64,000 nt of DNA from Synechococcales cyanobacterium VAR_4_metabat_354 (GCA_031414775.1 JANOQI010000062.1:64001-128000), one strand, 5' to 3'; positions 1-64,000 are shown, counted from the stretch's first letter. The notes: generated by a model not told the origin, from the letters alone. Program-made: numbers and translations.

Positions 1-9
1 TGGCCATGA

Positions 10-567
10 TTACCAGCCTAGTCTACTTTTAGCAATCGTCCGAATCGGTTTATCACTCCCTTTGGCGGCCAATGTTTCTAATTGTTTGCGAGAGATGCTG
101 GTAGCGTTGGCCAATTCCCGCTCGATGATACTGTCTTTTCTCGCCAAGATTTCGGTGAATGCCGCATCCGAGATGCTCTTTTCTTGCATGGCCGCCCGCA
201 TCCGATTTTGCCAGATGATGTTCTGGGCGGTGTAGTTGGCGAATGCCGAATGCTTGGTAAGCTGGCTATATTGTTCGGCGGTGAGCGAGGGGCAAGATAG
301 TAGGTTGTTTAAGGCCGTCTTGGCCATAGCCTGGTCTTCATCGATCAAACATAGTTCAATATACTGCTCTAGCTGTTCGTCAGTAAAGTTTTCCTGTTCA
401 ACCAAAATAATTTGAAAGGCTTCGTAGCGGTGGTGTTCGGGGCTGAGCCAGAAGGAGTCTTGGCCGCTGTGAAATTTCTGAATTTGATCTTCAAAAAAGC
501 TAGCGGGCAGTAACCAATAGTCAAACCAAGGGGCGGGAAAGCGCAGTTGATCGATCGCATCTTGCAT
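10..567 (-). CDS. hypothetical helical protein
   Basis: Long ORF; ATG at 567 preferred over TTG at 585; helical-repeat-like C-terminus; no family recognised. Confidence 0.65.
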   Translation of the reverse strand: MQDAIDQLRFPAPWFDYWLLPASFFEDQIQKFHSGQDSFWLSPEHHRYEAFQIILVEQENFTDEQLEQYIELCLIDEDQAMAKTALNNLLSCPSLTAEQYSQLTKHSAFANYTAQNIIWQNRMRAAMQEKSISDAAFTEILARKDSIIERELANATSISRKQLETLAAKGSDKPIRTIAKSRLGW

Positions 568-681
568 ATTAAATTTAAGCGCCAAAAAGTTCTTTCCCTG
601 ATTCTCGCAGATTCAGGATCGATTCTTATTCGGCGAGGCTCGATCAACGCCAGTAGATCGTTTTACTCACACCACCACCAA

Positions 682-852
682 TCATTTTTTAGGATGTGAC
701 TTCAACACCGCCAAGAATTGCTTTTGATACTTGTGCCAAAGACCAACTAAACTCCTCAAACAAAAACGATAACTACTTACTGGTAATCTTTCTTCCTGGA
801 CTGGTGCAGGGCTAATCCATTCATCATAGAGATCTTTCATCTCGCAATCCAT
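682..852 (-). CDS. putative small protein (56 aa), not in ORF track
   Basis: Hand-translated MDCEMKDLYDEWISPAPVQEERLPVSSYRFCLRSLVGLWHKYQKQFLAVLKSHPKK*; fills an otherwise empty gap. Confidence 0.4.
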   Translation of the reverse strand: MDCEMKDLYDEWISPAPVQEERLPVSSYRFCLRSLVGLWHKYQKQFLAVLKSHPKK

Positions 853-1089
853 AGTTGTTTACATAGTTGAGTCTTCACGAGCTATTACTGCAACAGGCCA
901 AAGCATAGTTAATATCTGGCAATTTCGCAGTTAATTAAGCATAAAAAACACCCCACTTTGCATCAAAACAAAGAGTGAATTCCATACCCTATTTCAAAAT
1001 CAATTATGTCTATAGATTACTAATCACCACCGTGATCAAAATACACGGTGCAGATCTAAATAATCCAATAGGTTTGATTGGTCTTATGC

Positions 1090-1992
1090 TTAGATTACCC
1101 ACTGGCCAGTCGCAACTAACTGCACCTTCCCCCCCACCGATACCCCAATCTCTCCATCTTGCCGCGGCGATTCTCTCAAAGAGATACTTCGTGAGCGAAC
1201 ATACAACAACGACGGTCGATCGATCTCGTAGCCTTGCTCCACTTGCCAATCAAAAACAGTTTGCCCCTGATAACCATATTGCACCAGATAAGCCGCCAGA
1301 CAGCCGTTGGCACTCCCCGTCGCGGGATCTTCCGGAATCCCTAAGGCATGGGTGAAGACGCGCACATGTAAGTCATTTTCAGCCTGGAGAGTTTCTGGGC
1401 AAAAGATCAAAATAGATTGAGCCGGTAATTGATTGATCAATTGATAGTAGCTAGTTAACTCCAGTTGAGCTTTTTGGACGGCAGCTAAAGTTTTCAACGG
1501 CACAATAATGAACGGCAGACCAGTGGAAACTTGGCTAATGGGATAATCAGCGATATCCGCCGGGTCAATATTCAGCACGGGAGCGAGTTGTTCTTTGGTT
1601 AACTCTCCTAAAAATTTTGGAGTTTTTTGCTGCATCCACAAAACTTCTGGTTGATTATCAACATAATTAAAAGTTACAGGAATCTTGCCCGCCGTATATT
1701 CCAGCGTGACCATAGGCAGGTTTTGCTGAGCGACATATTGTTGAATTACCCAAGCCGTACCTAGGGTCGGATGACCAGCAAAGGGTAGCTCTACCTGTGG
1801 CGTAAAAATTTTAACGGGGTAGTCTGGGCCAGCCCCAGTAATAAAAGTACTTTCCGAAAAATTGATTTCTTTGGCGATCTGCTGCATTTGAGGAAAGCTT
1901 AGCTGATCGGCATTCAAAAAAACGGCTAGTTGGTTGCCAGTGTATTGACCAATCGCAAAAACATCCACAATGTAAAAATCCAAACTAGCCAT
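1090..1992 (-). CDS. PhzF family (DAP-epimerase fold) isomerase
   Basis: VDVF..GNQLAV, NFSESTF, IFTP..ELPFAGHPTLG, EDPATGSANG motifs. Confidence 0.92.
   Translation of the reverse strand: MASLDFYIVDVFAIGQYTGNQLAVFLNADQLSFPQMQQIAKEINFSESTFITGAGPDYPVKIFTPQVELPFAGHPTLGTAWVIQQYVAQQNLPMVTLEYTAGKIPVTFNYVDNQPEVLWMQQKTPKFLGELTKEQLAPVLNIDPADIADYPISQVSTGLPFIIVPLKTLAAVQKAQLELTSYYQLINQLPAQSILIFCPETLQAENDLHVRVFTHALGIPEDPATGSANGCLAAYLVQYGYQGQTVFDWQVEQGYEIDRPSLLYVRSRSISLRESPRQDGEIGVSVGGKVQLVATGQWVI
1172..1189. repeat. 18-nt in-frame micro-insertion in a HIP1 core (SDR-like)
   Basis: GCGAT|TCTCTCAAAGAGATACTT|CG; removal restores GCGATCG and keeps the frame. Confidence 0.6.
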
Positions 1993-2198
1993 TCAAACCC
2001 CCAATTGGTAACGCAATAAAAATTTATATGGGTACTTACTAACATCAGCGGCATATTTTCCCCACCAGCGCCACCGCGCAAACCATACCACGGTAACAGA
2101 GTGACCGCCGTATCTTAAAATTTGGGACATTACCGTCTAGATATTTTAGGCGGCAAAGCAATTACGCCAATCAATATATTTAAGTGGGGAGAGTTTTC

Positions 2199-3635
2199 AT
2201 GACCATGCAACTCCAAAAGCCAATACTGATCGGTGGCTTGGCTCTATCGGCAGGATTATGGGGGCTAGATAGCCTTCAACATGTGTTAACCAATGCTGGC
2301 GATACCCTGATTTTGGGTACGATGGCTGCGGGTGGTGGTTATTGGTGGTGGTCAAAACAGCGTGGCCAGATCAAAGCAACGCCCAAATCGGTAGTCATTA
2401 ACTCCGAAACTCTCCAACATTTAACGGCGCAAGTAAATATTATTATCGATCGATTGAGCAGCGAAGGGGCAAAATCAGAGGCAATCAAGCAGTTACAGCA
2501 GCAGCTCCGCCATGCTACTAGTCAAACTGACCGACAGTCTTACCAAGTAGCCGTTACCGGCAAAGCCCGCGTCGGAAAAACTACCCTCATCCAAGAATTG
2601 CAAACTCCAACCGGAGAGCAATCGATCGAACTGCTAGAAACTCCGGCACTATTTAGCACTGTAGAAAACATTGATGATGTTTTGACGCAACAACTAGCCA
2701 GCCAAGCTGATTTGGTCATTTTTATCACCAATGAAGATTTGACGGCGACTGAATACAATTACCTAGCACAGCTCAGTCGGCAACAACGGCTGTTATTAGT
2801 TTTCAACAAACAAGATCAGTATTTGCCAGTCGATCGAGAAGCCATCCAGCAAAAAATTAAATCCACCGTCGCCAGCTTGGTCAGTGCCGATAACGTCGTC
2901 GCCATCAGTACCCGACCCCGACCCATTAAAGTCCGCAAAATTCAGGCCGATGGCAGTATATTGGAGTCGATCGAACAGCCCCCGGTCGAGTTGCAAGCTC
3001 TCACCCAGAAATTGCAGCAAGTTTTGACCACCGAAGGTGCCCAATTGATTCTGGCTACTACCTATCGTCAGATCGATCGAGTCAAAACCCAAGGAAAGTT
3101 GCAACTCAATATCCTGCGTCGCCAAAAAGCCCTACCGATCATTGAACAAAATCAATGGATTGTGGGCGCAGCTGCTTTTGCGAACCCTTTGCCCGCATTG
3201 GATCTATTGGCCACGGCGGCGATTAGTACCCAAATGATTGTGGATTTGAGTGGCATTTACCAGCAAAAATTCTCCCTAGAGCAAGCCCAAGAAGTGGTTA
3301 GTAATTTAGGTGGTTTACTTCTCAAACTAGGACTTGTCGAACTATCGACCCAAGCGATCGGCAGCATCCTCAAAACCAACGCCGTCACTTTTGTGGCTGG
3401 TGGTCTAATTCAAGGCATGAGTGCGGCTTACCTCACCCGCATTGTCGGTCTCACTTTGGTGGAGTACTTTGCTAGCCAAGACGTAATTGTGCCCCAAGAG
3501 CAACCTGCTTGGCATCTCGATCGGTTTACAGCCATCCTTTCCCAAGTATTTCAGGCTAACCAGCGCCTCACAGTTCTCCAAGATTTTGTTCAACAGGGAC
3601 TGCAACGCTTCATACCAGAAGCGGAAATTGTCTAG
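2199..3635 (+). CDS. YcjF/DUF697 family protein with GTPase-like domain
   Basis: N-terminal TM segments, GKARVGKTT P-loop, NKQD G4, C-terminal ANPLPALDLLA..QMI DUF697 region. Confidence 0.8.
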   Translation: MTMQLQKPILIGGLALSAGLWGLDSLQHVLTNAGDTLILGTMAAGGGYWWWSKQRGQIKATPKSVVINSETLQHLTAQVNIIIDRLSSEGAKSEAIKQLQQQLRHATSQTDRQSYQVAVTGKARVGKTTLIQELQTPTGEQSIELLETPALFSTVENIDDVLTQQLASQADLVIFITNEDLTATEYNYLAQLSRQQRLLLVFNKQDQYLPVDREAIQQKIKSTVASLVSADNVVAISTRPRPIKVRKIQADGSILESIEQPPVELQALTQKLQQVLTTEGAQLILATTYRQIDRVKTQGKLQLNILRRQKALPIIEQNQWIVGAAAFANPLPALDLLATAAISTQMIVDLSGIYQQKFSLEQAQEVVSNLGGLLLKLGLVELSTQAIGSILKTNAVTFVAGGLIQGMSAAYLTRIVGLTLVEYFASQDVIVPQEQPAWHLDRFTAILSQVFQANQRLTVLQDFVQQGLQRFIPEAEIV

Positions 3636-3762
3636 TATCAGCATCGTTAAAAAATGCTAAGATTCAGTCATATTCCAGACAATTTCGCCTAAGCAAGGCT
3701 CCCGCTGACTCTATTGTTTTGAGAGATCGGCAAACTTCAATTTGAACTTTTACCTGCTGACC

Positions 3763-6555
3763 ATGCTGAAAAATCTCCTGGGCGATCCCAACGTTCGTAA
3801 ACTTAAAAAATTCCAACCGCTGGTCACTGAGATTACTTTGCGGGAAGAAGAATTAGCCCAGTTGAGTGACGAGGAGTTAAAAGCCAAGACCAAAGATTTC
3901 CAGCTGATCCTCGAAAAAGCCAATAACGATGAAGAAGAAAAAGAACTTTTAGACGAGATTCTACCCGAGGCCTTTGCCGTCGTGCGCGAAGCGGGCAAGC
4001 GGGTGTTGGGAATGCGTCACTTTGACGTCCAAATGCTGGGCGGTATGGTACTCCATGCTGGTCAAATCGCCGAGATGAAAACCGGTGAAGGGAAAACATT
4101 GGTGGCTACTTTGCCATCTTATCTAAATGCGCTCAGTGGTAAGGGCGTGCATGTGATCACCGTCAACGACTATCTGGCGCGGCGGGATGCGGAATGGATG
4201 GGACAAATTCATCGCTTCTTAGGATTGTCGGTGGGTCTGATCCAGTCGGGAATGGGTCCGGCGGAAAGACAAAAAAATTATCGCTGTGACATTACCTATG
4301 CCACCAACAGTGAGCTGGGTTTTGACTATTTGCGCGACAACATGTCTACTTCGATCACCGAGGTAGTACAGCGGGTCTTTAATTACTGTGTGATTGATGA
4401 AGTCGATTCGATCTTAATTGATGAAGCCAGAACGCCATTAATTATTTCTGGTCAGGTAGAAAGACCTACCGAAAAGTACGTAAAAGCCACCGAAATTGCC
4501 AAGAGACTGCACAAGGATACTCACTACGAAGTAGAAGAGAAAGCCAAAAATGCGCTAATGACCGAGGAAGGCTTCGCCGAAGCGGAGCGGCTGCTGGGGG
4601 TAAATGATCTCTACAACGAAGATGATCCTTGGGCACACTACATTTTCAATGCCATTAAAGCCAAAGAGCTATATACCAACGATGTTAATTACATTGTGCG
4701 GCATGATGAAATTGTAATTGTCGATGAATTTACGGGTCGGATCCTGTCTGGCAGACGCTGGAGTGACGGTTTGCATCAGGCGATCGAAGCAAAAGAAGGC
4801 GTAGAAATTCAGAACGAAACCCAGACGCTGGCGACAATTACCTATCAAAACTTTTTCCTGCTCTATCCGAAGCTCAGTGGGATGACTGGTACGGCTAAAA
4901 CAGAAGAAGTGGAACTAGAAAAAACCTACAAAATCCAGGTTACAGTGATGCCCACCAACCGGGTGCGGCAGCGAATTGACTATGCCGATGTGGTGTTCAA
5001 AACCGAAATGGGTAAATGGAAAGCGGTGGCCATGGAGTGCAAAGACTACCATGAGAGCGGACGACCAGTGTTGGTGGGCACCACCAGCATCGAAAAATCG
5101 CAGTTCATTGCTCAATTTCTTCAAGAAATGCAAATTCCTTTTAACCTGCTCAACGCCAAACCAGAGAACGTCGAACGGGAATCAGAAATCGTGGCTCAGG
5201 CTGGTCGGAAGGGAGCAGTAACAATCGCCACCAACATGGCCGGTCGCGGCACCGATATTATCTTGGGTGGCAACTCCGACTATATGGCACGGTTGAAGAT
5301 TCGGGAGTATTTAATGCCCAGACTGGTGATGCCTGACGATGACGATCAGTTTTCGCCGCGCCAGGTACCAGGAGCCGAGCCAGTCAATGCGGCCTCTGGT
5401 CAAGGTTTTGGAGCACCTACTAAAAAGAAAAAGAACTGGAAGGCGGCGGCGGAGATTTTTCCCACAAATTTATCGGTAGCCACTGAGAAGCAAGTGAAAG
5501 CAGCCGCTGCTTTTGCCGTGCAACACTATGGGGAAGCCAGTTTGTCAGAGCTAGATGCGGAGGAAGTAATCGCCGTGGCCTGTGAAAAAGCGCCTACCGA
5601 TAACCCGGCTATTCAAAAATTGCGCGATGCTTACCGAGCCATCCGCAAAGAATATGATCCGCTCACCGATCGCGAGCATGAAGAAGTCCTCAGCCAGGGC
5701 GGCTTACATGTAGTTGGTACCGAACGTCACGAATCACGGCGAGTGGATAACCAGTTGCGCGGTCGGGCTGGTCGTCAAGGAGATAAAGGTTCGACCCGCT
5801 TCTTTTTGAGTCTAGAAGACAATTTAATGCGGATCTTCGGTGGCGACAAAGTGGGTAAGATGATGGACATGTTCCAAGTAGAAGAGGACATGCCGATCGA
5901 ATCCAAAATGCTGACTAATAGCCTAGAAGGGGCACAGAAAAAAGTCGAAACCTACTACTACGACATGCGCAAGCAGGTCTTTGAGTACGACGATGTGATG
6001 AACAATCAACGGCGAGCCATCTACGCCGAGCGCCGTCGGGTGCTAGAAGGCCAAGATCTAAAAGAACAAGTCGTCGTATATGCCGAAAAAACGATGCAAG
6101 ACATCATTGATGTGAACATCGACCCTGATCTGCCGCCAGAAGAGTGGAAGCTAGAAGCATTAGTCAGCAAAGCCCGTGAATTTGTCACCACCTTTGCAGA
6201 CTTTAGTCATCTCCAGTTAGAGGACATGACCTATCCAGAAATCAAATCTTTTATGTATGAAGAGGTGCGCAAAGCCTACGACATTCAAGAAGGGATTATC
6301 GATAAGGTGCAGCCCGGTCTAATGCGTCAAGCCGAGCGGTTTTTTATCTTGCAGCAAATCGACAATCTCTGGCGAGAACACCTGCAAGCCATGGATTCAC
6401 TTCGGGAATCGGTAGGACTACGCGGTTATGCCCAGAAAGACCCGCTGATTGAATATAAGCAAGAAGGCTATGAGATGTTCTTGGAAATGATGTCCGATAT
6501 TCGACGCAACGTGGTTTATTCGATGTTCCAGTTCTCGCCTAGTGCTGAGGGTTAG
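3763..6555 (+). CDS. secA: preprotein translocase ATPase SecA
   Basis: [59 protein letters not shown]. Confidence 0.99.
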
Positions 6556-6558
6556 TCT

Positions 6559-6933
6559 ATGAGAAAAATCATAACTGCGGCGGCGGCGGTACTTATAAGC
6601 GGCGGGCTGGCGATGCCCGCGCTGGCCGATCAATGTCAATTGGTGGGTAAGTCGCAAGCATTGGCGGCTCTGAATTATCTATCGATCGGTCAGACCATTT
6701 ACAATTTTTGTGAGCTATGTGGCGACAAAACTCCCCAGCCGATCCAGATTAATAAAATTGCGGTCACCAGTGGGGAAGATGGCAAATTATGGCAAGTGGC
6801 AGTTAATAACAAAAATATCGATTTGGCTTACACCTATATTCGGTATGAACCAAAATATCAGGTCAGCTTAGCAGTGATTACGAAATGTCCGACCCAGGGC
6901 GTAACCCCGGTAATGAAAATTAAAGCCAAATAG
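6559..6933 (+). CDS. hypothetical secreted Cys-containing protein
   Basis: Signal peptide ending PALA-D; four Cys including CELC; starts 3 nt after the secA stop. Confidence 0.75.
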   Translation: MRKIITAAAAVLISGGLAMPALADQCQLVGKSQALAALNYLSIGQTIYNFCELCGDKTPQPIQINKIAVTSGEDGKLWQVAVNNKNIDLAYTYIRYEPKYQVSLAVITKCPTQGVTPVMKIKAK

Positions 6934-6944
6934 TCGGTAAGCAG

Positions 6945-6982
6945 CTGCGCTCAACCCATTGAAATACAAGGTTTGAGCGCAG
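6945..6982. terminator. hairpin between convergent genes
   Basis: CTGCGCTCAA...TTGAGCGCAG 10-bp inverted repeat. Confidence 0.55.
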
Positions 6983-7011
6983 ATAAAAGTAAACCCTTAT
7001 TATCTATTAGC

Positions 7012-8790
7012 CTAATTTTCTAAGAGTTTCCCTGCAATCTGTTCGACATCAATGCTGATGGAGCCAGATTTAGGTTCACTTACTGTATAAACAACTGTCA
7101 CATTGAGGTCTTCAGTACTTACAATTTCCAAAAAACCAATAGTCAAAGGCATTGGAGCCGAAGGCGGTGCACCAAATAATAACTCACCAATGCGGTAACA
7201 ATCATCCATGGTCGCTGTGTTCGGTGGTAGAACCATCTGATCACGCACTTTACGTTCTACAAATTTAGGTTCACGTCCACTTGGTGCACCAGCAAATACG
7301 ACTGGAAGTAAGTATTTTTCAATTTTCACTTCTTTGTTTTGGTAATTGTGGATGTTGATTTCGGTTGCATATGCGCCTGGTCTCACTACGGATTCATCAC
7401 ATTTACACTCTTCTTGCACGCCACAGACAAATTTGACGCTGTAGCTGCGTTTACAAGCAGGAATGGTGATTTTGACCTGCTTGCTGACAACAACCACACC
7501 ATCTGCAACCGCATCAATCGTCCCCGTGAAAACTTGTGGCTTTTCGCTACAGGGTATAACTCCCGTAAAAACCACATCGAACGGGAGGACATGCTCTACA
7601 TCGCTAGCTAGAGGACCATACCCACCCAGAGGCGAAATGAAAGTAACAAATGGCACTGTTCCACCGGTTGGTAATAACTTTAGGTTATTGATGGTGCTAA
7701 TCGCATTGGCAATCAGCTTGATAATCGTATCCACAATACTGGTGGCATCAATCCCAGAAATAAAGGTACCATTGGGCGTTGCCGTAGCAATCCTTGTGCC
7801 TTGACCAGATGTTCCGCCAATACTACAAAAAGCAGCATAATCATTCGCACTAGTGATGGGATCATCGTCCAATCCATTGGGGAAACCCGTTACTGTACTA
7901 ATTGCCAACACCGTAATTTTTTCAGTAACTAACTTATTAGTCACCGAGGCTTCGGTAATGTCAGCAGCTAAGCCAGAGATGGCGGTGCAAATTGGATCAT
8001 GTCCCGGTGCATCGCCAAACCAAACAATGATGCGCTTAGAACCAGTCCGCCAACCGATTGAACCGCCAGGCGGCTCGGCAATTTGATCTAGAGCAAAGAG
8101 TTGTCCTTCAGAGCCATCAGAGCCATCTGCGGCTACCCATGTATTGATAGCGTTGGTAACATCAACTGCATTGGTAGTCAGATTGAGTTGATGCTGAAAT
8201 GCGTAGGGATTGGAGGTGGGAATCGGAAAGTCTTTATAGTTCCCCACACCAAAGGCCAGGTCAAGTCCTAGTCCATTCAGTGCAGTTAAAATTGCATTTG
8301 CACCTGTTTGTACAGATGCCAGTATACTCCCCATACTGCCTGTTGTATCAGCCAAAAAGTAAACATCGGCTTTGGAAACACCAACAGATTTAGGTACAGT
8401 GACGGTAATAACTTCACCTAAAGTATCATCTAAGTTAAGCACTAAGTCATTAACTGTTGGATCGATCGTGATTGCTCCAACTGCTGTAGCCAAAGCACTC
8501 ATATCAACTTTTATCTCGGGGACAGCAAAAAATCCTTTACCTTCCCTTTTGCTTATACCCGCCAAATCTGAAACTTCTCCAGTTTCATCTAAAACTACAA
8601 CATAATGTGAACCATTTGGCTCCTCTTGTTGTACAGCTTGAAACTTAAAGAGTTTTGTACCAGTAGATGGTACTAGATCTTCAGTCACATTAATGATTGT
8701 TAAGTTATCTACAGCATTGCGCTCTGAGAGAATTTGTAATGCTCTCGCTGCCAGCGAATTTGGGACACGTTCTAAAGGTGATCTTGACAT
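7012..8790 (-). CDS. vWA-domain protein with integrin-beta-like headpiece and C-terminal Cys-containing beta domain
   Basis: DVYFLADTTGSM MIDAS-like motif, FGVGNYKD, FQHQLNLT, DGSEG, IGWR, IIVWFGDA; C-terminal YSVKFVCG...YATEINIHN. Confidence 0.85.
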   Translation of the reverse strand: MSRSPLERVPNSLAARALQILSERNAVDNLTIINVTEDLVPSTGTKLFKFQAVQQEEPNGSHYVVVLDETGEVSDLAGISKREGKGFFAVPEIKVDMSALATAVGAITIDPTVNDLVLNLDDTLGEVITVTVPKSVGVSKADVYFLADTTGSMGSILASVQTGANAILTALNGLGLDLAFGVGNYKDFPIPTSNPYAFQHQLNLTTNAVDVTNAINTWVAADGSDGSEGQLFALDQIAEPPGGSIGWRTGSKRIIVWFGDAPGHDPICTAISGLAADITEASVTNKLVTEKITVLAISTVTGFPNGLDDDPITSANDYAAFCSIGGTSGQGTRIATATPNGTFISGIDATSIVDTIIKLIANAISTINNLKLLPTGGTVPFVTFISPLGGYGPLASDVEHVLPFDVVFTGVIPCSEKPQVFTGTIDAVADGVVVVSKQVKITIPACKRSYSVKFVCGVQEECKCDESVVRPGAYATEINIHNYQNKEVKIEKYLLPVVFAGAPSGREPKFVERKVRDQMVLPPNTATMDDCYRIGELLFGAPPSAPMPLTIGFLEIVSTEDLNVTVVYTVSEPKSGSISIDVEQIAGKLLEN

Positions 8791-9330
8791 GAGTTTAAAC
8801 TTCTTTTCTTATATGTATTTAGATTTCGTTTGTATTTGGATAAATTCATTTGAGCAAGTATAGTAAACCTAAATCAGTACCTAAATCAAATCGTCTCTGG
8901 AACCTCTATATAGAGAATTTTCCTTCTTGTGAAAGTATCCTGATACCATTCTTTGCACAACACTTCTAACCTTATCCAGTCAACTTTATTATTGTGCTTT
9001 TTCCTACATATTGGAATAGCTTTTATGAAAAAAAAAGACAAAATTATCTCATTTGTTAGCAATGATATTTTACTGTGGAATATCATTGCTTACCAGATGG
9101 TAAAACGTTGCTGCATAACCTCCACAGCTTTAATTAGTTACTTAAATGCAGTTAAGCTTTTGACTATCTAGAGTTAATTTAGAGCTTAATATAGTCCATA
9201 ATTGTATATGTTATGTCTTTTATATTATTAATCTCGCACATTAAAACAACATAAAGTCTCTAAATTTTTCTACTTAATCCTGAGCGATCGCCAGAATAAA
9301 AATATCATTTTTCACGCGATGTGCAATTAT

Positions 9331-9443
9331 TCTTGAATTAACGCTGTGAATCAGTTAGAGCCGCTCGAAATCTGAACTGTCAAATCGTTCGGTACGAGAA
9401 ATTCAGGGTTTCAGACTTTTAGTCGCACATAGCGTAATTGAGA
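9331..9443. repeat. degenerate palindromic (MITE-like) element
   Basis: Imperfect terminal IR AATTAACGCTGTG / CACATAGCGTAATT; inner IR GAAATCTGAA / TTCAGGGTTTC. Confidence 0.35.
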
Positions 9444-9550
9444 TATTTGAGATGGCTGAAATGACTTCAATTATCGTGAAGTTGCTCTTGATGAATTAGG
9501 TAGATTATGATGGGCATCACATCTCAAAACCCCAGTTGATGGTAACCAAC

Positions 9551-10087
9551 ATGGTCAACACTCCCACCAAGAAACTTACCAAAGCAGAATTTTGGGCGAT
9601 CGCCGATGCTGCTGATGTCACCTATGAATTAATTGATGGAATTCCTATTGCCAAAATGTCACCTAAGTATTTTCATTCTCGCTCCACTGGTGAAATTTTT
9701 ATAATTTTGAGGAGCTGGGCTAACAACCGAGGTCGAGTAGGAGTTGAATGGTCAATCGATCTCCGCGATAACTTCACCCCCGTACCAGATTTGCTCTATG
9801 TATCCTTTGATAAATTACCCATCACTTGGCAAGAAAACGCCGCTTGCCCAGTTGCCCCAGAACTAGCCATCGAAATCATTTCTCCTGGTCAGACCTTTGG
9901 CCAAATGACCCAAAAAGCCAGTAGCTACCTCACCAACGGCATCCTGCGCGTATGGGTGATCGACCCCACCGCAAAGATCCTAACCGTTTTTTATCCCGAT
10001 GCCGCACCAATTACATACAGCGGCACCCAAATTATTTCCGACCCAATTTTTCCAGACCTCTCGATTATTGCCAACCAGCTGTTTTGA
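9551..10087 (+). CDS. Uma2 family endonuclease-like protein
   Basis: YELIDG, PDL, PELAIEIISP, VWVIDP motifs. Confidence 0.92.
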   Translation: MVNTPTKKLTKAEFWAIADAADVTYELIDGIPIAKMSPKYFHSRSTGEIFIILRSWANNRGRVGVEWSIDLRDNFTPVPDLLYVSFDKLPITWQENAACPVAPELAIEIISPGQTFGQMTQKASSYLTNGILRVWVIDPTAKILTVFYPDAAPITYSGTQIISDPIFPDLSIIANQLF

Positions 10088-10181
10088 CCAAATTTCGTTA
10101 AGCTGAACAAAAGCCAGGAACGATAAAAGTCCCATGAAAGGAAAATCATTGCCGCCCAATTTGATCATTAACTCATGCTGT

Positions 10182-10640
10182 TTATGGATGGAAATGCTGC
10201 CAATAATGGACGACTCGCCACCAAAAAATGTTACCGCCAAAGCCTAGACCCAAACCGAAGATCTGGCAAATGACCAACAGGATAAAATTGGAGAAGCGGC
10301 TAATGTTCAACTCATGCAAATCAATACTCCAGAGCAAAGCCGTAGCTAATACTAGCGAGGTGTAAATAAAAATTGGTAACTTGGTTAAAATAATGACGAG
10401 AAAGGTGGCGAGACCCATGACGCAAAATAGTGACCACAGACTGGCTCCAAACATCCCCTTCAACAAGGTATCTATTGCTTGATCGAAATAAATAGCAATA
10501 GTGTCGGCCATAATTGTGATTGTTATCAAAACCACCCAACGACTGGGCAGATGCCAATTCGCTGATAGCCAGCCAAAAATGGCGTAGGTTAGAATTAGAA
10601 ATGCTCCAGATAGCCACAGGGGAGATTTCGATCGAGGCAT
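10182..10640 (-). CDS. hypothetical membrane protein
   Basis: About 5 hydrophobic segments; downstream of apcD. Confidence 0.7.
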   Translation of the reverse strand: MPRSKSPLWLSGAFLILTYAIFGWLSANWHLPSRWVVLITITIMADTIAIYFDQAIDTLLKGMFGASLWSLFCVMGLATFLVIILTKLPIFIYTSLVLATALLWSIDLHELNISRFSNFILLVICQIFGLGLGFGGNIFWWRVVHYWQHFHP

Positions 10641-10742
10641 GGTGAAACCCAGTGCAATTATTCTAATTTAAGGTATTTTCATATAAAAATAACCACCGAT
10701 CGCAGCTAGTGTTCACGGTGGTGATATTGAAGTTGAATACTC

Positions 10743-11228
10743 TTAGGACATAGATTGAATGATGTAATCAAAGTAAGGTGCCGCAGCAGCAGCATCTTCA
10801 GTAGTCAACAACTTAAGAGACGCATCCTTGAGGCAAGAAATCGAATCTACCATCCCAGGGACAGGTACACCTAAAGAGTTATACATTTCCTTGACCCCAA
10901 CAATACCGATACTCTCGATCGGATCCTTATCACCAGCCAATACTCCGTAAGTAACCAGGCGTAGGTACCAACCATAGTCGCGCAGACACTGAGCACGGGG
11001 CTTGGTTTGATAGGCATTGCCACCAGGAGCAATATAGTCGGGATGAATTCTCCACAACTCTTTACTGGCCTGCTCGACAATCTTCTTTTCGCCTTCGGCC
11101 AAAATAGTGGCAATCCGAACGCGCTGTTCACCGGTTTGTAAAAATTCTTGAATATTTCTCAGTTCGCCACTGCTAGGATATCGCAGCTCATCATCGGCCT
11201 TGAGAATAACTTGGCTAACTACGCTCAT
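10743..11228 (-). CDS. apcD: allophycocyanin alpha-B subunit
   Basis: [43 protein letters not shown]; 161 aa. Confidence 0.97.
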
Positions 11229-11430
11229 ATTTATAAAGTTATATTTTCATGATCTCTCATGTAAGTTTACCTTATTAGGCTGGCGGGGACTGATGGCTGG
11301 GCAAAGACCATTAACAGAAGTTAACAAAGAGGATAGCAGGGTATAGACAATCATCCAGTAACTTCGACCTCAAAGCAGCCAGTTTTACGTTAGAATCTAT
11401 CAGCTCCAAATCACTTGCCAGAGAAGCCCA

Positions 11431-12834
11431 ATGACAGCCACCGCAGAATCCGTTAACTCTTGGCACCAAGGCGCACTAGTCACCATCGAAATCACTGATA
11501 TTAATGATGCTGGTGAAGGAGTTGGTCGGATCGACTCCCACGTAGTATTTGTACCCGATACGGCGGTGGGCGATTGGGCAGATGTGCGTCTAGTGCACCT
11601 CAAACGTAATCACGGCTATGGCCAGCTTCAGAATTTGGTGATTGAATCACCCGATCGAACTCGTCCCAGCTGCATCGTGGCCGACAAATGTGGCGGTTGT
11701 CAGCTTCAGCATATTAATTACACCGCTCAACTAGCGGCTAAACAGAATCAGGTCATCCAAACCCTGCGCCGGATCGGGGGAATCGATCCAGCCTTAGTCA
11801 GTCCAATTATCGGTGCCCCAGTCGATCTAGGCTATCGGAACAAGGCCACCTATCCTTTATCTCAGTCGCCATCCGGTCAGGTTAAGGCCGGGTACTACCA
11901 AAAAGGCACTCACAAAATTGTGAACCTTAACCAGTGTCCGATCCAAGATGAACGCCTAAATCCGCTACTGGCTCAAGTCAAACAAGACATTCGTTACCAA
12001 GACTGGCCGATTTATGATCCAAACGTCAGCACCGAGCAAGCCCAACTGCGCCACTTATCGCTGCGCATTGGTCGGCGCACAGGCGAAATCCTGTTGACTT
12101 TGGTGGCTACTGATGGCGATCTACCCAACATTTTCGAACAGGCTCAGTCTTGGTTAGATAACTATCCGGCGATTGTAGGGGTCTGTCTCAATCGTCAAAA
12201 TCGCCGCGACAACGTGATTTTTGGCCCAGCGACTCAAACTATTGTGGGCCGCGACCATGTCAAAGAGGTTTTTGCCGATCTCCAGTGGCAGCTGGGCGCT
12301 GATACCTTTTTCCAGATTTATACTGAACAGGCCGAAGTCTTATTAAAAGTAATTCAAGATCATCTGACTTTGACTGGGCAAGAATTTTTACTAGATGCCT
12401 ATTGCGGTATCGGCACTTTTGCGCTGCCGTTGGCTAAGCATGTGAAAAAAGTGCTAGGCATTGAATCCCATACGGCCTCTGTAGCTCAAGCTCAGTTTAA
12501 TGCTCAGCTCAACCACATTACTAATGTCGAATTTGTGGCTGGTGACTGTAGTGAATTAATGCCCGAGTTAATCGATCGACCAAATATTGTATTTTTAGAT
12601 CCCCCTCGCCAAGGTTGCGATCGAAAGGTCATTGAAACGCTCATTGGTCGGCCACCCACTCAGCTGGTTTACATCAGCTGTAAGCCCTCCACTCAAGCCC
12701 GCGATCTGAAGATCCTACTAGATTCTGGTCGTTACGAATTGAAAAAAGTGCAGCCAATCGATTTCTTCCCTCAGACCGCTCATGTCGAGTGTGCTGCTTT
12801 TTTGCGATCGATTCCAGTTACGGACACCATATAG
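11431..12834 (+). CDS. rlmD: 23S rRNA (uracil-1939-C5)-methyltransferase
   Basis: TRAM domain, C..CGGC Fe-S motif, FFQ, LDAYCGIG, DPPRQG, DFFPQTAHVEC. Confidence 0.95.
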   Translation: MTATAESVNSWHQGALVTIEITDINDAGEGVGRIDSHVVFVPDTAVGDWADVRLVHLKRNHGYGQLQNLVIESPDRTRPSCIVADKCGGCQLQHINYTAQLAAKQNQVIQTLRRIGGIDPALVSPIIGAPVDLGYRNKATYPLSQSPSGQVKAGYYQKGTHKIVNLNQCPIQDERLNPLLAQVKQDIRYQDWPIYDPNVSTEQAQLRHLSLRIGRRTGEILLTLVATDGDLPNIFEQAQSWLDNYPAIVGVCLNRQNRRDNVIFGPATQTIVGRDHVKEVFADLQWQLGADTFFQIYTEQAEVLLKVIQDHLTLTGQEFLLDAYCGIGTFALPLAKHVKKVLGIESHTASVAQAQFNAQLNHITNVEFVAGDCSELMPELIDRPNIVFLDPPRQGCDRKVIETLIGRPPTQLVYISCKPSTQARDLKILLDSGRYELKKVQPIDFFPQTAHVECAAFLRSIPVTDTI

Positions 12835-12972
12835 GTCAATCTGTATCAAGGTAGACCAATCAAATAAATACGGTTACAATGGTAGGCATCTAGGCTAAAA
12901 ACAAGCGCCTAGTGGCCACCAGCTGGCTTCGGTATTTTTTAACACTCCAAACCTAGGGCAGATTGAATTGCT

Positions 12973-13419
12973 ATGACAATGGCAAGTGCAACAGGATACG
13001 ATTGGGACAGAATTACTTTTGCCTCAACTCTCTTTTTATGTCCAATTCTTGACCAAATTCTGGCCGCAGTGCCCAAGAAATGGCATCCAGAAATTAGACT
13101 AGGTTTACAAGAAGCGTTAGTAAACGCTGCCAAGCACGGAAACAATCTTGACCCTCAAAAAAAAATTGTTGTCCATTTTTCTTTTACAGAAGGTGAATAT
13201 TGGTGGATTATTTCTGATGAAGGTGGGGGTTTTGAGTCACCTTGTGACTGTCATCAAACTATTGCCGAGAAGCTACCAGAAAGCGAATCAGAATCTGGCC
13301 GAGGAATGTCACTATTGCACCAGATATTCGATCGGGTGGTGTGGAATGTCCAAGGTACTGAGTTAAGGCTCTGCAAGCAGCTTCGTTGTAAAGCTGGGCG
13401 TGAGCCATTTTTATGCTGA
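12973..13419 (+). CDS. pmgA: PmgA-like anti-sigma-factor/HATPase_c regulatory protein
   Basis: FASTLFLCPILD, LGLQEALVNAAKHGN, DEGGGF, ESGRGM. Confidence 0.85.
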   Translation: MTMASATGYDWDRITFASTLFLCPILDQILAAVPKKWHPEIRLGLQEALVNAAKHGNNLDPQKKIVVHFSFTEGEYWWIISDEGGGFESPCDCHQTIAEKLPESESESGRGMSLLHQIFDRVVWNVQGTELRLCKQLRCKAGREPFLC

Positions 13420-13462
13420 AAAAAGTTGAAATCTTTATCTAAAATTTTCAAAAAATATTCTA

Positions 13463-13497
13463 TTAAAAAGCCCGAACTAGTTGTTCGGGCTTTTTAA
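13463..13497. terminator. bidirectional rho-independent terminator
   Basis: TTAAAAAGCCCGAAC-TAGTT-GTTCGGGCTTTTTAA between convergent genes. Confidence 0.85.
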
Positions 13498-13528
13498 TTA
13501 ATTGATTTCTACTTAATTCACACCAAAA

Positions 13529-13891
13529 CTATTGCTTAACTTCACAAGTCAAAGGACAAGCTGCATAAGTAATTGTTTGCAAAGTATTGCCTTTGCCATT
13601 CAACCAGCTCAACCAAGTAACTTCGTCAGGGTGAATACCTTTCATTGTCAAAACTGCCGCAATTAACAAGACAGCTAAGATATTCGCGGCAAAGATTCCA
13701 CCAGCAACTAGTAAAACCGCACTTACCGGTAAGACTGGGTGCAAAGCTACTGATAGTAGAGCACCTACTGTCGCCATTACTGCTACCAAAGGAAAACCTA
13801 CTACTAGCAAGCACACAGCGAGGGTAAAGCACCAGATGAGAAAGCTCTTCCCAGTAGACAGGTAATTTTTTCTTGTTGTGGCTAATTGCAT
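13529..13891 (-). CDS. conserved cyanobacterial hypothetical membrane protein
   Basis: Long hydrophobic stretch, KGIHPDEVTWLSWL, C-terminal CPLTC; GGAG RBS upstream. Confidence 0.8.
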   Translation of the reverse strand: MQLATTRKNYLSTGKSFLIWCFTLAVCLLVVGFPLVAVMATVGALLSVALHPVLPVSAVLLVAGGIFAANILAVLLIAAVLTMKGIHPDEVTWLSWLNGKGNTLQTITYAACPLTCEVKQ

Positions 13892-14390
13892 TTTTTATCT
13901 CCAGTAGTTTTTACGAATACCATCAAAGATTGGACGAATTAGGTCTCTCTCGGTATGGGGATCAATTTTCTTGGTCTCTTTAATATAGAGGATGTTGCCG
14001 GAGAAGTATGAGGACTCCTATATGAAAGTTTACACAAATCATCACAACGATGAGTCTAATTACTCATAAGATTATTTTAATTCTTATACTAAAAAATATG
14101 AAAAGCGATTGAAAGATTGATTTCTGAAGGGTTAATAACTGCTGGAAATACTGCTGGATAAAAACTACCTGAAGTAACATGATTCTAATTAGTGCAGTCC
14201 AAATTATCCGTCTTAAAGGCTGCGGTCATTGGTGAATAATATTTACATTTTGTAATTATATCCAGACAAATAAAAATAGGTTAACGAATACAGCAAAAGT
14301 TATATGGATAAATCAGCGGTGCGGTCTGGGTACTCTGAAAATATAGTCGGAAAACATTTAGTATCGATCGATTGAGGAATTATTTAAATT

Positions 14391-15590
14391 ATGCCTAGCC
14401 CACCACCACCACCAACTCAGAACAGCTCAATATTTACAGGTACCCTGGATACCAATGAAGTACCGGTCTTTAACCGTCGCCCGACCCAAGCGCAAGCAGA
14501 AGATGTAACCGTGGCAAGCCTCCCCAACGGACAGCCCACTATTGAACAGCTGATTACCGAAGCCTTTACGAAAGGTTACTCTGATGTGCATGTGGGGGTT
14601 GGTGAAGAACCACGTTTTCGCAATCGGGGAGAAATTGAGACCACTAGCTACCCCGAAACCGATCAGCTGACTTTCCAGTGTTGGCTACAAGAACTGTTAA
14701 CTGATGAAGAAATTCGCAAGTTTGAAGAGAACCTGGATTTTGATGGAGCAACTCAGTACGACTTTGCCCGGGTACGAATCAATGTTTTTGATTCTCTCAA
14801 TGGCCCCGGCATGGTGATGCGTTTGATTCCCCTCAAGATTATGACCTTGGAGCAGTTGCGGCTACCACAGATTTTCAAGGATGTTTGTCAATATCATAAG
14901 GGTTTGATTTTGGTGACTGGCCCAACTGGTTCGGGCAAATCTACTACGATGGCAGCGATGGTAGACTATATGAACCAAGAAATGCCTCGCCATATTATTA
15001 CGATCGAAGACCCGGTAGAATTCATTCACAAAAGCCAGCGAGCCTTAATTAAGCACCGGGAAGTGGGTACCAACACGCTCAAATTTGATGTGGCGCTTAA
15101 GGCCGCTTTGCGTGAAGACCCCGATGTGATTTTGATTGGGGAAATGCGCGATCGAGAGACTGTCAACACGGCTCTAAAAGCGGCTCAAACCGGTCACTTA
15201 GTAATTGGTACTTTGCATACTAATAGTGCCATTAAGACGATCGAACGTATTTTGGGCTTGTATGATGCTGACGAACAACCAGCTATGCGGGTAGCTTTAG
15301 CTGAATCGTTAGTGGCGGTAATTGCTCAGGGTCTATGTCGCACTACCGATGGTAAACGGGCTGCGTATCATGACATTTTGATTAATACGGAAACTGTCAA
15401 AGATTATGTCCGAGATGGCAAGTATGACGAAATTAATGAGTTGATGCTGGATGGTGAGTTCAGCGGCATGATTACGATGAACAAGTCGCTATTTAATCTT
15501 TATCAGGAAGGTCGGGTGACGGAGGAAATTGCGCTGGAATTGTCACCAACTCCAAATGAGATGGCGATGATGCTACGTGGTCGGATTTAA
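14391..15590 (+). CDS. pilT: type IV pilus retraction ATPase (PilT2-type, Pro-rich N-terminus)
   Basis: SDVHVGVG, GPTGSGKSTT, TIEDPVE, LREDPDVILIGEMRD, TGHLVIGTLHT. Confidence 0.95.
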   Translation: MPSPPPPPTQNSSIFTGTLDTNEVPVFNRRPTQAQAEDVTVASLPNGQPTIEQLITEAFTKGYSDVHVGVGEEPRFRNRGEIETTSYPETDQLTFQCWLQELLTDEEIRKFEENLDFDGATQYDFARVRINVFDSLNGPGMVMRLIPLKIMTLEQLRLPQIFKDVCQYHKGLILVTGPTGSGKSTTMAAMVDYMNQEMPRHIITIEDPVEFIHKSQRALIKHREVGTNTLKFDVALKAALREDPDVILIGEMRDRETVNTALKAAQTGHLVIGTLHTNSAIKTIERILGLYDADEQPAMRVALAESLVAVIAQGLCRTTDGKRAAYHDILINTETVKDYVRDGKYDEINELMLDGEFSGMITMNKSLFNLYQEGRVTEEIALELSPTPNEMAMMLRGRI

Positions 15591-15720
15591 CCTAACTTGG
15601 GCGTTGCTTAATCAAGGTACAAGAGCAGCCCAGTGGCGTACAGAAAAAACAAGTTAGGATCTAGCTACTAGCCAAATACATAGTCGATCGATCCTAACCA
15701 GAGCTGTTGCCAGAGGTTGT

Positions 15721-16152
15721 ATGCAATACGAAATTACTACCCAAATACCCACAGTTAGTGAATACCAATTTTTGAGAGCAGCGGTAGGTTGGCACAACCA
15801 CACGGTAACAGTGGCAGAACAATCACTCCAAAATTCTCTGTACAGTGTATGTGCAGTTCATGAAAATGATGTAATTGGCTGTGGAAGAGTGGTTGGGGAT
15901 GGTTATATCTATTTTTATCTACAAGATGTGATCGTTTTGCCAAAATATCAAGGTCATGGCATTGGCTTCAAAATTACTGAAAACATCCAGAACCATGTAC
16001 TATCGATCGCGCAGCCCGGTGCTTTCTTTGGTCTGATGGCTGCTGATGGTGCTGCGAGTATGTATGAAAAATTTGGCTTTGCCTGCCGACCCCCAAACAG
16101 GCCAGGGATGTCCATGTGGATCGACAAAGACTCGTTCACTAAATCACAATGA
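15721..16152 (+). CDS. GNAT family N-acetyltransferase
   Basis: GCGRVVGDG, DVIVLPKYQGHGIG, MYEKFGF. Confidence 0.9.
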   Translation: MQYEITTQIPTVSEYQFLRAAVGWHNHTVTVAEQSLQNSLYSVCAVHENDVIGCGRVVGDGYIYFYLQDVIVLPKYQGHGIGFKITENIQNHVLSIAQPGAFFGLMAADGAASMYEKFGFACRPPNRPGMSMWIDKDSFTKSQ

Positions 16153-16201
16153 TGCGATCGATCTCAACATCCCAATCCAACGAAAAAATCTATTTCTACA
16201 C

Positions 16202-16633
16202 TTAATCTTTCAATGTCAATGTTTCTGGCGGATAATCGGCACCCTCCAGCATCACCATCGTAATTACCCCGTAGGCATCCACCCAAGCTTGCTTAACATC
16301 AGGAGTCCATGCCGTTCCGGCAAAACTAGCCATAGTTTTCAGCAAAGAACTGCCCACTAACGGATAGTGTTGCGGCAACACGCCATACTTTACATGGCGA
16401 GTCCCCAAACCTTGCAGCGTTGAAGTCAATAACTCGGAGTTGCGCAGATTATCTACCACGAACTTTAGAGAGTCAGCGAGATGACCTCCTTGCTCATTCA
16501 TTTGTGTATTAACAAACAGGGGCTGAATGTCAGGATAATCATTTAAAAGATTGGCATAAAAAGCAGCCGGGAAATCACGGTTAGAATTTTGGACTACTTG
16601 AAAACTGGCTTCTAAAACTTCCACATTCAACAT
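16202..16633 (-). CDS. single-domain globin (flavohaemoglobin-like globin domain)
   Basis: FY..L...P.I.PLF, LGTRHVKYGV..QHYPLVG, WTPDVKQAW..AY. Confidence 0.9.
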   Translation of the reverse strand: MLNVEVLEASFQVVQNSNRDFPAAFYANLLNDYPDIQPLFVNTQMNEQGGHLADSLKFVVDNLRNSELLTSTLQGLGTRHVKYGVLPQHYPLVGSSLLKTMASFAGTAWTPDVKQAWVDAYGVITMVMLEGADYPPETLTLKD

Positions 16634-16788
16634 CAAAACTTACCATCAGCTATTATTTAAGACGCCTAAACATTAGGGTGAATTAGCACAGCCTGTCAAC
16701 GGTTCAGGTTTTTGTCCTCTCTTAGATAGTTAAAATAGGATGGAGATATTATCCACCAACAATCATTTTAAATATAGAGTGCCAAGAT

Positions 16789-18210
16789 TTGAAGCTGCTT
16801 AATCGTCCCACCAACAACCTGCGGTTAGAGCGCACCTTGGCACTACTAGCTCTGCTTAATTTTGGCCTAGTCCTGTTTGACCTCAGCTACATCCCCTGGC
16901 GTAATTTGTACTTTCGCTACTTAAATCCCATCACCAAAATCTACGACCCGATCAAGGGCATCGAGCCACATCGAGAAACAGTTCAGTATTTAGCGGCTGT
17001 CGATCGATTAAAAAAACAAACTCAAGCCCAGGGCTGGCGATCAGCGGCAGTATCAGCCACCATCCAAGACTTGGGCGAGCAAAGCACCAAGATGATTGAA
17101 ACCAATCCTTTTCAGCTGGCCGGTAAAACTGGCGCATTAGAAAAAATTAAAAATCGGATGCGCGAGCACATGCGCCAAGAGTCTGCCCGTAGTGCTTTTC
17201 GGGCTTTTTGGAATGTTGAACATTTGCAGCGAGTCAGTATCGAATCAGAACTAGCCTACTTCGATCGTCAGATTCGGCCACTTATCGACATCAACTATTT
17301 CCGCGAGACCGGGGAAGATGGTGATTTTGTCGATAACTTTTGGTGGATTGACCTAGGGTTTGTAGTAATTTTTGCCATTGATCTGGGTCGGCGCTGGCTC
17401 ATCTCACGCCGCCGCAAACCAAGCATCACTTGGCGGCAAGCCGTCTTCAGTCGCTGGTACGATCTCTTTTTGCTATCGCCTTGGTTCCGCTTCCTACGCA
17501 TTGTGCCCTTAACCATTCGCTGGCACCAAGCATCACTAATCAATTTATCGGCGGTGCAACATCAACTCAACAGTTTGGTGGTGGGCGAGTTGGCCGATGA
17601 GCTAACGCAAGTAGTAGTCACCCAAATCTTGAGTCAAGCCCAAGGCTCCATTAAAAATGGGGTAGCTTCTAAACTGTTGATCGATCGATTGCAGCGTTCC
17701 TACATTGATCTTAATAATATTAATGAAGTAGAAGCAATCGCCCAGATTATTTTAGAAATTGCCATCTATCGCGTCTTGCCCAAGATCCAGCCCGATTTAG
17801 AAGAAATCGCCAATCACCTGTTCCAAAAAGCGCTGATTGATTCACCAGCTTTTCAAAGTTTGAAAGTAATCCCGGGTTTTGCTGCCGCGCCCCAGCAACT
17901 CACTGGGCAATTAGTGCGCCAGATTTCTGATGCTCTATATATCGGTTTGACCAAAGCTGTCAGCGATCCACAAAATGGTAAGCTTTCCCGGCGACTGGCC
18001 GAGAACTTCACTACCGCCCTGGGTGCCGAACTGCAAAAAAGTCATACCGTGGCCAAGCTAGAGTCATTGCTAGCCGATTTGATCGAAGAAGTTAAAGTCA
18101 GCTACGTCAATGCCGACGATTTAAGTCGGCCAGAGGGTGACATCATTATCCCCATAGAAAACCCCAAAATTGACGCAGACCAATTCACCCAAGATAAATT
18201 GCAATTCTAA
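16789..18210 (+). CDS. conserved cyanobacterial hypothetical membrane protein
   Basis: LVLFDLSYIPWR, YDPIKGIEPHRET, GALEKIKNRMR. Confidence 0.8.
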   Translation: MKLLNRPTNNLRLERTLALLALLNFGLVLFDLSYIPWRNLYFRYLNPITKIYDPIKGIEPHRETVQYLAAVDRLKKQTQAQGWRSAAVSATIQDLGEQSTKMIETNPFQLAGKTGALEKIKNRMREHMRQESARSAFRAFWNVEHLQRVSIESELAYFDRQIRPLIDINYFRETGEDGDFVDNFWWIDLGFVVIFAIDLGRRWLISRRRKPSITWRQAVFSRWYDLFLLSPWFRFLRIVPLTIRWHQASLINLSAVQHQLNSLVVGELADELTQVVVTQILSQAQGSIKNGVASKLLIDRLQRSYIDLNNINEVEAIAQIILEIAIYRVLPKIQPDLEEIANHLFQKALIDSPAFQSLKVIPGFAAAPQQLTGQLVRQISDALYIGLTKAVSDPQNGKLSRRLAENFTTALGAELQKSHTVAKLESLLADLIEEVKVSYVNADDLSRPEGDIIIPIENPKIDADQFTQDKLQF

Positions 18211-18552
18211 CCAGTTTTCCTTAAAAAAGTAGGATTCCATATGGCCATAGTCTTCCAAGAAATACTCTTCCCCAATCATCTCTTCTAGGTTTTGGAGTAA
18301 TTCTTGTCGATCGAGTTCCCACGGATTGCACCAGGGAAATTGCACCGATTTATTATGAACTTCAATCCAGCCCAACCGGTCGTCATTACCATATTCAATT
18401 TTCAGTACCAGCTTGTGCTGATAATATTGCAGGTCGCGGTCTTCTAGCTCGTCAATATAAATTTTGTCCGGCTGGCCAAGAATTTGATAAATCTCTTGCT
18501 CGGTCATCCCAAAAACCAAGTCTCCTAGCCCTCTACCAATTTTGATTTGCAC
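18121..18552 (-). CDS. hypothetical acidic protein
   Basis: GLGDLVFGMTEQEI..ILGQPD N-terminus; ends LWPT; GTG start. Confidence 0.7.
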   Translation of the reverse strand: MQIKIGRGLGDLVFGMTEQEIYQILGQPDKIYIDELEDRDLQYYQHKLVLKIEYGNDDRLGWIEVHNKSVQFPWCNPWELDRQELLQNLEEMIGEEYFLEDYGHMESYFFKENWLELQFILGELVCVNFGVFYGDNDVTLWPT

Positions 18553-18584
18553 TGTTTGTCCTGAATTAACTAGCCGAGGTCGAG

Positions 18585-19142
18585 CTACCGCTTTGTCGGC
18601 TGAGCCGAGCGAACCGTCTGCACCACCAGCTTATCACCTACCTTTAACCCCAAGGTAACAGCGCGACCAGCGTTTAATTCAATTACTTGATCAATTAGCA
18701 CATCCGGCTTCGGACCATAGCTGGGGCAAGGCTCATCTTTGCAGGGTGCCACATCGATCTGAATATTTTTGATTACGCCTTTATTGAGAAACAGCATATC
18801 GAGCGGAATCAACGTGTTCTTCATCCAGAACTGCGCCGGTTGAGGCTTGCTAAAATTGAACACCATCCCGCGATCAGACGGCATACTGCGTCGAAACATT
18901 AAACCGATCGCCTGTTCTTGGCTAGAGTTAGCAACTTCCAGGTTAATGGTCTTTTTCTTAACTACTATTTGGGCGGCGATCGGCAAATTCTGCGCCCCGG
19001 GGAAACTAGGCTGAATTTGAGCTGGGCTGCTTTTCATGGCTGGTTTTGGTGGTGAGGCGGCGGAACTACAGCCCCCCAACAATGGAAACAAGCTCAGGAG
19101 CAAGCTGCGCCGCACTAGCAACATTTTAGATATCTTGGACAT
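18585..19142 (-). CDS. DUF192 domain lipoprotein
   Basis: LGGC lipobox-like motif, GLMFR, FWMKNTLIPLDMLF, VIELNAG. Confidence 0.9.
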   Translation of the reverse strand: MSKISKMLLVRRSLLLSLFPLLGGCSSAASPPKPAMKSSPAQIQPSFPGAQNLPIAAQIVVKKKTINLEVANSSQEQAIGLMFRRSMPSDRGMVFNFSKPQPAQFWMKNTLIPLDMLFLNKGVIKNIQIDVAPCKDEPCPSYGPKPDVLIDQVIELNAGRAVTLGLKVGDKLVVQTVRSAQPTKR

Positions 19143-19175
19143 AAATTTTAGATAGTTCCTTCCGCATTAATCATC

Positions 19176-19865
19176 CTAACTTTCGCGTAAAACATAGCCG
19201 GTACCGCGTACCGTCAAAATCAGGCGCTTTTCGCTGTCAGCATGAAGCTTCAGACGCAGGTAACGGATATAGACTTCAATAACATTAGATTCCCCTAAAA
19301 AATCATATCCCCAAACGTTTTCCAGGATTTGTTCGCGGGTTAAAACTTCACCGGGATGATTCATGAAGTAGCGCAGTAGCTCAAATTCTTTAGTGGTGAG
19401 GCTAATCGATCGACTGCCCCGCACGGCTTGCCGCGTGTCCAAATCCAAGGTTAGATCGCTGAACTGAATTTTTTGATGGGATACCGGCTGCACCTGTAAA
19501 TAAAACTGGAGCAGTTGCAGAAAGCCATGGGTATGGTAAGGCTTAACCAAATAATCATCAGCACCTGATTCTAGGCAGGCCACTCGATCGGCAATGCCGT
19601 CATGAGCCATCAACAACAGAACAGGCATCACGTAATTCTGTTCACGCAGCTGCTTCACAAAATCGAGGGCAGTATCTTTGGGCAGCTCGCGATCGACTAC
19701 CACCAATTGCGGTGGTTGCTGCCTGATTTGCAACCAACTACTCTGAACATTCTGGCTACTAAAAACCTGATAACCAGATTTGAACAGGTCTACATAAATC
19801 TTTTCGGCCAGAGTAGTATCATTCTCGATTAGTAAAATATAGGATGAGGCGGTAGAAGAAGACAT
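19176..19865 (-). CDS. nblR: OmpR-family response regulator NblR
   Basis: Atypical receiver (VVDREL, LMAHD, RVACLESGADDY) plus wHTH ESNVIEVYIRYLRLK; adjacent to DUF192. Confidence 0.85.
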   Translation of the reverse strand: MSSSTASSYILLIENDTTLAEKIYVDLFKSGYQVFSSQNVQSSWLQIRQQPPQLVVVDRELPKDTALDFVKQLREQNYVMPVLLLMAHDGIADRVACLESGADDYLVKPYHTHGFLQLLQFYLQVQPVSHQKIQFSDLTLDLDTRQAVRGSRSISLTTKEFELLRYFMNHPGEVLTREQILENVWGYDFLGESNVIEVYIRYLRLKLHADSEKRLILTVRGTGYVLRES

Positions 19866-19920
19866 ACTCAACTCGGACGATTTCTACTGTCATTCTAGCT
19901 GGCTGTGGAATACTTCGATC

Positions 19921-20721
19921 CTAGCCTTCGCTTTCGGAGGGGGTGGAATTGATCACAGACGGAGCCAAGTAAGCTACCAAAACTCCAATCAAAAAGCCAG
20001 CACAGTTCCGAAGTAGCGGTACCAAGTCGGCAGTGCGCGTAATCACTGGGGCAACACCAAAAGCAATGAACAGAATCCCCCACAGTGGCGAAAATATTAA
20101 CGCCCATTGCCAAGCAAAAGTTTGGCCAGGTTTACGCGGGTAAGCCGCAAATCCACAGATGATTCCGCCCAAGATAGAAGCACTTAAGGTAAGCAGCCAC
20201 TGTTCCTGCGGCAATCCGGGTACTACGATACAGCCACCTTTGGCCAAGCAACCTTTGACAGCACTTAATGAGTCTAGAATCGCCCCATCTTCCCCGTGTT
20301 CTCGTACGTAATACATATTACCAAAGCGGGTTTGCAGCTCAATCCAGAAGCTACGCGGCATTAACCGATAAGCTGTGTTACCAACATTAAAGTTCAAGAT
20401 ATTGCCACCGCGCGAATCGGCCACCAACAACACACTTTTATCATCTAAGCCCCAATACTTCTTCACCGATCGCCCTGGTGTTCGATCGAACTGCGTTAAA
20501 ACTCGCAGTTTCCAGCCAGTTTCCGTCTCAAACTGACCAATTTCAGTAGCGAGCCGCTCTTCTTGAAAAGGAGTGAGAGCTTTAGCTAAGTCGATAATGG
20601 GAGTTTGTTCTTTGGGCAGCAAGTCAGGATTGTCGTAAGCCAAAGCTGCTGGAGCATTGAAAAAAAGGCAGAAGCTAAAAAAAATGGTAAGTAGCGGCAG
20701 CAGAAGACGGCGACGAATCAT
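19921..20721 (-). CDS. TPM-domain thylakoid protein
   Basis: AYDNPDLLP..QTPIIDLA, GWKLRVLTQ, FWIELQTRFGN; C-terminal TM segments. Confidence 0.85.
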   Translation of the reverse strand: MIRRRLLLPLLTIFFSFCLFFNAPAALAYDNPDLLPKEQTPIIDLAKALTPFQEERLATEIGQFETETGWKLRVLTQFDRTPGRSVKKYWGLDDKSVLLVADSRGGNILNFNVGNTAYRLMPRSFWIELQTRFGNMYYVREHGEDGAILDSLSAVKGCLAKGGCIVVPGLPQEQWLLTLSASILGGIICGFAAYPRKPGQTFAWQWALIFSPLWGILFIAFGVAPVITRTADLVPLLRNCAGFLIGVLVAYLAPSVINSTPSESEG

Positions 20722-20851
20722 ATGACAAGGGTACTAAAAGAATTATGGGGGCGTGAAATTTAAGTATATAAATGTTTATATTTCTTCTAATGTAGCAAAA
20801 AATAACCCCTAGTGATCCCCAGAGGTTACTATTCATAAATGTTAGGTGGAA

Positions 20852-22279
20852 TTACTGGTCAGCAGCACCCTCTGCCCATTCCGTGTGGAATACACCGGGT
20901 TTATCGGTGCGTTCATAGGTGTGCGCCCCAAAGTAATCGCGCTGTGCCTGAGTCAGATTTTGGGGCAGATTAGTCCGCCGGTAGCTATCAAAATAGTCTA
21001 AAGAAGCACTAAAGGCCGGAACTGCAATGCCCAACAGTGCCGCTTGACTAAGAACTTCCCGCCAAGCAGCCTGTCGATCGAGGATCGTCTGCTTAAACTC
21101 TTTGGCTAACAATAGGTTAGGCAGATCTGGTTGATCTCTAAAAGCTTGCTTAATGCTGCCCAAGAAGCCAGCTTGAATAATGCAACCGCCTTTCCAGATC
21201 CCAGCAATATCGCCCAGCTTGAGCTGATATTTATTAACTTGAGATGCTGTATTTAGCAAAGCCATACCCTGAGCATAGGAACAAATCTTAGAGCAATACA
21301 AAGCATCCCGGATTTGGTTAATGAAAGTAGCTTTGTCACCAGTAAATTTAGCAGTGGGGCCAGTAAGAATCTGCGCTGCTGCCACCCGCTCAGTCTTGAG
21401 GCTAGACATAATTCGGGCATTAACTGCCGCGATAATGGTCGGAATCGGCACGCCTAATTCCAGCGCACTTTGAACTGTCCAACGGCCGGTACCTTTCTGA
21501 CCAGCCGCATCCATAATCAGCTCAACCAGGGCTTGGTTAGTTTCGGGATCGATCACCTTAAAGATGTCAGCGGTAATTCTAATTAAGAAAGATTCCAGTT
21601 CAGCAGTCTTGTTCCAGTCGGTAAATACCTGATGGATCTCTTGATGGTCTAGACCCAATACATTCTTAAGCAAGTCATAAGCTTCGGCAATTAGCTGCAT
21701 ATCGCCATATTCAATGCCGTTGTGCACCATTTTCACGTAGTGACCAGCACCACCGGGACCAATATAAGTAACACAGGGACCATCATCTACCTGAGCAGCA
21801 ATTTTCACCAAGATCGGTTCGAGGTTCTTATAAGCAGCTTCCGTACCACCAGGCATCAGACTAGGGCCTTTCAAGGCTCCTTCTTCGCCACCACTCACAC
21901 CCATGCCGATGAAGGTGAGGCCAGTGTTTTCTAATTCGGTGGTGCGACGGGCAGTGTCATCAAATAGCGAGTTACCACCATCGATAATGGTGTCGCCTTT
22001 CGCTAGTAGGGGTTTGAGCTGTTGAATTACGGCATCTACTGGACCACCAGCCTTGACCATAACTAATATGCGGCGGGGCTGCTCAAGGCTGGCCACGAAT
22101 TCTTCGAGGGTAAATGCGGCTTTGACATTTTTTCCTTGGGCGCGGGTGGCCATGAAAGTATCGGTCTTTTCCCGCGATCGGTTAAAAACAGAAACAGAGA
22201 AACCTTTGCTTTCAACGTTGAGAGCCAGATTTTCACCCATTACTGCTAGGCCAATCACACCAAAGCTTTGTAAAGTCAT
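20852..22279 (-). CDS. gnd: 6-phosphogluconate dehydrogenase (decarboxylating)
   Basis: GLAVMGENLA, GVSGGEEGA, KMVHNGIEYGDMQ, QAQRDYFGAHTY. Confidence 0.98.
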   Translation of the reverse strand: MTLQSFGVIGLAVMGENLALNVESKGFSVSVFNRSREKTDTFMATRAQGKNVKAAFTLEEFVASLEQPRRILVMVKAGGPVDAVIQQLKPLLAKGDTIIDGGNSLFDDTARRTTELENTGLTFIGMGVSGGEEGALKGPSLMPGGTEAAYKNLEPILVKIAAQVDDGPCVTYIGPGGAGHYVKMVHNGIEYGDMQLIAEAYDLLKNVLGLDHQEIHQVFTDWNKTAELESFLIRITADIFKVIDPETNQALVELIMDAAGQKGTGRWTVQSALELGVPIPTIIAAVNARIMSSLKTERVAAAQILTGPTAKFTGDKATFINQIRDALYCSKICSYAQGMALLNTASQVNKYQLKLGDIAGIWKGGCIIQAGFLGSIKQAFRDQPDLPNLLLAKEFKQTILDRQAAWREVLSQAALLGIAVPAFSASLDYFDSYRRTNLPQNLTQAQRDYFGAHTYERTDKPGVFHTEWAEGAADQ

Positions 22280-22361
22280 AAATAGAGATTGTGAAGTTTT
22301 GCCGTTTTTTTTAGGTTAACTGATCCCCATCGCAGTGGTCTAAATATGGAGGAAACTTAAG

Positions 22362-22410
22362 ATTTCAGAACAAAAAAAGCGGCTTACAGCCGCTTTTTTT
22401 ATTCTGAAAT
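22362..22410. terminator. rho-independent terminator of porin gene
   Basis: ATTTCAGAA-C-AAAAAAAGCGGCT-TAC-AGCCGCTTTTTTT-A-TTCTGAAAT. Confidence 0.85.
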
Positions 22411-22417
22411 ACTTTAC

Positions 22418-24073
22418 TTAGAATGTGAAAGTAGTTCTGACAGTACCAATAAGCGCGCCACCAGCATTGGGGTCTGCTTGGTTAGGGTTAGTCAAGTAGA
22501 TCAAGCCTGGAGTGATCGACAGACCATCATTCAGCTTGTACTTATAAAAAGTCTCCAAATGATAAGAACTATTAGCACCAGGTACACCGATCGCCGCAGC
22601 GTTAGTGACAGTCGGAGCCTGACCAGCAAAGAAACCTAGCAAGTTGCCTGGTTGACCAAAGTTAGGCAGAGCCACTCCAACACCATAAGTTAGGACATCA
22701 GCATTCGGGCTACCACCAGCCGCTAGAGCTGCGGAAGTCTTGCTGATAAAGCCACTCAACGACAGGTTATCACTAGCTTTATAAGCTGCAGATAGTCCAT
22801 AAGAGTTACTAGTAGAAAAACCACCAGGAATACCGGTTGGATTGGTTGTTGGGTCTTGAGCGGCAGTCAAGGAAGAACCAACGATCGGACCAGCACTACC
22901 AAAGTTGTAGATAGCACCACCATCATGATAAGCATTGACATAAGTTAAACCGAAGTCAAACTTATCGCTAGGCTTAAAGTTGACTTGTGCCAAGAAAGAA
23001 TTACGACCGCCGAAAAGTCCCTTAGTGGGGTCATTGGCAGCAGTGCCACCAAAATAGCTGAGATTCACAGAATCTAGAAAAGTACTATTACCGTCATTTA
23101 GAGGAATTGCTAGGCCAATCCCAGTACCACCACCAATTTTATAAATGGGGTTTTCTTCAGCGAAGAAAGACAGCGCTCCATTCCCACCATCAAAATCTTG
23201 GAAATAAGGGTTGTGAGTTTCAGCGTAGTCCGAATGGATACCATTTACAGCAGCGGTGTAGACAGTAGATTTACCCACTGGAAATTGATAGGCCAACCAG
23301 TCTATTCCTACATTGTTGTTGGAGTAACCAGCGTAAGTAGGATTACCTTCAACTGGTACTGCTCCATTCTTTAAGTTGCCGTAACCGCTAAAGTTACCAG
23401 CAGCCAAACGAGTGAATAGTTTGTCTTTACCAGTAAAGCTAGTTTCTAGTAAGAGGCGCACCCGGTCGCTAAGCGTACCATTACTACCGGCTACACCACC
23501 ACTGATCACGCCATTCAATCCAAAAACCACCTCGCCTTTCAGCTTGGTAGTCGTCGAAAACTGACTGGTTTGGGATTGGGCTAGTGAAGTGCGTTCCGCC
23601 TTCTCAATACGGGCATCTAAAGTACTGAGTTCTGCCCGAAACTCTTGAGTTAAGCGACGTAGTACTTCTAAATCTTGAGCAGAAACATCACTGGAGTTAT
23701 TAGCCAAAACTGGCTCGGCTTTTTTAAGGCAAGCATTAAGACCATTAGCAAAATCTTCACGAGAAATAGCTGCACCAGTCAAACTAGCATCGCATTTATA
23801 TTTACTTTCTAAGCTTTTTAGCGAGGTGTATTGCCAATCGGCAGGCTTAATTAAAGCGCCGGATTCTGCTACTGCGGCGTTCTTCGCAACTAGGGCACCA
23901 GATGTAGTATCAGCGACAATTCCACCGACTTCATCTAGGTTAGTGGAAACTGTCTTAATAGAAATTTCTTCTGACTTAACGTTTGATGCAGCAAAGGCGT
24001 TAGCAGATGCAAAAAAACTGATGGCATATGCTGCGGGGACTGCAAACAGTAACTTCCATGAAATATTTGACAT
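22418..24073 (-). CDS. SLH-domain cyanobacterial outer-membrane porin (OprB/iron-uptake porin family)
   Basis: Signal peptide, SLH-like region, coiled coil, QFSTTTKLKGE, C-terminal GTVRTTFTF. Confidence 0.95.
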   Translation of the reverse strand: MSNISWKLLFAVPAAYAISFFASANAFAASNVKSEEISIKTVSTNLDEVGGIVADTTSGALVAKNAAVAESGALIKPADWQYTSLKSLESKYKCDASLTGAAISREDFANGLNACLKKAEPVLANNSSDVSAQDLEVLRRLTQEFRAELSTLDARIEKAERTSLAQSQTSQFSTTTKLKGEVVFGLNGVISGGVAGSNGTLSDRVRLLLETSFTGKDKLFTRLAAGNFSGYGNLKNGAVPVEGNPTYAGYSNNNVGIDWLAYQFPVGKSTVYTAAVNGIHSDYAETHNPYFQDFDGGNGALSFFAEENPIYKIGGGTGIGLAIPLNDGNSTFLDSVNLSYFGGTAANDPTKGLFGGRNSFLAQVNFKPSDKFDFGLTYVNAYHDGGAIYNFGSAGPIVGSSLTAAQDPTTNPTGIPGGFSTSNSYGLSAAYKASDNLSLSGFISKTSAALAAGGSPNADVLTYGVGVALPNFGQPGNLLGFFAGQAPTVTNAAAIGVPGANSSYHLETFYKYKLNDGLSITPGLIYLTNPNQADPNAGGALIGTVRTTFTF

Positions 24074-24215
24074 AACTTTAAATGTTTCTCCTCAGGCACT
24101 ATTGATTTAGTATTTCGCTCACTGCCAAGCAATGGTAGGTTCAGTAACACTTTGTATTACTGACATTATATGTACAACAACTTTACTTCCAGAATAGTCT
24201 GGAGACCCAGCAGTC

Positions 24216-24258
24216 ATATTATGATCTTCAATCATGACAGTTTTGTATGACTTGATAC
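24216..24258 (-). promoter_or_regulatory. putative NtcA-activated promoter of the porin
   Basis: GTA-TGACTTGA-TAC at 24245-24258; TAATAT (-10, minus strand) at 24216-24221, 23 nt away. Confidence 0.55.
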
Positions 24259-24413
24259 TATCCTGTTGAGCTGGTAACTTTGCTGATGTTAAAAGCAATC
24301 GTAACAGTCTCTTCAGCAGAGCAAGGCATTGAGCGATTCTGTATAATTTGTATCAAAAAATACTATTAGCAATTATACCCAGGTTGTTCTGGTAAATCTA
24401 CCACCAAAACTAT

Positions 24414-24460
24414 CCGCCCCCGCAGCTATCTGGTCAATACCAAAATAACTACAGGGGCGG
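24414..24460 (-). other. long RNA hairpin with G-U pairs (candidate ncRNA or leader element)
   Basis: Minus strand CCGCCCCUGUAGUUAU-UUUGGU-AUUG-ACCAG-AUAGCUGCGGGGGCGG. Confidence 0.45.
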
Positions 24461-24706
24461 TCTAGCGGATTTCCATCGCTGGAACCTGACTGCCAGGAAA
24501 ACTCCAAGCATCTTTAAGGCTTAAACTGTCTCGCGTCGCTTAGAGAACAGTCCCGGCACACAGCCGGCTAGCTCCAGTCTGCAAACCCATCAATTTACTA
24601 CTATCTGGCATCGGCACCACCTCCTATTTACTGAAAGGACACTGAGGTTGAGCAACGATTCGTTCTAACCTACTAAAATCATTATAGCCTTTGAGACACG
24701 GCAATT

Positions 24707-25159
24707 GTGATATATATTTCGGCTTTAGCTTTAGATGTGGGTAGCAAAAGAATTGGGGTGGCGGGCTGTGATGGGACGGGTCTAATTGCAACGGGCATCA
24801 TGACGATCGATCGAACTTCTTTTGAACAGGACTTGGCAGTTATTCGACAGTTGATTGCCGATCGATCTGTTTCTATGTTGGTAGTGGGTCTGCCCTATAC
24901 CTTGGCGGGGGAGCTAGGCGCTCAGGCCAGGCAGGTGCAAAAATTTGCGCGGCGAGTGGCTAAAGCCGTGGAGCTGCCGGTGGAGTATATGGATGAGCGG
25001 CTAACTTCGGTGACGGCAGAGCAGCTGATGATCGCGGCGGGTCAGTCGCCCAGGGATGATAAAGGCATGATCGATCGGAAGGCGGCAGCGCTAATCTTGC
25101 AAGACTGGCTGAATCAGCGACGTGCTCAGCTAGATGCTGACTCTGTTGCAAAAAAGTAA
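24707..25159 (+). CDS. ruvX: YqgF/RuvX family nuclease
   Basis: ALDVGSKRIGVA, VVGLP, DERLTS, IDRKAAALILQ. Confidence 0.93.
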   Translation: MIYISALALDVGSKRIGVAGCDGTGLIATGIMTIDRTSFEQDLAVIRQLIADRSVSMLVVGLPYTLAGELGAQARQVQKFARRVAKAVELPVEYMDERLTSVTAEQLMIAAGQSPRDDKGMIDRKAAALILQDWLNQRRAQLDADSVAKK

Positions 25160-25187
25160 AGTTTTGGTTTCAGGCATCAGACCGAAT

Positions 25188-26705
25188 TCATACTTTTAGG
25201 CCCAAGTCCACCGCCATCCGGTGGGCACAAGCAAAGCCCGAAAAAGCCACGGCATTTAATCCTTGACCAGGAAAAGTACTGTCACCCACACAGTAAAGAC
25301 CAGGTATTTTGGTGCGATTGAAAGGCATTGGTAATAAACCCGCTAATTTACGGCGGGGCATCGGGCCATAACTGCCATCGACTCGTCCTAAAAAGCGCCG
25401 ATGGCTGCGCGGGGTGCCAATTTCTAAGAAATCAATTCCTTGATCGAGTCCGGGAAATAATTTTTCTAATCGATCGATCAAGACTCCTGCTTGGATTTCT
25501 TTCTGTTGCTCATATTCAACTGCTGTTAGATCTTGCCAATCATCTAACCAGCTGGGTGTAAAAGCATGAATGATGTGATATCCCGGCGGAGCCAGGTCGG
25601 GATCAAGCAAGGTAGGAATAGAAACAAATAAAACACCAGCTGCGCTTCTAGCCTCAGTCATTTTGTCCCAATTAGCCAACTGAATGTGATGGCATTCAGT
25701 ACCGGCGGGTAGTACGGCGGCAGCTACTCCGATATGGAGACTGAGAAAGCTGGGAGATTTTTGATAGTTGTGTTGCCATTTTTGTTCGCGGCGAGGCAAG
25801 GGAACATCAGCCAGTAATTTACCAAAGGTGTCCCAGCGGGTGGCGTTGGAAACAATTTTTTGGGCATAGATTTTTTGGCCATTAACCAGCTCGACTCCCA
25901 CCGCTTGACCACCAGCCATCATAATTTGTTGGACGCGGGCACGGTACTGGATTTCGCCACCATGTTTTTCTAGTCCTTCTACTAGTTTTTGGGCAATCTG
26001 ACCCACCCCACCCTTGGGGTAGTTGATACCACCATAATGTCGATCAGAGAACACCATCCCCGCGTTAATCATCGGGGTCAAATCCGCCGGGACTACTGAC
26101 CAGGAATAACACTCAATATCAATAAACTTAAGGACTTGAGGATCTTTGATGTATTTTCGGGCAATATCCCCAGCATTTACTGGCAGATATTTAGCTAGAC
26201 CCAGACAGGATAAAGGTTTTTGAAAAAAGACCCGGGTCAGATAACGAATTTCTTCTAAGGACAACAAGTCCATGGAGTTTAGGCAATTGAAGACTTGCCA
26301 GCATTCATCATAGAACTTGCGAATGCCGATCGCCTCATGGGGAAACTTGCTGACTAATTCTTGAATGAATTGCTCATAATCGCGATGAACCTTGATGTCC
26401 AAATCCCCTGGCAGATGGTAGTGAATTTGCACCGGATCAGGAATGGTTTCAATACTCATCCCGACATCGGCGAGGGCTTTAGTCAGCAGGTTGGTAGTAC
26501 CTTGGCTGCCAAATCCAAAAATCATCGAAGCCCCCACATCAAAGCGATAGCCCTCTCGATCAAAGTAACCCGCGCTGCCTCCTGGAATCAAATAACTCTC
26601 TAAAACCAATACTTTTGCACCTTTGGCCGCTAGCTGAGTGGCCGTCACCAATCCGCCAATTCCGGAGCCAATTACAACGACATCATGTTGGTCTTGAGCA
26701 AGCAT
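25188..26705 (-). CDS. crtH: carotenoid isomerase
   Basis: [55 protein letters not shown]. Confidence 0.95.
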
Positions 26706-26953
26706 AGAAAAAATGAATATAAAAGCGCTGCTAAATAGTTTAGCTGTTTCCTGGCTACCGATCACTAGTTCCAATTCAAATCGAGCCATGGATCATCTTA
26801 ATCAGCAAAATCTGTTCTGTTGATTTTTCAAAAGGCGAACACTCTAAATAACGATTACAAAGACTGTGTTTTGGGAATTTATCAAATCACTATTAGAAGA
26901 CTCCACAAATACCGAGCCAGTGTAATTTATATTGACAATAGTGTGAATTTATA

Positions 26954-26991
26954 TTAGGTAATAGAATGGAGTTTTCTATTCTATTACCTAA
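26954..26991. repeat. perfect 14-bp inverted repeat
   Basis: TTAGGTAATAGAAT-GGAGTTTTCT-ATTCTATTACCTAA. Confidence 0.7.
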
Positions 26992-27219
26992 AGAAATTGA
27001 GGAGAAAACTAATATACTGCACATAACATATAGCTATAAATCAGTAGTCATTTTAAAATCCCCAGAAAGCCATTTAGCTGAAATACTTGATTTACTAGAA
27101 TCAAGTTTGACAACATAGTCTGCATTGGAGTAAGTTAGACAAAACAGTTGCCAAAAGTAATAGTCTCAGCTCCAATATTAACTATTCCACTCCAATCAAA
27201 AGAAATCAAGAAAACTAAT

Positions 27220-27690
27220 ATGCAGGAATTGACATCGACTAAATTAGAGACGATGGGTATTTTCTCTGAGATGGAGTCAATGATCATACTTCAGGGAAAA
27301 AAGTTTAGTCGTGGCCCATCTTTCTCTTTAAAAAATCGTGCAATTGGAATTAGTTTCTGTGAGCGAGAAGAACGAAGAGGATATGACTTTTTGCTAGTAG
27401 CAAGTGCAACATCAGTGACAGTTTGGAAAGAAATAAAAACTACAATAGAAACTTCAAATAGCTCTTTTTTTGAGTTGGACAAGCAGAATTTTGTTGAATG
27501 CTGTCGCCAAGAATTAACTAAGTGTATTGGCCCTATAGCTTTATTAATTATGGATGAACTAATCTCTGATTTGAAATTGAAAACTCCTACTCAGTTTTTA
27601 GATCGAATCGAGGCGCAAATTCCAGACTCCAAATTAGTTACTGAGTTCCGATCTAATGTTATGTCAGCTTGGAATCCAGAAAGTTTTTAA
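27220..27690 (+). CDS. hypothetical protein
   Basis: AT-rich ORF; C-terminal CRQELTKCIGPIA...IPD helical module resembling tails of cyanobacterial signalling proteins. Confidence 0.7.
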   Translation: MQELTSTKLETMGIFSEMESMIILQGKKFSRGPSFSLKNRAIGISFCEREERRGYDFLLVASATSVTVWKEIKTTIETSNSSFFELDKQNFVECCRQELTKCIGPIALLIMDELISDLKLKTPTQFLDRIEAQIPDSKLVTEFRSNVMSAWNPESF

Positions 27691-28629
27691 CTATTTCTTT
27701 GGTGTATGAATCCGGGTAATAGCCATTTGCAAACTGATACCCAGTCGATCGATCGATTGAGAAAGTAAACCAATTTCATCTTGACGTTGACTATCCAATT
27801 TCTGATCTAGATCTCCCATACTAATTGATTCCACAATGTGAGCAATTCTAGTAATAGGCTTGACTACTTGTTGCTGCAACCAACGGTGCAGTGTGGTAAT
27901 CGCAATTCCAAAGATAACAAGTGTGACTAACGCGATCGAGATAAATAATTGCTGAGCATTACTCAGAATTTTCTGAGCCGGAACCAATACTATTTGGGCA
28001 CCAATAATTTCGTTAAGATGCCAGTTAAACCCATTTTTGGTACCATATTTAGCAATCATCTGTTTTGGTGCTTTGGCCGGTGTACTATGACATTCTAAAC
28101 AACTTTTTTGAGAAACTGATAGGGGACGAGCAATATAAAAAACATCGTGATTTATCCGAGGAGTACTTGCTAAGAATCCAGATTTTTCCTTGAGGTTAAA
28201 ATCATTACGAAACTGTTCGATAATCTTGGACTCAAAAGAATCAGCTTTATCATTAATATTAGTAGGATTTAGAGCCGTTTCTCGGTAAAGAAAATCTTTG
28301 TACTGAGGATTTTTTCGTAAGTTTTCAAAAACAGTATGAGCAGAAAATGCCGGAACAACTTCAGGTGAAAATTTGGCTGTGATCTGTTTACTTAACTGGG
28401 GTGTAATATTGCTAGTAGTATAGTCTCGCACTGAATTCATTGTCTCCATGAGAATCATGGCTTTCGAGCTTACTTCTTGCTGGGCTTTTTGGTTAACCAT
28501 AAATGTAATGAAAATGCCACTAATCATCATGCCAATTAAAAAAATCAGACAAGTGATAACAGTGAGCTTTTGAGTAAGACGAAGTCTTTGTAAAAATCTT
28601 TGTAAAAAAAGTGATTTCAGGATAGTCAT
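27691..28629 (-). CDS. DUF3365 (Tll0287-like) c-type haem sensor with HAMP domain
   Basis: TM, VPAFSA, LNPTN..DKAD, SCLECHST (CxxCH), TM, HAMP (DEIGLLSQSIDRL). Confidence 0.9.
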   Translation of the reverse strand: MTILKSLFLQRFLQRLRLTQKLTVITCLIFLIGMMISGIFITFMVNQKAQQEVSSKAMILMETMNSVRDYTTSNITPQLSKQITAKFSPEVVPAFSAHTVFENLRKNPQYKDFLYRETALNPTNINDKADSFESKIIEQFRNDFNLKEKSGFLASTPRINHDVFYIARPLSVSQKSCLECHSTPAKAPKQMIAKYGTKNGFNWHLNEIIGAQIVLVPAQKILSNAQQLFISIALVTLVIFGIAITTLHRWLQQQVVKPITRIAHIVESISMGDLDQKLDSQRQDEIGLLSQSIDRLGISLQMAITRIHTPKK

Positions 28630-28816
28630 TTCTGATATATATGTGAAGAATAATTAATTCAAAATCTTGTTTAAGGGCTAAGTATAAAAGATAGTTGATG
28701 CTGGAAATATCACCAAGATTTCAAAGAAAGTGGCACATACGATTGCTAATTGTGAAGATGTTTAAAATTCCAAGAACACGAGTAATTACTTTTTACTATT
28801 CGGATTTAGTTATAAG

Positions 28817-30046
28817 TTAGCAGTGGCTCATTGTATTAATCGCTTCTTCTAAGGCAATGGCCACATGTGTCCAATGGGTACCCCCCTGACAAAAAGCGAT
28901 ATATGGTTCTCGTAATGGTCCATCTGCTGAAAATTCAGAGGTGCTGCCATCAATAAATGTTCCCCCAGCCATGATGAGTTGGTCTTCATAACCAGGTTGA
29001 GCCGCCGGTACGGGGTCGAGATAGGAGCCGATCGGAGAATGTTTTTGGATCGATCGACAAAAAGCTGTTAACTTTTCGGGTGAACCCAACTTAATGGCTT
29101 GAATCACATCCCGACGCGGTGCCAGGGGCGCGGGATTCACCGGATAACCCATTTTGTCGAAAACATAAGCTACTAAATGATTACCCTTTTTAGCTTCTCC
29201 CACCATTTGTGGCGCGAGGAATAGTCCCTGAAACAGCAGCCGGTTTTGCTCAAAGGTGGCACCACCAGCACTGCCAATCCCCGGTGCCGTCAACCGACAG
29301 GCTGCTGCCTCGACTAAGTCCGCCCGACCAGCCACGTAACCACCACTGGTAACGATCGTACCGCCCGGATTTTTGATCAAAGACCCGGCAATTAGATCAG
29401 CTCCTACTGCTGGTGGCTCGCAGTTTTCGATGAATTCGCCATAGCAGTTATCCACAAAGCAAATAGTATCAGGATTCTGTTGTTTGACAATGGCAATGAT
29501 GCGACCGATTTGTTCGATCGATAAAGAAGCTCGCCAAGCATAACCACAGGAACGTTGAATATGTACCAACTTAGTTTCTGGTCGTACGGCTTGAGCTAGA
29601 GCTGCCCAATCCACTTGTTGATCAGCTGTTAAAGGCAGTTCCCGATAGCTCACCCCCAACTCCCGCAAAGAACCCTGGCCGCTACCGCGCACGCCAATTA
29701 CTTCCTCTAGGGTGTCGTAGGGAGCACCGACGACGGCCAGCATTTCGTCCCCTGGTCTTAACACACCATAAAGAGCGCAAGCGATCGCATGAGTACCCGA
29801 GACAAACTGCACCCGTACCACCGCCGCCGCCGCTCCCATTAATTCGGCAAAAACTTTATCAAGGGTCTCCCGACCCAAATCATCATGCCCATAGCCACTT
29901 ACACTGCTGAAATGATGTGTTCCCACCCGGTGATTGCGGAAACTTTGTAAAACTCGATTCAGATTTTCCTTGACTTGTCCATCAATACCAACAAAAATTT
30001 GTATTAAGGCTTTCTCTGCCTCTTGGATCAGTACAGCTTTATTCAT
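28817..30046 (-). CDS. PLP-dependent methionine gamma-lyase-like / aluminium-resistance (YnbB) family protein
   Basis: GYGHDDLGR, FVSGTHAI, QRSCGY, FVDNCYGEF, GSLIKNPGG. Confidence 0.92.
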   Translation of the reverse strand: MNKAVLIQEAEKALIQIFVGIDGQVKENLNRVLQSFRNHRVGTHHFSSVSGYGHDDLGRETLDKVFAELMGAAAAVVRVQFVSGTHAIACALYGVLRPGDEMLAVVGAPYDTLEEVIGVRGSGQGSLRELGVSYRELPLTADQQVDWAALAQAVRPETKLVHIQRSCGYAWRASLSIEQIGRIIAIVKQQNPDTICFVDNCYGEFIENCEPPAVGADLIAGSLIKNPGGTIVTSGGYVAGRADLVEAAACRLTAPGIGSAGGATFEQNRLLFQGLFLAPQMVGEAKKGNHLVAYVFDKMGYPVNPAPLAPRRDVIQAIKLGSPEKLTAFCRSIQKHSPIGSYLDPVPAAQPGYEDQLIMAGGTFIDGSTSEFSADGPLREPYIAFCQGGTHWTHVAIALEEAINTMSHC

Positions 30047-30135
30047 GCAGTGGTGCTGGAAGACGGTGTATAGATCTAATTTTGACGTAGATAGGGCATC
30101 TTGAGAATAAACAACAATATATATAGGGTTATTGA

Positions 30136-30945
30136 ATGACTGTTGCGGCATCGAATAAACTGCCCCTAGACTGGGGTGTGATCGTTTTCATGGCTATTAT
30201 TCATCTGGGGGCGATCATAGCCTTCTTGCCTCAATTTTTTAGTTGGGAGGGCGTTGGCGTAGCAGTTTTTCTGCACTGGATTAGCGGTGGCTTAGGTATT
30301 ACTCTTTGCTGGCACCGCATGCTTTCGCACCGCAGCTTTCAAACACCTAAATGGTTGGAGTATCTATTAGCGTTCTGCGGCACGCTGGCCATGCAAGGTG
30401 GCATTATTTGGTGGGTAGGAATGCACCGTCATCACCATTTACATTCTGATAAGGACAACGACCATCACGACTCCAAGAAAGGCTTTTGGTGGAGTCATAT
30501 GCAGTGGATGTTCCATGAAGTCCCCGCCGAAAAAGAAGTGGCTAAATTCACTAAAGATATTGCTAACGATCGCTTTTATCAGTTTTTAGATAAATACTTT
30601 TTGCCCATTCAGATTGTGTTGGGAGTCTTGCTCTATTTCTTAGCTGGCCCATCAATCTTTTTCTGGGGGATTTTTGTCCGGTTGGTATTTGTTTATCACT
30701 GCACCTGGCTAGTAAACAGCGCTACTCATAAGTTTGGTTATCGCACTCATGATACTGATGATCACTCTACTAACTGTTGGTGGGTGGCGATTACTACTTA
30801 CGGCGAAGGTTGGCACAATAATCACCACGCCTATCAATACTCGGCACGTCATGGAATGCAGTGGTGGGAAATTGATATTACTTGGATGACAATTCAAGTT
30901 TTACAGTTTTTCCGACTAGCCAGTAACGTCAAGCTTGTCCAATAG
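30136..30945 (+). CDS. desC: acyl-lipid delta-9 desaturase
   Basis: His boxes HRMLSH, HRHHH, HNNHH; NSATH. Confidence 0.93.
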   Translation: MTVAASNKLPLDWGVIVFMAIIHLGAIIAFLPQFFSWEGVGVAVFLHWISGGLGITLCWHRMLSHRSFQTPKWLEYLLAFCGTLAMQGGIIWWVGMHRHHHLHSDKDNDHHDSKKGFWWSHMQWMFHEVPAEKEVAKFTKDIANDRFYQFLDKYFLPIQIVLGVLLYFLAGPSIFFWGIFVRLVFVYHCTWLVNSATHKFGYRTHDTDDHSTNCWWVAITTYGEGWHNNHHAYQYSARHGMQWWEIDITWMTIQVLQFFRLASNVKLVQ

Positions 30946-30979
30946 ACCAAATATAATATCGGTATTATTTAAAAAATTA

Positions 30980-31010
30980 TTCTCTCCAGTAAATTTGGGG
31001 AGATTTTTTT
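30980..31010 (+). terminator. putative terminator of desC
   Basis: TCTCTCCA...TGGGGAGA followed by a T-run. Confidence 0.5.
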
Positions 31011-31020
31011 AGCAGATTTT

Positions 31021-31064
31021 TGTGGCCGACGATACATTAACGATGTCTTGCCTATGGCTACGAT
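31021..31064 (+). promoter_or_regulatory. putative NtcA-type promoter of argZ-putA
   Basis: TGTG-GCCGACGA-TACA (GTG-N8-TAC variant), then 23 nt, then TACGAT. Confidence 0.4.
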
Positions 31065-31107
31065 GAAGGAAGCAGACTTCTAAAAAAGCCGATAATGAAA
31101 GTTATTT

Positions 31108-33270
31108 ATGACCCATATCGAGTTAAACATGACTGATCAATTAAAGACTGATCCCATGCGTATTTTGATGTGTGCCCCGCACCATTACGAAGTCAATTAC
31201 GTGATCAATCCCTGGATGGAAGGCAATATTCATCGTTCATTACGCGCGCAAGCTCTAGCGCAATGGAATCAGCTTTACCAAGTCTTGCAACGTTATGCCC
31301 AGATTGATTTGGTAGAGCCGCAACCGGGCTGGCCAGATATGGTTTTCACGGCCAATGCTGGCTTGATCTTGGGCGATACGGTGGTGCTCAGTCGCTTTTT
31401 CCATCCCGAACGGCAGGGGGAAGAACCGCATTTTCAGAAGTGGTTTGAAGATCAGGGCTACAAAGTGCATCTATTGCCCAAAAGCTTACCCTTTGAGGGT
31501 GCCGGTGATGCCCTAATGGATCGATCGGGTGGATGGCTGTGGGCTGGTTATGGGTTTCGATCGGAGCTAGATGCCCATCCCTATTTAGCCCAGTGGTTGG
31601 ATGTGGAAGTATTGTCCCTGAGATTGGTCGATCGACGGTTTTATCATCTCGATACCTGCTTTTGCCCGCTCACTGATGGGTATTTGTTGTATTATCCACC
31701 GGCCTTTGACACCTATTCCAATCGTTTAATTGAGTTGCGGGTGCCGCCGGAAAAACGGATCGCAATCGATGAAGTTGATGCGGTCAATTTTGCCTGTAAT
31801 ACGGTGAATATTGATGCCCTGCGAGATGGCACCGCCGAACGAGTTGTGGTGATGAACAAGGTCAGTCAGGGGTTAAATAAAATATTGATCGATCGAGGCT
31901 TTACGGTAGTCGAAACGCCACTAACAGAATTTTTAAAAGCCGGAGGGGCAGCTAAGTGCCTAACGCTCAAGGTGATAGAACCCCATCGAGAGTCGCCGCA
32001 ATTGTCTACGATTCAAGGTCGGGTCATTCATCTAGAAGGCCATTTATTGGATTCTGGGCTAGTGAACCAGGTTTTGGATACGATCGTAGCTGGGGGTGGT
32101 AGTTTTCAGGTCGTGAACTTTAATCTTGGCAGTCAGCGCCAAGATACCTCCAGCGCCGAAGTGAAAGTCTCGGCTCCGGATGCGATCGTGATGGCTGACA
32201 TCATGGATCAATTGATTGACCTAGGGGCGATCAGCACTGCGGCGGAAACCGCGTCAGCTAATTTAGCCATCGTCACTCAGGCGGGAGTCGCCGCCGATGA
32301 TTTCTATGCAACCACCATCTATCCGACAGAAGTCTTGATTGACGATCGATGGATCAAGGTACAAGGACAAAGGATGGACGGATCGATCGCCGTAACCCAC
32401 ACAGCGGAAGGGGTAATTGCTCGTTGTCAGCTGCTGCGTGATTTACAGGTGGGTGAAGCGGTGGTGGTAGGCAATGAAGGCATTCGCACTAAACGCAACC
32501 CTACCACTCTAAAAAAGCAGCAATCAGAAGAATTCAGCTTTATGGGAGCCGGGGTTTCTAGTGAACGGCGGGTGGAACTAGTAGTAGAACAAATTGCCTG
32601 GGATCTGCGCCAAATTCGCGATCGAGGCGGCAAAGTTGTGGTGACGGCTGGCCCGGTAGTGATTCATACTGGCGGCAGCGAACACTTAAACCAACTCATT
32701 CGCGAGGGCTATGTCCATGCCCTCCTAGGAGGCAATGCGATCGCTGTTCATGATATCGAGCAATCCTTGATGGGCACTTCTTTGGGTGTTGATATGCAGC
32801 GCGGTGTGTCGGTACATGGCGGGCATCGTCACCACCTCAAAGCCATCAACACTATTCGCCGCTGTGGCAGCATTGCTCAAGCCGTGGCACAAGGAGTGTT
32901 GCGGAGCGGAGTAATGTATGAATGCGTCAAACACAATATTCCCTTTTCCCTGGCTGGTTCGATTCGAGACGATGGGCCACTACCAGATACCAAAATGAAT
33001 CTCATCGAAGCCCAGGCTGACTATGCCCGCCTCATTGAGGGTGCCGATCTAATTTTGATGTTGTCTAGTATGCTGCATTCGATCGGAGTGGGAAATATGA
33101 CTCCCGCTGGGGTGAAAATGGTTTGTATCGATATTAATCCAGCAGTTGTGACCAAGTTGAGTGATCGAGGTTCGATCGAGTCCATCGGAGTTGTAACTGA
33201 TGTGGGACTTTTTCTTAGCTTGTTAGTGCAACAACTCAACAAACTAACCGGACAATACAGCCAGCAATAA
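31108..33270 (+). CDS. argZ: arginine dihydrolase / ornithine cyclodeaminase ArgZ (AgrE), TIGR00300-type
   Basis: YVINPWM, PDMVFTAN, FEGAGD, YHLDTCF, GGAAKC amidinotransferase domain; LEGHLLDSG; GNAIAVHDIE, GSIRDDGP. Confidence 0.93.
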   Translation: MTHIELNMTDQLKTDPMRILMCAPHHYEVNYVINPWMEGNIHRSLRAQALAQWNQLYQVLQRYAQIDLVEPQPGWPDMVFTANAGLILGDTVVLSRFFHPERQGEEPHFQKWFEDQGYKVHLLPKSLPFEGAGDALMDRSGGWLWAGYGFRSELDAHPYLAQWLDVEVLSLRLVDRRFYHLDTCFCPLTDGYLLYYPPAFDTYSNRLIELRVPPEKRIAIDEVDAVNFACNTVNIDALRDGTAERVVVMNKVSQGLNKILIDRGFTVVETPLTEFLKAGGAAKCLTLKVIEPHRESPQLSTIQGRVIHLEGHLLDSGLVNQVLDTIVAGGGSFQVVNFNLGSQRQDTSSAEVKVSAPDAIVMADIMDQLIDLGAISTAAETASANLAIVTQAGVAADDFYATTIYPTEVLIDDRWIKVQGQRMDGSIAVTHTAEGVIARCQLLRDLQVGEAVVVGNEGIRTKRNPTTLKKQQSEEFSFMGAGVSSERRVELVVEQIAWDLRQIRDRGGKVVVTAGPVVIHTGGSEHLNQLIREGYVHALLGGNAIAVHDIEQSLMGTSLGVDMQRGVSVHGGHRHHLKAINTIRRCGSIAQAVAQGVLRSGVMYECVKHNIPFSLAGSIRDDGPLPDTKMNLIEAQADYARLIEGADLILMLSSMLHSIGVGNMTPAGVKMVCIDINPAVVTKLSDRGSIESIGVVTDVGLFLSLLVQQLNKLTGQYSQQ
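31816..31839. repeat. 24-nt in-frame micro-insertion in a HIP1 core (SDR-like)
   Basis: TGAT|GCCCTGCGAGATGGCACCGCCGAA|CGA; removal gives NIDRVVVMNK. Confidence 0.6.
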
Positions 33271-33288
33271 ATAGGATAGGTTTAGATT

Positions 33289-36200
33289 ATGTCCTTGCAT
33301 CCAGCCCCTACCAACCCCACCCCATTCGCTACCGAGGAGCAGACCCTCGCGATTGCTCGTCAGTTACTCGCGGCTACCACTACCAATCGATCGATCCTTG
33401 CCAAAGTGCGCGATCAGTTTCGCTGGGATGACAAGCTGCTCAGTTGGACAATGGATAATCCGGGGTTGCGGGTGCAGCTTTTCCGGCTAATTGATTGCTT
33501 GCCAGCACTAACCAGCAAGGCTGAAATTGCTCGTCACCTGCAAGAATATCTAAACGATGCGGCGGTGGAATTACCAGCAGCCCTCAAGAATCTGTTGAAC
33601 TTTACTGGTGCGGAATCCATCGCCGGACAAGTGGCGGCCACCACCCTGACCACTGCGGTCGAAACCCTCGCACGTAAATACATTGCCGGTGAAAATTTAC
33701 CACAAGCACTCCAGACGATCGAACAACTCCGCCAACAATCCATGACCTTTACGATGGATGTGTTGGGAGAAGCGGTAGTCACGGAAGTCGAAGCCCAAGC
33801 CTACCTAGATCAATATTTAGAGTTGATGGCACAACTCACAACAGCGGCACCGAGTTGGTCGAACCATCAAACAATCGCTCCCGTGCAGGTATCAGTAAAA
33901 CTTACCGCCTTTTATTCCCAATTCGATCCATTGGATGTAGCGGGTTCCCAGTCCAAAGTGATCGATCGCATTCGGATCCTGCTGCGGCGGGCACAGACAG
34001 TTGGCGCAGCGGTGCATTTTGACATGGAGCAATATCGCTATAAAGATGCCACCCTAGAGGTTCTAAAGAGCCTATTGATGGAAACAGAATTTCGCGATCG
34101 TACGGATGTTGGTCTCACACTGCAAGCTTACTTGCGAGATAGCTATCGCGACTTACAAAATCTAATTACCTGGGTCAAAGAACGGGGCAAACCCCTGACC
34201 GTGCGGTTAGTCAAAGGGGCTTACTGGGATCAAGAAACGATTACCGCTCGTCAAAATTATTGGCCAACCCCGGTCTATAACTATAAATCTTCCACCGATG
34301 CTAATTTTGAGCGAATGACCCGGCTGCTGTTAGAAAATTACGAATATCTCTACGCGGCAATTGGTAGTCACAACATTCGCTCCCAGGCACAAGCGATGGC
34401 CTACGCCGATAGTCTGCGCAGCAGCCTCGCCCAAACTCCCGAGATGCCCCAGCCGCAGATTGAGTTTCAAGTCCTTTATGGCATGGCCGACCAATTGGCC
34501 GCTACTTTGGCACAACAAGGTCAGCAAGTACGGGTCTACTGCCCCTATGGCACCTTAATTCCAGGGATGGCTTATCTGACCCGGCGGCTATTAGAGAATA
34601 CCGCTAATAGTTCTTTTCTCAAGCAAAGCTTAGCCCATGCCTCGGTGGCCTCATTGCTCTCAGTACCCACGTGGGGATCAGGGGATCAGGATGGTGAGGC
34701 CGTGCAACCAATGTCCATTAAGACAACGACAGCGACGATCACCCAGATTAATCCAGCCGCAGATACAAACTACGCGATCGCCGCATTACGTTTAAAGGCA
34801 GCGACCGCTTTGGACAATGTGCGTCAGCAGTTTGGTCACACCTATTGGCCGTTATTGGATGGTAAATGGTTCCAGACAACCACAACTATTCCCTCCATCA
34901 ATCCATCGAATCCAGCAGAAATAGTGGGTTCGATCGGCCAAATTAATATTGAACAAGCCGATCAGGCGATCAGCGCTGCCCAGAAAGCTTTTTTAACCTG
35001 GCGACGGACACCAGTAGCGGAGCGCACAGCCATTCTCCGGCGAGCAGCAGATTTATTGGAAGCACGTCGTCACGAACTAAATGCCTGGATGGTATTTGAG
35101 GCTGGCAAACCCCTAAAACAAGCCGATAGTGAGGTTTCGGAAGCGGTGGATTTTTGTCGCTACTACGCAGCAGAAATGGAGCGATTAGCACCAGCGGTGG
35201 TCTATGACGTGGCCGGGGAGATCGATCGATACCACTATGCCCCCAAAGGCATTGTGCTGGTAATTTCTCCTTGGAATTTCCCCTTAGCGATTCCGACCGG
35301 CATGACCGTGGCTGCCTTGGTAACAGGAAATTGTGTGTTATTGAAACCAGCGGCAGCGACGACCGTAATTGCGGCCAAGTTGAGTGAGATCTTGGTCGCC
35401 GCAGGGATACCACCGGGGGTATTTCAGTGTGTACCGGGAAATGGCTCTACTGTGGGGGCGCATTTGGTGAAGCACCCAGAAGTGCAGATGATTGTGTTTA
35501 CGGGTTCCCAGGCAGTAGGTTGCGAAATCTATGCCCAGGCGGCGATTTGGCAACCAGGGCAAAAGCATTTAAAGCGGGTGGTGGCGGAGATGGGTGGCAA
35601 GAATGCAATCGTGGTGGATGAAAGTGCTGATTTAGATCAGGCGGTGCAAGGCGTGGTCTATTCGGCCTTTGGCTATAGTGGTCAAAAGTGTTCGGCTTGT
35701 GCGCGGGTAGTAGTACTAGCATCGATTTACGAAGCTTTTGTGGAGCGGTTGGTAGAAGCTACCAAGTCGTTGAACGTGGGAGATGCAGCGTTGCCTAGCA
35801 CAAAGGTGGGGCCAGTGATTGATGGGTCAGCGCAGCAACGAATTCAGGCGGTCGTGGCACAGGGCAAGCTGTCGGCCACATTGGCTCTAGAGTTGCCCTC
35901 GCCGGAGCTGGGTTATTTTGTGGGACCAGTGATTTTTACCGATGTGGAACCGGGGGATCCGATCGCCCAAGAGGAAATTTTTGGACCGGTGTTGGTGGTG
36001 ATCAAAGCGCAGAATTTTGACCAGGCATTAGTGATCGCTAATGGTACTAACTATGCTCTGACGGGAGGACTCTACTCCCGGACTCCTTCGCATATCGATC
36101 GAGCAAAGGTGGAGTTTGAGGTAGGGAATCTGTATATCAATCGCAGTATTACAGGAGCAATTGTGGCGCGGCAACCTTTTGGGGGCTATAAGTTGTCAGG

Positions 36201-36306
36201 GGTTGGCTCCAAAGCGGGCGGGCCAGATTACTTGCTGCAATTCCTCGATCCGCGCACGGTGACGGAAAATATTCAGCGACAGGGGTTTGCACCTTTACTG
36301 GAATAA
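33289..36306 (+). CDS. putA: bifunctional proline dehydrogenase / P5C dehydrogenase
   Basis: FDMEQ, VRLVKGAYWD, RRLLENTAN; ISPWNFP, EMGGKN, GQKCSA, EEIFGPV. Confidence 0.96.
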   Translation: MSLHPAPTNPTPFATEEQTLAIARQLLAATTTNRSILAKVRDQFRWDDKLLSWTMDNPGLRVQLFRLIDCLPALTSKAEIARHLQEYLNDAAVELPAALKNLLNFTGAESIAGQVAATTLTTAVETLARKYIAGENLPQALQTIEQLRQQSMTFTMDVLGEAVVTEVEAQAYLDQYLELMAQLTTAAPSWSNHQTIAPVQVSVKLTAFYSQFDPLDVAGSQSKVIDRIRILLRRAQTVGAAVHFDMEQYRYKDATLEVLKSLLMETEFRDRTDVGLTLQAYLRDSYRDLQNLITWVKERGKPLTVRLVKGAYWDQETITARQNYWPTPVYNYKSSTDANFERMTRLLLENYEYLYAAIGSHNIRSQAQAMAYADSLRSSLAQTPEMPQPQIEFQVLYGMADQLAATLAQQGQQVRVYCPYGTLIPGMAYLTRRLLENTANSSFLKQSLAHASVASLLSVPTWGSGDQDGEAVQPMSIKTTTATITQINPAADTNYAIAALRLKAATALDNVRQQFGHTYWPLLDGKWFQTTTTIPSINPSNPAEIVGSIGQINIEQADQAISAAQKAFLTWRRTPVAERTAILRRAADLLEARRHELNAWMVFEAGKPLKQADSEVSEAVDFCRYYAAEMERLAPAVVYDVAGEIDRYHYAPKGIVLVISPWNFPLAIPTGMTVAALVTGNCVLLKPAAATTVIAAKLSEILVAAGIPPGVFQCVPGNGSTVGAHLVKHPEVQMIVFTGSQAVGCEIYAQAAIWQPGQKHLKRVVAEMGGKNAIVVDESADLDQAVQGVVYSAFGYSGQKCSACARVVVLASIYEAFVERLVEATKSLNVGDAALPSTKVGPVIDGSAQQRIQAVVAQGKLSATLALELPSPELGYFVGPVIFTDVEPGDPIAQEEIFGPVLVVIKAQNFDQALVIANGTNYALTGGLYSRTPSHIDRAKVEFEVGNLYINRSITGAIVARQPFGGYKLSGVGSKAGGPDYLLQFLDPRTVTENIQRQGFAPLLE
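34398..34427. repeat. 30-nt in-frame micro-insertion in HIP1 (SDR-like)
   Basis: GCGAT|GGCCTACGCCGATAGTCTGCGCAGCAGCCT|CGC; removal restores GCGATCGC. Confidence 0.5.
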
Positions 36307-36351
36307 CGATTTTGCTTTTGCTGGCCAAGAATTTTCAAAAATTCTAGTCAA

Positions 36352-36714
36352 CTATTTACCTTTTTCCACCACAATAGTAAGATGAGCGACCATTGACCCA
36401 ATCACGGCCACCGCCGTCACGACGGGGAATAGCGCAGCCCCAATTACCCCACCAACGACCCCCACCGTCAAAGGAATTTCAATCAAGGTCTGTCCTTCGG
36501 AGTGTTTGATGATAATCCGCCGGATATTGCCTTCATGGATCAGCTCCTTGACTTTTGCCACCAGAGAGTCGCCACTGATGCTGAATTCTTCGACCGTGAC
36601 CTTTTCGGCGGTTTCGGCGGTTTCACTTTCAGATACTACTGGCACGATCGAAGCCGAAGATGGTGATTGATCTTGGAGCTGTTGCTTTTGCTCTTGTTCG
36701 CTGGAGTTATTCAT
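36352..36714 (-). CDS. DUF4342 domain protein
   Basis: EEFSISGDSLVAKVKELIHEGNIRRIIIK...LIEIPLTVG; start could also be 36729. Confidence 0.88.
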   Translation of the reverse strand: MNNSSEQEQKQQLQDQSPSSASIVPVVSESETAETAEKVTVEEFSISGDSLVAKVKELIHEGNIRRIIIKHSEGQTLIEIPLTVGVVGGVIGAALFPVVTAVAVIGSMVAHLTIVVEKGK

Positions 36715-36860
36715 TGTTTTGTTCTGCATAATCACTGCTATTTTCAAGAATAGAAGAAAATGTTGAGGAAGCTGTGAGGATAAAAATTCATGGGGTTCAC
36801 AAATAATCAGTATGATGAATAATTACAGGGTGTGATGCAGCAACGGCAGAAGAACCAGGA

Positions 36861-38537
36861 ATGAATATCAATGCTTCCATTATTGACCAACGCCTCACCA
36901 CCGTTCAGGATGAAATTCGTCAGCGGGCTGCTGATGAGTTGAATATCAGCAGTCCAGATAAAGTCTTTTCGTTGGCTTTTATCTATCTCTGTGTTCAAAC
37001 AATGCTTGATCTGGATGATATCGAAGCATTTGATTCTCTAACTGAGGGTGGTGGAGATTTTGGCGTTGATGCTATGCATATTTCAGAAGAATATGATGGC
37101 GAATTCACCATCAGCTTATTCCAAGGAAAATACAAACGAAATTTGGCAGCGGATGCCAATTATCCAGAAAATGCAATTAATGATTTGATCAACGCCATTC
37201 GCTATATTTTTGATCCCGCCGCTCAACTCAATCATGTCAATGATCAGCTGCTTTCTCAAGTAGAAAATGCCAGAAGTCTGATCAGAGATGGTTACATTCC
37301 ACGGGTACGAGCCTTGGCTTGTAACAATGGACTTTGCTGGAACACTGCCGCTCAAGAATCGATCGATCGATCTGGTTTTGGCAATCAAGTTACTTGGGAA
37401 CATGTCAATCATGATCGACTGGTGGATATTATTCGATCGACTAAGCCAGTTAATGACAACTTGCAACTCACCGGCCAAGCGATCGTCGAAGATATGGATT
37501 TTAGCCGGGTACTGGTTGGCCGCATTTCCACTAAAGAAATATCCGCTCTGATTAACCGTCATGGGGAAAGACTGCTAGAAAGAAACGTCCGCAGGTATTT
37601 AGGACTTCAGGGTAATCGAGTCAATGAAGCTATTCAAAATACTCTGCAAAGTTTAGAACGGAGCAATTTTTATTTCTATAACAATGGCATTACCCTGACC
37701 TGCGACAAGTTTTCTTACAACGCACTGCAAAAGGATGATTATCAGGTGCGCATCGAAAATTTGCAGATTATTAATGGTGGTCAGACTTGCATGACTATTT
37801 ATAAAACATTGCAGCAACTATCCTCGTGGGATGAGACTCCGGCCTATGTATTAGTGAGACTCTATCAATTACCGAGCGAAAATGACGATCTGGTACGCCG
37901 CATTACTTTTGCTACCAATAGTCAAAATCCGGTGGATCTCCGTGATTTGAAAGCTAATGATGACAAACAGCAGCGCTTAGAAATAGATGTTCAGCAGCTC
38001 GGCTACACCTATCGCCGCAAGCGGAGCGATCAAGGTAGTAGAGCCGATATCACTTCTGGAGTAGCCGCTGAAGCGATTCTATCTGTCTGGCGACAGGCAC
38101 CCCATCAAGCCAAGTTTTTCACCCGCGAACATTTCGGCAAGTTGTATGAAACCGTTTTTACCAATGACCTGAATGGGGCACAACTGATCATTGCTGTAAT
38201 GCTATATCGAATTGCCGAAAATCGTCGTCGTCGTCCCGATTCAACAGATCCCGCTTTTGTGCGCTATGCTTCATGCTTTATCGCTATGCAGATGGGCAGA
38301 CATCTTCTAAATGCTCTGAATGTTGAACTCTCCGTTCTAAACCATAAAAACTTTCCTAGAGCAGTTCAGTTCATTGAGCAAAATAGTAGCACTTACTTTA
38401 ATCAAGCCTTGCAGGATATAGAAGCATCTCTCAAAGGTCTCTATGGTGAAGCTAGTATCTCCTTACAACAACTTTCCGCCACTTTTCGACGTGGTGATTT
38501 GATTCAAAAGCTCTCAGAAATATCTCAGATTGAGTGA
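36861..38537 (+). CDS. AIPR family (abortive-infection-associated) protein
   Basis: N-terminal [14 protein letters not shown] nuclease-like motif; [40 protein letters not shown]. Confidence 0.9.
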
Positions 38538-38634
38538 GGATCAAGGACAGATCTTCAGTGCCCGAAAAATTGCAGCAGGGCGACCAGAAATGTTATGTTT
38601 ATCCTTATCCCTGCTAGTTTTCAGCCCCGTTCCC

Positions 38635-41211
38635 GTGAAATACACCCCCAGCTCGATCGAAACCAAATGGCAGCAAGAGTGGGACAGAATCGGTCTCTAC
38701 CAGACCGATACCACCAGTAGCAAGCCTAAGTTTTATGCCCTGTCGATGTTTCCCTACCCATCGGGTAATTTGCATATGGGGCATGTGCGGAACTACGTAA
38801 TCACCGACGTGATTGCGCGGCTGAAAAGAATGCAGGGCTTTCGGGTATTGCATCCGATGGGTTGGGATGCTTTTGGTTTACCAGCGGAGAATGCAGCGAT
38901 CGCGAACCAAGTACACCCAGCCAAGTGGACTTACCAAAATATCGAACACATGCGCGGTCAGCTAAAAACTTTGGGGCTGTCGATCGATTGGGATTGCGAA
39001 CTAGCCACTTGCTCGCCAGATTATTACAAATGGACGCAGTGGATCTTTTTACAATTTTTCCAAGCGGGGTTAGCCTACCAGTCTGAATCGGCGGTAAATT
39101 GGGATCCGATCGATCTCACCGTATTGGCCAACGAACAAGTAGACAATGAAGGCCGCTCTTGGCGCTCGGGGGCGATCGTCGAGAAAAAGCTGCTGCGCCA
39201 GTGGTTCTTGAAAATTACGGAATATGCCGACCAATTGTTAGCTGATTTGGATACCCTCGATGGCTGGTCAGAGCAGGTCAAGACCCTGCAAACCAATTGG
39301 ATTGGTCGATCGATCGGGGCGCATTTAGAATTCCCGATTATTGGTCACAGCGAGAAGATTAAAGTATTTACAACTCGTCCCGATACGGTGTACGGGGTTT
39401 CGTATGTCGTCTTAGCTCCCGAACATCCGCTGGTGGCAAAGGTAACAACTAGTCAATACCAAGCTGCTGTTGATGCCTTTATTGCTGAAGTTAAACAAGA
39501 AAGTGAGATCGATCGAACTGCTGATAACCGACCAAAGCGCGGTGTCTTTACGGGTGGCAGCGTCCTCAATTCCTTTACTGGTCAAGAAGTCCCGATCTGG
39601 ATTGCCGACTATGTATTGTACGAATACGGCACCGGCGCGGTGATGGGTGTACCAGCCCACGATGAGCGAGACTTTCAATTTGCCAAACAATACGGCCTAG
39701 CGATTCAACAAGTGATCCTAGATCCCCAAGCTGAAACGGGTGTAGAGCTGACTGCGGCCTTTACTGGTAGCGGCATCATGACTAATTCTGGGCAGTTTGA
39801 TGGCTTGGATAATATCGCTGGCAAGCAATCGATCATCAAACACGCTGAGTCCCAAGGCTGGGGTAATGCCAAAATTCATTACCGATTGCGCGATTGGTTG
39901 ATCTCCCGCCAACGTTATTGGGGCGCACCGATTCCAATTATTCATTGCTCTAAATGTGGCGCAGTGCCGGTGCCCGAAAAAGATTTGCCCGTGGAACTAC
40001 CCGCTGATGTGGAGTTTAGCGGCAAAGGTGGTAATCCGCTGGCTAAATTAGACAGCTGGGTGAATGTACCCTGTCCGAGTTGTGGCACGGCAGCCAAGCG
40101 CGAAACCGACACGATGGATACCTTTATTGATTCTTCATGGTACTATTTGCGCTTCACCGATGCCAAAAATAGCGATAAAGTCTTTGATATCGATCGAGTG
40201 AATAGTTGGCTGCCGATCGATCAATATGTGGGGGGCGTGGAGCACGCTATTTTGCATTTGTTGTACTCCCGCTTTTTCACCAAGTTTCTGCGCGATCAAA
40301 AGCAGGGCAGCCAACCATTACTAAACTGTACCGAACCTTTCCAGCGCTTGTTAACTCAAGGAATGGTGCAGGGCCAGACCTATTTCAATCCCAAGAAAGG
40401 CGGTAAGGATAAATGGATTCCGGCTAATCAGGTTGATCCGGAGCATCCGATCGATCCGCAAACAGGCGAACCACTAGAACTGATTTATGCCACTATGTCC
40501 AAGTCCAAAGGTAATGGAGTATCACCAGAGGAGGTAATTGCCCAGTATGGTGTGGACATCGCCCGAATGTTTATCCTATTCAAAGCGCCACCAGAGAAAG
40601 ATTTAGAATGGGACGAAGCCGATGTGGAAGGTCAAGCGCGCTTTTTGGGTCGGGTGTGGCGATTGGTGAAACAGTTCATCGAAAGCGGCAATCCATCAGC
40701 AGCGATGCCTGACAACATCAGTTCGGCGGAGAAGAAAGTGCGCCGTGCCACCCATATCGCTATTAAAGAAATCACCGAAGATTTAGAGGGCGAATATCAA
40801 TTCAACACAGCCGTGTCGGAATTAATGAAGTTGAGCAACGCCTTGGGTGATGCCGACTGCCCCGATTCTCCAGCTTATGCCGAAGGCATTAATACTCTGC
40901 TCAGGTTGTTAGCTCCTTTTGCACCACATTTAGCCGAAGAACTATGGTCACTAATGGGTCATAGTGGTTCAATTCACACCCAAGAATGGTGTCAGTTCGA
41001 TCCGAAATTGCTGGTAGCCGATGAAATCACCATCGTCATTCAGGTTATGGGTAAAACCAGAGGTACGATCGAGGTGCCCACTAGCATTAGTAAAGACGAA
41101 ATGGAGCAGCTAGCGCTAGCCTCGGAAACTGCCCAAAAATACGTTACGGGGAAGGAAATCAAAAAGACGATCGTAGTACCAGGAAAACTGGTGAATTTTG
41201 TAGTGAAATAA
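38635..41211 (+). CDS. leuS: leucine--tRNA ligase
   Basis: [38 protein letters not shown] start at 38635. Confidence 0.98.
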
Positions 41212-41388
41212 TATAAATCAAAATTTAATTTAGCTGTGGATATGAATAGCAACGACAGACGGTGGAGGTTACAAACAAATTAGCTAGTCCAAAATATCGG
41301 GATGGCCAGATAAGAATAAGATGGGCGCGTTACAATTGAAGTATGGAGATAATGTTTTGCAATCAGTTAGATAGAGACTGAGGCCGAT

Positions 41389-42498
41389 ATGAGCCAACCA
41401 ACATCAATTGTTAGGCAGCGGGTAAGATTTGAAGAGGTAACTCTGGCGAATGATTGTGTGGCATTCTTCGATGCTGCGCTCGAATCTTTAGCCGCCCATT
41501 TGGGTTTACCTATCTATGAAAGCTATGACGATCAAGATGACTTGTGGTTAGCTTTCTTTACGTTGCAATCTGGGGAGACGGTTGCACTGGGAGAGTACCT
41601 CAATTCTCCCCAGCCGGGAACCTCTTTGTATGTGAATTCTGCAATGCAGAATATCCCTCAGATTGTTTTTGCTAGTTGTCAGCAGCTGCAAGTATGGCGA
41701 AATGTTGTTTGGTTCCATCCTGATTTTCTGAAGGATATTAAGCAATTGTATGAATCACATACCGAGATTAAGCCCAGCCACAGCTACACAAACGCAAAAA
41801 GACAGAAATTACCACAGCTAGAAAAATTACCACAGAGCCATTGGTATGAAACGATCGATTGCTTCCATCATGCACTGCGAATTTATCCTAAGCAAGAGTT
41901 TCCTCAGTATTGGGCAATGCTGCAACACAATCTCGGCTTGGCTTATGCCGATCGGATCCAAGGCTATAAGTTGAGGAATTTGAAGCAATCGATCGATTGC
42001 TTCAACAAGTCTCTAGAAATTTATACCCAGAAAGACTTCCCAGAGAAATGGGAGCTAAATCAGCGTAGCTTGCGAAAATCTCAGCAATCTTTGGAGTTGT
42101 TGCAGAAGCAGAGTTTAGTCAAAGATATTTTTGAGCAACCAACTCCAGAGCAAAACTTGAAAGGTATCAATCTGAGTGGGGCTGATCTGAGTGGTACCAA
42201 CTTAAAAGATACCGATCTGAGCGGTGCTGACCTCAGACTGGCCAATTTGAGACTTTCCGATCTGAGTGGGGCTGATCTGAGTGGTGCCGACCTCAGCGGT
42301 ACCAACCTGAGTGGTACTAACTTGAGGTTTGCCGATCTAAGTGGTGCCAGCCTGAGCAGTGCCAACGTAATGAGGGCGAGATTTGGATATGGCCGAGGAA
42401 TTTCTGAATCGGTGAAGGAAGATTTGATTACCAGAGGAGCCATTTTTGATGATTCTTCAGGCGATCGATGGGCTTCTGAAAACCTAGTTCCTCGCTAG
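41389..42498 (+). CDS. chimeric protein: unknown N-domain + TPR-like repeats + pentapeptide repeats
   Basis: FPQYWAMLQHNLGLAY TPR-like repeat; (A/T)(D/N)LSG repeats. Confidence 0.85.
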   Translation: MSQPTSIVRQRVRFEEVTLANDCVAFFDAALESLAAHLGLPIYESYDDQDDLWLAFFTLQSGETVALGEYLNSPQPGTSLYVNSAMQNIPQIVFASCQQLQVWRNVVWFHPDFLKDIKQLYESHTEIKPSHSYTNAKRQKLPQLEKLPQSHWYETIDCFHHALRIYPKQEFPQYWAMLQHNLGLAYADRIQGYKLRNLKQSIDCFNKSLEIYTQKDFPEKWELNQRSLRKSQQSLELLQKQSLVKDIFEQPTPEQNLKGINLSGADLSGTNLKDTDLSGADLRLANLRLSDLSGADLSGADLSGTNLSGTNLRFADLSGASLSSANVMRARFGYGRGISESVKEDLITRGAIFDDSSGDRWASENLVPR

Positions 42499-42550
42499 CT
42501 GCGAACAAAAATCATAGATCCCATCAATTATGGTTAGGCTATTAAACAAA

Positions 42551-42687
42551 TCATTTACTGGTCTTATTTAAAGCTAACTTTGTAGATCTAATTAAAAACC
42601 TGAGCGCTTCATTCACAGCATCAGCATTAGGAAACATTCAGCTGCATCAGGCTCTAACCTTACATTTACCTCAGCGAAATTTTTTCG
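42551..42687 (-). pseudogene. truncated, frameshifted small antitoxin-like gene remnant
   Basis: RKNFAEVNVRLEPDAAE / one-base shift / MFPNADAVNEALRFLIR...; 5' end missing. Confidence 0.6.
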
Positions 42688-42691
42688 TCAT

Positions 42692-43825
42692 TTAACCTAC
42701 TGACTCACAAGCTTTCTCAGCCAAATCTATTTCCTGTTGCCGCATCTCCTCGATCGATCTCACAATCACCGCTCGACTATTTTGATCCAGAGCATACTCC
42801 CTGAGCCATTGCTGCGCTGTATTTCCTGTCGTCAAAATCTTCTGCACCGGCGTTAAGAAACACTTAAAGCCCTGCGTCTCAGCAAAATTAGTCACATCAG
42901 TATAAATTTCTTGAATCCAATCACTAGCAGTGATCAGCCGACCATCCTGCCAATGTTGCAGCGTCGCCTCTAGGCTAGATCTGGCAGCGGCATCTTCGTT
43001 AGCATTAGTAATATCTACCAACTCCGCTGGCGTAAACTTACTACTCACTAATGGATCGAGATCCAGATTAGCCATCAACTGCCAAATTCGGGCTTCTAGC
43101 AAAGCCGTGACAGCTAGTAAGGCGATCGGATCGATAATCAAATCACAAACTCTTAGCTCCAGCCGATTGAGTTCGTAAGGACGGCGCTCACCATTGGGGC
43201 GCACCGAAGACCACAAATGCCGCACATTTTGCATGGTGCCGATCTTGAGCTGTTCTTCTGTCCAATCAATAAAATGCTGATGACTAGTGAATAGGGGCAC
43301 CTGGGCGGGCGTTTTGGGAAACATCCCCCAGCGGGTGGAGTGATAAGCGGTGGGCTGGCCATCCAAAAAGGGAGAAGAGGCGCTCAAGGCCAAGTATAGC
43401 GGCGCTTCCACTCGCACCAACCGACAAGCCCGCAGCAATAATTCTGGGTCGGCAATGCCGACATTGATATGCACACTGGCCGTTACTACATTGGTACCGT
43501 AGGTCTGCTCAATAAAAGTATGGTAAGGATGATTGGGATCCGATCGCATGAACTTTTCGCGACCACCTAAAGACAGGGTACTACCAGGAATCAGGGTGTA
43601 GTTACCCAATTGCTGAAGATATGCCCGCAACCGCTGCCGAGGTTTCAGTAAAGCACAAAGCAATTGCTCATAATCGGGCAAAGGATCAGTCACATATTCC
43701 ACATTACGGCTGTCTGGCTCAGTCATATAGCCATCTAAGTCCGCCACAATACGATTGGATAACCCCACCACATCTCCCGCTGGAGTGCCTGTATAAACCT
43801 CAATTTCAAAGCCTTTTAGCAGCAC
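42692..43825 (-). CDS. gshA: glutamate--cysteine ligase (cyanobacterial type)
   Basis: LLKGFEIE, EPDSRNVEY, TASVHINVG, HLWSSVRPNG, NRLELRVCD. Confidence 0.93.
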   Translation of the reverse strand: MLLKGFEIEVYTGTPAGDVVGLSNRIVADLDGYMTEPDSRNVEYVTDPLPDYEQLLCALLKPRQRLRAYLQQLGNYTLIPGSTLSLGGREKFMRSDPNHPYHTFIEQTYGTNVVTASVHINVGIADPELLLRACRLVRVEAPLYLALSASSPFLDGQPTAYHSTRWGMFPKTPAQVPLFTSHQHFIDWTEEQLKIGTMQNVRHLWSSVRPNGERRPYELNRLELRVCDLIIDPIALLAVTALLEARIWQLMANLDLDPLVSSKFTPAELVDITNANEDAAARSSLEATLQHWQDGRLITASDWIQEIYTDVTNFAETQGFKCFLTPVQKILTTGNTAQQWLREYALDQNSRAVIVRSIEEMRQQEIDLAEKACESVG

Positions 43826-43908
43826 GGTACAAATAGGTAAAGGACAACTAGCGTTTAATTATCGCTCTACGATCATAAACGACAATTTAAAGATTGATGG
43901 TGCAGACA

Positions 43909-46110
43909 TTACTCCATTTGTACCAACCGACGCACGTTCAATACGTCATGCATCTGCTTCACCTGACTAATGCAGCGTTCTAACTGCGATTTATCGACCA
44001 CTTCCACACACAGATCTAGCATCACAGGCATCGATCTATTATCGGCAATTACCTTGGCCTGCCTGACATTCACCTTGTTATCGCTTAAGCGTGATAGCAC
44101 ATCTCGGAGAACGCCCACTCGATCGACTACTTCCACCTGGATAGAAACAACATAGCTGCGCGGGGAGCCAACTTGCTTGGCCTTATTCCAACTGATCGGA
44201 ATCACTCGATCACCATCAATACTATCGAGATTCGGGCAACCCTGACGATGTACCGAAATACCGTTTAATCTGGTCACCACCCCAATAATTGGCTCATCTG
44301 GAATCGGATTGCAGCAGCCAGCTAAATGATGCAATAAACCTTCAATTCCCAAAATCGGGAAATCGCCATCTGGAGTAGCTGTGGTAGATTTCTTGGGCAA
44401 TAATAGCTCAGTTACATCCTCATCTACAGTCGTTTTTACCACTTCCCGAATCCGATTCACCACATGGTTAAGCGTGATTTCGCCATAACCCATCCCCGCT
44501 AACAAATCTTCAGCGGTTTGATAATTGCACTTCTGCGCCACTCCCTGAAGCGGCTCAGACTTCAGCAGAGCATCCAAACCACTTTTGCCCAGTTCTTTTT
44601 CCAGCATTTCCCGACCCCGCGCCACATTCTCATCGCGATGGGAGCGTTTATACCACTGGGTAATCCGGTTTTTGGCAGCGGTGGTGGCCACAAAATTCAG
44701 CCAGTCCAAACTAGGGCGACTGCTTTCCTTGGTCATCACTTCTACAATGTCGCCATTCCGCACCAGGCTGGATAAGGGCACCATTCGACCGTTGATTTTG
44801 GCTCCGGCACAGTGGTTGCCCACTTCGGTATGAATCCGGTAGGCAAAATCAACAGTCGTAGCGCCCTGGCGTAACGAAACCACCTCGCCCTTAGGAGTGA
44901 AAACATACACATCATGATCAAGGAGCTGATCGGTCAGATTACCTTTGACGTTTTGCAAGTATTCTTGGGCATCTTTGACATCGTTCTGCCATTCCAACAA
45001 CTGGCGTAGCCAGGTAAACTTTTCATCGGTTTGTTGACCATTGCTAGCTTCTTTGTATTTCCAGTGGGCGGCAATCCCGTATTCGGCCACCCGATGCATT
45101 TCCAGGGTGCGAATTTGGATCTCGACTGGCGAATTAGCAATCCCTAGCACCGTGGTGTGCAGAGACTGATAACAGTTCGGTTTAGGCAAACCAATATAGT
45201 CTTTAAAGCGGCCAGGAATGGGCTTAAAGGCATCGTGAACTTCGGCCAAGGCATGATAGCAATCGGTTTTGCTGTTGACGATAATCCGCACAGCAGTCAG
45301 GTCAAAGATTTCACTAAAATCTTTTTTCTGGCGGCTCATTTTTTGATAAATGCTGTAGAGATGCTTGGGACGACCACTCACTTCAAAAAATTGAATCCCG
45401 GATTCTTGTAGACGGTGGCGGAGTCGTTCGATCGTATTCGCAATATTGTTTTCCCGAACGGTGCGGGTTTCCTTGACAAGATCTTGAATACGGCGATAGT
45501 CTTGGGGTTCGATATATTTGAAGGCTAAATCTTCTAGTTCCCACTTGATCCGGCCTAAGCCTAAACGATTGGCTAAGGGAGCAAAAATATCTCTAGTTTC
45601 TTGGGCAATTAGGCGTTGCTTGTCTTCCGGCATGTGTTCGAGGGTTTGCATATTGTGCAACCGATCGGCCAGTTTCACTACAATCACCCGAATATCTTGA
45701 GCCATAGCCAAAAACATCCGCCGAAAGTTTTCGGCTTGCTGTTCTTTCTTACTAGAGAAGTTAAACTTGGAAAGCTTGGTTACCCCTTCGACTAAATGTC
45801 TAGTTTCAGCACCGAATAATTTTTCAATATCTTCGACAGTAATTTCTTCAACATCTTCTACAATATCGTGCAGAAAGCCCGCTGCAATCATGGCCGGGGC
45901 ACCACCCAGGTTATAGAGAATATCAGCCACAGCGACCGGATGGTTGATATAAGGCTCCCCAGATTTGCGGAACTGACCAACATGATGCTCACGCGCAAAG
46001 GTATAGGCTGCATACATCAACTGCTCTTCTGGAACATCGGAAGTTTTACAGGCAGCTAACCAGCCAGGCAGAGTGGGGGCGGCAGTTTTAACAGATTTAG
46101 AAGAAATCAT
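43909..46110 (-). CDS. spoT: bifunctional (p)ppGpp synthetase/hydrolase
   Basis: RKSGEPY..HP, LHDIVED, KLADRLHNM, GRPKHLYSIY, YQSLHT, TGS and ACT domains. Confidence 0.96.
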   Translation of the reverse strand: MISSKSVKTAAPTLPGWLAACKTSDVPEEQLMYAAYTFAREHHVGQFRKSGEPYINHPVAVADILYNLGGAPAMIAAGFLHDIVEDVEEITVEDIEKLFGAETRHLVEGVTKLSKFNFSSKKEQQAENFRRMFLAMAQDIRVIVVKLADRLHNMQTLEHMPEDKQRLIAQETRDIFAPLANRLGLGRIKWELEDLAFKYIEPQDYRRIQDLVKETRTVRENNIANTIERLRHRLQESGIQFFEVSGRPKHLYSIYQKMSRQKKDFSEIFDLTAVRIIVNSKTDCYHALAEVHDAFKPIPGRFKDYIGLPKPNCYQSLHTTVLGIANSPVEIQIRTLEMHRVAEYGIAAHWKYKEASNGQQTDEKFTWLRQLLEWQNDVKDAQEYLQNVKGNLTDQLLDHDVYVFTPKGEVVSLRQGATTVDFAYRIHTEVGNHCAGAKINGRMVPLSSLVRNGDIVEVMTKESSRPSLDWLNFVATTAAKNRITQWYKRSHRDENVARGREMLEKELGKSGLDALLKSEPLQGVAQKCNYQTAEDLLAGMGYGEITLNHVVNRIREVVKTTVDEDVTELLLPKKSTTATPDGDFPILGIEGLLHHLAGCCNPIPDEPIIGVVTRLNGISVHRQGCPNLDSIDGDRVIPISWNKAKQVGSPRSYVVSIQVEVVDRVGVLRDVLSRLSDNKVNVRQAKVIADNRSMPVMLDLCVEVVDKSQLERCISQVKQMHDVLNVRRLVQME

Positions 46111-46225
46111 GGTGGCGCAGACAGAATCTAGAGTATATATTCTATCTACTGACTGGAGTTTTGGGGGGGATTTTGGATGACAACGACATCATTCGATATG
46201 TTACCCTGTCTCCCTAGAAATAATC

Positions 46226-46609
46226 ATGGCTGAACTAATGGAAATCACCCTAATCTGGCAGCACTTTCAGGAATTAGTCTTGACCTTGCAGCAACCCTTC
46301 AGTGAGGAATTAGCATTAACGCCGCTGCAAATTACTCAGTTTTATGGTGCGATCGATACTTATTTTCAGCACCAGATCATGGCTGCACCCGAATGTCCAT
46401 TGCCTCCGGCCATTGCTGGAAAAATGCGATCGTACACTACCGAAATTCATCGCCTACTCAAGTTAATCCAGCGCGATTTAATTTTTTGGCAAAGTGCCAG
46501 CCAGCCAGCTACTAAAGCTCAACGTCAAACAGATATCTGGAGCAAACTAAATTTAGTCATGCAGTTTGTTCGATCGATGATTGAGGAATTGAGGAATGCT
46601 AGTAGCTAG
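46226..46609 (+). CDS. patD: PatD family protein
   Basis: SYTTEIHRLLKLIQRDLIFWQSASQPAT; divergent from rel/spoT as usual in cyanobacteria. Confidence 0.75.
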   Translation: MAELMEITLIWQHFQELVLTLQQPFSEELALTPLQITQFYGAIDTYFQHQIMAAPECPLPPAIAGKMRSYTTEIHRLLKLIQRDLIFWQSASQPATKAQRQTDIWSKLNLVMQFVRSMIEELRNASS

Positions 46610-46710
46610 TGAAGTATGCCCACAACCCAATAGAAGAAAACAACATACGGCTAGCTGGCAACGGTGTGGGTTATTGTAGAAATAGCAAAGAAATTAGCTT
46701 CGGGGTAATC

Positions 46711-47955
46711 ATGCAAGTCAGCCTACAATCGCTCCTCAGCGATCCAAACATTGATGCTCAGCAGAATAGTAACCAACGGCAACTTTCTATTTCGATCGCC
46801 GCTGTCACTGAGACCACCAATCAGCGACAGTTGCCCTTAAACCTGTGTTTGGTGATCGATTGCAGTGGCTCCATGAAAGGTGTGCCCTTAGAAACTGTTA
46901 AGCAAGCAGCTCACCAGCTGATTTCTCAACTTAATCCTCACGATCATATTTCCGTAGTGTCTTTCGACCATCAGGCCAAGGTAGTAGTGGCCAATCAATT
47001 GGTAGCTGAAGGTCGGGATGAGATTTTAGCCAAAATTAGTAGCTTGGAAGCCAAAGGTGGCACATCGATCGATGAAGGCATCAAACTCGGTATTAAAGAA
47101 ATGGTGGCCGCTGGTACCGAAGCCATCTCCCAAGCTTTTGTCTTAACTGATGGTGAAAATGAACATGGCGATAACACCCGCTGCATCAAGTTGGCCGAGT
47201 TTGCCACCGAGAGCAAAATCACACTCAATACTCTGGGGTTTGGCGAACACTGGAACCAAAACATCCTGGAAAAAATTGCTGACGTGGGAGCGGGCATCTT
47301 AGCCTACATCGAAAAACCAGAGAAAGCCCTAACCGAGTTTGGCCGCATCTTCAGCCGGATTCAATCGGTGGGCTTAAGCAATGCCTACTTACAAATTGAG
47401 TTGTCGCCAAAGGTGCGCTTAGCTGAATTAAAGCCCATCGCCCAGGTCGCCCCCGAGACAATCGAACTCCCAGTGCAAACCGAAGGAGACAAATACTTAG
47501 TCCGATTGGGGGATTTGATGACCGACACTGCCCGTGTGATTTTGGTGAACACCTACGTTGGTCAACTACCTGTGGGGCAACAGTCGATCGCTAACTTGCG
47601 GGTGGTCTATGATGACCCAGCCACCGGTCACAATAGTATCTGGTCAGATCCGTTGTTAGTGGAAGCAAGTGTAGTCAATAACTGGCAGGCTCAACCTAAT
47701 GCCAACGTTCAGCAAGACACTCTGGCCTTAGCCAAATATCGTCAAACCCAGATGGCCGAGCAAAAGCTCCAGCAAGGCGACAGGTCAGGAGCTGCCACCA
47801 TGTTACAAACAGCCGCCAAGACAGCTCTCCAGATGGGGGATACTGGCGGTGCTACCATCTTACAAACCAGTGCAACTCAGCTGCAAGCCGGTGAAGAGCT
47901 TTCCGAAAGTGACAAAAAGAAAACTCGGATTGTATCCAAAACCATTTTGCAGTAA
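46711..47955 (+). CDS. vWA domain protein
   Basis: LPLNLCLVIDCSGSM, GGTSI, LTDGENEHG, TLGFG. Confidence 0.9.
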   Translation: MQVSLQSLLSDPNIDAQQNSNQRQLSISIAAVTETTNQRQLPLNLCLVIDCSGSMKGVPLETVKQAAHQLISQLNPHDHISVVSFDHQAKVVVANQLVAEGRDEILAKISSLEAKGGTSIDEGIKLGIKEMVAAGTEAISQAFVLTDGENEHGDNTRCIKLAEFATESKITLNTLGFGEHWNQNILEKIADVGAGILAYIEKPEKALTEFGRIFSRIQSVGLSNAYLQIELSPKVRLAELKPIAQVAPETIELPVQTEGDKYLVRLGDLMTDTARVILVNTYVGQLPVGQQSIANLRVVYDDPATGHNSIWSDPLLVEASVVNNWQAQPNANVQQDTLALAKYRQTQMAEQKLQQGDRSGAATMLQTAAKTALQMGDTGGATILQTSATQLQAGEELSESDKKKTRIVSKTILQ

Positions 47956-48062
47956 GCTTTTTGCAGATAATGTCTACGAAAAGGCAAAGTTCCAGAGCTA
48001 AACCTTATATAATTGTAAAGATTATTTGAGCAGCCAAATTTATTAAGGAAAATGTAACCGCT

Positions 48063-49226
48063 ATGGGTCGTCTTGGGGTTTTACTATTAAATTTAGGTGG
48101 GCCAGAGCAGCTCTCTGATGTTCGGCCTTTTCTATTCAACCTCTTTTCCGATCCAGAGATTATCCGGTTGCCGATTCCGGCGCTGCAAAAGCCATTGGCT
48201 TGGCTGATTGCTACGAGTAGATTTAAAAAGTCGCGAGCCAATTACGAGAAAATTGGTGGCGGCTCACCACTGCGCCGGATTACCGAAGAACAGGCCAGAG
48301 CACTTGAAGTACAGCTACAAAGTCGCGGCTCTGATGCCAAAGTGTATATTGGTATGCGTTACTGGAAGCCCTTTACCGAGGAAGCTCTCCAACAGATTAA
48401 GCAAGATGGCATTGAAGAGCTGGTTATTTTGCCGCTCTACCCCCAATTTTCTATTAGTACCAGCGGTTCTAGCTTTCGCTTAATTGATAAGATTTGGCAG
48501 AACCAACCCAGCTTGAAGCCAGCTAAATACACTGTGGTTTCCTCTTGGTTCGATCGACCGGGCTACTTGCGATCGATGGCCGAACTAATTACCAAAGAAA
48601 TAGACAAATGTCCTAATCCCGCAGAGGCTAGAGTATTCTTTAGCGCCCACGGCGTGCCCACTACCTACGTGACTGAAGGCGGCGACCCCTATCAAGCAGA
48701 GATCGAGCAGTGCGCAGCTCTAATTATGCAAACCCTGAACCGTCCTAACGAATACACATTGGCCTACCAGAGCAAAGTAGGACCAGTAGAATGGCTGCAA
48801 CCTTACACAGAAGACGCGATCAAGGATTTAGCTACTCAGGGCATTAAAGACTTGGTGGTAGTGCCTATTAGTTTTGTCTCCGAGCATATTGAAACCTTGG
48901 AAGAAATCGATATTGAGTATCGAGAGTTGGCCGAAGAAGCTGGCATTCATACCTTTAATCGGGTACCTGCCCTAGATACTTATCCTAACTTCATCACTAC
49001 GTTAGTAGACCTCGTGTTGGAAGCTGCCGCAGCACCCAGCTTAGAGCTGTCTCAGGTGCCGCAAATGCTGCGAAATACCAAGATGTATCCCCAAGAAAAA
49101 TGGGAATGGGGTCTCACCACTGCGGCGGAAGTATGGAATGGTCGGATGGCCATGTTGGGATTTTTAGGGCTAATAGCGGAGATTTTAACTGGCCAAGGAC
49201 CACTGCATTTTCTGGGTATTTTGTAG
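48063..49226 (+). CDS. hemH: ferrochelatase with C-terminal CAB domain
   Basis: [43 protein letters not shown]. Confidence 0.97.
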
Positions 49227-49236
49227 TCGTAAAATT

Positions 49237-49265
49237 GCCTGAGAGAGTCAAAATCGCTCTCAGGC
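49237..49265. terminator. hairpin between convergent hemH and psbY
   Basis: GCCTGAGAG...CTCTCAGGC. Confidence 0.55.
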
Positions 49266-49272
49266 GTTACAT

Positions 49273-49395
49273 TTACTTGTCAGCCAATATGCCTTGAATC
49301 TGCTTCATAGCCGCCGGCAGAATAGTAATAACCGCCCAAGTCCCAGCAGCTAATACTGGTGCGACTACTATCAAAATGCGAAAATCGATATCCAT
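49273..49395 (-). CDS. psbY: photosystem II protein Y
   Basis: Hand-translated MDIDFRILIVVAPVLAAGTWAVITILPAAMKQIQGILADK*; AAGGA RBS. Confidence 0.88.
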   Translation of the reverse strand: MDIDFRILIVVAPVLAAGTWAVITILPAAMKQIQGILADK

Positions 49396-49586
49396 AAAAG
49401 TTTTCCTTTTAAAATAAGTCCATATTAATAAAAAATGTAGCAGATTTTGGAGAGAGAATGTGATGCGGATACTCTATCTATAATTCTAAACTGCACCAAC
49501 AACTTACGCTCCGCCCCCGGTCGATAATCCGAGTCTTAGTGCTGATACAATTTAATTTTGCCCACAAAGATTTAATCTGAACCTTT

Positions 49587-50279
49587 ATGAACGCCATTGA
49601 TGATAAAAGCGTAGTTAAAGAATACTTCAACAACACCGGGTTCGATCGATGGCAGCGGATCTATGGTGATGGTGATGTTAATCGGGTACAGCGCGATATC
49701 CGCACTGGCCATCAAAAAACTGTTGATACCTTGTTGGAATGGTTTAGGGCCGATGCGAACCTGCCAGGATTATCAATTTGCGATGCTGGTTGTGGCGTGG
49801 GTAGCCTTAGCATCCCGATGGCGCAGATGGGAGCGATCGTTAGTGCCAGTGATATTTCGGAGATGATGGTCGGGGAAGCCCAGAAAAAAGCTACTGAGAT
49901 TCTTGGAAATGGTGACAACCCGAAATTTGTCACCCAAGACCTAGAAAGTTTGACTGGCGAATACGACACAGTAGTTTGTTTAGACGTGTTAATTCATTAC
50001 CCCCAAGACAAAATCGCGGGGATGATTGAGCATTTGGTGGCGATGTCACAACGGCGTTTTATCATTAGCTTTGCACCTTTCACCTGCGCTCTGAGCATCA
50101 AGAAAAAAATCGGTGAATTTTTCCCTGGTCCCAGTAAAGCAACTCGCGCCTATCTACATAAAGAAGCAGAAATTGTGAAAATCTTAGAGGCTCAGGGCTT
50201 TATGATCGAACGTACCGCCATGACCAAAACCAATTTTTATTACTCCAGAATGCTGGAAGCCATCAAAAAACCAGCTTAG
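49587..50279 (+). CDS. chlM: Mg-protoporphyrin IX methyltransferase
   Basis: YFNNTGFDRWQRIYG, DAGCGVG, CLDVLIHYP, GPSKATRAY. Confidence 0.96.
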   Translation: MNAIDDKSVVKEYFNNTGFDRWQRIYGDGDVNRVQRDIRTGHQKTVDTLLEWFRADANLPGLSICDAGCGVGSLSIPMAQMGAIVSASDISEMMVGEAQKKATEILGNGDNPKFVTQDLESLTGEYDTVVCLDVLIHYPQDKIAGMIEHLVAMSQRRFIISFAPFTCALSIKKKIGEFFPGPSKATRAYLHKEAEIVKILEAQGFMIERTAMTKTNFYYSRMLEAIKKPA

Positions 50280-50289
50280 GAGCCATGTT

Positions 50290-50844
50290 ATGCCATCTTT
50301 TTTCTCAATTTGTCGCCGCGTTTTAATTATTGGCCTGTTATCGATCGCCCTGTGCTGGTCAGCGGCAACTCCGGCTCAAGCCGCGATCAATGACGATCGG
50401 TTTGATGGCAATATTTTTGTGTTGTATGCCGGGAATGGATCTTTGGTACCACCGCGTTTTGGTCTAGCTGATTCCCTCAAAACCAAGAAGCCAGCCGTGC
50501 TAGTTTTTTACCTCGATGATAGTAAGGATTGTAAGCAGTTTGCTGGGGTGGTTTCCCAACTCCAGGCTGACTATGGTCGAGCAGCTAGCCTGATTCCAGT
50601 TAGTGTGGATAGTTTAATTGATCAAAAGTATCCTAAAACCGAACCGGGCTATTACTATCGTGGCCAAATCCCGCAAACGGTAGTGCTGGATGAGACGGGA
50701 AAAGTGGTTTTCAATGAGGTTGGCAACACTAGCTTTGACAAAATTGATATTGCTTTACGTCAGGTGTTTAAGCGCCCGGCTCGGACTGGCAATAAGTTAG
50801 AGCAACGGAGCTTTAATGAATTCAATAGCGAAATGTCTAAATAG
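50290..50844 (+). CDS. thioredoxin-like thylakoid protein (PSI accumulation factor family)
   Basis: Signal peptide, DDRFDGNIFVLYAGNGSLVPP, DDSKDCKQ, RSFNEFNSE. Confidence 0.8.
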   Translation: MPSFFSICRRVLIIGLLSIALCWSAATPAQAAINDDRFDGNIFVLYAGNGSLVPPRFGLADSLKTKKPAVLVFYLDDSKDCKQFAGVVSQLQADYGRAASLIPVSVDSLIDQKYPKTEPGYYYRGQIPQTVVLDETGKVVFNEVGNTSFDKIDIALRQVFKRPARTGNKLEQRSFNEFNSEMSK

Positions 50845-50857
50845 AGGATCTGCCAGG

Positions 50858-50888
50858 TGAGCGGAACCCAGCAGCTAGGTTCCGCTCA
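50858..50888. terminator. hairpin between convergent genes
   Basis: TGAGCGGAACC...GGTTCCGCTCA 11-bp IR. Confidence 0.6.
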
Positions 50889-51542
50889 ATCTTGTGCAGA
50901 AGAATTTAAGCCTGTTTGCAATACCGATAAAACTTTCGCCATTTCTCCTGACAGCATTGCTTCCACTGCCAGCCATAATCCAGGGAATACTTGACTCTTA
51001 ATTACCCCATTTTGATCGGATGCCAGTCTTATATACTCGCCATTCTGGAGACTAAACCAATCTAGCTCTCGTTGCAAGGTACGCCATACCAGGTACTCTT
51101 GCACTCCATTGCGGCGATAGGCTTCTTTTTTGTCATGGAGATCGATCGAAACGGTACTGGCCGAAATTTCGACTACCAATTCAGGCGCACCGGCAATGTA
51201 GTCGTCTTCAGTGATAATTGCCCCTCTACCGGGCATAAATAGTACAGCATCAGGTTGAGGCTCATTGTCCATATCCAAGCGTACTGTTGGCTCAATGCCC
51301 ATGGTTACGCCATCTGTGACAAAAGCATAGTTGCCCAGCCAAACAACTAAGCTACCATGAGGTTGAGCGTGAGATTCAAAGCGTAGCGGCGAGGCCATGT
51401 ATACAATTCCTTCGATTAATTCAGCTTTGGGATTCCCTTTGGTTTGAGGCGGCATGGCCGTGTACCGCCGTTCAAATTCATAGCGGGTCAATCGATCGCC
51501 ATTTTCTAGCAGCGGAATAGTTTTTGATGAAGTGGTGGTCAT
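50886..51542 (-). CDS. Uma2 family endonuclease-like protein
   Basis: LENGDRLTRYEFERRY, AELIEG, PQPDA, PELVVEIS, GVQEY. Confidence 0.93.
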   Translation of the reverse strand: MTTTSSKTIPLLENGDRLTRYEFERRYTAMPPQTKGNPKAELIEGIVYMASPLRFESHAQPHGSLVVWLGNYAFVTDGVTMGIEPTVRLDMDNEPQPDAVLFMPGRGAIITEDDYIAGAPELVVEISASTVSIDLHDKKEAYRRNGVQEYLVWRTLQRELDWFSLQNGEYIRLASDQNGVIKSQVFPGLWLAVEAMLSGEMAKVLSVLQTGLNSSAQD

Positions 51543-51622
51543 AACTTATTTCTCCACGACTATTTGTAATTTTAAGTCTTTTGCTGAAGATCTGGCTGCC
51601 CGAATGCTTGTTGACTTTTAGA

Positions 51623-52861
51623 TCAAGGATGAGGGCCAACAACCGAGAGATAGTAAGGACTACTGAAATATTGCTGGGCAACTTCCTGAACTTGAGTCGT
51701 TGTCACATCGTCAATAGCAGTCGTAAACTTTCGATCGAACTCCCAGCCCAAGCCCAGAGTTTCATACCAACCGTAAATATAAGCCATTTGACTACTGGTT
51801 TGTTTGGCTAGGGCATATTTACCCAGCAACTTACTTTTGGTGGTGGTTAGTTCTTCATCACTGAGTTGAATGGCACAAAGACGAGCTATTTCACCTTGTA
51901 AACCATCAATAGCCTGCTGTAGATTTTCGGGAGTGGTACCCATATAGACGGCAAAGATCGATCGATCGATCTTCGTTGAAAAGATGCTGGAAACCTCGTA
52001 AGCTAAACCACGTTTTTCGCGCAGTTCTACAAATAACCGACTAGAAAGACCACTACCCAAATAAGTATTCATCAAACGCAACGGCAAGTAATGCGGATCG
52101 CTGACCGCCACAGTCAAATGTCCGAGCATGACGATCGATTGCTGCGTGGGTTTAGTAATAGTTTGTTGCTGGGGATTTAGGGGGATGGCGGGCAGCTCGA
52201 CCAGGGGCAATGGCTCGGCGGGTAATGGCCAATCACCAAAAATTTCCTCAACTAAATCGGCTGCTACTGTTGGGGTAATCCAACCAGCCAGACTAATCAC
52301 TAATCGATCGGGGCGGAAATAAGTCCGATGATATGCCACCAAATCAGCGCGGTTAATCTTTGCTACTGAGGCGGCGGTGCCAAGTTGTGGTTGAGCATAG
52401 GGATGATCTTGGTAAATCGATTCTCGTAGTTGTTGGAAAGCCAGGGTCATCGGATGCTCGGATTGCGAACGGATCGCTTGCAGCGTCAGTTTCCGCTCTA
52501 GTTCCAGCTGTTCTAGCGGAAAGCTAGGATGACGCAGTATCTCACCCGCCAACCGCAAAATATCGGCAAAATCTGAGGTGACAGCCTTTAAACTCAACTC
52601 CACACTATCTTGATTAGCCTCGGCACTTAATCCCGCACCCACTGATTCAACTCTTTCGGCAATTTCTAACGCCGAGTAACTTTTCGTTCCTTTGGTAAGC
52701 AGAGTTGTGACCAAATTGCTCAGACCGGGCAGGGGCTGCCTGTGCTGTCCCAATTTTAAAAAGATGCGGCCAGCCACAATATCGTTGCTGGGATTGGGCG
52801 TAACTAGCAGGGTGGTGCCGTTGGCTAATTGCTGGTAGTGAGGCGGATGGCTAACGGGCAT
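51623..52861 (-). CDS. M16 (pitrilysin) family peptidase, non-catalytic-type subunit
   Basis: SSRLFVELREKRGLAY; HxxEH absent (GLSNLVTTLLTKGT). Confidence 0.88.
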   Translation of the reverse strand: MPVSHPPHYQQLANGTTLLVTPNPSNDIVAGRIFLKLGQHRQPLPGLSNLVTTLLTKGTKSYSALEIAERVESVGAGLSAEANQDSVELSLKAVTSDFADILRLAGEILRHPSFPLEQLELERKLTLQAIRSQSEHPMTLAFQQLRESIYQDHPYAQPQLGTAASVAKINRADLVAYHRTYFRPDRLVISLAGWITPTVAADLVEEIFGDWPLPAEPLPLVELPAIPLNPQQQTITKPTQQSIVMLGHLTVAVSDPHYLPLRLMNTYLGSGLSSRLFVELREKRGLAYEVSSIFSTKIDRSIFAVYMGTTPENLQQAIDGLQGEIARLCAIQLSDEELTTTKSKLLGKYALAKQTSSQMAYIYGWYETLGLGWEFDRKFTTAIDDVTTTQVQEVAQQYFSSPYYLSVVGPHP

Positions 52862-53079
52862 GTTCAGGAGCAGTGCAGTGAATTCTCCCAATTATAGATT
52901 CTTCTGACTAGTAAATAGGTAATAGCAAGCATTTCAAGCAATTACTGTGAATTTTTCCAAAATTTTGGATACACCTCTTGCTAATTTTTTTGTACTATAG
53001 TACACTTCAACCATCGATAAAAATAGAGCATTTGCACTACCCTCAATACTTTCAATTCATTGTTACTCCAGGAACAACC

Positions 53080-53889
53080 ATGAACACTATCCCAGTAGCT
53101 CCCGCAATTCCCGATAATACGACTGGCCTGACCCGCGACCGCTTTGCTAGTGCTGAATATACTGACCCCCAAGCCCGCTTACCGCGTATCCAAGCCCTGC
53201 GCGGTGAAAAAGGCGAGGTCGATTGCGGCTATTTTATTACCGAAGCTGAAATGGAAAAAGCTGGCTGGTATGAAGTGAAAGCCAAAGATTTAGTTACTTA
53301 TGAGTACAACAGCGGTGGCCAAGAGAAGGGGCTGTTGATTAAATCACCGCGCATGTTAGTCGTCCAGCGCTCACCGATTTTTGCGTTCGATCGACAGATC
53401 TCCATGCAAGAAAAACGGATGATGGTGGTCGGAGCCTATTCGCGGCAGCTCCACAACGAACGGGAAAAATATGGCTTGGGTCAGTACTACGAGGTGATGT
53501 TACTGGGGTCAAATAACGAACCCCTCCACGAAACCAGCTTTGCTTATTTGGCAAAAGGTGCCAACCAAGCGAGCTTCAGTAGCAATTGGCAACAGCTAGT
53601 TAACGAAGTAACCCGTTGTCATGCGATCGCCAACCAAATTCCCGCCCGACCCAAGAATGCACTGTTTAGCAGCCTCTGCGTTTTTCAATTCACGGTGAAG
53701 CGAGAATTGGCTGGGAATAGCCTGAAATCTTATGCCTGCAAAGTTAATAGCCATGTCTCACCAACCCCAGACGACTGGGAAAGCTTCTTCCTCGGTCGCC
53801 AATCAGCCACCGCCGATCGCTTTTTGAATCTGATGGCTCCGACGACAGAATTGAGCTTGCTGCTACCAGAGCAAAGCCTCCGCGCCTAA
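53080..53889 (+). CDS. DUF5895-like hypothetical protein
   Basis: RDRFAS.EY.DP.ARLPRIQALRG, AGW, G.LIKSPRML, N.PLH, KGANQASF; AGGA RBS before ATG 53080. Confidence 0.7.
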   Translation: MNTIPVAPAIPDNTTGLTRDRFASAEYTDPQARLPRIQALRGEKGEVDCGYFITEAEMEKAGWYEVKAKDLVTYEYNSGGQEKGLLIKSPRMLVVQRSPIFAFDRQISMQEKRMMVVGAYSRQLHNEREKYGLGQYYEVMLLGSNNEPLHETSFAYLAKGANQASFSSNWQQLVNEVTRCHAIANQIPARPKNALFSSLCVFQFTVKRELAGNSLKSYACKVNSHVSPTPDDWESFFLGRQSATADRFLNLMAPTTELSLLLPEQSLRA

Positions 53890-53900
53890 AGCTCTAGTTT

Positions 53901-54251
53901 TTAAAGCTCCACCACATCGCCCAATAAAAGGACGGCAATTACCAGCATCAGAACAGCGGCTAATACATCCAATGTTTCTGGTGCTATTACTTTAGACAAC
54001 CACCGTCCCAATAGCACTCCGACTAAACTAGTAGCAATTAAGGCTGTGCCAGAACCCAGCAAAACGCTAAGTGGGGCGTGGGACTGAGCCGTCATCAACA
54101 GCGTCGCCAGCTGAGTTTTATCCCCCATCTCTGCCAAGAAAATTGTGATAAACGTCGATAGAAAAACGTTATTGGCATTGCCTTTGGGCTTGGTATCTAG
54201 CACTGACCCCAATGCTAACTGGTCGATATCAGATTCGGAAGAAGTTGGCAC
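53901..54251 (-). CDS. TMEM165/GDT1 (UPF0016) half-transporter
   Basis: Single AEMGDKTQL motif; three TM segments. Confidence 0.9.
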   Translation of the reverse strand: MPTSSESDIDQLALGSVLDTKPKGNANNVFLSTFITIFLAEMGDKTQLATLLMTAQSHAPLSVLLGSGTALIATSLVGVLLGRWLSKVIAPETLDVLAAVLMLVIAVLLLGDVVEL

Positions 54252-54313
54252 AAGCTATTCTCATTTTTCTCTCATTTTGTCAGTCTGACCGCCAAATATC
54301 AAGACGGCTGCTC

Positions 54314-54673
54314 TCAAGACAAGATAATTCCTACTTCTCTATTGAACTTCAGAAATTCTAAACTTTGGTCGCCATAGACATCTTCAATCTGCTGATGACA
54401 ACACTCGATCGCAAAGTCTTCTAAATCTTCTGGTTCAACCCCAAACATGTTTTGGAAGGTATCGACCTGTACCCGACAAAATTCTGGTCGATCGGCATAA
54501 ATTTTGCACTCACGATTAATCTGGTCGAAGTTAATACACCAGCCATCACTGCCGACCATCCCCAGATACCTGGTCAACTGTTCTGGAGTCAAATACTGGT
54601 CTAAATCTGGCCGACTGGCGGGGTCTAGGTTACAGCAAGCTCCGCAACCACTAATGCATTTCCACTTATCCAT
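54314..54673 (-). CDS. YkgJ family cysteine-cluster protein
   Basis: C..GCGACC, GWC, C.IYADRP.FCRV, CC. Confidence 0.9.
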   Translation of the reverse strand: MDKWKCISGCGACCNLDPASRPDLDQYLTPEQLTRYLGMVGSDGWCINFDQINRECKIYADRPEFCRVQVDTFQNMFGVEPEDLEDFAIECCHQQIEDVYGDQSLEFLKFNREVGIILS

Positions 54674-54708
54674 TTCTTATATTGCTTCAAAGCCGCACAT
54701 CGGCGAGG

Positions 54709-54726
54709 TTTGTAACGAATCTTAAA
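54709..54726 (-). promoter_or_regulatory. putative HLR1 (RpaB) site
   Basis: Minus strand TTTAAGAT-TC-GTTACAAA. Confidence 0.4.
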
Positions 54727-54804
54727 CTATTAGTCTTCCTGATGGGTAAGATTGTATGGCAAAATGAGCAGATAAATATCTTAACTTAATATTCTGGAGA
54801 GATT

Positions 54805-54945
54805 ATGGACTTTATCAGCGGCGCGTTAGACAGTATTGGCGCTATTAATTGGGAAGTAGTAGCTCAGTTATCGATGGTTGGGTTGATTATGGTTGCTGGC
54901 CCAGTGGTAATTTTTGTCCTCGCAGCGCTACGCGGCAACATGTAG
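54805..54945 (+). CDS. psb30: photosystem II protein Psb30 (Ycf12)
   Basis: Hand-translated MDFISGALDSIGAINWEVVAQLSMVGLIMVAGPVVIFVLAALRGNM*; GGAG RBS. Confidence 0.93.
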   Translation: MDFISGALDSIGAINWEVVAQLSMVGLIMVAGPVVIFVLAALRGNM

Positions 54946-55099
54946 AGCTTCCTTCTTGAATAAAGCAATGACAAGAGCTCTTGAGTGCAAATTTCAAGGG
55001 CTTTTTGCTGTGAAATAACTTCTTTTTATAGTTGGGGGATAGAAAAATCTGCTGATTGTCCTGATAGAATCAGAAGTCTCTGCCTTTAATGATTTTGAG

Positions 55100-56161
55100 A
55101 TGGCGCGTACTGGATACACCTTACCGGTCTTTGCGGTGGCTGCTGCCCAAGCGGCGCTGCTCCATTTGCTCGATCGAACCCCCACTGCCCCCCAAGTTAT
55201 TTTAGATTTGTTGCCTGATAGCGCCACTATTGCCATTCAGCAAGTCGCTAAATTAGATTTTCATAGTGCTTTGGCCATCACGCTTAGCGATCCGGGTGAT
55301 AACCTAGACCTGACTCGTCACACCCCAATTTGGGCAAAAGTGGAGTTGGTGGAACGAGGCACGGAATCATTAATCCTGAAAGGCGGGGAAGGATTGGGTC
55401 AAGATGCCGCTGGAAATCCGGCAATTTATAGTTATGCCCACAAATTATTTGCGGCTAATTTGGTGCCGCTGATTCCGATCGATCGGACTGCCATTATCAC
55501 CATTATTCTCCCCGAAGGTCAGCAGCTGGCACAACGGACTTCTAATGCAGCCTTTGGTATCGTGGGCGGACTATCCCTGTTGGGAACCAGTGGGATTTCC
55601 AAACCGCTATCTACCGAAGAACATCTCGAAGATCTACGCCAAGCCTTGCGAATTAAAGCGCAGCAGGCGCGGCGGTTAGTTTTTTGTATTGGCAGTAACG
55701 GAATGCAAGTAGCCGATCAATCGAGGATTCCTAGCCAGCAAATTGTCCAAACAGGCAACTGGATTGGGGCTTTGCTTTTAGAGGCCGGATTACAAGGAGT
55801 AGAATCGGTGCTGCTACTAGGTTATCAAGGCAAATTAATCAAATTAGCCGGGGGGATTTTCAACACCTCTAGCCACCTAGCCGATGCCAAGCTGGAGATC
55901 ATTGCTAGTGCGGTAGTGCACACGGGTGGCGATTTGAAGACAGTCCAAAAGGTCTTAGCTGCCAAAACAGCCGATGCCGCTTACCAAATATTGTTGGCAT
56001 TAGGTGGCGACCAAGCTGTTTTTGGCTATTTGGCCAGTCAGATTAGCAGCAAAGCTCAAGCTTATGTTCAAAAATATGCTGATGTTGGTTTGCAAATAGA
56101 TACCGTATTGTTCGATCGACAGGGCAAAGTCATCACTGGCGCTCTAACGTTTGTCCCTTGA
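55100..56161 (+). CDS. cbiD: cobalt-precorrin-5B C1-methyltransferase
   Basis: GYTLPVFA, DPGDNLDLT, RTSNAAFGIVGGLSLLGT, GKLIKLAGGIFNT. Confidence 0.94.
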   Translation: MARTGYTLPVFAVAAAQAALLHLLDRTPTAPQVILDLLPDSATIAIQQVAKLDFHSALAITLSDPGDNLDLTRHTPIWAKVELVERGTESLILKGGEGLGQDAAGNPAIYSYAHKLFAANLVPLIPIDRTAIITIILPEGQQLAQRTSNAAFGIVGGLSLLGTSGISKPLSTEEHLEDLRQALRIKAQQARRLVFCIGSNGMQVADQSRIPSQQIVQTGNWIGALLLEAGLQGVESVLLLGYQGKLIKLAGGIFNTSSHLADAKLEIIASAVVHTGGDLKTVQKVLAAKTADAAYQILLALGGDQAVFGYLASQISSKAQAYVQKYADVGLQIDTVLFDRQGKVITGALTFVP

Positions 56162-56214
56162 AGTGTCGATGCCAGGCAAGTCAGTTAAGTCGATCGATCA
56201 TGACAACCTGCCTC

Positions 56215-56484
56215 TTAAAACTGTGCTCGCACTGTAAACGTATAATCCCCACCAGCTTCCAGCTGATAATCCCACTTCAATAAAAAGCGATAAAGAGCAT
56301 CCTGAATTAATGCCCGCCCCATCGATGGCTCAACTTTCAAGTTATCGCGAGTATCCCGAAACCGCCACTGAAATTGCCAAATAAATTCACCAGCATTCAC
56401 CTCACCAGCAATCATTCCTTGTTGCCAAGAATGAGACGTGACACGCACATATGCAATTGTTTCTGGCAGGCGGCGCTTGCTCAT
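56215..56484 (-). CDS. DUF3146 family protein
   Basis: LPETIAYVRVT..SW, PSMGRALI, DYQLEAGGDY.FTVRA.F. Confidence 0.85.
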   Translation of the reverse strand: MSKRRLPETIAYVRVTSHSWQQGMIAGEVNAGEFIWQFQWRFRDTRDNLKVEPSMGRALIQDALYRFLLKWDYQLEAGGDYTFTVRAQF

Positions 56485-56500
56485 AAAAAATCTAGTGGGA

Positions 56501-57139
56501 TCAACGTCCAAGGTTGTGCATCTGAGTAATAATTGCTGTCCATTCTGCCGTTGCTTGATCCAATAGCGCTCTGCTACTGCTAGCTGGCGGTGGCAATGGC
56601 TCACCAATGCGAATCGTCAAAGAAGCCGATGCTGGTAATTTTTGGCCTTTCACTTCAATTTTTTCGGTACCCCACAAACTGACTGGAATCACTGGCACTT
56701 GGGCTTTGGCGGCAATGAGGGCAGCACCAGCTTGCGGGTCTTCAATTTTGCCATCAGCCGTTCTGGTGCCACCAATAAATACCCCCGCTCCCCAGCCATC
56801 GTCTAAATATTCTAGAGCTGCTTTAATGACACTGGAACCTGCTTTGCCGCGCTTCACCGGATAAGAACCATAAATTTTGATTAGGTTTTTGAGGACTGGT
56901 ATTTGAAACAGTTCTTCCTTGGCCATATAAGCCACGGGCCGTCCGATCGAACAAGATAGCAGCACCGGATCGAAATTGCTGGCATGGTTACTGACCACCA
57001 AAAAGCCGCCAGTTTTGGGGACATGTTCAGCCCCATAAATTCTGCCTTGCCAGTAGGTATGCAGCAAGGGGCTAACCACCAGCCATTTGAAGGCATGGTA
57101 CATGGTGAAATTAAACAAAGGTTCACGTTCTTTGGCCAT
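56501..57139 (-). CDS. plsC: 1-acyl-sn-glycerol-3-phosphate acyltransferase
   Basis: NHASNFDP, MAKEELF, F..GTRT. Confidence 0.9.
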   Translation of the reverse strand: MAKEREPLFNFTMYHAFKWLVVSPLLHTYWQGRIYGAEHVPKTGGFLVVSNHASNFDPVLLSCSIGRPVAYMAKEELFQIPVLKNLIKIYGSYPVKRGKAGSSVIKAALEYLDDGWGAGVFIGGTRTADGKIEDPQAGAALIAAKAQVPVIPVSLWGTEKIEVKGQKLPASASLTIRIGEPLPPPASSSRALLDQATAEWTAIITQMHNLGR

Positions 57140-57151
57140 CTTAAACTCCTG

Positions 57152-60055
57152 CTAAAATTCTCCAGCCACGGCTCCCACACATCGATCGCACAAAATATCA
57201 TGCTCCTGATGGGTGCCCACTGTCTCGGAATAATTCCAACAGCGATCGCACTTATGACCATCGGCTTTGGTGATAGCAACTTTGATACCATGCAAGCCAG
57301 CGGTATGATATTCAGCCTGCTCGATAGTGGCCGCATCCACAAACTTCACTTGGGAAACCAAAAAGAAATAACGCAGCTCATCGACTTGATTGGTGCTGAT
57401 AGTAAATGGAGGCAAATGCTCGGGAAATGGTGCTCCATCAATACAAATCAATACCTTACTTTCTAAGCTTGACCCAATCAGCTTGTCTGTCCGGGCTTGT
57501 TCCAGCAGTTTATTGATGTCATCACGGGTATCGCGCAGCCTCCGCCAGCCTTGCGCCATTTTTTCCTGCGACCACTGGGGATCGAGCTTCACCCAGCCCG
57601 CCTGAAAAACTGACTTAAAGCCAGTATCGTAGGGCAAGTATTGCCAAATATCTTCAGCCATGTGGCAAAGCACCGGGGAAATAGCGATCGCGAGTCTTTC
57701 CAAGATAATCGCTAAAACTGTCTGGCAACTGCGGCGGCGTTGGCTATCAGTAGAACTGATATATAGCCGATCCTTGGCGATGTCTAAGTAAAAATTAGAC
57801 AGATCAACTACACAGAAATTCTGGATAGCCTGGAAGAATCGAAAGAATTGATAACTTTCAAAAGCTGCTGTCACTTCCCCAAAGACTTCGGTCACTCGAT
57901 GCAACATATAGCGATCGAGTTCCGGCAATTGGTCATAAGGGACAGCATCGGTAGCCGGGTTGAAATCATGCAAATTCCCCAACAAAAACCGCGCCGTATT
58001 CCGAATCTTGCGATAGGCATCGGACATCTGTTTGATGATGCCTTTACCAATCAGCACGTCACTGGAATAGTCCACTGATGAGACCCACAGCCGCAGCACA
58101 TCAGCACCATAAGCGGGATCGTTCTGTTGATTTTTGCCGCCATTAATCACCGCTAGCGGATCGATGACATTGCCCACCGATTTACTCATTTTGCGGCCTT
58201 TCTCATCGAGCACAAACCCGTGGGTCAGGACTGTTTGGTAGGGCGCAATCCCGTTGTTAGCTACACTGGTCAGCAAGCTGGATTGGAACCAGCCTCGGTG
58301 TTGATCGGAGCCTTCTAAGTAGAGATCGGCTGGATACTTGAGATTCGGACGTTGTTTAGCTACGGCTGCCCAAGATGAGCCGGAGTCAAACCAGACATCC
58401 ATGGTGTCGGTGCCCAGCCGATAGGTGCGGCCATTATTGCGATAACTTTCTGGCAACAATTCGGCCACCGACATGCTGTACCAAGCATCAGTGCCATGCT
58501 TGGCCACAATCTGCTGAACGTGATCGATCGTCTCCGCAGTTAGCAATGGTTCGTTGGTTTCTTCGTCATAGAACACTGGAATCGGTACGCCCCAGTTCCG
58601 TTGCCGCGAAATACACCAATCCGATCTGTCGGCCACCATGGGCCTGATCCGGTTTTTGCCCTGGGCGGGAATCCATTGCACCTGTTCGATCGCCCTCAAT
58701 GCTTCATCTCGAAAACCGGCCACCGAAGCAAACCACTGTTCAGTAGCTCGAAAAATTGTCGGCTTTTTGGTGCGCCAGTCGTAGGGATATTTGTGGCTGT
58801 AGGGTTCATGTTTGAGCAGACAACCGGCTGCTTGCAAGGCTGTAATCACCGCCTGATTGCCCTCGCTGATCTTGACCGATTGCAGCTTTCCATCTTGGTC
58901 ATAGCTCACATCATCAGCTACTTTTAGACCAACAAACTGACCAGCTTCCTCGGTAAAGCGACCAGTCCCATCAACTGGTGCCAAGATTGCTAAACCGTAG
59001 CGCTTGCCCACGATATAATCTTCTTGACCATGACCAGGGGCAGTATGCACCAAGCCAGTACCAGATTCGGTAGTGATATAGTCACCGCCAATAATTACCG
59101 GACTTTCTCGATCGAACAACGGATGCCGATAAGTCGTATGTTCTAATTCCTTTCCTTTGATGGTGGCGCGGACGGTGAGTTCACAGCCAAAGGTAGTTGC
59201 TAACTGCTCGACCATCGCCGCTGCCACAACGAGGTATTTGTGAGAGCCAGTAGTTTCGACCACGGCATAATCCAAACTAGGATTAACTGCCACTGCCAGG
59301 TTGGCCGGAATTGTCCAAGGAGTGGTCGTCCAAATCGCCACCGCTAAACCATTTTGGTAGGGCGCTAAACTAGCTGCTCCCTCTCCCAGTTTGGCTACTG
59401 GCAAAGACACAAAAATACTTTGGGAAACATGGCCTTCGGGATATTCCAATTCCGCTTCAGCTAAAGCTGTTTGGGAACTAGGACTCCAATGCACGGGTTT
59501 GAGACCCCGATAGATATAACCCTTCAGTACCATCTGGCCAAAGACCCCAATCTGCGCCGCCTCGTATTCTGGCTGCAAAGTGAGATAGGGCTTGTCCCAT
59601 TCGCCCCACACCCCCATCCGCTGAAAGCCCACTTTCTGACTTTCTACGGTGCTTTGGGCAAATTGGGCGGCCTGTTGGCGCAACGACAAAGGAGTCAGCT
59701 CTTGGCGCGCCGCTGGCTTCATGTCTTGTAAAACCTTGAGTTCGATCGGCAGACCATGGCAGTCCCAACCGGGCACGTAACGCACCTTACGACCTTGCAA
59801 AAATTGATAGCGATTGATGGTGTCTTTTAAGATTTTGTTGAGCGCATGACCAATATGCAGTGCGCCGTTAGCATAGGGCGGACCATCATGCAGCACAAAT
59901 ATCTCGCCCGGATTGGAATGCGACAGTTGCTCGAAAATTTGTTCTGCTGCCCAAAATGCCTGTAGTTCAGGCTCGCGCTTCTGGGCGTTCGCGCGCATGT
60001 CAAACTTAGTCTGGGGAAGATTAACGGTGTTTTTGTAGCTGCCTGGTGCTGTCAC
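57152..60055 (-). CDS. ileS: isoleucine--tRNA ligase
   Basis: HDGPPYANG..HIGH, WTTTPWT, GTGLVH, EGSDQHRGWF, KMSKS, C-terminal Zn finger; GTG start 60055 (ORF open to 60094). Confidence 0.98.
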   Translation of the reverse strand: MTAPGSYKNTVNLPQTKFDMRANAQKREPELQAFWAAEQIFEQLSHSNPGEIFVLHDGPPYANGALHIGHALNKILKDTINRYQFLQGRKVRYVPGWDCHGLPIELKVLQDMKPAARQELTPLSLRQQAAQFAQSTVESQKVGFQRMGVWGEWDKPYLTLQPEYEAAQIGVFGQMVLKGYIYRGLKPVHWSPSSQTALAEAELEYPEGHVSQSIFVSLPVAKLGEGAASLAPYQNGLAVAIWTTTPWTIPANLAVAVNPSLDYAVVETTGSHKYLVVAAAMVEQLATTFGCELTVRATIKGKELEHTTYRHPLFDRESPVIIGGDYITTESGTGLVHTAPGHGQEDYIVGKRYGLAILAPVDGTGRFTEEAGQFVGLKVADDVSYDQDGKLQSVKISEGNQAVITALQAAGCLLKHEPYSHKYPYDWRTKKPTIFRATEQWFASVAGFRDEALRAIEQVQWIPAQGKNRIRPMVADRSDWCISRQRNWGVPIPVFYDEETNEPLLTAETIDHVQQIVAKHGTDAWYSMSVAELLPESYRNNGRTYRLGTDTMDVWFDSGSSWAAVAKQRPNLKYPADLYLEGSDQHRGWFQSSLLTSVANNGIAPYQTVLTHGFVLDEKGRKMSKSVGNVIDPLAVINGGKNQQNDPAYGADVLRLWVSSVDYSSDVLIGKGIIKQMSDAYRKIRNTARFLLGNLHDFNPATDAVPYDQLPELDRYMLHRVTEVFGEVTAAFESYQFFRFFQAIQNFCVVDLSNFYLDIAKDRLYISSTDSQRRRSCQTVLAIILERLAIAISPVLCHMAEDIWQYLPYDTGFKSVFQAGWVKLDPQWSQEKMAQGWRRLRDTRDDINKLLEQARTDKLIGSSLESKVLICIDGAPFPEHLPPFTISTNQVDELRYFFLVSQVKFVDAATIEQAEYHTAGLHGIKVAITKADGHKCDRCWNYSETVGTHQEHDILCDRCVGAVAGEF

Positions 60056-60238
60056 AGTCGTAGGTCCAATGTCGGCAAGATTTGTCCTGACCATTATAGG
60101 TGCTGGTGGGTGGTGGCAACTTTAGTACTTTTGTTCATTGCTCGATCGACCATTCTTCGCCACAATATTCATCACATCTTTCCCAGTAATGACTAAAGAT
60201 ATAAGTCAACAACTGCCAAGGCACACTTGTTAGAAAAA

Positions 60239-60691
60239 ATGAATAGAAAATTTAGCTGGATTATCCTGTCCAGTTTAGTAGGAGTTGCTCTAAGTTCAGC
60301 CTCCGTTCAAGCCACTCAGTTAGTAGAATGGCGCTTCAATGTTCCCAATAGTGTCATCGGTTTGACTACCGATGCGGGAGTGAAACCGATGGTTTTTTTA
60401 TTGAGCAACCCCAATCGAGTAGTTGTAGATTTACCAAAAGTTTCCAAGAAAGGACGAACAGTTCGTGCTAAATACCGAGGAGCAGTCCGCGAAATTCGCA
60501 TTTCACAGGTCGGTAAAATGACCCGAACAGTGATCGAACTAGCCCCTGGCTACGGTGTTTCTGCTCGGAATATTAAAGTAGCTAGTGACTCACCACGTAA
60601 ATGGTATATTCGCTTGCGATCGATCGAACGAGGCATTCCCCCCGGCCCTGGCGAAACAAGAGAGGCAATTAGAGTGCCCACCGGTTCATAA
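60239..60691 (+). CDS. stand-alone secreted AMIN-domain protein
   Basis: Signal peptide; LSNPNRVVVDLP, VREIRISQ, TRTVIEL. Confidence 0.85.
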   Translation: MNRKFSWIILSSLVGVALSSASVQATQLVEWRFNVPNSVIGLTTDAGVKPMVFLLSNPNRVVVDLPKVSKKGRTVRAKYRGAVREIRISQVGKMTRTVIELAPGYGVSARNIKVASDSPRKWYIRLRSIERGIPPGPGETREAIRVPTGS

Positions 60692-60756
60692 CCATTGGCA
60701 ATTTGACTAATTACCTTTTCAGTGGACAATTAAACAGCATCTTTCGTTTGGGAAAC

Positions 60757-62082
60757 ATGAATAAAAAATTTAGTTGGTTGGTCTTTTTTAGTTTGATCGG
60801 CATTGTTCTTAATCCTACTGCTGCCAGAGCTAATCAGCTGGTAAGCTGGCGTTTCAATACTGAACGTAACGTCATTGGGCTAACCACAAATGCCGGAGTC
60901 ACACCAACAGTTTTTTTATTAAGTAATCCCAATCGGTTAGTCGTCGATCTGCCCAGCGTTGCCAAAAAAGGAGCAACCATCCGTACTAAGTATGGCGGAG
61001 CTATTCGCGAAATTCGGATTTCGGAGATCGATGGCAGCACCAGAGCGGTGATTGAGCTAGCACCGGGTTATGGGGTCTCATCTCGCAATATCAAGGTGGC
61101 TAGTGATTCGCCGCGCAAGTGGTATGTCCGTTTACAGTCAATCGAGAATGGTATTCCACCCAGTACTGGTGAAACACGAGAAGCAATTAGAGTTCCGACC
61201 GAAGGCTCAGTTTTGCCAACAGCAACAGCCCCTACCAGCCGTCCTGTCATTCGCACCATTCCCTCTAAAGGTCAGATTTTTGCTGCTAACATCGCCTTTG
61301 GGGAAGAACTAGCCCCCTTGCGGACTCAACTCAAAAGCCTGATGACTAAATACAAATTTCTGTCTCCAGGCATGTTTTTCATGGATGTGGAAACTGGTGA
61401 TTATGTAGATATCGACGGTGACAAAATTTTCCCAGCCGCCAGCACCATCAAACTCCCCATTTTGGTAGCCTTTTTTGAAGCTGTCGATGCTGGCCGCATT
61501 CGGCTCGATGAAACATTAGAAGTGAAAAGATCCCTAATTGCTAGTGGTTCTGGCAACTTGCAGTATTCACCCGGTGCCAAGCTCAGTGCCTTGGCCACCG
61601 CCACCAAGATGATTGTGATTAGTGATAACACCGCCACTAATATGATTGTCAGTCGCTTAGGGGGGCTGGCAGCGGTTAATCAACGCTTCCGGGAATGGGG
61701 ATTGGCCAACACGTATATGCAAAACTACTTGGGCGACTTCAAAGGCACCAATAAGACCAGTGCCATGGATCTAGTGAAGGCTTCGGCTTTGATTGCTAGA
61801 CGCCGCATCATCAGTGAGAGTAGTCGGGTCAAAGCACTGGATATTCTCAATGCTACCTCCAATCGGAAGCTACTCAAGGCTGGTCTGGGAGAAGGCGCTC
61901 ACATTGCTCACAAAACTGGGGATATTGGTTTTGTTATTGGCGATGCTGGGATTGTGGAAATGCCTTCGGGTAAGTTGTACTTAGCTGGTATTTTTGTCCG
62001 TCGTCCCTACGACGACTTACGTGCTCGGGATTTTGTCCAGAAGGTATCTCGCATTACCTATAGATATCTGGTGAATCGTTAG
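60757..62082 (+). CDS. AMIN domain + class A beta-lactamase-like serine hydrolase
   Basis: AMIN N-domain; ASTIK (SxxK), SDN, HKTG motifs. Confidence 0.92.
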   Translation: MNKKFSWLVFFSLIGIVLNPTAARANQLVSWRFNTERNVIGLTTNAGVTPTVFLLSNPNRLVVDLPSVAKKGATIRTKYGGAIREIRISEIDGSTRAVIELAPGYGVSSRNIKVASDSPRKWYVRLQSIENGIPPSTGETREAIRVPTEGSVLPTATAPTSRPVIRTIPSKGQIFAANIAFGEELAPLRTQLKSLMTKYKFLSPGMFFMDVETGDYVDIDGDKIFPAASTIKLPILVAFFEAVDAGRIRLDETLEVKRSLIASGSGNLQYSPGAKLSALATATKMIVISDNTATNMIVSRLGGLAAVNQRFREWGLANTYMQNYLGDFKGTNKTSAMDLVKASALIARRRIISESSRVKALDILNATSNRKLLKAGLGEGAHIAHKTGDIGFVIGDAGIVEMPSGKLYLAGIFVRRPYDDLRARDFVQKVSRITYRYLVNR

Positions 62083-62210
62083 TAATTGACGTTAGGGTGT
62101 TCGATCGACATCAAAATCTCGGTTAATCTTCCGTTGATCATTAATGTGTGGCTAGAGCCGTAGATCCGTCTGTATAATGATTGCTAGGCATTTCAACCCG
62201 AACCAAAGCT

Positions 62211-63395
62211 ATGACCCAGTTAGAGACCAGAATTGAGCCAATGGTGCTAAACATGGGGCCGCACCACCCCTCCATGCATGGCGTATTGCGGCTGATTGTC
62301 ACCCTGGATGGGGAAGATGTCGTAGACTGCGAACCAGTCATCGGCTATTTGCATCGGGGCATGGAAAAAATTGCCGAAAGCCGTACCAATGTCATGTACG
62401 TGCCCTATGTGAGTCGTTGGGACTATGCCGCTGGCATGTTTAACGAAGCAATCACCGTCAATGCCCCAGAAAAACTGGCCAATATCCCCGTTCCAAAACG
62501 TGCCAGCTACATTCGGGTGATCATGCTAGAGCTGAACCGCATTGCCAACCACTTACTATGGCTGGGTCCATTTATGGCGGATGTCGGTGCCCAAACCCCC
62601 TTCTTTTACATTTTCCGCGAACGGGAAATGATCTACGATCTCTGGGAAGCAGCCACTGGCTATCGGATGGTCAATAATAATTATTTTCGGATTGGTGGTT
62701 TGGCAGTAGATTTACCCTACGGCTGGGTAGATAAATGTTTAGACTTTTGTGATTATTTTGATCCCAAGGTTGATGAATACGAAAAATTAATCACTAACAA
62801 CCCCATCTTCCGCAAACGGGTCGAAGGGATCGGGACGATCGGACGCGAGGAAGCGATCAACTGGGGATTATCGGGTCCCATGCTACGGGCTTCTGGGGTT
62901 AATTGGGACTTACGCAAAGTCGATCATTACGAGTGCTATGACGACTTTGAATGGGAAGTCGCCTGGGAAACGGGTGGTGATTGCCTTGCTCGCTACTTTG
63001 TCCGGATGAAAGAAATGCGCGAATCGGTCAAAATTATTCGGCAAGCGATCGCTGGTCTGCCTGGCGGTTCTTACGAAAATTTGGAAGCCAAGCGGCTGGC
63101 AGCTGGTCCTAAATCGGAGTGGGATGGCCCAGACTATCAGTATGTCAGCAAGAAAATTGCGCCTACTTTTAAGATCCCGAAAGGCGAACACTATGTCCGG
63201 CTAGAGTCTGGCAAAGGTGAAGTCGGTATTTTTATCATGGGCGAAGATCATGTCTTTCCGGGGCGCTGGAAAATCCGGGCGGCTGATTTTAACAATCTAC
63301 AAATCTTGCCCCATATCCTCAAAGGGGTAAAAATTGCTGACTTAGTAACGATTCTAGGTAGCATCGATATCATTATGGGTTCAGTCGATCGATAA
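62211..63395 (+). CDS. ndhH: NAD(P)H-quinone oxidoreductase subunit H
   Basis: [33 protein letters not shown]. Confidence 0.98.
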
Positions 63396-63397
63396 CC

Positions 63398-63814
63398 ATG
63401 ACTCCAACTCTACTTGGCCGCTGGCAACAGCGTTTGTTAGTGTTACCGACTATTGGTTTGCTATTGTCCCTGCCCCTAGCAATTAGTCAACACAGCTGGT
63501 ACTACATAATAGTTTTGTTTTATATTGGTATCGGCGGTTGCCTTTGGGACACTCTCTATCAACAACTGCAAAAAATGCGCTGGGATAACGACTGGCCAGG
63601 TTTACTCCAACTAGCTGGTGCCATTGCTGAAGGTTTGTTCTTGTCAATATTACTCAAGGTAAATATGATAGTGGGCATCAAGGCGAGTGAGCTGAACGGA
63701 ATCATGCCATTCATTCATTATGCGATCGTCAGTTTTGCCATGTTTATAGCCGCACAGAGTCTGTTACCAGTTCTATTTCCTCATGCCCGCTATCGAGGTC
63801 GTCAGTGGTTATAG
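63398..63814 (+). CDS. hypothetical membrane protein
   Basis: MTPTLLGRWQ, RWDNDWP, 4 TM segments; starts 2 nt after ndhH. Confidence 0.8.
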   Translation: MTPTLLGRWQQRLLVLPTIGLLLSLPLAISQHSWYYIIVLFYIGIGGCLWDTLYQQLQKMRWDNDWPGLLQLAGAIAEGLFLSILLKVNMIVGIKASELNGIMPFIHYAIVSFAMFIAAQSLLPVLFPHARYRGRQWL

Positions 63815-64000
63815 AAAGCATTCTTAATAAAAGAGTGAAAGAATAAACTGGTAAAGAATTGTCCGGAAATCCTCACAATTTGTTGTGCTAGGCTTAAGCA
63901 AGGCAGGTTAAAATAGATTTGCCCAGAGGAATTTAGTTCTTTTAGCTTAACTAAAGCTAAAAAATGTAAACTGTCTGTTGCTAAAACCGACTGTGGCTGA

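Follow-up and report, generated by a model that had tools for sequence, protein, structure and literature searches.

The gene, its surroundings and its domain layout

We identified a gene for a protein of 592 amino acids on the minus strand of the window, which is the whole stretch of 64,000 nucleotides analysed here. The open reading frame spans 7012-8790 (translated 7015-8790, minus strand; stored as P0001). The feature marked in the first-pass annotation, 7453..8472, corresponds to residues 107-446 and is the middle of this frame. The AF2 model of the protein (115 sequences) has a mean pLDDT of 91.9. The features of the gene and its flanks are as follows.

7012..8790, minus strand: whole reading frame, 592 aa, with N-terminal domain, hybrid/beta-I head and predicted ASRAH-type domain (AF2 model)
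8515..8769, minus strand: N-terminal domain of no assigned family (residues about 8-92), with a helix, then three strands, then a helix (DSSP on the model, alignment)
8380..8478, minus strand: hybrid-like beta-sandwich, N-terminal segment, residues 105-137 (alignment to integrin hybrid residues)
7693..8379, minus strand: beta-I-type vWA domain, residues 138-366 (5FFG_B, 2.9 Å over 205 residues)
8335..8349, minus strand: MIDAS motif D148-T-T150-G-S152 (D148, T150 and S152 invariant in homologues)
8230-8232, minus strand: D187, joining the D225..E228 set
8107..8118, minus strand: D225..E228, matching the integrin D-x-P-E motif; putative SyMBS Asp and MIDAS/SyMBS Glu positions (invariant; register from integrin alignments)
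8011-8013, minus strand: D260, joining the D225..E228 set
7453..7692, minus strand: hybrid-like beta-sandwich, C-terminal segment, residues 367-446, with the C414/C446 pair (structural alignment)
7015..7452, minus strand: predicted ASRAH-type beta-sandwich, residues 447-592, with the C456/C531 pair (structural matches, tetramer model)
9055..9093, no strand: possible regulator site 265 bp upstream of the start codon; inverted repeat of 15 bp around a 9-bp spacer
6945..6982, no strand: 13-bp hairpin between the gene and the convergent 124-aa gene; possible terminator shared by the two

The gene stands alone, between a convergent gene of 124 codons that follows secA on one side and an AT-rich gap of 745 bp on the other (neighbour names were read off the translations). 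An orthologue (L001) is identical at 559 of 592 positions with a dN/dS of 0.12, and we therefore conclude that the gene is real and under purifying selection. The 15-bp inverted repeat, with one change, and the remaining intergenic region are kept in L001. The 13-bp hairpin was not called by the terminator scan, and the promoter scan at the gene fell below chance (3 sites, 7.7 expected). No credible repeats were found at the ends of the gene, and no RNA holder is listed for it.

Within the genus, full-length matches to the protein occur in 1 of 11 genomes, and in 0 of 13 genomes of the other genus of the family. In a congener the flank is shared as far as roughly position 6932, beyond which the two sequences diverge. 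Third-position GC is 0.34, compared with 0.45-0.53 in five genes nearby, in a host genome of 3.56 Mb with 45.6% GC. As the first-pass annotation had proposed, this is an accessory gene. The protein has no match in NCBIfam, PADLOC or PHROGs, so a role in defence or in phage is unsupported. The idea of a contractile-injection cargo (PF14065) found no match in the own genome, and the control genomes were also silent.

A hydrophobicity heuristic detected neither a signal peptide nor a transmembrane helix in the protein (best 19-residue hydropathy 1.43), and no export route was found for it. The order of elements in the N-terminal domain (DSSP on the model) resembles that of PepSY, and the PepSY profile matched 1 of 49 domain members (E 0.007). 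Searches with this domain against Pfam and PDB profiles (A3 alignment, 49 rows) returned nothing credible, the Atlas search returned zero matches, and a PepSY search of the own genome yielded no sequences for comparison.

A beta-I domain nested in a hybrid-like sandwich

The first-pass annotation had described an integrin-beta-like headpiece, with a beta-I domain nested in a split hybrid-like domain. The motifs on which it relied are all in the translation: ITIDP (107-111), DLVL (115-118), ITVTV (128-132), DVYFLADTTGSM (142-153), FGVGNYKDFP (180-189), FQHQLNLT (198-205), DGSEG (225-229), IGWR (245-248), IIVWFGDAPGH (254-264), SIVDTII (351-357) and FDVVF (404-408), as well as C414 and C446. It had suggested comparing Integrin_beta with generic vWA profiles and examining an AlphaFold-type model by structural search. 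Pfam Integrin_beta scores 41.5 bits (cut-off 24.8) and vWA_SIBA-E 41 bits (cut-off 27), whereas the generic VWA_2 and VWA_4 reach about 14 bits and lie under the cut-off. An HMM built from seven vertebrate integrin headpieces gives residues 104-446 a score of 29.0 bits; the best of 1000 shuffled sequences scored 3.7 bits, and 442 were reported at all. Profile-profile comparison with seven vertebrate integrins gave a probability of 97.6% (E 2.8e-12) over 154 columns, running from the N-terminal hybrid segment to H264, and all 60 among the matches listed in the PDB profile search are integrin beta or beta-like chains. The hybrid segments alone did not match integrin hybrid sequence significantly (N part E 0.23, C part E 0.87), and the homology of the C-terminal hybrid half therefore rests on the predicted structure and on natural deletion forms.

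Structural searches with the model agree on integrin beta heads as the best matches. Foldseek ranks 1-50 among the matches listed are integrin beta chains, mostly over about 380-430 columns. The top six rows of the wide VIA search are likewise integrin beta chains (Z 20.9-22.4, model 103-447), including beta6 (Z 22.4, 6.0 Å, 304 residues). The best fit of a second look is 3ZE2_D (Z 23.4, 3.3 Å, 302 residues), which places model residues 105-445 on beta3 71-433. The two flanks co-fold in the model.

Nature also provides forms of the head from which the inserted domain is missing. In 3 of 287 stored sequences holding both hybrid halves, the halves lie 6-8 residues apart and beta-I is absent. These homologues (L153, L156 and L179), each found in a different metagenome record, sit at two positions in the tree with starred branches between them, suggesting that a clean loss of beta-I likely happened at least twice. 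The joined flanks of these forms support a single split hybrid domain. We are highly confident that a beta-I domain is inserted in a hybrid-like sandwich.

Eight residues, D148, T150, S152, D187, D225, E228, D260 and H264, do not vary among the 115 close homologues aligned or among the 68 diverse ones. D148, T150, S152, E228 and D260 make up a complete MIDAS in integrin register, with Thr replacing the first Ser, as the first-pass annotation had anticipated. At the SyMBS-like site that it had also noted, D187, D225 and E228 are invariant, but the Asn of the integrin GNLD motif is Gly (G223) in all 68 diverse sequences. The ADMIDAS Asp pair is indeed absent, replaced at motif positions 8 and 9 by S155 and I156; position 9 is hydrophobic in all 115 aligned sequences but one, which has Asn. 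In integrins this pair is part of the DXSXSXXDD motif, and in beta8, which is without ADMIDAS, the hybrid domain does not swing outward upon ligand binding (available part of PMC6889490).

Compared with integrin beta headpieces (beta3 3ZE2_D, beta6 4UM9_B and beta8 8TCF_B; PF00362), the protein shares the nested beta-I/hybrid arrangement over ~300 residues at 17-21% identity, the MIDAS Asp, Ser, Glu and Asp, the SyMBS-type Asp residues, the IGWR and D-x-x-x-H motifs, and the Cys pair that closes the hybrid domain. ADMIDAS is missing from it as from beta8. It differs in the Thr and Gly substitutions described above, in the deletion of the specificity-determining loop after the FVDK motif (a gap of about 20-23 residues) and in its additional parts, namely the N-terminal domain, the predicted ASRAH-type domain and an insertion in beta-I (298-332) that appears disulfide-bonded. 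By PDB profile alignment, A270 occupies the position of the beta8 Lys, where integrins have the Lys/Arg that docks in the alpha propeller. No recurring propeller (alpha-chain-like) gene was found in 80 loci, and beta-propeller repeats are fused to some relatives. No Pfam matches to PSI, I-EGF legs, tail domain, membrane helix or NPxY tail were found in the 592-aa protein, and the model and structural search assign the flanks of the head to folds other than the integrin PSI and legs. Cysteines are conserved in pairs, in counts that include kin: C268/C322 are both present in 60 and both absent in 8 of 68 sequences, C456/C531 are both present in 69 and both absent in 9 of 78, and C414/C446 are both present in 65 of 68. 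Thus, the head is homologous to the integrin beta head, yet the protein is not an integrin, as it has no ADMIDAS, specificity loop, PSI/EGF legs, membrane anchor or signal peptide.

Relatives, the C-terminal domain and a neighbouring protease

Among 7993 proteins scored, 1289 are relatives, of 325-1036 aa; the best 120 of these are, apart from the query, 52-73% identical, nearly all across most of their length. In species genomes a relative is encoded at 338 of 396 pattern matches. The best 80 of the 338 loci belong to Actinomycetota (26), Pseudomonadota (22), Acidobacteriota (15), Bacteroidota (6), Cyanobacteriota (4), Verrucomicrobiota (2) and four phyla with one each, one of them archaeal, with one unassigned. 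The label “cyanobacterial” given to the protein at first does not fit the family, which is spread over about ten phyla. The C-terminal domain, the missing signal peptide and the protease neighbour had likewise escaped the first-pass annotation.

The head itself is more widespread, with at least 636 cluster representatives (50% identity) matching its profile at E up to 1e-30. According to heuristics, the best 150 of these include 78 with a start resembling a signal peptide (5 of them with a C-terminal membrane helix as well), 40 with the N-terminal domain and 17 with the ASRAH domain. Such a start is also found in 28 of 34 long fusions with the head, and some head relatives bear PEP-CTERM or membrane anchors. 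The form of about 590 aa is leaderless in 118 of 120 sequences, a start resembling a signal peptide being found heuristically in only 2. A further 36 leaderless relatives among the best 150 representatives have other tails of at least 90 residues: an unannotated repeat group (11), ricin-B-like (7, of which 3 above the Pfam cut-off), RCC1 (2), crystallin-like (2), ILEI (1) and others. Ricin-B, ILEI or crystallin modules occupy the ASRAH position in other leaderless relatives. The literature searched offers no precedent on leaderless lectins.

Bacterial integrin-beta-like sequences have been noted before, as the first-pass annotation stated. A protein of Trichodesmium erythraeum is discussed in bioRxiv 10.1101/2020.04.29.069435, and bioRxiv 10.1101/2023.10.19.562135 presents CglD of Myxococcus xanthus as a beta-integrin-like protein that has a vWA and a beta-sandwich (both sources in part). 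By the latter description, CglD resembles the present protein in its beta3-like vWA and beta-sandwich, and it has a functionally needed MIDAS Asp and a role in adhesion; it differs as a surface lipoprotein of the gliding machine with COMP-like and EGF-like repeats, and the available description includes no ASRAH domain. The Trichodesmium protein and a clade associated with RTX/haemagglutinin proteins (L094, P0155-P0262) likewise have a bacterial beta-I without legs or anchor. Several members of this clade have hybrid segments (P0157, for example, matches HMM positions 13-350 of 359), and their beta-I sits in large RTX-repeat proteins, unlike that of the 592-aa family. The median headpiece HMM score is 108 bits in the RTX-associated clade and 28 bits in the 592-aa family (105 and 120 sequences). 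In two quick trees, the first of 76 rows and the second of 40 of these, the clade falls together with vertebrate beta-I (SH-aLRT 99); the integrins included are vertebrate only, and their branch is long. In an AU test, a grouping of the 592-aa family with its long relatives and the integrins was not rejected (p 0.094). From these sequence comparisons, the RTX-associated clade is probably closer to animal integrins than the 592-aa family is.

Residues 447-592 folded alone with a pLDDT of 95.2. In a structural search of 48,161 chains, TM1070 (1NC7) ranked first (Z 10.6, 4.0 Å, 110 residues) and ASRT (2II7) second (Z 7.8), the next chain having Z 6.0. Foldseek also matched 1NC7 (E 6e-4, TM 0.55/0.66), and the Atlas search matched ASRT clusters at 0.92. 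Sequence comparison was silent: hhalign against six near-identical ASRT sequences was not significant (E 0.15), Pfam ASRT matched 0 of 78 members, and searches of Pfam and PDB profiles (A2 alignment, 78 rows) found nothing credible. Judged by its predicted structure alone, this domain is an ASRAH-type beta-sandwich. It shares with the superfamily (ASRT 2II7, TM1070 1NC7) the sandwich, conserved residues at the interface, a predicted tetramer and the Asn at the end of strand 2, N482, which is present in 78 of 78 members and lies in the sole columns matched by hhalign. The differences are an identity of 8-12%, the lack of the SHE-x-x-C signature, an extra helix, a Cys-rich loop, the fusion to an integrin-like head or trypsin-vWA protease, and Tyr or Phe in place of the strand-1 Trp (positions 448 and 450 are mostly Tyr/Phe, with Trp at 448 in 4 of 78). 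ASRAH domains are tetrameric, predicted sugar binders with conserved inter-subunit residues, and solo ASRAH proteins are intracellular; the three families covered in the available part of PMC2739507, from which these statements come, include neither of these two fusions.

A four-copy model of the domain scored 0.79, compared with 0.00 for the best of three controls, and its runs have at least 98% of contacts in common, with pLDDT of at least 85. Of 30 solved homodimers 20 attained this pass mark, as did 1 of 23 single chains. The four-copy job is unlike the two-copy calibration and these counts apply only roughly; the score may also reflect likeness to the solved ASRT and TM1070 tetramers. The near-invariant R506-E507-P508 and D529-D530-C531 fall in the modelled interface. 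The C-terminal domain is thus predicted to join four chains in a ring.

Directly adjacent on the same strand, 18 of 80 loci have a gene whose leaderless product of about 1090 aa combines a trypsin-like protease domain, a vWA domain, further domains and the same ASRAH-type domain (8 of 51 loci when only those with 3.5 kb on both sides are counted). This trypsin-vWA protease is absent from the own genome. The search for it took in 50 of the 62 protease-lacking loci (49 genomes); the ASRAH profile matched in 47 of those 50, with a frame of about 1090 aa in none. The gap between head and protease genes is -29 to +45 bp in 15 pairs measured. A search in the other direction, from the protease, gave 76 loci, 27 of them with 2 kb on both sides; a head neighboured 11 of 13 proteases with the ASRAH domain (9 whole, 2 beta-I-less) but 1 of 14 without it (Fisher p 7e-5; 1e-3 after collapsing at 75% identity). 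A tree-aware test of this link had 3 independent pairs and its sign test was not significant, and co-assembly of head and protease through the shared domain is for that reason a lead. Local domain duplication could explain the link as well.

Proposed function and alternatives

We propose that the protein is a tetravalent, metal-dependent binder that would grip acidic ligands, likely outside the cell, and give this reading a probability of about one half. Sequence, model and natural deletions together show that the hybrid-like sandwich harbours the beta-I domain as an insert. D148, T150, S152, E228 and D260 would hold Mg or Mn in a site completed by the carboxylate of a ligand, with a second ion perhaps at D187, D225 and E228. 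The C-terminal domains, predicted to join four chains, would make the binder four-armed and confer avidity. The conserved motifs between their subunits may bind a sugar, in line with proposals made for ASRAH domains elsewhere. The paired cysteines and the secreted relatives lead us to infer an oxidising, extracellular site of action, which would be reached without a signal peptide. In other genomes only, the adjacent ASRAH-bearing protease would co-assemble with the head, which would then aim or gate it.

Other readings were weighed against this one. That the protein is a generic bacterial vWA protein, with integrin-like nesting as a resemblance of the VIT/ArnB/ITIH or pilin type, is very improbable and largely refuted already. 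The VIT/ArnB/ITIH proteins (4FX5, 8S05, 5A8J, 6FPY) also hold a vWA in a beta-sandwich, some of them prokaryotic and leaderless; 4FX5 (Z 18.7, 9.0 Å, the best non-integrin of the wide VIA search), 8S05 (Z 17.3), 6FPY (Z 16.9) and Mfa5 (Z 15.1) cover the same range of the model, sequence comparison yields nothing significant for the C-terminal hybrid half, and the tree does not resolve the family as sister of integrins or of small cyanobacterial vWA proteins. Yet these nested-vWA matches fit at 7.4-10 Å, compared with 3.3-6 Å for integrins, and the VIT/ArnB/ITIH entries (7.4-9.0 Å) have no sequence-level match. Pfam found no VIT domain in the protein at E up to 1, and the profile results given above and the beta-I-specific motifs, which align in register together with the N hybrid segment, all favour integrin beta. 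We consider it unlikely, albeit to be taken seriously, that the protein is a cytoplasmic scaffold or regulator of the protease or another partner, with the N-terminal domain as an inhibitor-like prodomain. This would suit the leaderless form of the family and of the partner protease, the intracellular solo ASRAH proteins (PMC2739507, in part), the nested vWA proteins known from the cytoplasm (ArnB 8S05, VWA2 5A8J) and the PepSY-like order of the N-terminal domain. It would suit less well the three co-conserved cysteine pairs and the signal-peptide proteins that carry the same cassette and the same ASRAH-type domain; moreover, a MoxR or kinase neighbour recurs in none of 80 loci (clusters judged by eye), and neither Atlas nor PDB profile searches support PepSY.

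Alternatively, in keeping with the allosteric module inferred in the first-pass annotation, the head may work as an integrin-type switch, in which a ligand at the MIDAS pushes the last beta-I helix and the hybrid domain swings and signals to the ASRAH ring or the protease. The linkage of beta-I and hybrid is wholly conserved, protease neighbours lie as close as described above, and the model is closest to 3ZE2 chain D (3.3 Å, compared with 4.4 Å for the closed 3NID and 3ZDX), the RGD-opened state 8 of beta3; its helix 151-172 is continuous, and one continuous helix is a mark of the open state (both points from the available part of PMC3691460). However, the 3ZE2_D score lies within 1 of the next row (Z 22.6) and 6AVU, titled as an open conformation, fits at 4.7 Å, no better than the closed entries, so the best fit to state 8 does not show allostery. 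A single predicted pose shows no motion, and ADMIDAS is lacking; beta8, which lacks it too, does not open (PMC6889490, in part). Beta-I-less forms persist beside the protease, indicating that the head is dispensable there. We regard the switch as quite unlikely. A fixed binder is more likely, given that there is no alpha chain, ADMIDAS, legs or membrane anchor. A still broader scheme, which we consider a shade less probable than the switch itself, is that four alpha-chain-free heads on an ASRAH ring open on an acidic ligand, in many species gating the protease, and that the beta-I/hybrid cassette, which in nature still sheds its beta-I insert cleanly, is an old prokaryotic module whose diversity was the source of animal integrin beta chains.

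Bacterial integrin-like heads were known in outline; what is new here is the C-terminal ASRAH-type sandwich with its predicted tetramer and the adjacent protease carrying the same type of domain in 18 of 80 loci. The literature searched, as freely accessible main texts in the parts available, does not describe the 592-aa family, the ASRAH-vWA fusion or the protease pair. The parts available portray the bacterial protein that resembles integrin beta either as an isolated transfer (Trichodesmium) or as something peculiar to myxobacteria (CglD). The beta-I/hybrid head described here is a mobile cassette found across about ten phyla and in at least 636 clusters, and the natural forms that cleanly miss beta-I show how it was assembled. 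The grouping of the RTX-associated clade with vertebrate beta-I bears on the origin of integrins. As a soluble protein of about 590 residues with neither alpha chain nor anchor, the protein offers a simple system for asking whether opening of the headpiece is older than the alpha/beta pair. Should it be only a fixed binder, it would still stand for a family not described before and add a new branch to the ASRAH superfamily.

Neighbours of the head gene

Two features lie upstream of the gene in the window:

9055-9093: inverted repeat of 15 bp with a 9-bp spacer
9536-10087 (+): 183-aa gene with PADLOC and PHROGs matches

The inverted repeat is conserved in L001, the stretch carrying the orthologue. 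The 183-aa gene matched the PADLOC candidate PDC-S03 (E 4e-22) as well as phrog_16228, and resembles a Uma2-type nuclease. In several actinobacteria (stretches L056, L063, L073, L079, L045 and L037), the head gene is found near a cluster whose appearance, judged by eye, suggests an ECF sigma factor together with a TPR-repeat protein.

Beta-I domains in other architectures

We identified a large clade of bacterial beta-I domains in RTX, haemagglutinin and Calx-beta proteins, represented by one DNA stretch (L094:1-3831, G228; beta-I, 158.7 bits in Pfam) and stored proteins P0155-P0262. The clade shares 33-45% identity with vertebrate integrin beta-I, or a likeness above that of the window family, and it formed one group with vertebrate integrins in quick trees. 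Some of its proteins also carry the hybrid segments.

Further stored proteins join the head, or parts of it, to other regions:

P0123, P0124, P0128, P0285, P0374: beta-I or hybrid/beta-I cassette and propeller-type repeats in a single chain
P0291, P0299, P0304, P0311, P0313, P0320, P0331, P0342, P0361: ~850-aa form; N-domain, head, then a 400-residue Trp-rich repeat region
P0122: N-domain, head and a 950-residue tail

The propeller-type repeats (weak FG-GAP, SBBP, LVIVD and RCC1) give the cassette fusions a resemblance to the integrin alpha/beta head. Neither the Trp-rich region, possibly a lectin-type propeller, nor the P0122 tail, which contains a Ser/Thr/Glu-rich stretch, had a match in Pfam.

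Beta-I-less forms, ASRAH-type domains and the protease

Three stretches encode natural forms with 6-8 residues between the hybrid segments, no beta-I and an ASRAH-type domain after them:

L153:2309-3274
L156:298-1296
L179:2029-3126

An ASRAH-bearing protease adjoins each. We infer that beta-I was lost at least two separate times among these forms.

ASRAH-type domains also occur outside head proteins:

L128:2444-3743 (tandem pair)
L129:2573-3262
L131:4601-7114
L132:3495-5924

Some stand alone with signal peptides, and others belong to secreted CARDB proteins and secreted S8 protease proteins.

Members of the trypsin-vWA protease family include:

L006:1849-5127
L007:5208-8462
L009:9686-12979 and 13010-16279

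These leaderless proteins (~980-1100 aa) comprise an N-terminal beta domain, a trypsin-like protease, vWA and further domains, with an ASRAH-type tail present or absent depending on the member. Their genes frequently form tandem pairs. Found in 287 metagenome stretches, this leaderless family is undescribed.
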